Part shown: positions 1-32,000 of the stretch, piece by piece | How positions within the stretch are numbered: position 1 is the stretch's first letter | Layout: every line of letters begins with the position of its first letter | Source of the DNA: Candidatus Odinarchaeota archaeon | Lineage (GTDB): Archaea; Asgardarchaeota; Odinarchaeia; Odinarchaeales; Odinarchaeaceae | Length of the DNA: 32,000 nucleotides | Assembly: GCA_016839265.1 (NCBI GenBank) | Contig: JAEOUO010000002.1 | Location: 30,001-62,000 of the forward strand | Reading direction: 5' to 3' | Position numbers and translations under genes: made by a program | The notes under the pieces: model-generated | What the model was told of the DNA's origin: nothing | What the model saw: only the letters and a program-made list of their open reading frames with translations | The model's database searches: none

Positions 1-1
1 T

Positions 2-847
2 CAACCTCACTGTTGTGTTAACGGGCTTGGTGAAAGAGCCGGTAATGCAGCTCTTGAAGAAGTAGCTGTAGTTTTAAAATATATGTACGGTGTTAAACTC
101 AACTTAGATTACTCTAAGATTTATGAAACCTCTCAGAAAATAATGAGGTTAACAGGGGTTCCTTTAGCTCCTAATAAGGCTGTTGTAGGCATTAATGCAT
201 TCTCGCATGAAAGCGGTATTCACGCTCACGGTGTTATCGAATCACCGATGACTTATGAACCGATTTCCCCTGAAGAGATAGGCGCTAGAAGTAGAATTGT
301 AGCAGGGAAACAGAGTGGCGCTCATGGGGTAGGTAAAATTCTCGAGAATTTAGGCTTCAAATATACTCCTGAACAATTGAAGATAATCGTGGATAAAATA
401 AAATCACTGGGTGATAAGGGGTTAAACGTTACAGAAGCTGATATTAGCTCAATAGCCAGAGCAGTGATTCAAAGCTTACCGACTCATATGAAAAAGATTA
501 AGTTAGAAGATATATTGGTTGTTACAGGTAATAAAATAAATCCAACGGCAACTGTAAAACTTCACATAGGAGGTAAAACGGTTATAGTTGCTGCTAACGG
601 GGTAGGCCCGATAGATGCGGCTATAAACGCTATAAGAAATGCAAGCGAGGAAGTAGCTCCTTTCACTCTTAAAGAATTCAGACTGGAAGCTATCACAGGG
701 GGAACTCAGGCTGTAGCGGAAACAATTGTAACAATAGTTGATGAAAAAAAGAGAAGCTTTACTTCGAGAGGTTCTAGTGAGGATATTGTTATAGCAGGGG
801 TTGAAGCGATAATAGAAGCGATTAACAAGCTGATGGCTGAATCTTAA
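2..847 (+). CDS. 2-isopropylmalate synthase / citramalate synthase (LeuA/CimA family), 5'-truncated by the window edge
   Basis: The frame is open from position 2 (QPHCCVNGLGERAGNAALEEV, the family motif) into the ORF called at 83. It also has HESGIHAHG, TYEP and a C-terminal regulatory domain with GVGPIDA. LeuA and CimA cannot be told apart from this fragment. Confidence 0.9.
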   Translation, partial: QPHCCVNGLGERAGNAALEEVAVVLKYMYGVKLNLDYSKIYETSQKIMRLTGVPLAPNKAVVGINAFSHESGIHAHGVIESPMTYEPISPEEIGARSRIVAGKQSGAHGVGKILENLGFKYTPEQLKIIVDKIKSLGDKGLNVTEADISSIARAVIQSLPTHMKKIKLEDILVVTGNKINPTATVKLHIGGKTVIVAANGVGPIDAAINAIRNASEEVAPFTLKEFRLEAITGGTQAVAETIVTIVDEKKRSFTSRGSSEDIVIAGVEAIIEAINKLMAES

Positions 848-972
848 AATTTAAAATAAACCTCTCTTCATATTATGTTTACGATATTATTATATTCTTC
901 TTTTATAGTACATATTACTTTAATAAACGTTAAATTTATTTGTTAATCTGTTTAAGTTTCGGGGGTGTTATT

Positions 973-1659
973 ATGGGTAGTAAGCTATTAGGATGGATTG
1001 TATCCATGGCGATGATTTTCGGACTAACACTTTTGTTTCTACCGGAAGGTTATGCTATGCTTATAACATGGTTTAATCCTGTTTTCGGTTTGAATCTAAC
1101 AGTTATTTTAACTGAACTTTACGCTCTATTCGGTCCTTACAATGATCTTACTCATATATCTATTCTAATAGGTGCAGCTTTAGTTGGTGGTTTGATCGCA
1201 GGGACAGGGAAAGGAGGTATAGCTGTAGCTATTTCAACTCTTTCATTCGGTTTTCTCTTAATGATCGGATTCGGTGTTTTAAGCGTTTTCACAGTTATGG
1301 GTAACCCTACTGTTCAAGCGCAATTAATGTCTCTTGTAACAAGTCCGCCTCTAGGTGTCGACATATTCGCTATTTTAAGTGCTCCTGTAATAGGAGGATT
1401 TGTTGACTCACTGATCACATTTATATTATCAGGGTTTAGCGGCGGTTTAGATATTTCAACTTTAATATCTGGTGTGGGTCAACCTATTCTCACAGCTCTT
1501 ATAGTAAACGTTATTATCGCGTTGATTATGGGTGCTATCGGCGGTAAAATCGGAGGTTACATTCTACCTAAAAAAGAGAAGTTAACTAAAACTGTTGAGA
1601 AAACCTCTCCTAGCCCTCTTGAACCTATGTTTAAACCTGACGAAGGGGTTTCAGTTTAA
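973..1659 (+). CDS. Hypothetical polytopic membrane protein (Gly-rich helices)
   Basis: About 5-6 hydrophobic segments with GxxxG motifs. RBS GGGGGTG precedes ATG 973; the ORF track starts at TTG 940. Confidence 0.75.
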   Translation: MGSKLLGWIVSMAMIFGLTLLFLPEGYAMLITWFNPVFGLNLTVILTELYALFGPYNDLTHISILIGAALVGGLIAGTGKGGIAVAISTLSFGFLLMIGFGVLSVFTVMGNPTVQAQLMSLVTSPPLGVDIFAILSAPVIGGFVDSLITFILSGFSGGLDISTLISGVGQPILTALIVNVIIALIMGAIGGKIGGYILPKKEKLTKTVEKTSPSPLEPMFKPDEGVSV

Positions 1660-1702
1660 CCCCTACCCTATATTTTTAACATCTTTTAATTATATTTTTT
1701 TT
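1644..1702 (+). terminator. Hairpin plus T-rich tract at the end of the membrane protein gene
   Basis: AGGGGTT(1644-1650)-7 nt-AACCCCT(1658-1664) inverted repeat over the stop codon, followed by T-runs, lying between convergent genes. Confidence 0.4.
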
Positions 1703-1830
1703 AAATTTGAAATTTTTTCTATGTTGTGAAGATTTTGAAGATATTACCGGAGAGTGAGGATTTTTAACAATTAGTAAAGCTACTTGTGATAGCGGATGTT
1801 CATTCACCTTTGTTAACTAACAGCTTAAAT

Positions 1831-3255
1831 TTACTCAACCTGACCTAGTTTATTTTGATTAATCTGCTGGTACACTTTATCATATTCTTCAATTATTTTT
1901 TGCAGAGAGAACTGTTCTAAAACTTTTCTTCTAGCATTTTCAGATAATTTATTCGCTAAATCTTTGTTTTGAAGTATTTCAAGTATTCGCTGAGCTAACT
2001 GTTCAGCGTCTCCTGAAGGCACGACGAAACCGCATCCTTCGATTGGTTCAGCCGCTCCACCGACATCTGTAACTATTACCGGTGTACCGCATGCCATAGC
2101 TTCAATTGTTGACATGGGGAAACCTTCAGAAATACTTGATAAGACGAATATATCGAATAAATTATACCAGTATAATATGTCTTCGCCCCGTGAGCCTGTG
2201 AAAATAAAGTTTTCACTTAACCCAAGTTTTTTAATAAGATTTAAGCATTCTTTATAATATTTCTGATCATCTACAGGCCCAACTACAAAGAACTTCACAT
2301 TTCCCTCCTTTTTTAAAACAATATCCGCGGCTTTAATAAACATTTTAATATCTTTAATCGGGTGTATTCGGCTTATACTACCAACCACTTTGTAAGGGGG
2401 TTTAGGTACTTCTACAGGTTTTAATCTTTCAGGGTCCACTCCATTATATATAACTTTGAATTTGTCTTTAGGTATTCTCAGCTTCTCTGTAACCCAGTTA
2501 ACATTATAATAGCAAACTGATGTTACAAGTGTACAGTTTAAGTATATGAGTCTAGTTAAACCGGTTAAAACATCAAGCCACATTTCTTCAGCTAGACCCT
2601 TAACTTTAGCTTTAGTTAACTCCATTAAACGTTCTCTGAGAGATATGCCATGATCTGTGATAATAGTTGGTTTATTGTATTTTACTCCTCCTATAATTGC
2701 AAGGAAACCAGCGAAGCCGCTGTTAGTCGCATGGTATACGTCTGCTTCAGGTATACGGCTGGCTATTAAATTTAATATCGGGATATGAGTGTCCTTCCAA
2801 GCTAATATCCATTCGATCATGGAAGGTGATTGTTTCCGTTTATCGTATTGTTCTTTTAAATACTCCCAACCAGGTTTACTAGCCCAGAATCTAGGTTTAT
2901 CGTTTTCAAGTTGTGTGTGAAGTTTTACTAAATACTCTGAAGCATTATTAAAATCTTCTTCATTCAGATACTGGTGGAGCCATTTTACTGTTCTAATATA
3001 ACGTTCATGGTATTCACTTGTTTTAAGCCTTGGTTGAGTGAACTTCTCTTCGTCTGTTATAGGTATTTTGTAAATGTTTTTAATATTCGAGGGAATCTGA
3101 TATTTTTCTTTTAATTCACCTGGTGGTACAATAGCGAGTATGTCGAATGTGATATGACTCAGTTGAGTTATTAATCTGTGAACCCAAGAGCTTACACCTC
3201 CAACGACATACGGGTATGTTCCTTCTGTAACCATGCAAACTCTGAGGTTTTTCAA
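1831..3255 (-). CDS. pelF: GT4 glycosyltransferase, PelF family (DUF3492 + GT-B)
   Basis: N-terminal VCMVTEGTYPYVVGGVSSWVH is the PelF/DUF3492 signature. Also ADVYHATNSGFAG, LITDHGISLRER, SRIHPIKD and the GT4 E-x7-E motif SEGFPMSTIEAMACG. TTG start with an AAGGTGGAG RBS. Confidence 0.88.
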   Translation of the reverse strand: MKNLRVCMVTEGTYPYVVGGVSSWVHRLITQLSHITFDILAIVPPGELKEKYQIPSNIKNIYKIPITDEEKFTQPRLKTSEYHERYIRTVKWLHQYLNEEDFNNASEYLVKLHTQLENDKPRFWASKPGWEYLKEQYDKRKQSPSMIEWILAWKDTHIPILNLIASRIPEADVYHATNSGFAGFLAIIGGVKYNKPTIITDHGISLRERLMELTKAKVKGLAEEMWLDVLTGLTRLIYLNCTLVTSVCYYNVNWVTEKLRIPKDKFKVIYNGVDPERLKPVEVPKPPYKVVGSISRIHPIKDIKMFIKAADIVLKKEGNVKFFVVGPVDDQKYYKECLNLIKKLGLSENFIFTGSRGEDILYWYNLFDIFVLSSISEGFPMSTIEAMACGTPVIVTDVGGAAEPIEGCGFVVPSGDAEQLAQRILEILQNKDLANKLSENARRKVLEQFSLQKIIEEYDKVYQQINQNKLGQVE

Positions 3256-3371
3256 CTTACTCCACCTTTAAACTATATCTATCGCAAAACTTTATTATAT
3301 TTATTGTTCTATTCTTAATATAAACTATGTTAATAATATTGTTATACTACAAAAATTTAGGGTGAATTTAA
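3256..3371. promoter_or_regulatory. Divergent promoter region between pelF and pelG
   Basis: 116-bp very AT-rich spacer between head-to-head genes, with TATA-like tracts on both strands and an RBS at each end. Exact boxes are not resolved. Confidence 0.5.
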
Positions 3372-4970
3372 ATGGAAACTGACATGGATAGACTACCGGT
3401 TACGGAGAAAAAAGATACCAAACTCCAGCTTATCGGGCGATTTCTATCTTATAGTATTCTCGCCAACGGCCCGTGGCTTCTAGTAATAGTCTGCTCAAGT
3501 CTCGCCGGATATTATATAGCCGCAGCTCTTCTCCCTTCTGAGAGAGCTACCCTAGGTCTTATAATAAGTTTAGCTACTCCTCTAAGTTTAATTTCAACAG
3601 CCGGTCTCCAAGCTTTAGAAACTAAAATAGTTTTAGATAAAATCGCTATCGGCGATAATAAAACAGCCGGAAGATTCACTCTAAAAATATACGCGCTTAC
3701 AGGTGTACTCTGTTTAATAGCGGCTGTTATAGCGTTAGGCGTTGAAAATATGCTTACAGGCAGCTTAACTAATAGTTTACTCTTCGCAGCTCAGTTTTCA
3801 GCTCTATCATTTTTATGGGTTGCAGTAGCTCCTATAATCGGGTTAAGAAAATTCGGTCAATTAACTGTGATATTCGCCACTGGAAGTGTTGTAGGATACG
3901 CTTTATCAGTGTTCGGTGCTTTAATGTTCGGTGTCGCAGGGGTTATCGGCTTTCAAAGTCTAGGATTCTTCTCAGCTTCAATTGGCACCTTCATATATCT
4001 TAATATTATATTAAAAAGCGGTAAAAATGTGGCAGCAGAGCTAGCTGCTAGAAGAGTCGCCCTCTTCAAAATATTAGAAGATATAAGAACCCGCTTCGAG
4101 AAAGGGGAATTATTCATAGATGAATATCAGAGGCTTGTTAAAGAATTCGGTCAACTTTTAATGAAAATAGAACATGATATTAGCGAAGTTAAAAATCTTG
4201 GAAAACAAGGTGAGGTAACCGTAATAGGCAGTTTCAAAAACTTCATCACCTTATTTTTAGCGAACATGTTATATTTCGCCGCTCTCTGGGCCGACCGCTT
4301 CTTCGTCTGGTTTGTATCCGGGCAGGCTACCGCCGGCTTATTTTTAGCGTTTAATACCTTCTATGAAACCGGTATAAACATAGCTCAGTGGATTCTAATC
4401 CCAGGTGTTGGATTAGTCGCTGTTCTAATGGAGTTGTTCACACCTAACTTTCAAAAAGCCGTGTCAGGAACCTATAAAGATCCGCTGCCAACTTTAGAAA
4501 AAAGCTTAAAAGATTTTTATAAATTCTTTAGAAAACTAGTATTAACGTCGATTTTAGTTATATTCGCATTCACAATTCTGTTAAACATCTTCGGTGAAAA
4601 CATTCTCTCTATTTTCCTTGATTTAACCGATCCTTTAACTCCTACTATTACAATACTCGGATTCACCATGCCCGCGGCTTTATTCGTGTTTAGAATGGCC
4701 ACGATAGGCGTAATCTTTCATACAGCTACAATTCTCTGTTATTTAGGTTTAATGTATCTTGAACAACACTCATTAAACGTGTGGCTTATGCTCTTAATAT
4801 TTATGGCGAATATCGTCTTATGCCCGCTTCTAACTATTATAAGCGGATCAGTTTACCTAGCCGTATTAGGTTACGTTGCAGCGTTCATAATCGGTACCGT
4901 GATAGGGTTACAGCTTGTGAAAAAGAATGTCATGGAATTCCCGTATAAAGCTTATTCAACTCTTCTTTAG
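3372..4970 (+). CDS. pelG: PelG-family polysaccharide exporter (MOP/MATE-like fold) with an internal soluble insertion
   Basis: About 12-13 TM segments. PelG-like motifs recognised from memory: SYSILANGPWLL (cf. AGIISSGPWVL), LYFAALWADRFFVWF (cf. FYNLGIWIDKFMFW), FRMATIGVIFH, and C-terminal LGYVAAF...EFPYKAY. Adjacent to pelF. Confidence 0.8.
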   Translation: METDMDRLPVTEKKDTKLQLIGRFLSYSILANGPWLLVIVCSSLAGYYIAAALLPSERATLGLIISLATPLSLISTAGLQALETKIVLDKIAIGDNKTAGRFTLKIYALTGVLCLIAAVIALGVENMLTGSLTNSLLFAAQFSALSFLWVAVAPIIGLRKFGQLTVIFATGSVVGYALSVFGALMFGVAGVIGFQSLGFFSASIGTFIYLNIILKSGKNVAAELAARRVALFKILEDIRTRFEKGELFIDEYQRLVKEFGQLLMKIEHDISEVKNLGKQGEVTVIGSFKNFITLFLANMLYFAALWADRFFVWFVSGQATAGLFLAFNTFYETGINIAQWILIPGVGLVAVLMELFTPNFQKAVSGTYKDPLPTLEKSLKDFYKFFRKLVLTSILVIFAFTILLNIFGENILSIFLDLTDPLTPTITILGFTMPAALFVFRMATIGVIFHTATILCYLGLMYLEQHSLNVWLMLLIFMANIVLCPLLTIISGSVYLAVLGYVAAFIIGTVIGLQLVKKNVMEFPYKAYSTLL

Positions 4971-4980
4971 GTGAATAAAT

Positions 4981-5466
4981 ATGGAGGAAATAGGTGAAAA
5001 CCTTAAACGACTTAAAAAAGAGGTTTTAAACCTGTTAATAGGACAATCAGAGGACAGATACCTTTCTAAAACCGAGGTTATAAAAGAGCTTGAGAAACCA
5101 TTGATAAATATCCAAGAGAAGATCCCTGAAAACCTTTTCAAACCGGTTAACACCCAACTAACCGGTAAACTAACTTTATCTGAAAATGATTTAAAAGAGT
5201 TCCTAGCAGTTTTAAGCTGGTTTAAAACAGACACTGAGAAAATAGGTTTCTCCACCCCGGAGCCTGAGGTATACTATGTTCACTATGATCCATCTGATCC
5301 TGTTGCTAAAAACATTATCGACACTTTTTTCGATTTATTCACAGCTAAATTTGCTAGGATGAGCGTGCGACAGAAAATTGAGTTAAGTGAAAAGAGTAAA
5401 TGGAAGTGGAGTGACGTATTAAAGATGTTAGAGGAAGGGCTTAAAACTGAGGGGAAACCAACTTAA
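4981..5466 (+). CDS. Hypothetical soluble protein (161 aa)
   Basis: RBS AGGTGA, 10 nt after the pelG stop; composition typical of the genome; no recognisable family. Confidence 0.75.
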   Translation: MEEIGENLKRLKKEVLNLLIGQSEDRYLSKTEVIKELEKPLINIQEKIPENLFKPVNTQLTGKLTLSENDLKEFLAVLSWFKTDTEKIGFSTPEPEVYYVHYDPSDPVAKNIIDTFFDLFTAKFARMSVRQKIELSEKSKWKWSDVLKMLEEGLKTEGKPT

Positions 5467-5480
5467 AGATGTGATACGAG

Positions 5481-6758
5481 ATGAATCAGGATAACTCAAA
5501 GCCGGTTTTCGACGAACTTGAAGAAGATATATTAAACGTTCTTGACGAGCGGCTTATCAAATTCGGTGAGAAATTGAAACAATTAAAGAATCCTCTTATA
5601 AATCAATTCGATAATGTTAGACTGAAATTTGTTGTTCCCTTAATCTCCTCCTCTTATGATAAATTAATAGATGAAAACTTTGAAGATCTCAAAAACGAGT
5701 TTAAAACTGAAATTAAAGAGTCTTTAAACTATTTAATGCAGAATATACGAGATAAATTTTCAAGTAAAATGCAGGAAATCAGTGAAACATTTGATAGAAT
5801 CATTGAAGAACAGAAAGAGAATGTTAAGCGCTTAGATTATGAAAAGAAAAATCTGGAGGGAAAACTTGCCTCTCTCAGTACTGAACTAGAAAATAGAGAT
5901 AAATTAATTAAAGATTACACCGCGCAGATTAGTGAATTAAAGAAAACTGTTTTTGAAAAAGATTCTCTCTCTAAAGACTATCTTGATTTAAGAAGAAAAT
6001 TCGAAGACTTAAATAGAGACTACTCCTCCCTTCAAGAAGAGAAGCTTAATCTTGAGACCCAGGTTAAAACTCTAAGCCGCCAGAATGAATCTTACAAAAC
6101 TGAATTAACTGAGTTGAATCTTAAACTTAAAAATATAGAAGATAAATTGAAGTCAACTCAAACACAGTTAGCGGAAACCCGGTCGGAGAATATTTTTCTG
6201 GCAACTAAACTTAATGAGCTTAAATCCTCTTTAACAGAAAAACCAAGAGGAGAAGGGGTAATGGATACTGCTAAAATTAAAGCAGAGATTAAAATATTAC
6301 AGGATACGTTAACCCAGAAAAATAGTCAAATCTCCGAGCTTGAGAATAAAATTTTAAAACTCAGCGAGGAGAACTCTAATCTGAAAAATGTTCGTGAACA
6401 GGATAAAGCAAGAATTGAGCAATTAGAATCTGAGTTACAACATTGCAAAGCAGATTTAAACCGGCTATCTGAATATGATAGAAAATTGAATCAGCTTCAA
6501 ATGGAGTACACTGAATTGAAAAAAATAAACTCTAAACAGAAAGAGGAATTGGATAGATTTGATAAACTTAAAAAAATTCTCAGCGCTGAGCCTAAATTTA
6601 AAATTCTCCAGATATTAGAATCAGTTAACGAGGTTTCAATAGATGCGTTGAATACAGCTATAGGCTACACGCCTATAATGACTAAAAAGATTATAAACGA
6701 ATTAGTGGAAGCGGGTATAGTTGAAGTGAACGGGGGTAATGTGAAGCTTAAACGTTAA
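5481..6758 (+). CDS. Long coiled-coil protein with a C-terminal winged-helix-like domain
   Basis: About 250 aa of E/K/L-rich heptad sequence (approx. residues 110-365). C-terminal KFKILQILESVNEVSIDALNTAIGYTPIMTKKIINELVEAGIVEV follows a wHTH pattern. Confidence 0.8.
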   Translation: MNQDNSKPVFDELEEDILNVLDERLIKFGEKLKQLKNPLINQFDNVRLKFVVPLISSSYDKLIDENFEDLKNEFKTEIKESLNYLMQNIRDKFSSKMQEISETFDRIIEEQKENVKRLDYEKKNLEGKLASLSTELENRDKLIKDYTAQISELKKTVFEKDSLSKDYLDLRRKFEDLNRDYSSLQEEKLNLETQVKTLSRQNESYKTELTELNLKLKNIEDKLKSTQTQLAETRSENIFLATKLNELKSSLTEKPRGEGVMDTAKIKAEIKILQDTLTQKNSQISELENKILKLSEENSNLKNVREQDKARIEQLESELQHCKADLNRLSEYDRKLNQLQMEYTELKKINSKQKEELDRFDKLKKILSAEPKFKILQILESVNEVSIDALNTAIGYTPIMTKKIINELVEAGIVEVNGGNVKLKR

Positions 6759-6824
6759 AAAATAATCTTAATATATTATATATTTTAAATCACTTTTTAC
6801 TTAATTAAATGCGGGGTAGTTGTT

Positions 6825-8426
6825 TTGACACATCAAGCTAAAATCGTATTAACATCGGATAGAAGCCTCCTTACAACTTACGGTAATAACCTCTATATGG
6901 GTTTAGCTGCTTCTCTTCCAACTAATGTATGCCCTGACTCACTTTATTACTCTTTGCTATGCCCGCCTGTGCCTTCAAATCCTGATGGAACAGTTAGCAT
7001 GGCTACACCTGCTTTAACGACAGCTGAATCTATAATAGTTAATAGAGCTGGTATCCCCCGGGAGAAGGTGAAAATAGCTCATCCAGATTTTTTAACGAAG
7101 GTAGTCACAGCGGAGACTAAGATTTTAGCTATATCCGTTATGGATCCCTTAGGTTTAGGCCCGTCAACGACAACGTGGAGTACTCTTTTCTCCGGTATAC
7201 CGCATACTAGAGTTGAATTTCTTAGATTAATGTTCGGTCCTGTTCGTGAATTAAAAGAAAAATATGGTTTAAAAATCGTGGTCGGAGGGCCTGGAGCTTG
7301 GCAGATAAATCGTATAAGTGTAGCTGATAAACTTGGAATAGACTATCTTCTAATTAATGAGGCAGAGTATACGATTCCAAAAGTTTTCAGCGCTATCTTA
7401 GACGGGGCGGAATATGAGGAGCGGGTGGTATACGGGTCTGTGGCTAAACCGGAGGATGTTCCCCCCGTTCTCACTCCATCCGTATTCGGATTAGTTGAGG
7501 TTGCTAGAGGATGCGGTCGCGGCTGCAAGTTTTGTGTTCCAGCCACGAGCGGTAAAATGAGAATGATGCCGCTGGAGAAAATTCTAAACGATATTAAAGT
7601 TCATGTTAGTGCAGGCTTTAAAGCAATTACATTTCATGCAGATGACACTTTACGCTACGGGTCTAAAAATTTTCTAATAGATGAGGACGCTCTATTCACT
7701 TTATATAAGGAGGGGTTTAAAACAGGTGTGAAAGAAATCTTCATTACACATTCATGTCTTTCCCCGTTTGTATGTCAACCTGATGTAATAGCGAAACTTA
7801 CCCGGCTTTTAAGAAAACACGGGCATAAATATTACGGTTGTCAACCTGGAATAGAAACCGGTAGTCCACGTCTTATGAAGTTGCATATGGCGGGTAAACC
7901 TGCTCCATGTAAACCTGAAGAGTGGCCGGAAGTTGTTCAAGAAGCTCATAAAGTTATGTGGGAGAATAAATGGGTTTCAGTTGGAACGCTTATGATGGGT
8001 TTACCTGGTGAAGAAAAAGAGGATGTTATTCAAACAATTGATTTAATAAAAAGTTTAAGCGAATACCCGTCTCTATTTGTTCCATTGTTTTTCGTCCCCA
8101 TGGAGTTTACGACTCTTAAAGGTATGAAAGCTTTTATTTCAGGATACATGTCTAAAGAACACTGGCAGCTTTTATTAGCATGTTGGAAACATAATGCAAG
8201 ATACATTGAGCCTTTATATCAGTTAACAACTGAACAACACAATTTTATTTCAGGGATCGGTATAACTGTTCTCACACGTTTAATGACGTTCTTCCTTGAT
8301 CAAAAAGAGAAAGAATTAGAAGGTAAAAGCCGTCTGATGAGGGTGGCTTCACATATATTCGCCAATAAGCTTAGTAGAACCACTCGATCAGAGGAGAATA
8401 TAATCCAGAAAGCATATAAAGTATAA
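6825..8426 (+). CDS. B12-binding-domain radical SAM enzyme, Grs/Gms-like (archaeal tetraether lipid modification family)
   Basis: CxxxCxxC motif (CGRGCKFC, 7512-7535), cobalamin-domain motif KIVVGGPGAWQ and GIETGS. Family-type motifs IVLTSDRS..T.Y, DPLGLGP and GKP.P..PEEW resemble Sulfolobus GrsA/B as remembered. Radical SAM is secure; the specific function is inferred. Confidence 0.8.
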   Translation: MTHQAKIVLTSDRSLLTTYGNNLYMGLAASLPTNVCPDSLYYSLLCPPVPSNPDGTVSMATPALTTAESIIVNRAGIPREKVKIAHPDFLTKVVTAETKILAISVMDPLGLGPSTTTWSTLFSGIPHTRVEFLRLMFGPVRELKEKYGLKIVVGGPGAWQINRISVADKLGIDYLLINEAEYTIPKVFSAILDGAEYEERVVYGSVAKPEDVPPVLTPSVFGLVEVARGCGRGCKFCVPATSGKMRMMPLEKILNDIKVHVSAGFKAITFHADDTLRYGSKNFLIDEDALFTLYKEGFKTGVKEIFITHSCLSPFVCQPDVIAKLTRLLRKHGHKYYGCQPGIETGSPRLMKLHMAGKPAPCKPEEWPEVVQEAHKVMWENKWVSVGTLMMGLPGEEKEDVIQTIDLIKSLSEYPSLFVPLFFVPMEFTTLKGMKAFISGYMSKEHWQLLLACWKHNARYIEPLYQLTTEQHNFISGIGITVLTRLMTFFLDQKEKELEGKSRLMRVASHIFANKLSRTTRSEENIIQKAYKV

Positions 8427-8452
8427 TATTAACTGCTAAAAAAGGTGGTTTA

Positions 8453-8935
8453 ATGACTAGAAAACTAGTTGTCTTTTATTCAAGAACTGGTAAAACAAAA
8501 ACTATCTCTGAAAGAATATCCGAATTATTAAACTGTGATTTAGAGGAGATAGTTGACCTTAAAAAACGGACAGGTATTATAGGTTTTTTAAAAGCAGGTA
8601 AAGATGCATTTCTGAAAAAGAAAACTAGTATAAGAGAACCTGTCAAAACCCCTAGTGAATACGATCTGCTATTAATAGGCTCCCCAGTGTGGGCGGGAAG
8701 TCTCCCTCCAGCTATAAGAACATATATTACTTATTTTAAAAATCAGCTTCCAAAACTAGCGTTAATAGGAACATGTAGCGGTAAAGGAAACGTTTCTAAA
8801 ATAGCTGTTGAAATAGAAAAAATCTCCGATAAAAAGCTTTCCGCTGTAATCGAAGTTACCTCCAAAGAGGTTTCTAAAAACAAATATGAGAATAAAATTC
8901 AAGATTTTATAAATGAATTAAAAAATATCCAATAA
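8453..8935 (+). CDS. Flavodoxin family protein
   Basis: LVVFYSRTGKTKTISERI FMN phosphate loop, YDLLLIGSPVWAG, and a size of 160 aa. Confidence 0.9.
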   Translation: MTRKLVVFYSRTGKTKTISERISELLNCDLEEIVDLKKRTGIIGFLKAGKDAFLKKKTSIREPVKTPSEYDLLLIGSPVWAGSLPPAIRTYITYFKNQLPKLALIGTCSGKGNVSKIAVEIEKISDKKLSAVIEVTSKEVSKNKYENKIQDFINELKNIQ

Positions 8936-8962
8936 AAAATTTAGAAATATTAAAATTACATG

Positions 8963-9517
8963 CTACGAGTAAATCTCTAACTCTGTGAGCATTTTATCAA
9001 GTTTGTTAACCGCTTCTTGAACATCAGTCTCTTTCTTAGCTCCTGTACACACGATTCTACCGGAACAGAATAATAGAAAAACAACTTTAGGATATTTAGC
9101 TCTGTATATTAATCCTGGAAACTGCTCCGGCTCGTAGAGAGCGTCTTCAAGTGTAAGTGAAGCCACTTCTAAATCCAATCTAGCGCCTAAATTCCCTGAA
9201 GCTACAATGTTTTGAATCTGAATTTTAGGCTCGCTTTTAATATCTATACCCGCGTTTTTAATTTTCTCGATGACTTTAGAAACTACAGTCGGCGCATCCT
9301 CTTCACCTCTGAGGCCTGTAACCACCATTTTACCTGTATTAAAGACGAGTATGGCCGCCTTAGGATCTGTTAAGCGCAGGACTAAACCCGGAAACTGTGA
9401 TGGGTCATACTCTGCTTCCGAAATATTATTTGAAAGCTTATTAAGGTCAATTCTATCCTCTAAACTTACTGATGCTACCACGTTCTCAACTTTATATGTT
9501 ATCTCTCTTTTACTCAT
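8963..9517 (-). CDS. tbp: TATA-box-binding protein
   Basis: Two TBP repeats: VENVVAS...YDPSQFPGLVLRL...FNTGKMVVTG and IQNIVAS...YEPEQFPGLIYR...FCSGRIVCTGAK. Confidence 0.98.
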   Translation of the reverse strand: MSKREITYKVENVVASVSLEDRIDLNKLSNNISEAEYDPSQFPGLVLRLTDPKAAILVFNTGKMVVTGLRGEEDAPTVVSKVIEKIKNAGIDIKSEPKIQIQNIVASGNLGARLDLEVASLTLEDALYEPEQFPGLIYRAKYPKVVFLLFCSGRIVCTGAKKETDVQEAVNKLDKMLTELEIYS

Positions 9518-9750
9518 CTAACACACCATCAACGTTTTACTGTATTCAATTATTAAATAATACTCTACTAAAACTGGTTATTATTAAAAGATTATAAAGC
9601 GTGAATATAAGCATTACCGTTAACATCATTAATATGCTCTTCGAATTCATCATAAACCGGTAAGTGGTTTTATACCTTTAATCGGACAATAAAGTTAAAT
9701 AATAAATAGTTATATTTTTAGACGATTACATGTAAACGCGGTGAAAAGAT

Positions 9751-10395
9751 ATGGTTGATAAGAAAACTTCACTGAGCGAAGTTAAAGGATTAAGTAAAAA
9801 AACACTTGAAGCATTAAATAAAGCTGGTATCACAACAATCGGGGAATTATCTAAATACAGCTTAGACGAGCTTCAGAATAAAATTCCAGATTTGTCTAAA
9901 ACTACTTTGAAACGGTTATTAGATAAAGTTAGTGAATTAAAAACTAAAAATATTGCAAAATCAATTGAAAAAACAGAGGTTGAAAAACCTAAAACCGCTA
10001 AGGAACCATTGAAAAATACGAGTAAAAAGGTGAAGCCTGTTAAAGAGAAAAAGAGTAGGATTGAAGCTAAAATTGAAAAAACCGGTAAACTGTCCACAAC
10101 TAAAAAAACTAAACTCACAGCTAAACCTTCTGAACCTGTTAGAAGAATAATTGGAAGAGTGTATTCTTTTGAAAGAGGGGGGGCTAAAACATCTAATAAC
10201 AAGGTTTTAGCCCGTATAGTAGATTCTTCAAAGAAAATAGAAGAGTTGATCGGGGTTAAAATTTTATTAAAGTACGGTCGTAATATTGCTGTTAAAGGTA
10301 AAATAATAGGTAAACACGGGAATAACTCTAATGTTAAGATAAGGCTGGATAGGCCTGTTTCAACCGCTGTTTTAAACGCCGCCATCTACTTATAA
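9751..10395 (+). CDS. Ribosomal protein L35Ae-like domain fused to an N-terminal HhH domain through a Lys-rich linker
   Basis: Residues 131-214 (IIGRVYSFERG...NNKVL...ELIG..ILLK...VKGKIIGKHGNNSNVKIRLDR) match the archaeal L35Ae pattern. Residues 6-64 (LSEVKGLSKKTLEALNKAGITTIGEL...IPDLSKTTL) are a helix-hairpin-helix pair. Confidence 0.7.
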   Translation: MVDKKTSLSEVKGLSKKTLEALNKAGITTIGELSKYSLDELQNKIPDLSKTTLKRLLDKVSELKTKNIAKSIEKTEVEKPKTAKEPLKNTSKKVKPVKEKKSRIEAKIEKTGKLSTTKKTKLTAKPSEPVRRIIGRVYSFERGGAKTSNNKVLARIVDSSKKIEELIGVKILLKYGRNIAVKGKIIGKHGNNSNVKIRLDRPVSTAVLNAAIYL

Positions 10396-10430
10396 GCTGT
10401 GATTAACTTTATAACTATTTATCTTCTTTT

Positions 10431-10997
10431 TTAGGTTAATGGTTTTAACGCAACGAGAAAATAGTGGTACGGGTAAACATTATAGTTTTTTACATTAAAA
10501 CCGTATTTAGTAAATGCTTCTTCAGCCTCTAGAAGGCTTATTCTATCAATTACAGGAGGCCCGCTTGGTGTGTTTTTCTTTTTCCAATCTATATCAACTA
10601 TTATGTTTGTTTTACCCGCCGCCCAGTTAATATACTCCTCAAAATTATTTAACTCATGTAAGACGTTTGAGAATAATATTAAATCAACTTTTTCATCGAT
10701 TTGCGGCGGTTTATCTGTGTGAATGAATATTATATTTTGAATATTTTTTACTGCAGCCTTATTTTTTAAATAATTAAGCATTTCTATACTTAAATCTGTA
10801 GCGTAAACTTTCCTGAATAATTCCGATAATGGTAGAGTAAAATAACCTGCTCCCGCCCCTATTTCACAGGCGATATTTCTCTTGTTCTCTTCTAAAACTT
10901 CTTTTATTATATTTTTGAATATGCTGGTTGAGAGAAAACTCTCTCTTTCAGGGTCTTCAAGAACTTTAATATTTTTAGGATTAAAAATATGAGGCAT
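10431..10997 (-). CDS. Class I SAM-dependent methyltransferase
   Basis: CEIGAGAGYFT motif I, VYATDLSIEML, DLILFSNVLHE, and DWKKKNTPSGPP, typical of this small methyltransferase family. Confidence 0.9.
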   Translation of the reverse strand: MPHIFNPKNIKVLEDPERESFLSTSIFKNIIKEVLEENKRNIACEIGAGAGYFTLPLSELFRKVYATDLSIEMLNYLKNKAAVKNIQNIIFIHTDKPPQIDEKVDLILFSNVLHELNNFEEYINWAAGKTNIIVDIDWKKKNTPSGPPVIDRISLLEAEEAFTKYGFNVKNYNVYPYHYFLVALKPLT

Positions 10998-11006
10998 ATT
11001 TCTCGC

Positions 11007-12024
11007 TTAAATCCATTTTTTCATTCTAAAATATAAGAGCATAGTAACAGTGACAGCTATCATAACGATTAATATCAGCGGATAACCCTATATAAACTCT
11101 AGCTCAGCCATGAATTTAAAATTCATACCGTAAACGTCTGCGATAAAAAGTTAAAGGAATGAATATTGTAGCTATTAGGGTTAATATTTTCATAACTTCG
11201 TTTGTTCTGTTACTTATGTTTGAAAGACATGTGTCAACCATGCTGGATAATACTTCCTGTAATGTTTCTATTAAATCTATTATTTGAATAATATGATCGT
11301 GGATGTCTCTCAGATATATTACCGTTTTCTGTGATGTGAATGGTGTTCCTATCCTTAATAACCTGTTCAAAATTTCTCTGAGAGGCCATGTAATTTTTCT
11401 TATAAATATCATCTGTCTTTTTAAACTGTTAATTTCGTTGACTGTTTTCTGAGACGGGTTGACTAGTAATCCATCATCTATGTTCGATTCATCTTCAAGT
11501 ATGCCACAAATATTGAGGTAGTTATCCTCGATTGAATCTATCATGGATGTTAGTAAAAAATTAGCCCCCGTTCCTTTTATTAAACATCTATTATATTTTA
11601 TAGTTTCCTTTATACTCTCGAATGCATCTTCTTTTCTTTCTTGAAATGGCATTACATAATCTTTACCTAAAATGAAGCTTATCTGTTCTACTATTATCTT
11701 CTCATCTTCTAGACTGTAATGAAGCATTTTAACAATAACATAAACATGGTTTTCAAGAATTTGATTTTAGGTCTTTGATCAATGTTAATTATATCTTCTA
11801 ATAGTTTGGTGGACTTCGTATATTTTACCAATCTGGTTGATAAGCCTACTATTGTTTCACGTGTACACGTTTATCCATGTGGCTACTGTATTTTTTCTGT
11901 CTGTTTTCAATTCACATATGTCAGATGGCTCTATATCGGAGAATTCTTTGTTATTATATTCTACTACATGGATTCTATTTTTATTATCTGGATTATCTCT
12001 TAGTGGGGTTATGTTTTCGCTCAT
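11007..12024 (-). pseudogene. corA: Magnesium/cobalt transporter CorA, pseudogene
   Basis: A full CorA can be reconstructed from ATG 12024: RIHVVEYNNKEF, TWINVYT*NN (TGA 11859-11857), YEVH / LLEDIINIDQRPKI (frameshift near 11806), F/ENHVYVIVKML (frameshift near 11756), IATIFIPLTF / IADVYGMNFKFM (extra T in the run at 11145-11149), ELEFI*GYP (TAG 11090-11088), ending MKKWI* at 11007. Confidence 0.92.
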
Positions 12025-12077
12025 TTTTTACTCTATTTTACTTTTATGATATTGTATTTTTATTTTATTCTTCTTTA

Positions 12078-12093
12078 CAGTAAAATTTATATA
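12078..12093 (+). promoter_or_regulatory. BRE/TATA promoter of the thermosome gene
   Basis: CAGTAAAA followed by TTTATATA (12086-12093), about 65 nt upstream of the start; matches the canonical archaeal arrangement. Confidence 0.55.
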
Positions 12094-12156
12094 GAAGTAT
12101 AAATACTATTCACTCAAAATTTTAACACTTAATTTTTAAAATACGAGGTGTCATCT

Positions 12157-13800
12157 ATGGCTGAAATAGGACAATTAGGTGGAACTCCAATACTTATACT
12201 TAAAGAAGGTACAAGTAGAACTAAAGGTAAAGAAGCTCAAAGAGCTAATATAACCGCTGCGAAAGTCATAGCTGAAGCTGTCAGAAGTTCTCTAGGCCCC
12301 CGTGGAATGGATAAAATGCTTGTTGATAGCTTGGGGGATGTTACAATTACAAATGACGGCGCTACTATATTAAAGGAAATGGATGTTCAACATCCAGCTG
12401 CTAAAATGATGGTTGAAGTAGCTAAAACCCAAGACCATGAAGTCGGCGACGGAACAACCACAGCGGTTGTATTAGCTGGTGAGCTTTTGAAGAAAGCTGA
12501 AGAATTATTAGATAAAAATATTCACCCGACTATTATAGTGTCAGGTTACAGAAGAGCTACTGAGAACGCTCTTAAAATACTTGATGAAATTTCTTTAGAT
12601 GTAAGCCCTGACGACGATCAAGTTTTGAAGAATGTTGCTATCACCGCTATGGCTACTAAAGTTGTCAGCGGAGCCAGAGAGTTCTTAGCTGATTTAGCTG
12701 TGAAAGCTGTTAGATCCGTGGCTGAAAAAGTTGGAGATGAGCTTAGAGTAGACATTGATAATGTGAAAGTGGAGAAAAAAGAGGGTGGAAGTGTAGAGGA
12801 CACGCTTCTAATTAATGGTGTGCTTCTCGATAAAGAGGTAGTTCATCACGCGATGCCTAAGAAGGTGAAAAACGCTAAGATTGCATTATTAGACGGCGCA
12901 TTAGAAGTTGAGAAAACAGAGTTCGACGCTAAAATCAACATTACCCAAGTAGAGCAAATGCAAGCTTTCCTTGAAGAAGAGCAGAATATACTAAAGAATA
13001 TGGTTGAAAAAATCAAGGCAACAGGCGCTAACGTAGTGATCACTCAAAAAGGAATTGATGATTTAGCTCAACACTATCTTGCTAAGGCTGGAATTTTAGC
13101 TGTCCGACGCGTAAAGAAATCCGATATGGATAAGCTTGCAAGAGCAACAGGCGGCTCTATAATCACTAACATTGAGGATATAACCGCTAAAGATCTAGGT
13201 GAAGCAGAAGTCGTCTACGAGAAGAAGGTAGGAGACGAACAAATGGTTTTCGTAGAAGGATGCAAGAATCCGAAATCTGTAAGTGTTCTTATCAGAGGGG
13301 CAAGTGAAATGGTTGTAAACGAAGCAGAGAGAGCCTTCCATGATGCTTTATGTGTTGTAAGAAATATTCTACTAGAATCGAAAATCGTAGCAGGGGGCGG
13401 TGCTCCTGAAGTGGAGATCGCTAAGGCTCTTCGTGATTACGCTGAGACTTTAAGCGGCAGAGAGCAGCTTGCAGTTATAAAATTCGCTGAAGCTGTTGAA
13501 TCAATACCTAGAGCGTTAGCTGAAAACGCTGGTTTAGATCCTGTTGACATATTAGTACAGTTGAAAGCAGCTCATGAAAACGGTCGTAAATGGGCTGGTG
13601 TTAACATCTTAGACGGTGGGGTTGCTGACATGGATAAACTTAATATTTGGGAACCGTCATCAGTTAAAAAACAGGCGATGAAATCAGCTAGTGAAGCAGC
13701 GCAAATGATATTAAGAATTGATGATATCATAGCTGCAGGAAAATCTACTACGCCTAAACCACCAAGCCCTTCAGGAGCTGAAAGTAGTGACGAATATTAA
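12157..13800 (+). CDS. ths: Thermosome subunit (group II chaperonin)
   Basis: [43 protein letters not shown] and [17 protein letters not shown] favours ATG 12157 over GTG 12148. Confidence 0.98.
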
Positions 13801-14122
13801 TAGTATAACTGAAAATTCTTCAACCACTAAGAAAAGGGTGGCTAAGAAACCTGCTGCGAAAAAAATAGGTGAAACAGAGTTTCTCATTAAAATCGGCCCT
13901 CCGGTTCTCACCAGATATGAGCGTAGTCGAATCATAGGCGCACGAGCTTTACAAATATCGATGGGTGCGCCTATCCTCATAGACGTTCAAGGTAAACTAG
14001 ATCCTATCCAAATCGCTGAAGAGGAGCTTAAAAATTTAATACTACCTATCATGGTGACTAGAACTCTACCTACAGGGGAATCTCAGAGTATTCCTATAAA
14101 AGTTTTAATGGCCGGTTCCTAA
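13787..14122 (+). CDS. rpo6: DNA-directed RNA polymerase subunit Rpo6 (K/omega, RPB6 homolog)
   Basis: [22 protein letters not shown] and [10 protein letters not shown]...[11 protein letters not shown]. The start is uncertain: GTG 13787 overlaps the thermosome stop, and there is an in-frame GTG at 13838. Confidence 0.93.
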
Positions 14123-15127
14123 ATATAAATCTCTTATTTTTTTAATTTCTAAATACCTGTTTTTTATATTTTCAGAACACAAATCCACTGTGCTATAAGG
14201 TCTATGAGTTGTAGCTAAAATAAAATTACTATTTTTAAGAACAGATAAATCTTTTATTAAAAATTCTTTCAAAAAAGTGAACTTCTCTTCATCCCCGTAT
14301 AGAAAGTTTATCGGTAGCCCTGTGAAGAAAATAAGTTTTTTACCAGCTATAAATCTATTAATTAAATTCAACCATTCTATTAATTCTTTATAGGAGTTCT
14401 TAGGCATTAAATCGAGGGGGTGAATCCCATTATAATTTTCTTCAATAAACTCCGCTTCTCTAGAAGGGTCTCCGTCTGTGTGCAAAACTGCGTATAACCC
14501 CTTAGATTTAATAGTTAAACTGATTCTCTTATGATTCTCCCGCCAAACTTTATTTATAAATTCAATCGGATATAAGTAACCGTGGTAATCGAAAACATCA
14601 TCAGCTATTCTGACAGCTTCGAAGAGTTTAATGAAACCTGTATTCTCTAGTATATATATAATATACTCTGTAAGCTTATCATGGATTTCCTTAGCTGCAT
14701 GCGGGTTCGCCCAGCATAAATATGAATAATCGAAGCTGTGAGCTATAAAACCTCTGTTTAAACTCTTACTAGCACAGAAAGCTTCAGCCATCTCAGTTGG
14801 CCCTAACATTTTTAACATTCTAAAACGATCCGTCTCTGTTAAAAGTTTTTTAAACACGCTGACTCTCTTATCAAATTCCATTAAAAGTTCTTTTTTAGAT
14901 GGCCATTGATAACCGTTGATGTTTATTTTTTTAGCCCAGCTTAACCGATTCAACGATCTGCTGAAAGGCCCGCCATGTACGTAGAAAGTCTCAAATTTAC
15001 TAATTCTACCGGATATGGTTATAATATCACTGTATATGTTTTCAAGAAACGGGTCACCTATCTCTATTTGAAGCGGTGTAACTCTGGTTTTAACCCCTTT
15101 AAATAGTGTAATTATTATTTCCCTCAT
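14105..15127 (-). CDS. Uroporphyrinogen decarboxylase / cobamide methyltransferase (URO-D/MtaA) fold protein
   Basis: [23 protein letters not shown] and FILATTH are typical of the anaerobe URO-D-like family. Substrate unknown. Confidence 0.7.
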
Positions 15128-15175
15128 AATTAGCTTAAATAATATTTTTATACTATTTATTTTTCAGTTTCAACC

Positions 15176-16003
15176 ATGGATCCGCTTATTTTATTCTTAA
15201 TTTTTATAACAGCTATTTCAATAGGCTTTGTCGCCTCTATGATTGGAATAGGCGGCAACTCTCTGTTTATACCTATACTTGTTATCTTTTTAAATCTAGA
15301 TATACATGTGGCTATAGCGACGATGGTGTTCAGCTCGTTTTTCATAGGCTTATCCTCTCTTATAGTTTATTTTAAGAGTAGAGTTGTAGATTTCAAGCTA
15401 GCGCTGTTAGTGGAGGCGGGTACAATTCCAGGAGCGTTTTTAGCACCTCACATATCCGTTTTAACTTCTACAGAATTTTTAACATACATATTTGTGACTG
15501 CTATGCTTTTAATATCCGTATATATGGTGTTATCTAATCATTTTAAACCTGACGCTGACACTCATGAATGCTCAACTCAGAGAACGGTTTTTAAAAAATA
15601 TTTTTTGATTCGAGAATATAATTATAAAAATGAGAAGCACACTGCTGTTATCAACATCCCTTTAACTATAATCATCTCATTTATTATCGGTTTAATAGTT
15701 GGATTAATAGGTGTTGCAGGTGGAACCATGAAAGTTCCGTTTCTTAATCTTGTATGCGGGGTGCCTATGGTCATCTCCATAGGAACCGCTTTTTTAATGA
15801 TTACTTTAACATCTATATCCGCTACAGCAGGTTACGCTCTGTACGCGTTAATTAACTTTTCTATAGCTTTACCGATAGTAATCGGTTTGATAATAGGTTC
15901 ACAGCTTGGTTCAAGGGTTGCCTTAAAATTACCTCAGAAAAAGCTTAAAATAATCTTTAGTATAGCATTAGCTTTGATATCTATCCTAATGCTTATCATT
16001 TAA
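15176..16003 (+). CDS. TauE/SafE (sulfite exporter, DUF81) family membrane protein
   Basis: Two repeats, IGFVASMIGIGGNSLFIP and IGLIVGLIGVAGGTMKVP, plus AIATM / SIGTA and GSQLGSRVA. Confidence 0.9.
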   Translation: MDPLILFLIFITAISIGFVASMIGIGGNSLFIPILVIFLNLDIHVAIATMVFSSFFIGLSSLIVYFKSRVVDFKLALLVEAGTIPGAFLAPHISVLTSTEFLTYIFVTAMLLISVYMVLSNHFKPDADTHECSTQRTVFKKYFLIREYNYKNEKHTAVINIPLTIIISFIIGLIVGLIGVAGGTMKVPFLNLVCGVPMVISIGTAFLMITLTSISATAGYALYALINFSIALPIVIGLIIGSQLGSRVALKLPQKKLKIIFSIALALISILMLII

Positions 16004-16020
16004 TTATTGATGCGATAGAG

Positions 16021-16938
16021 TTGATTAAATTGTGGAATGGATTAAAACCCTTATTGAAAACCGTTATTGGAAGCTACCCTGTTAATGGATTAACTGGGTT
16101 AGAAGCTGTTAAAAACGCGGTTGAACAGCAGCTAGAAGCCGGCGTAGAACTGGTAAGCGACGGCCAAACACGTAAAGATATGATCTCATACTTTACAGAT
16201 CACATACCAGGTTTTATAATTCACGAGAATCATTCTAAAATAGTGGATAAGATCACTCCTCCTGAAACATCACCTATACTTGAAGATTTACTTTACGCTA
16301 ACAGCTTTTTAAAAGAAGGCCGCTTTCTTAAAGCGATTATAACAGGCCCGGTAACTTTAATAGCTTCAGCTAAAATCGATAAATCATCCCCTTACAATGG
16401 TTTTCTAGATCAGAAACTTTACGTTGATCTAGGTGAAGCGCTTAAAAGAGAAGCTGAACTTTTATTGAAAAGCGGGGCCGCTTTTCTGCAAATAGATGAA
16501 CCTTTCTACTCTGTTGGAGTTCCTATTGAGTTAGGTGAAATCGCTATTAAAATTATTACGGAAAATATTAAGGTACCTGTAGGTCTTCACGTTTGTGGTG
16601 ACATTAGAAAAGTTTTTTCGAAGCTTGTTTCAATTCAAGGAGTGAATATTTTAAGTTTAGAGTTTGCAGCATCTCCTAGTAATTTCACAGTTGTGAATAA
16701 ACATGATTTGAATAAATATGATAAAATTCTAGGAGTCGGATGTGTCAACACGCAAACTAATATTGTGGAGTCAATTAACACGATTAGAGAGGTTCTACTT
16801 AAAGCGTCTTCAATATTGAACTCTAATAATTTTATCGTTCACCCTGATTGCGGTCTGAGACTTTTACCGTCTGAAGTCGCTTATACTAAGCTTGTTAACA
16901 TGGTGGAAGCTGTTAACACTCTCTCAATAAATGTTTGA
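16021..16938 (+). CDS. metE: Cobalamin-independent methionine synthase, catalytic (core) domain only
   Basis: TVIGSYP, SDGQTR, IITGPVTL, LQIDEP and the Zn ligands LHVCG, LEF and HPDCGL. At about 305 aa it lacks the N-terminal folate-binding barrel. Confidence 0.88.
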   Translation: MIKLWNGLKPLLKTVIGSYPVNGLTGLEAVKNAVEQQLEAGVELVSDGQTRKDMISYFTDHIPGFIIHENHSKIVDKITPPETSPILEDLLYANSFLKEGRFLKAIITGPVTLIASAKIDKSSPYNGFLDQKLYVDLGEALKREAELLLKSGAAFLQIDEPFYSVGVPIELGEIAIKIITENIKVPVGLHVCGDIRKVFSKLVSIQGVNILSLEFAASPSNFTVVNKHDLNKYDKILGVGCVNTQTNIVESINTIREVLLKASSILNSNNFIVHPDCGLRLLPSEVAYTKLVNMVEAVNTLSINV

Positions 16939-16947
16939 TTTAGGTGA

Positions 16948-18081
16948 TTAAGTTTTATCTATTTTAACCACGTTTAAATCCTCATCTAAATATATTTTAA
17001 AACTGTGATCTCCATGCTGTATTGAGAAAGGTATAGGATAGGTTTTAATATTTTCAAAATATGTTGAATCCATAGTGAATTTGATTTTAGTTGAACAATA
17101 AGGGCATTCAAGTATTCTAGTTATTCTGCTAGGAATTTTACCTTCTTCCTTAAATGTTTTCACAAATTCACTTCTCTTCTTATCAACCCAATTGTTTATC
17201 ACAACACGGCCTTCAGCTAAAACACTTTTAATATTCTCTAGAAGATTTAACATTACTGCTTTAACCTTATCTTTTCTTTCACCAGTTTTAGACATAAAGA
17301 AAAAAGACAGATGATATCCCTGCTCTGGTTTAGACATTACCCGGAAAACACCCTCCTCACCAAAACCGCGGGTAAGCTTTCTGATAATATACGTGTCTAA
17401 CTCATCTTTTACAGGCAAGTTTAATGAGAGAATCGCGGAATTAACACATTTTTTAGCTAAACCATTAGCTAAACTATACTCTTCATAATCGCATTTATCG
17501 CATTCAACTTCCTCGCAGAAAACACAAGGCGTGTCTATATTTCTATAAGGACAATTATATGGTTTTAAATCTGTAATCTTATCAAGAACCTCTTCCACGC
17601 TCATCATCTGAGGAGGTTGTTTAACATGAATTTTACAGGCATCCTCCCCCTCCCATTTACTCTCTAATATCTCTATCAAGAAGCCTGGATTGAAAACATC
17701 CGATATAACTTTTGAACCGGGTAAACATATAAGTCTGCATAAGGGGTTAGGGGAAACAGTTCCACCGATCTCCATTATCGGGCATTTAATCACTTTAACG
17801 CTGATAACATCATCACTTAAATTTTTAACATCTACTTTGAATCCGAAAAGCGGCATATATTTTTCATAAAATTTTAATACTCCTTCACGTCCGCTGCTTT
17901 CCTCATATGATTTAATCTGGTTTAAAATTTTATGGAAAATCTCGTCTTTTTCTTTAGATAGAAGCTGAGCTGCATCACCCCCGTATTTCATAACTATCTT
18001 AGAGAATATCATAGTATAAAAGTTGAATAAGCTATCTCTCAATATCGATAATTTTTCATCCGTTTTCTCAGATTCATCCAA
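16948..18081 (-). CDS. Multidomain protein: V4R-like N-terminal domain + ARPC4 (Arp2/3 subunit 4)-like domain + C-terminal CxxC...HxxH zinc module
   Basis: Residues 212-310 (VNSAILS...DELD...RKLTR...KPEQGYHLSF...ENIKSVLAEG...N...SEFVKTF) align by hand with human ARPC4. N-terminal KCP...CRLIC...DACKIHV pattern; C-terminal ECPYC...YPIPFSIQHGDH...YLD. TTG start with a GAGG RBS. Confidence 0.7.
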   Translation of the reverse strand: MDESEKTDEKLSILRDSLFNFYTMIFSKIVMKYGGDAAQLLSKEKDEIFHKILNQIKSYEESSGREGVLKFYEKYMPLFGFKVDVKNLSDDVISVKVIKCPIMEIGGTVSPNPLCRLICLPGSKVISDVFNPGFLIEILESKWEGEDACKIHVKQPPQMMSVEEVLDKITDLKPYNCPYRNIDTPCVFCEEVECDKCDYEEYSLANGLAKKCVNSAILSLNLPVKDELDTYIIRKLTRGFGEEGVFRVMSKPEQGYHLSFFFMSKTGERKDKVKAVMLNLLENIKSVLAEGRVVINNWVDKKRSEFVKTFKEEGKIPSRITRILECPYCSTKIKFTMDSTYFENIKTYPIPFSIQHGDHSFKIYLDEDLNVVKIDKT

Positions 18082-18192
18082 TTTTCTAGACCTCGATAAA
18101 ATATAGTTTAAATTTAAAATAGTTTTATATGCTCATATATATTATTTTTTACTATATAACAATGAATAAAATTAATTAAAGTAGGCTTTAAT

Positions 18193-18693
18193 ATGGGAAA
18201 TTTCAGGATACTTAAAAAATCAATTTTAATGTCTACTCGTGTTAAAAAACGATTTATATTAGCTGTATTATTTTACTGTATTCTATCATGGTGGGTTGCT
18301 TTCACAATTCAACTCGGGGATACTTTTCTAGTAGCCCTCGGAATTATAGGCGGCCTTATTATAGCTACTGTTTACGGATTCATCTTATCCCAGTTTAGGA
18401 AAGGGCAGATTGCCACTTTAAAATGTATCGGATGGGGTAACTCTAATATACTACTTTTACTTATCGGTGAAATCTTATTCGTGTCACTTCTAGGTTACGT
18501 GTTAACCTTAGAAATTGATATACATATTCTCGGTGTGAGCACATATTTTGAAGATATATTAATTCAATTTGTTTTCTCCGGTCCAGCTTTAGGCTTAGCT
18601 TTATTAGTTGTAATAATAGCTCAGATACCTGGTATTATTTTAGCCTATTGGAGAACGCTTAAAGTGAGGCCTATAGTAGCTTTAAAAGCGTGA
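18193..18693 (+). CDS. FtsX/MacB-like ABC permease, membrane domain only
   Basis: FRKGQIATLKCIGWG...LLLIGE is the FtsX-like permease motif; C-terminal WRTLKVRPIVALK; 4 TM segments. Confidence 0.85.
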   Translation: MGNFRILKKSILMSTRVKKRFILAVLFYCILSWWVAFTIQLGDTFLVALGIIGGLIIATVYGFILSQFRKGQIATLKCIGWGNSNILLLLIGEILFVSLLGYVLTLEIDIHILGVSTYFEDILIQFVFSGPALGLALLVVIIAQIPGIILAYWRTLKVRPIVALKA

Positions 18694-18694
18694 A

Positions 18695-19402
18695 GTGATT
18701 GAAATGTCGCAAAAAGTCCCTATCATAATTGCTGAAAATGTGTCTAAAGAGTATAGACGTGGAAGAGAAATAGTTAAAGCTTTAGTTAAAGTAAACTTAG
18801 AAGTATACGAGGGGGAACGCGTCTGCTTTTTCGGGCCTAGTGGAAGCGGTAAAACAACGTTACTCAATGTTTTAAGCGGCTTAGATCAACCTACAAACGG
18901 TAGAGTAATATTAGACGGATCTGATACACGGGAGCTTGATGAGAGAATATTCCCGAAGATTAGGAGAGAGAAAATCGGTTTTATATTTCAAGATTTTAAT
19001 CTCATACCTGATTTAACAGTTATTGAAAACGTCTCCTCCCCGCTCTGGCCTACTGATATGAAATCTAAGAAAATCGAGGAACTCGCTATCTCAGTTCTCC
19101 GAGAAGTGGATATGGTTGATAGAAAGGATCATCTTCCTAAACAATTATCAGGCGGTGAACAACAGCGAACCGCTATCGCCCGTGCCTTAATTACTAAACC
19201 TAAAATTTTATTTGCAGACGAGCCGACGGGTAACTTAGACTCTAATACGGGTTTAGAAATTATGAATTTGCTTAAAAAAATTAACTCTCATGATAAAACC
19301 ACGATAGTGGTTGTCACTCACGATGAAAACCTTCTTAAATTCGCTAATAGAGTTTTCGAGGTGGTTGACGGTAAAATCTCATTATATAAACGTAGCCAAT
19401 GA
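18695..19402 (+). CDS. ABC transporter ATP-binding protein (LolD/MacB family)
   Basis: Walker A GPSGSGKT, GFIFQDFNL, signature LSGGEQQR, Walker B ILFADEPTGNLD and VVVTHD. Confidence 0.95.
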   Translation: MIEMSQKVPIIIAENVSKEYRRGREIVKALVKVNLEVYEGERVCFFGPSGSGKTTLLNVLSGLDQPTNGRVILDGSDTRELDERIFPKIRREKIGFIFQDFNLIPDLTVIENVSSPLWPTDMKSKKIEELAISVLREVDMVDRKDHLPKQLSGGEQQRTAIARALITKPKILFADEPTGNLDSNTGLEIMNLLKKINSHDKTTIVVVTHDENLLKFANRVFEVVDGKISLYKRSQ

Positions 19403-19460
19403 GTTTTTATATTATTACTATTCTTTTTATGCTTATGTTATGAGATGAGGGGTGTATTAA

Positions 19461-20126
19461 TTGGCGGATGCGGATTTGTCATCTACTAAGAAGGCGATTT
19501 CTTCTTTTCTGAATATCATTGAACGTAACATTAAAGATATAGATAACAGTCAAATCGAGCGGATGGTTAACGAAATAATATACACTAAAGCTAAGGGTGG
19601 TAGAATATTCGTAGCTGGAACAGGTAGAACAGGTTTAATGGCTAAAGCTTTCGCTATGAGATTGTACCATTTAGGGTTCGATGTTGTAATTCTCGGGGAG
19701 ACAATTGTTCCAAGTGCTTCTAAACGTGACTGTGTTATAACCCTTTCTGGTTCAGGTAAAACTGATTTCACGGTTGACACCGCCTCGATTGCTAAACGAA
19801 TAGGAACCAGAGTTATCGCGATCACAAGTAACCCTGAGTCTCCTTTAGCTAAGTTAGCGGATATTTTAGTAATCGTTAAAGGAAGGACTAAAGACATGGA
19901 AGAAGGTAAATCTGTTTCTTTAAACGGAACTAAAAGTGAAACGATAAAATGGGATGCAAGGCAGCTTACAGGTATACATGCGCCGCTAAGCCCTTTAGGT
20001 TCCCTGTTTGAGTTAACTTTGATGATGTTTCTTGAAGGTGTTATCGCTACTTTAATTGAAAAATTAAATTTAACTGAAGAGGAGATTAAGGCCAGACATG
20101 CGAATATTGAAACTATCAGTTCATAA
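19461..20126 (+). CDS. hxlB: 6-phospho-3-hexuloisomerase (SIS domain, ribulose monophosphate pathway)
   Basis: RIFVAGTGRTGL..KAFAMRL, SGSGKT, PLSPLGSLFE and C-terminal RHANIE. Confidence 0.92.
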   Translation: MADADLSSTKKAISSFLNIIERNIKDIDNSQIERMVNEIIYTKAKGGRIFVAGTGRTGLMAKAFAMRLYHLGFDVVILGETIVPSASKRDCVITLSGSGKTDFTVDTASIAKRIGTRVIAITSNPESPLAKLADILVIVKGRTKDMEEGKSVSLNGTKSETIKWDARQLTGIHAPLSPLGSLFELTLMMFLEGVIATLIEKLNLTEEEIKARHANIETISS

Positions 20127-20212
20127 AATATATTTTTAAATATTTTTCTATATAAAAATATATAAATATTATATTACTTATTAGTAACTGTTAATTGCGG
20201 GTCATGATTTAA

Positions 20213-20917
20213 ATGAAAATAGATAAAATAATTCCTTCACAATTATTCTCTAAATGGGTGCTAACCGTTCAAATCTTAAATTGTATATCTAGTAATAAAG
20301 ATAACACTATCCCTAGAATAATGAAGAAAACCGGTTCAAGCTACACTGCTATTAAAAACATTGTGGAAGAGTTGGTTACCCACGGAATAATTGCAGAGAA
20401 AAAACTCCCTGAATCGAAAGATAGAGGTAGACCACCCAAAACATATACACTTCTAAAACATTTCGAAATAGCCTACCCTCCTAGAAAATACGATTTACTG
20501 CTATCCTATCTTCTCTCTACTTTAAAATCTAAAACTGATTTAAATCTTCCACAACTACTATCAGATATAGGAGTTCACCGGGCTGTTGAAAAAATCTCCG
20601 AGTTAAAGAAACATAATATTAAAATCAACTCTATAAGCGATTTAGCTGAAATCATCAATAAAGATTTAGAAAATGAAAATATACCGCATGACGTTACTGT
20701 TCACGATAACGCGATTGAAATAAAAATATACTCCTGTATATTCAAAAAAATATCCACAGAGTTCTCTCCTTTAATCTGTCTAGTTCACGAAAACTATTAT
20801 TCAAAACTTTTAGAATATATCATAAATGTTGAATATATTATCGTCCCCGCGTCTAATCTTTCTAAAAACGACTCTGAATGTTCTTTTATACTCACATCTT
20901 CGAAACCGTTAATATAA
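20213..20917 (+). CDS. ArsR-like wHTH transcription regulator with a C-terminal V4R-like effector domain
   Basis: HTH followed by RGRPPKTYTL, YPPRKYDLL, and a C-terminal SCIF...ICLVH...CSFIL metal/ligand motif. Confidence 0.85.
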   Translation: MKIDKIIPSQLFSKWVLTVQILNCISSNKDNTIPRIMKKTGSSYTAIKNIVEELVTHGIIAEKKLPESKDRGRPPKTYTLLKHFEIAYPPRKYDLLLSYLLSTLKSKTDLNLPQLLSDIGVHRAVEKISELKKHNIKINSISDLAEIINKDLENENIPHDVTVHDNAIEIKIYSCIFKKISTEFSPLICLVHENYYSKLLEYIINVEYIIVPASNLSKNDSECSFILTSSKPLI

Positions 20918-21097
20918 AGATATCTTGCGTGATCTTAGCTGTATTCTCATATTTTTAGAGGTTCTCAAGTAGATGATAGACACATTTCTGAGAGAAATCT
21001 TAGTTTATATTTTATTTAAAAATCTATAAAAAGTAAAATTAATTAAATACATTCCACATAAAAATAATAAATTTTTTATAATAAAAGGGTGAATTGA

Positions 21098-21781
21098 TTG
21101 AGTGATAAAATTAATTTTTCAGAGAAAATAACTGATAATTTAACTAGTATTATAAGCGGTTTAATAGAAAATTTTCAAACCCTCCTAAGAGGGGAATTAG
21201 ATAAAAAATTTGAGGAAATTAGATCAGAGCTCACTCAGATTGCTGAAAAATATGAAAAAATAAATGAAACCGTCACTGGATTAATCGACGTTCAAAACTA
21301 TTTTAAAACAAAAATAGATGAACTATCCACAGCTTCTGAGAGTAATTTGAAAAACATTGAGAAGATTATTCAATCCGAGTTCGCTGATAACATGGATAAC
21401 CGTTTTAAAATATTTCATGATGAGATGGAGAAAATAATAGATATGAACGCGGCTTTAACTGTAGAATTATCTAATAGACTAGATGAAATGATTGAAAAAA
21501 TAAATGCGCTTTCAGCGATAGAAAATAAACAGCAGGAGTTGATAAATGAACTAGACGACAAAATAAAATCTCAAGTTGAAAAAACATCAGCGGTATTCGA
21601 AAGCAGACTAGACGGATTGCGAAAACAAATAGACGATCAGATAACCCCTGCAATATCTTCTATCCCTAATATTCAAGAAAAACTAAACCAGTTAAATAAA
21701 ATGTTAAACGAGCTGACTAGTAAGATTACAGCTTTAACTGATATAAGTAAACCTGTCGAGGAATCAAATGTTAACGATTAA
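21098..21781 (+). CDS. All-helical coiled-coil / apolipoprotein-like hypothetical protein
   Basis: E/K/I/L-rich amphipathic sequence over the whole length; RBS GGGTGA, TTG start. Confidence 0.75.
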   Translation: MSDKINFSEKITDNLTSIISGLIENFQTLLRGELDKKFEEIRSELTQIAEKYEKINETVTGLIDVQNYFKTKIDELSTASESNLKNIEKIIQSEFADNMDNRFKIFHDEMEKIIDMNAALTVELSNRLDEMIEKINALSAIENKQQELINELDDKIKSQVEKTSAVFESRLDGLRKQIDDQITPAISSIPNIQEKLNQLNKMLNELTSKITALTDISKPVEESNVND

Positions 21782-21861
21782 CTTTTAAAATAAAATTATA
21801 GCTTGCAAATATTATAATAAACTATTTATATTAACGTGTAGATATACTACAATAGTTTAAA

Positions 21862-21907
21862 CTGATGTTATACTCGGTAGAGTTAACATCTACCAGTGTG
21901 ACATCAG
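21862..21907 (+). other. Long stem-loop upstream of a membrane protein gene (candidate structured 5' UTR or small RNA)
   Basis: CTGATGT-TA-TACT-C-GGTAGA-[GTTAACA]-TCTACC-AGTG-TG-ACATCAG forms 19 pairs (two G.U), one bulge and a 7-nt loop. TATA-like TTTATATTAA at 21825-21834. Confidence 0.5.
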
Positions 21908-21926
21908 AAATAAATAAAATAGGAAG

Positions 21927-22370
21927 ATGAGAAATATGCCTGAAGCTTCACTTGCAGGTGCTAAAGTAATATCGGTTCTCATAGGTATAGTCGGTGTTCT
22001 TCTACTAGTGGTGGGCGCGACCTCTATTCTAGCTATCTCAATTCCTGGTCTGCCTCCTGAAATTATTTCAGCTCTCGCATCTTTAAGCAGTAACGCCTAC
22101 ATTCAAATCGTATACGGGTTGATCGCGATCGGCATCGCCGCTGGATTATGGGGCGCTCGAGCTTGGGCTGCAGGAGCAGCCGGCGTCCTGTTACTGATCA
22201 TTCTCGTATCAACAGGTTTCTCTATATACAGTTTATGGACTGTTTACGGATTGTCAGGTCTATACACACTTTTAACAAGTCTTTCAATCCCTCTAATCAT
22301 CACCATTGTAACCTTTATCGTCGCTTTAGCATCAATAATATATTTAGTAGCCGCTAGTGGATGGCGTTAA
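21927..22370 (+). CDS. Small 4-TM membrane protein
   Basis: Four hydrophobic helices and a GLW.ARAWA motif; no firm family. Confidence 0.75.
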   Translation: MRNMPEASLAGAKVISVLIGIVGVLLLVVGATSILAISIPGLPPEIISALASLSSNAYIQIVYGLIAIGIAAGLWGARAWAAGAAGVLLLIILVSTGFSIYSLWTVYGLSGLYTLLTSLSIPLIITIVTFIVALASIIYLVAASGWR

Positions 22371-22382
22371 ACTAAAATTCGC

Positions 22383-22400
22383 TTTCTCTCTTTTTTTTAT
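22383..22400 (+). terminator. Archaeal oligo-T terminator
   Basis: TTTCTCTCTTTTTTTT about 12 nt after the stop at 22370. Confidence 0.55.
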
Positions 22401-22527
22401 TAAATATTAATAGCAGTAATTTTTTGAATAATTTTTAATATTTTTTAATAAAATTTAAAAATATGTTACAATATATTAATTACCAAAATCCCGGGTTAAA
22501 GACACCTGAGGATTATAAGGTGATTGA

Positions 22528-24468
22528 ATGAGGAAGAGTGTAAAATACAGTTTAGCTCTAATTATAGTTCTCTCCCTAGCCGCTGGCGGCCTCATCCTAC
22601 TGTCCCCTTCAAGAGCTCAAGCAGGTGAAACCACGCTTAAAATAGCTCAAGCCGGAGATCCTATAACACTAGACCCGTATGATTCATGGGATTCAGCTTC
22701 GAACGATATTATAGTGAATATCTACGATACTCTTGTCATGTATGTTCCTTCAACACTTAATTTTAGACCGGGTTTAGCTGTCGGATGGCAGATTTTACCG
22801 AACACTACGATTATATTCAATATTCGGCGTAATGTAACTTTCCATAACGGAGATCCTATGACGCCTTACGATGTATGGTGGAGTCTTCAAAGAGTTTTAC
22901 CTGATGCTAAAAGAAGCGCATTATTTAACAGTACCTATATTAATAACGCTACAGCTAATCCGCACGGATATCAATGGGCTGAATTAGTTGATCGGGAAAG
23001 CTGGGTCTGGTTGTTATATGAAAATATTAAAGATATAAGGATGGCTGACATAGGATTCTGGGGTAACACTACTTATACAGGGGATAACGCAACTGCTGGT
23101 GACGGCTGGGCTGAGATAGTGGTTGAATTTGATGCGCCTTTCGCTCCAGGTCTATCTTTATTCTCCTACGCCGCTACTTCAATAGTTAATTGGAGAGTTG
23201 CAACAGAACTAGGACCGACTGGTATGAAATTCGCTCCAGTAGGGGCTGGAACAGGGCCTTTCGCATTTAACTCATGGATATTAAACTATAAAGTGGTCTT
23301 AGATAAATGGCCGAATTACTGGGGTCAGGTAGCGCATGTGGACCATGTTGAATATCAAACTATACTATCCGCTTCATCCAGAACACTGGCGATAACCACA
23401 GGCTTAGTAGACTTACTATATCCGGAGGCAAGTGACTGGTACACGCTAAAAGATGATCCTAACATAGAGACCTGGCAGGAAGCTGGTCTTGGAACAAGAT
23501 ATATCGGCTTCCAGTGTATGCAAAATGTAACAGGCAGAATGTTTGGTATACTCTCAGATTCAACTGTTAGAAAGGCTTTAAGTTATGCGATAAACTATGA
23601 TGAAATCATTAACGGCGAGCAATTCTTAAACGGTTTAGGTACCAGACTAACTCAACCAGTTGTGCCTGCTATAGAATGGGCTTACAACTCATCTATTAAA
23701 CCTGAAAACGAGGGAGGCATTCTACCCTACTATAATTTAACTAAAGCAAATGAAACACTTAATTCACTTGGACTACTCGACGTTGACGGTGACGGCATAA
23801 GGGATATTAAAGGTTGGGCTTCTAATTCAACAGATGACTTTACTCTAATATACGGTTATAACATAGGTAACGCGCTTAGAGAGAGAGTAGGCTACCTGCT
23901 TCAAGACGCATTCGCGCAGATCGGTGTAAAATTAATAGTTCAGGGAGATCCATGGGATGTATTCTTGTATACGAATTTAGCTGCCGGCGTCTATGATTTA
24001 TGGTTCTTAGGCTGGGGTCCAGATTACATCGACCCTGACACGTACTTCTATCCGCTATTCCATAGCAGTTTCGGTGCTGTATACGATAATGATACTGGAG
24101 AATATACTTGGGGTACAAACGCTGCTGGTGTTAATATTTCTACAGTCGACTATTTACTAGACGCTGCTCGAAGTGAAACTAACCAGACTCTTAGAGCAGA
24201 AATGTACATGAATGCTACGAATATACTTATCAACGAGTATGTTTGGGGCTGGTGTTATATCCCAGACAACACCTACGCTTGGAGAACAACGATTAGCGGT
24301 TTCACTCACAGTCCGCTGCTTCAATTCGACGATCTCGAATACGTTGTTAAAACAGCTGGTGCCGGTGCCGGTGTACCTATTGAAATCATAGGTATCGTGA
24401 TCGGTGTAATAGTGGCGGTTGCTGTTATCAGCGGCATCGCTTACTGGAGAAAAGGCTCTGCAGCTTAA
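22528..24468 (+). CDS. Peptide/nickel ABC transporter substrate-binding protein (family 5) with a C-terminal membrane anchor
   Basis: Signal peptide, TLDP, NIYDTLV, PGLA..W, FHNGDPMT..DV.WS, GTGPF, VRKALSYAIN and LGWGPDYIDPD; C-terminal hydrophobic helix ending YWRK. Confidence 0.95.
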   Translation: MRKSVKYSLALIIVLSLAAGGLILLSPSRAQAGETTLKIAQAGDPITLDPYDSWDSASNDIIVNIYDTLVMYVPSTLNFRPGLAVGWQILPNTTIIFNIRRNVTFHNGDPMTPYDVWWSLQRVLPDAKRSALFNSTYINNATANPHGYQWAELVDRESWVWLLYENIKDIRMADIGFWGNTTYTGDNATAGDGWAEIVVEFDAPFAPGLSLFSYAATSIVNWRVATELGPTGMKFAPVGAGTGPFAFNSWILNYKVVLDKWPNYWGQVAHVDHVEYQTILSASSRTLAITTGLVDLLYPEASDWYTLKDDPNIETWQEAGLGTRYIGFQCMQNVTGRMFGILSDSTVRKALSYAINYDEIINGEQFLNGLGTRLTQPVVPAIEWAYNSSIKPENEGGILPYYNLTKANETLNSLGLLDVDGDGIRDIKGWASNSTDDFTLIYGYNIGNALRERVGYLLQDAFAQIGVKLIVQGDPWDVFLYTNLAAGVYDLWFLGWGPDYIDPDTYFYPLFHSSFGAVYDNDTGEYTWGTNAAGVNISTVDYLLDAARSETNQTLRAEMYMNATNILINEYVWGWCYIPDNTYAWRTTISGFTHSPLLQFDDLEYVVKTAGAGAGVPIEIIGIVIGVIVAVAVISGIAYWRKGSAA

Positions 24469-24471
24469 ATA

Positions 24472-24494
24472 CTCTCCCTATTTTTTTTATTTTT
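24472..24494 (+). terminator. Oligo-T tract after the substrate-binding protein gene (partial terminator)
   Basis: CTCTCCCTATTTTTTTTATTTTT directly after the stop; such tracts could give higher SBP than permease expression. Confidence 0.5.
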
Positions 24495-24550
24495 AATGAA
24501 TAGTAAAGTTTAAATTCGATTCTAATAATATTTGTGGAGAGTGTACCTTT

Positions 24551-25567
24551 ATGAAAGGTCTTTACGCTTACATTATCCGTCGTTTAATTCTTCTTATTCC
24601 TGTTGTTTTAGGTGTTATGCTGATTACTTTTATTTTAATGCATTCAATTCCAGGTAACCCTGTCGCTTATCTGGGTGGATCAGGTAAACTTCCGCCTGAA
24701 GCTGTTGAAAAATTAGTTAAAATCTATGGTCTTGATCAACCTTTATTCATTCAATTCTTCCTATATTTAGCTAATCTTTTTCAAGGAAATTTAGGAACAT
24801 CAATATCCGTTAATCCAGGAGCTAATATAACAGATCTTATAGTAACCGCTTTTCCCCATACTGTTGAACTTACAATTTACTCCGCTATTATAATGATTTT
24901 AGTAGGTATACCTGCAGGTGTTATTTCAGCTAAGAAGAGGAATTCTCTGACCGATAATGTAACCCGGGTTGGTGCTTTAATCGGTGTTTCTATGCCTGTT
25001 TTCTGGCTTGGTATAATGCTTCAAATAATTTTCGGTGTTGTTTTTCCAATCTTTCCAATTCTATGGGCTGGTATCCATGAGCCTGCTGTTAAAGTAACCG
25101 GCATATATCTTATAGACGGTTTTATAAGTTTAGATTTCAGAACAATTGTAGACAGTATCATGCATTATGCTTTACCCGCTATCGCTTTAGGCGCTTTATC
25201 TCTTTCAATAGTTACTAGAATGGTCCGCTCCAGCATGTTAGAGGTTCTCGGAGAGGATTATATTAGAACCGCTAGGGCTAAAGGGTGTTCTGAAAACGCT
25301 ACTATTTACAGGCATGCTTTACGTAACTCTCTTATTCCGGCTACAACTGTTATCGGATTGCAGATTGGTGGTTTACTGGGTGGAGCTGTTTTAACGGAAA
25401 CTGTTTTCGCTATTCCAGGTATAGGCAGATTAATAACAGACGCTATAATGAGATCCGATTATCCTCTTGTAATGGCGGGTGTGCTTTTCATAGCGATTAT
25501 CTATATTCTTTCAAATCTTGTGGTGGATGTTTTATATGCGTATCTTGATCCAAGAATAAGATACTAG
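24551..25567 (+). CDS. dppB: Peptide ABC transporter permease (DppB/OppB type)
   Basis: YIIRRL, PGNP, PVFWLG, EAA loop EDYIRTARAKG, HALRNSLIP and DPRIRY. Confidence 0.93.
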   Translation: MKGLYAYIIRRLILLIPVVLGVMLITFILMHSIPGNPVAYLGGSGKLPPEAVEKLVKIYGLDQPLFIQFFLYLANLFQGNLGTSISVNPGANITDLIVTAFPHTVELTIYSAIIMILVGIPAGVISAKKRNSLTDNVTRVGALIGVSMPVFWLGIMLQIIFGVVFPIFPILWAGIHEPAVKVTGIYLIDGFISLDFRTIVDSIMHYALPAIALGALSLSIVTRMVRSSMLEVLGEDYIRTARAKGCSENATIYRHALRNSLIPATTVIGLQIGGLLGGAVLTETVFAIPGIGRLITDAIMRSDYPLVMAGVLFIAIIYILSNLVVDVLYAYLDPRIRY

Positions 25568-25577
25568 GTGAACTTGA

Positions 25578-26627
25578 TTGGCTGATGATGATCGAGCAGT
25601 GAAAAATAAAGGTTTGGACAGTGAGGTCTTTCATATTGGTGTAACTGATTTATCTAGTGGAGTGGTTGAAAGAACTCGGATGCGTCGTTTCCTTGACTTT
25701 TTATCAAGGCTTAAGAATCCTTTAACTATTATCGGTATTGTAATAGTTATCGGTTTAATACTTGCAGCTGTTCTCGCACCTTTCATAGCTCCTTATAACC
25801 CTATTAAAATAGATTTAACTTCTAAGAATCTGCCGCCCAGTTTAGATCATCTTTTCGGTACAGACGGATTCGGTCGTGATATTTTCAGTAGAATTCTCTA
25901 CGGAGCTCAGATATCTCTGTTCGTCGGTATAGTGTCTGTTTTAGGTGCTGTAGTTGTAGGTGTTCCATTGGGTATTTTTTCAGCTTATAGAGGCGGGTAT
26001 ATAGATACTTTAATTATGCGGATTATGGATATTATGCTCGCTTTTCCGAGTATTATTCTCGCTATAGCTATAGCAATGGTGATAGGTGCAGGGATGCACG
26101 CGGTTACTATAGCTATCTTAGTTGTGTCTGTTCCCATATATGCTAGAATAGCTAGAGGATCAGCTTTAGCGGTGATGCAGGAAACATATATTGAAGCAGC
26201 TCGAGCTATCGGTGCTCCCGGTGTTAGAATAATCTTTAAACATATTTTTCCGAACATACTTGCACCTATACTTGTGGAGATGACTCTTGACATCGGATCA
26301 GCTGTTTTATCTTTAGCTGGTTTAAGCTTTCTAGGGCTTGGAGCCCCTCCCCCGTACACTTATGATTGGGGTAGGATGATAAGTGATTACTTCAGTTATC
26401 AAGCCGTAACACGATACTGGTGGCAGTTAACTTTCCCTGGGCTTGCTATAGTTTTCTGCGTTTTAGGATGGAATCTACTCGGTGACGGTTTAAGAGATGC
26501 GATGGATCCGAAGCTTCGATTAAAATTATCTAAGGCGGCTAAAAAAATAATTAAAGATTTGAAGCAGAAACAGCACGCTTTGAAGAGGTCATTTAAATCT
26601 AATAAAAAGGTGGAAGTGGTTAATTGA
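25578..26627 (+). CDS. dppC: Peptide ABC transporter permease (DppC/OppC type)
   Basis: HLFGTDGFGRDIFSRILYGAQISL, YIEAARAIGA, HIFPN, LSFLGLG and NLLGDGLRDAMDP. Confidence 0.93.
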   Translation: MADDDRAVKNKGLDSEVFHIGVTDLSSGVVERTRMRRFLDFLSRLKNPLTIIGIVIVIGLILAAVLAPFIAPYNPIKIDLTSKNLPPSLDHLFGTDGFGRDIFSRILYGAQISLFVGIVSVLGAVVVGVPLGIFSAYRGGYIDTLIMRIMDIMLAFPSIILAIAIAMVIGAGMHAVTIAILVVSVPIYARIARGSALAVMQETYIEAARAIGAPGVRIIFKHIFPNILAPILVEMTLDIGSAVLSLAGLSFLGLGAPPPYTYDWGRMISDYFSYQAVTRYWWQLTFPGLAIVFCVLGWNLLGDGLRDAMDPKLRLKLSKAAKKIIKDLKQKQHALKRSFKSNKKVEVVN

Positions 26628-27661
26628 CAGTGAATGTTTTATTGTCTATTCGAAATCTTAAAACTCACTTCTTCACTGAGGAGGGTGTTGTTCAGGCTCT
26701 TGACGGTGTTGACTTAGAGGTTTATGAAAAAGAGATTATCGGGTTAGTCGGTGAAACAGGCTCGGGTAAATCTGTTACAGCTCTCTCTGTTATGCGTCTT
26801 ATACCGCAACCAGGATTTATAGTAGACGGTGAGATATTTTTTAAAGGGAAACCATTACATTTACTTAGCGAGGAACAGATGCTTCGAATCCGCGGTAAAG
26901 AAATAACTATGATATTTCAAGACCCTATGAATGCGTTGAACCCTGTTTTCACTGTTGGAAACCAGATAGCGGAGACTATTCTACTCCATAATGATGTCAC
27001 TTATAAAGAAGCGTTTAACCAGTCTATTGAACTTTTAAGAAAACTGAATATTCCTAAGCCGGAGAGAATAGTTAACTCTTACCCTCATGAGCTTAGCGGT
27101 GGTATGAGGCAGCGTATTCAAATAGCTATCGGTTTAGCATGTCAACCAGCTTTGTTAATAGCTGACGAGCCTACCACTGCTTTAGACGCTACTATAGAGG
27201 TTCAAGTTCTTGAACTTATTAAAAAACTTAGAGATGAATTTAACACATCTATTATGCTTATAACACATGATTTAGGTGTAATAGCTGAAATGTGTGATCG
27301 TGTAGTAGTGATGTACGCGGGTAACATTGTAGAAAAAACAGATGTTAAAACTATATTTAAACAGCCTCTTCACCCGTACACTCAAGCGCTTTTAGAAGCT
27401 ATACCATACGCTGAGAAAAAGAAGAAAAGCAGGCTTACTACTATTCCAGGTACAGTTCCTAATCTTATAAATCCTCCTTCAGGTTGCCGTTTTCATCCGC
27501 GATGTAAACACGCGATGAAAGTTTGTAAAACACTTAAACCTATGCTACTTGAAGAGCAGCCTGGGCACTTCGTATCATGTTTTCTATATTCTAAAAATAA
27601 AGAGGCTGCGGAAAGTAAAGGAGGCGTATTTGAACCTTTACCTGATAGAATAATTTACTAG
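26624..27661 (+). CDS. dppD: Peptide ABC transporter ATP-binding protein (DppD/OppD type)
   Basis: GETGSGKS, YPHELSGGMRQR, ADEPTTALD, HPYTQALL and a C-terminal PSGCRFHPRC Cys domain. Confidence 0.95.
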   Translation: MTVNVLLSIRNLKTHFFTEEGVVQALDGVDLEVYEKEIIGLVGETGSGKSVTALSVMRLIPQPGFIVDGEIFFKGKPLHLLSEEQMLRIRGKEITMIFQDPMNALNPVFTVGNQIAETILLHNDVTYKEAFNQSIELLRKLNIPKPERIVNSYPHELSGGMRQRIQIAIGLACQPALLIADEPTTALDATIEVQVLELIKKLRDEFNTSIMLITHDLGVIAEMCDRVVVMYAGNIVEKTDVKTIFKQPLHPYTQALLEAIPYAEKKKKSRLTTIPGTVPNLINPPSGCRFHPRCKHAMKVCKTLKPMLLEEQPGHFVSCFLYSKNKEAAESKGGVFEPLPDRIIY

Positions 27662-27674
27662 ATTAACTAGAGGT

Positions 27675-28661
27675 GTGAAAGTGACTGAACCTTTAATACA
27701 GGTAAAAAACCTGGTTAAATATTTCCCGATATACGGGGGTATTCTTCTCAAGGAGATTGGTAGAGTCCATGCTGTTGACGGTGTTTCCTTTGAGATTAAT
27801 AAACAAACTACACTCGGTTTAGTGGGTGAAAGCGGATGCGGTAAGACTACTGTGGGAAGATGTACTATTAGGCTAATCGACCCTACATCCGGTGAAGTCT
27901 ACTATAACGGTGAGAATGTTCTGAAATTTAGAGGGAAACAACTTAATCAATTCCGTTGTAATGCTCAAATAGTTTTCCAGAACCCTCATGCGTCGCTTAA
28001 CCCGCGGATGAAAATTAAGGATATTCTTTCAGAGCCTATTAGAATTCATAAACTTCTTCCTAAAAACGAGATTGAAAAACGTGTACTCCAGTTAATTAAC
28101 GAGGTTGCATTAGAGCCTAGTCACCTCCTCCGTTACCCTCATGAATTCAGTGGCGGTCAAAAACAGCGTATCGTCATCGCTAGAGCTCTTGCGTTAAACC
28201 CTGAATTCATAGTCTTAGATGAACCTACATCCGCGTTAGATGTTTCCGTTCAAGCGCAGATATTAAATTTACTGATGGATTTGCAGAGAAAATTTAAGTT
28301 AACTTATCTTTTTATAACGCATAATCTTAATATATGCAGGCATATAAGTGATGAAATCGCTGTCATGTATGTTGGTAAAATGGTTGAACGCGCTAGCGCT
28401 GATGAGCTTTTCGATGAACCGCTTCACCCTTATACTCAAGCGCTTTTATCAGCTAATCCTGTTCCTGATCCTGAAGCTAAGAGAAGTAAAATAATTTTAA
28501 AAGGAGAGGTTCCCAGTCCTATTAATCCGCCTAGTGGATGTAGATTTCATCCGCGTTGTCCTAAAAGAATGGATATATGTGATAAATCAGAGCCGCCTTA
28601 TATTCAAATTAAACCAGGTCATCATGTAGCGTGCTATCTTTATTCAAAAAATGAGAGTTGA
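27675..28661 (+). CDS. dppF: Peptide ABC transporter ATP-binding protein (DppF/OppF type)
   Basis: GESGCGKT, YPHEFSGGQKQR, LDEPTSALDVSVQAQILNLL and PSGCRFHPRC. Confidence 0.95.
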   Translation: MKVTEPLIQVKNLVKYFPIYGGILLKEIGRVHAVDGVSFEINKQTTLGLVGESGCGKTTVGRCTIRLIDPTSGEVYYNGENVLKFRGKQLNQFRCNAQIVFQNPHASLNPRMKIKDILSEPIRIHKLLPKNEIEKRVLQLINEVALEPSHLLRYPHEFSGGQKQRIVIARALALNPEFIVLDEPTSALDVSVQAQILNLLMDLQRKFKLTYLFITHNLNICRHISDEIAVMYVGKMVERASADELFDEPLHPYTQALLSANPVPDPEAKRSKIILKGEVPSPINPPSGCRFHPRCPKRMDICDKSEPPYIQIKPGHHVACYLYSKNES

Positions 28662-29272
28662 TAAGAATGGAGCGTCTTTCAAAAAGTGAGCTTTACAGAA
28701 AGAAAAAACTGTCAGGGCTTCTAGGATTTATATTTATAATGTTATCTATTTTATCCGCTTTCATGCTAGGATACCCTTACAGTGCTTTCCTAATTGAAGT
28801 GGGTGGCAGTTTTCTCATATCAGAGTATAATATGCTGTTCATCCTCTGCGGATTAGCGCTTTATTTCACAGGTTTAGTATTCGCTTTTCTAGCTTTTTAT
28901 GTGGATAGGAAACCGTTTAATATGGAACATCCTGTTCGGCGGAGACATAGATCTTTACCGATATTCTTTACATGGCTTTTAGTATGGAATTTTATTGATA
29001 TATTCATAGTAGGCAGCTTCGCTAGAACAGCTATCGAGTTTGTTTCTTTCTGGGTGAATTCTATAAACGATTTTGTAGTTAGATATGTTCTAGTTTTAGG
29101 CTCAATCATTTTATTCATGCTCATACTTATGACATTCACATACAATAAGATTATACCTGATAGAAGTAGCTTAGACTCAAATATGTTTAAGAGGAAGCTG
29201 GTATATGTTGGAATTATATGGGTGTTGATTATAATAGCTTTCAGCTTAGGTGTTTTTATAAATATTCCATGA
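28658..29272 (+). CDS. Hypothetical membrane protein (about 5 TM)
   Basis: Hydrophobic segments separated by basic loops; overlaps the dppF stop by 4 nt (translational coupling). Confidence 0.75.
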   Translation: MIRMERLSKSELYRKKKLSGLLGFIFIMLSILSAFMLGYPYSAFLIEVGGSFLISEYNMLFILCGLALYFTGLVFAFLAFYVDRKPFNMEHPVRRRHRSLPIFFTWLLVWNFIDIFIVGSFARTAIEFVSFWVNSINDFVVRYVLVLGSIILFMLILMTFTYNKIIPDRSSLDSNMFKRKLVYVGIIWVLIIIAFSLGVFINIP

Positions 29273-29284
29273 ATTGTGGTTTAA

Positions 29285-30124
29285 ATGAGTTTTTTTAAAA
29301 AATACGTTTACACTCTTCACAGCAATGATGCGGCTCCAATGCTTCCTTTAATAGATGTCACTAAAACCTACGGTTTTAATTTCGCGTGTATTCCTGTTCC
29401 TTTAAGAGTTGACAAGATTATTAACGGGGATTTAACAACGTTTATTACACCTGATAAAAATATAAGTATAAATGTATCCGGTAAATTCTACACGCTTAAT
29501 ATTCTGAAACTAGTGGAAGAGGTGGCTTCTCTTTTAATTCAGTGGAGTAAAAATATTGTTAAATCTAGGTTTAACAGAGATTTGCCACGTGAACGTTTAA
29601 CCTTATGGTTAACTAAATCTTTAAACGCGAAAATATTGGTGCCGACATTATCTGAGGATGCTGGTGATTTTATAAAAAATTATTTTGAAACAGTTCTATT
29701 ATCTTATTTTAAAAAAACTGATTTAATTGAAGCTTTAAAATCTTATTTACATTATATAATTGATAAAACTAAAAAGCGTATTTCTAGTAATAAGTTAAAG
29801 GTTTCAATTGAACAAGTTTATGTGAATTACCCTATTTTAGATGAAGATATAACTGAAGAGGATTATCTTAATCCTGATGTGAAAGGAGTTACTATACCTG
29901 TAGATGTTTATTTAAATAATAAATTGAAGCAGATGAATTTCCGACCATTTCTAATATATCAGGATTTGCTGGAGACTGCTACGTATACATTAAAGAGAAT
30001 AGAGGGATCAGAGTTAGTTACTCCAATGGATTTAATAGAGAAGCGAATAATAAATATTTTTGATGATGATAAATCTCAGGGAGAAGCTGATTTATCCACT
30101 CTTATAAATCATTTCACATTATAG
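29285..30124 (+). CDS. Hypothetical soluble protein (279 aa)
   Basis: Long ORF with a GTGG RBS, tightly packed in the operon; no family recognised. Confidence 0.75.
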   Translation: MSFFKKYVYTLHSNDAAPMLPLIDVTKTYGFNFACIPVPLRVDKIINGDLTTFITPDKNISINVSGKFYTLNILKLVEEVASLLIQWSKNIVKSRFNRDLPRERLTLWLTKSLNAKILVPTLSEDAGDFIKNYFETVLLSYFKKTDLIEALKSYLHYIIDKTKKRISSNKLKVSIEQVYVNYPILDEDITEEDYLNPDVKGVTIPVDVYLNNKLKQMNFRPFLIYQDLLETATYTLKRIEGSELVTPMDLIEKRIINIFDDDKSQGEADLSTLINHFTL

Positions 30125-30133
30125 GTGTTAAAA

Positions 30134-30958
30134 ATGATTCAAGTCGCTTTCCAAGGTGAGAAAGGCGCCTATAGTGAAGAAGCTGCTTTACAGTATTTCG
30201 GTGAAAATATTGCATTTAAACCATGTTACAGCTTTCAGGAAGTTTTTGAATATGTTACTGATAGGAAGGTTGAATACGGGATTGTACCAGTGGAGAACTC
30301 TTACACTGGAAGTATCGTAGACACCTTTGATCTTTTATTAAATTATAATGTGAATATAGTCGGTGAGAAGATTCTGCGAATAAAACATAATCTGATAGCA
30401 AATAAAGGAGTCTCATTACCAGATATAAGTGAAGTCTATGCGCATCCTCAAGCTATAGCTCAATGTGATGTTTTTCTTAAAAAAATAGGTAAAAAGATTA
30501 CCCCATTCTACGATACAGCTGGCAGTGTTAAATATATCAAAGAGAAAAAATTAAGAAACGCCGCTGCTATAGCTAGCCGTTACGCTGCTGAAATATATGA
30601 TATGAATATTCTAGCTGAATCTATTGAAAGTTTCTCTAGTAATTACACTCGATTCTATATTATTTCTCTTAAAGAATCTGTTAAAGGCTTGAAAAATAAG
30701 ACTACAATTGTTTTCTCAATTAAAAATATTCCAGGTTCTCTTTATAATTGTTTAAAACCGTTAGCTGAAGCTGGTTTAAACTTAAGTAAAATAGAGTCAA
30801 GACCTGATAGAAAGAAACCGTGGGAGTACATTTTCTACCTTGACTTTGAAGGTGTTAAAGACGATCCGATTGTAAAACAAGCTTTAATAAAGCTTGAAGC
30901 TGAAACTTCATTTCTAAAGATTCTAGGTTCATACCCTGCTGATACTTTAATAATATAG
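30134..30958 (+). CDS. pheA: Prephenate dehydratase with ACT domain
   Basis: VAFQGEKGAYSEEAA, GIVPVENS..G, VYAHPQAIAQC, NYTRF and ACT motifs PGSLY / NLSKIESRP. RBS AGGTG favours ATG 30134. Confidence 0.96.
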   Translation: MIQVAFQGEKGAYSEEAALQYFGENIAFKPCYSFQEVFEYVTDRKVEYGIVPVENSYTGSIVDTFDLLLNYNVNIVGEKILRIKHNLIANKGVSLPDISEVYAHPQAIAQCDVFLKKIGKKITPFYDTAGSVKYIKEKKLRNAAAIASRYAAEIYDMNILAESIESFSSNYTRFYIISLKESVKGLKNKTTIVFSIKNIPGSLYNCLKPLAEAGLNLSKIESRPDRKKPWEYIFYLDFEGVKDDPIVKQALIKLEAETSFLKILGSYPADTLII

Positions 30959-30962
30959 TGAA

Positions 30963-31811
30963 TTGTATATGTATCCTATTAAATGCTTAATCACGGGTGG
31001 TACAAGTGGATTAGGGAAGGCTACAGCGCTTAGTTTAGCTAAACTACCGTCTTCACATATTATAATTTTAGGTCGTGATAAAAACCGTTGCGAAGCATCA
31101 GTATCGGATATAATTCACGCTACCGGTAATAATTTAGTGGAATACAGATTAGCAGATTTATCTTCTCAAGATAGTATTAGAAGGTTTGTTTTAAAATTTA
31201 AAGAAGATGGAGCATTTATTAATTTACTTATAAATAACGCAGGTGTCATGTGTCAAAAAAGAATTTTAACAGCAGATGGATATGAGATGACGTTCGCTGT
31301 TAATTATCTAGCTCCTTTTCTTTTAACAAATCTTTTAATAGATTCATTAAAAATAAATACACCCGCCCGTATAATAAACGTGGCCTCCGATTTTCACAGT
31401 CAAGAAATAGACTTTGATAATCTTAACGGTGAAAAGAATTTCTCCCCTTTCAACGCTTACAAACTCTCTAAACTTGCGTTAATCATCTTTACATTTCAAC
31501 TTTCTAAAAAACTGTTAAACTCAAATATTACAGTTAACTGTTTTCACCCTGGTTTTCTTAAAACAAATATCAGTCGAGGCTTAGCAGGTCTGTATAAAAT
31601 CGGATTTAAAGCCGCCTCTTTTATATTCGGTAAACCAGCTGAAAAAGCTGCATCTGATTTAACATATTTAGCGGTCTCCCCTGATTTAAATAACGTGACC
31701 GGTAAATATTTTAAAGGCCGTGTTGAATCTAAACCCGCTGCAATCGCATATAATAATCAAATAAGTGAAAAACTATGGGATTTAAGTTTAAAGCTTACAG
31801 GTTTATCTTAA
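30963..31811 (+). CDS. Short-chain dehydrogenase/reductase (retinol dehydrogenase-like classical SDR)
   Basis: LITGGTSGLG, LINNAG, FAVNYLAPFLLT, RIINVAS, YKLSK and HPG. Confidence 0.93.
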   Translation: MYMYPIKCLITGGTSGLGKATALSLAKLPSSHIIILGRDKNRCEASVSDIIHATGNNLVEYRLADLSSQDSIRRFVLKFKEDGAFINLLINNAGVMCQKRILTADGYEMTFAVNYLAPFLLTNLLIDSLKINTPARIINVASDFHSQEIDFDNLNGEKNFSPFNAYKLSKLALIIFTFQLSKKLLNSNITVNCFHPGFLKTNISRGLAGLYKIGFKAASFIFGKPAEKAASDLTYLAVSPDLNNVTGKYFKGRVESKPAAIAYNNQISEKLWDLSLKLTGLS

Positions 31812-31875
31812 CGTTTAATTAGTAAACTTAATATAACTCTCTTTCTCAAAAATCATAGTTTGCAGGTTGATATAT

Positions 31876-32000
31876 ATGGATTTTAATCGATTCTATATTA
31901 ATAAAATTATAAATAAGATAATAGATGATGATGTTCATAGACATCTTGTAAAATATAGTAGAGGAGAATTTCCTGGTCCGGACTTATTTATAAAAATTAA
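31876..32000 (+). CDS. Hypothetical protein, N-terminal fragment (runs off the window)
   Basis: RBS-like CAGGTTGA before ATG 31876; open frame MDFNRFYINKIINKIIDDDVHRHLVKYSRGEFPGPDLFIKI to the window end. Confidence 0.6.
   Translation, partial: MDFNRFYINKIINKIIDDDVHRHLVKYSRGEFPGPDLFIKI

Follow-up and report, generated by a model that had tools for sequence, protein, structure and literature searches.

A proposed tetraether ring synthase of the Grs family in an odinarchaeial genome from oil-field samples, and the limited conservation of its flavodoxin neighbor

A gene for a radical SAM enzyme that is followed at short distance by a gene for a flavodoxin raises two questions: which reaction the enzyme catalyzes, and whether the flavodoxin is its own reductant. 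The pair of genes analyzed here lies in a stretch of 32,000 nucleotides (positions 30001 to 62000 of contig C2, hereafter called the window) from a 1.35-Mb, 97% complete genome of the Odinarchaeia (Asgard). The DNA of the window is present in oil-field metagenome runs, and the nearest protein relatives carry the names Odinarchaeia or Odinarchaeum. An earlier note on this DNA had described two ORFs of 533 and 160 aa, 26 nt apart, as a B12-domain radical SAM enzyme resembling the tetraether ring synthases GrsA and GrsB, or possibly the cross-linking enzyme Gms, together with a flavodoxin that serves as its dedicated reductant. Inspection of the open reading frames confirmed both ORFs, their lengths, and their spacing, and the motifs that had been quoted for the enzyme are all found in the stated order (IVLTSD, DPLGLGP, KIVVGGPGAW, GLVEVARGCGRGCKFC, DDTLRYG, and GIETGS...MAGKPAPCKPEEW). 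The features of the locus, in window coordinates, are as follows.

6770..6789, plus strand: AT-rich TATA-like box 5' of the radical SAM gene, from direct reading of the sequence; putative promoter element
6813-6817, plus strand: GGGGT, 8 to 12 nt upstream of the TTG start
6825..8426, plus strand: Grs-family radical SAM gene, 1602 bp, 533 aa, TTG start; assigned from PF04055, the paralogs, the length anchor, and the structural model
7512..7535, plus strand: codons of the CX3CX2C cluster motif (C230, C234, and C237), from the alignment of 64 family members
8427..8452, plus strand: 26-nt spacer with GGTGG at 8444-8448, 4 nt 5' of the ATG, from direct sequence reading
8453..8935, plus strand: short flavodoxin gene, 160 aa, ATG start; matches to PF12724 and PF12682, with flavodoxin-like relatives in the PDB

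The gene call in the assembly itself begins at an internal ATG and gives a protein of 509 aa. Three observations support the upstream TTG start instead: the GGGGT that precedes it, the conservation of the N terminus in paralogs and homologs, and the length of the LCB_4 ortholog (WEU40416.1), which is also 533 aa. A terminator scan of the spacer (8427 to 8452) found no terminator-like site. Combined with the Shine-Dalgarno-like GGTGG, this makes cotranscription of the enzyme and the flavodoxin plausible, and, judging from the spacer, the two genes are probably cotranscribed. The identification of the second ORF as a flavodoxin stands, in that both profile scores exceed their cutoffs (PF12724, 36.7 bits versus a cutoff of 27; PF12682, 29.2 bits versus a cutoff of 24) and residues 10 to 15 form an FMN-type phosphate loop, SRTGKT.

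In the Pfam search, the 533-aa enzyme matches PF04055 alone, with no match to the B12-binding profile PF02310. An AlphaFold2 model built on 64 homologs (pLDDT, 92.4; pTM, 0.91) consists of an N-terminal Rossmann-like domain, a radical SAM barrel, and four C-terminal helices at residues 444 to 531. The best whole-chain matches in Foldseek are MgmA (9ccb), MiaB, RimO, TsrM, AprD4, CysS, TokK, and OxsB, with TM-scores of ~0.5; for the group of MgmA, MiaB, RimO, TsrM, and TokK, the E values are 7e-15 to 1e-8 and the identity is 11 to 17%. A Grs structure is not among the sequence and fold matches in the PDB. The claim of a B12 domain is therefore upheld in one part and not in the other: the model has a Rossmann-like N-terminal domain and matches the folds of cobalamin radical SAM enzymes, but the domain has no PF02310 match. 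The N-terminal domain possibly holds cobalamin. The only invariant cysteines in the 64 aligned family members are C230, C234, and C237, and this alignment contains no conserved extra cysteine that could be a ligand of an auxiliary cluster. The GrsA and GrsB models in two published papers have a Rossmann-fold-like N-terminal domain, a partial TIM barrel, C-terminal helices, and one cluster with no auxiliary cluster, and the predicted fold and single-cluster layout of our enzyme agree with them.

The enzyme is part of a discrete family, which at 50% identity resolves into 151 clusters when E values are ≤1e-30 and into 376 at 1e-10. The relatives found by homolog and cluster searches have MAG names only, apart from Geoglobus ahangari; ESM Atlas matches bear generic names, and a tblastn search against plasmids gave no match. 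The published criterion for a Grs homolog is a BLASTP E value of <1e-20 to GrsA or GrsB of Sulfolobus acidocaldarius and a length of at least 400 aa. Our assignment to the Grs family rests on a comparison of gene lengths with a published table. Table S3 of PMC13109099, which re-lists the Grs homologs of Zeng 2019, contains four genes of Candidatus Odinarchaeota archaeon LCB_4, with lengths of 1491 bp/496 aa, 1542 bp/513 aa, 1587 bp/528 aa, and 1602 bp/533 aa. A closed, single-contig genome of the same genus as ours (G006) has four family ORFs whose first-start lengths are exactly 496, 513, 528, and 533 aa, and our enzyme is 92% identical to the 533-aa member. The classical PF02310 radical SAM proteins of our genome, which match PF02310 at E values of 1e-12 to 1e-23, are 505, 476, 452, and 390 aa long, so they do not fit the lengths of the LCB_4 Grs homologs. 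The Garcia 2023 preprint, in its Data File 1, credits LCB_4 with GrsA, GrsB, and Hbs(Gms) and with no Gmm. The match in lengths between G006 and the LCB_4 table, together with the Garcia 2023 listing, supports Grs family membership well, and the proposed kinship with GrsA and GrsB is thus borne out by evidence that is indirect but strong. Grs homologs in Odinarchaeum LCB_4, a sister species, are already in the literature, and the enzyme is an unremarkable representative of a family already known.

The lipid gene content of the genome also bears on this assignment. The earlier note had named the absence of tetraether synthase (Tes) as an observation that would speak against its proposal; Tes is present, with an NF045702 score of 678.8 bits versus a cutoff of 450. 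Among 61 Asgard genomes, the Grs family occurs in 29, and Tes scores above the cutoff in 24 of these. The remaining five family-bearing genomes, which have no Tes above the cutoff, are 76 to 81% complete in four cases and 93% complete in one. None of the three Tes-less Asgard families in the sample has a Grs-family member. Related genomes are not independent, and the co-occurrence signal is weak for this reason. Lipid genes are also found next to members of the clade to which our enzyme belongs (the target clade). One metagenome contig carries a target-clade gene and, divergently oriented from it, a Tes gene (595.9 bits). In one other Asgard family, a target-clade gene comes after a CDP-alcohol phosphatidyltransferase gene and is followed in turn by genes for an FrhB/FdhB-like FeS flavoprotein and a PF02310 radical SAM protein. 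In our genome, an AhbD/NirJ-like SPASM radical SAM protein of 522 aa with an N-terminal extension is encoded at C2:75396-76964, 13.4 kb past the window, and its homologs adjoin Grs-family members at other loci. This gene is the probable Gms of the genome. The suggested kinship of the 533-aa enzyme itself with Gms does not hold, as Gms is a SPASM-type enzyme with an N-terminal domain of its own, the 533-aa enzyme has PF04055 only, and the genome has this separate Gms candidate.

We favor, as the probable if by no means certain reading, that the enzyme is one of three Grs-family paralogs in this genome and a proposed ring synthase, and that the flavodoxin is a general carrier and not a conserved dedicated partner. 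As in the family, a single [4Fe-4S] cluster on C230, C234, and C237 would cleave SAM to yield a 5'-deoxyadenosyl radical. The lipid substrate would be a tetraether, a product of Tes that Gms probably cross-links, and the radical would take a hydrogen from its saturated biphytanyl chain. An intramolecular C-C bond, giving a cyclopentane ring, would be the most likely result, and the N-terminal Rossmann-like domain may bind cobalamin. The cluster would need a low-potential electron carrier, and in this genus the single stand-alone flavodoxin, which is probably cotranscribed with the enzyme, could serve.

The three family members of this genome have 35 to 38% mutual identity. G006 has four, one of which, the 496-aa type, has no counterpart in our genome and clusters with Geoglobus ahangari. 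The three paralogs fall in three deep clades in FastTree trees that were built from 134 and 154 sequences and split at the midpoint. The target clade is well supported and mostly Asgard (Odin, Thor, Hel, Prometheo, and Hod), with side branches of Bathyarchaeia and DPANN, and the other three Odin paralogs sit opposite this clade across the deepest (midpoint) split of the family tree. The family also includes bacterial clades, from Kiritimatiellota, Phycisphaerae, and Bryobacteraceae. A motif of the N-terminal domain reads ATPALTTAE or L.LR[AT]VE in the target clade, versus AP.GLRK[IV]EA in most family members, and this change suggests that the chemistry of our enzyme may differ. The deep split of the clade, the ATPALTTAE motif, and the lack of a PF02310 match count against a ring synthase, as does the methylation or desaturation known from homologous B12-type lipid enzymes. 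Asgard archaea hold a distinct, uncharacterized Grs clade, and this is the only part of the finding with some novelty.

An alternative that we consider possible, though rather unlikely, is that the Asgard-rich clade is neofunctionalized and acts on the tails of tetraether or diether lipids by a different reaction, such as ring formation at another position or on GMGT, desaturation, or a different cross-link. This would fit the deep, separate position of the clade and its changed N-terminal motif, and the three to four paralogs per Odin genome imply a division of labor. A published note places a Lokiarchaeial homolog outside the canonical grs clades. In addition, homologous B12-type radical SAM enzymes that act on lipids are known to methylate or desaturate them, not to cyclize them. 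However, the characterized members of the family that are named in the literature (GrsA, GrsB, TK0167, and Cmaq_1853) are all ring synthases, and the catalytic-core motifs are conserved across the family alignment, both of which count against this alternative.

It is also conceivable, but doubtful, that the Asgard-rich clade, with its motif ATP.L(T/R)T(A/V)E, is a third Grs-like functional type that has its own product and lineage-specific flavin partners. If so, the product might be a ring at another position or on cross-linked GMGT, and the partners would be the flavodoxin in Odinarchaeum and the FrhB-like FeS flavoprotein in another Asgard family. In an oil-field odinarchaeon that has Tes and Gms, such an enzyme might feed the highly cyclized, cross-linked tetraethers that are proposed precursors of ARN acids in crude oil.

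Flavodoxins reduce the clusters of radical SAM enzymes, as in the E. coli flavodoxin system. That the flavodoxin of this locus is the dedicated reductant of this one enzyme, so that the two form a functional unit at least in the genus Odinarchaeum, nevertheless appears unlikely. The arrangement of the genes is suggestive: they are on the same strand, the 26-nt spacer carries GGTGG and no terminator, and they remain neighbors in 4 of 4 genomes of the genus despite a drop in flavodoxin identity to 55 to 79%. Moreover, an unrelated flavin/FeS protein, the FrhB-like one, takes the same downstream slot in another Asgard family, and this keeps the partner hypothesis alive at low probability. In contrast, the adjacency is found in 0 of 3 genomes of the sister genus. 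There, the enzyme is 63% identical to ours and still adjoins TBP, but next comes an unrelated 183-aa gene with no Pfam match, and the flavodoxin homolog (38 to 42% identical) is located after an AOR-like gene and beside an SCP2-like gene. Searches of about 4 kb around the enzyme gene found no flavodoxin homolog at 7 further Asgard loci and none at 80 metagenome loci. Versus ~28 radical SAM matches, the genome also has a single stand-alone flavodoxin; a further flavodoxin domain is part of a 401-aa ORF. Searches with PF12724 and PF00258 found nothing in the control organism S. acidocaldarius, whose GrsA and GrsB are functional. The description of the flavodoxin as a dedicated reductant is thus not sustained. 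Because it adjoins the enzyme in one genus only, it is probably not a dedicated helper, and the most economical reading is that it is a general low-potential carrier, cotranscribed here through local gene order. As a pair, the enzyme and the flavodoxin do not constitute a conserved system, nor should they be treated as such.

It is highly improbable that the enzyme works outside lipid metabolism, on RNA or protein substrates in the manner of MiaB/RimO or MgmA: MgmA, MiaB, and RimO lead the matches in NCBIfam and, by sequence and by fold, in the PDB, but the top NCBIfam scores are far below the cutoff (73 bits for TIGR04013 and 57.4 bits for the MiaB/RimO profile TIGR00089, versus 251), the TM-scores are only ~0.5, the enzyme has neither a conserved N-terminal Cys triad nor a TRAM domain, and the lipid-gene neighbors and the link to Tes point the opposite way.

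This genome is a second Odinarchaeum-like genome, from oil-field samples, with a tetraether toolkit, in which three Grs-family genes accompany Tes and a probable Gms. The toolkit fits published predictions that Odinarchaeota are able to make cyclized, cross-linked tetraethers. The distinct Asgard Grs clade is a sensible target for expression studies.

The enzyme can be compared with several groups of known proteins. MgmA (PDB 9ccb), MiaB, RimO, TsrM, and TokK match it best in structure over both domains, but it lacks a counterpart of their substrate domains and of the ligands of their auxiliary clusters; the score for TIGR00089, the missing Cys triad, and the absence of a TRAM match led us to reject a methylthiotransferase of the MiaB/RimO type. 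As in the E. coli-type reductant system, a small FMN protein is at hand, here encoded beside the radical SAM gene, but the linkage is not conserved. Gms/Hbs combines a SPASM/twitch domain and auxiliary clusters with an N-terminal COG4001 domain; its only common ground with our enzyme is the radical SAM core and the use, proposed for our enzyme, of tetraether substrates. Identity with Gms/Hbs was rejected on the grounds that PF04055 is the sole Pfam match and that conserved extra cysteines and SPASM/COG4001 features are absent.

The methylases Gmm, Cgm, and Pgm and the desaturase Ted, which we take to be canonical PF02310 proteins, resemble our enzyme in being radical SAM proteins with an N-terminal B12-type domain, and theirs is a chemistry of inert tetraether tails. 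They are B12 radical SAM enzymes that act on the tails of GDGT or GMGT, and they have been described as relatives of MoeK5-like methylases. A canonical B12 methylase of the Gmm/Cgm/Ted type was also rejected as an identity for our enzyme, which has no PF02310 match; BLAST comparison of Grs-family members with the PF02310 radical SAM proteins of this genome gave E values of only about 7e-7 to 8e-9, and the 533-aa enzyme itself matches those proteins at 1e-7 to 1e-9.

The closest comparison is with the Grs reference set, which consists of GrsA (Saci_1585) and GrsB (Saci_0240) of S. acidocaldarius, TK0167 (GrsA'), and Cmaq_1853 (GrsB'). Our enzyme differs from most of the Grs family in its clade, whose members are mainly Asgard, and in the motif ATPALTTAE, which replaces AP.GLRK[IV]EA. 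Like GrsA and GrsB, it has one CX3CX2C cluster motif, a predicted Rossmann-like N-terminal domain and C-terminal helices, and a genome that encodes Tes.

The assembly calls the Grs-family radical SAM enzyme as a 509-aa protein from an internal ATG at window position 6897, a call that omits 24 conserved N-terminal residues; starting at the TTG at position 6825 gives 533 aa. The genes on either side of the enzyme and its flavodoxin are as follows.

Window 3372-6758, + strand: three-gene block of a PelG-like membrane protein (PF16933), a 161-aa orphan and a 425-aa coiled-coil protein
Window 8963-9517, - strand: TATA-binding protein (TBP) gene, convergent with the flavodoxin gene

Gaps inside the upstream block are 10 nt before the orphan and 14 nt before the coiled-coil protein, and the radical SAM gene begins 66 nt past its end. 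The block is kept within the genus, and TBP is the only neighbor of the enzyme gene that is common to both Odinarchaeia genera. Farther downstream, a 203-aa ORF (window 11116-11727, - strand) breaks off abruptly behind a hydrophobic segment (IFIPLTFYRRRL...) and might be a truncated transporter-like gene.

At two loci of the sister Odinarchaeia genus (L053 and L054), the flavodoxin homologue directly follows an aldehyde:ferredoxin oxidoreductase (AOR)-like gene, with an SCP2-like gene adjoining, which suggests a link of the flavodoxin to AOR and not to the radical SAM enzyme. In two genomes of Asgard family f12 (G026 and G036; loci L059 and L061), the gene order is CDP-alcohol phosphatidyltransferase, Grs-like gene of the same Asgard-rich clade as the 533-aa enzyme, FrhB/FdhB-like FeS flavoprotein, and PF02310 B12 radical SAM gene, with intergenic gaps of 26 to 27 nt. 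This cluster is possibly an operon for lipid tailoring that includes a redox protein of its own.

The same contig carries a candidate for the GMGT synthase (Gms/Hbs), 13.4 kb past the window end.

G000:C2:75396-76964 (L003:805-2370), - strand: 522-aa AhbD/NirJ-like SPASM radical SAM gene

The protein, whose N-terminus is extended by about 125 aa, is probably Gms/Hbs, in agreement with a published list in which the sister species LCB_4 encodes Hbs. Published work that discusses the precursors of ARN acids in crude oil names as candidates organisms that have GrsA, GrsB, and Gms. DNA of window 6700-9000 is present in oil-field metagenome runs of two studies, and it may originate from some of these runs. 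At four loci (L063 [G032:C11], L114, L090, and L072), a Gms candidate adjoins or overlaps a Grs-family gene of another paralogue type (par2), a pairing similar to the gms-grs cluster that has been described in Thermococcus guaymasensis.
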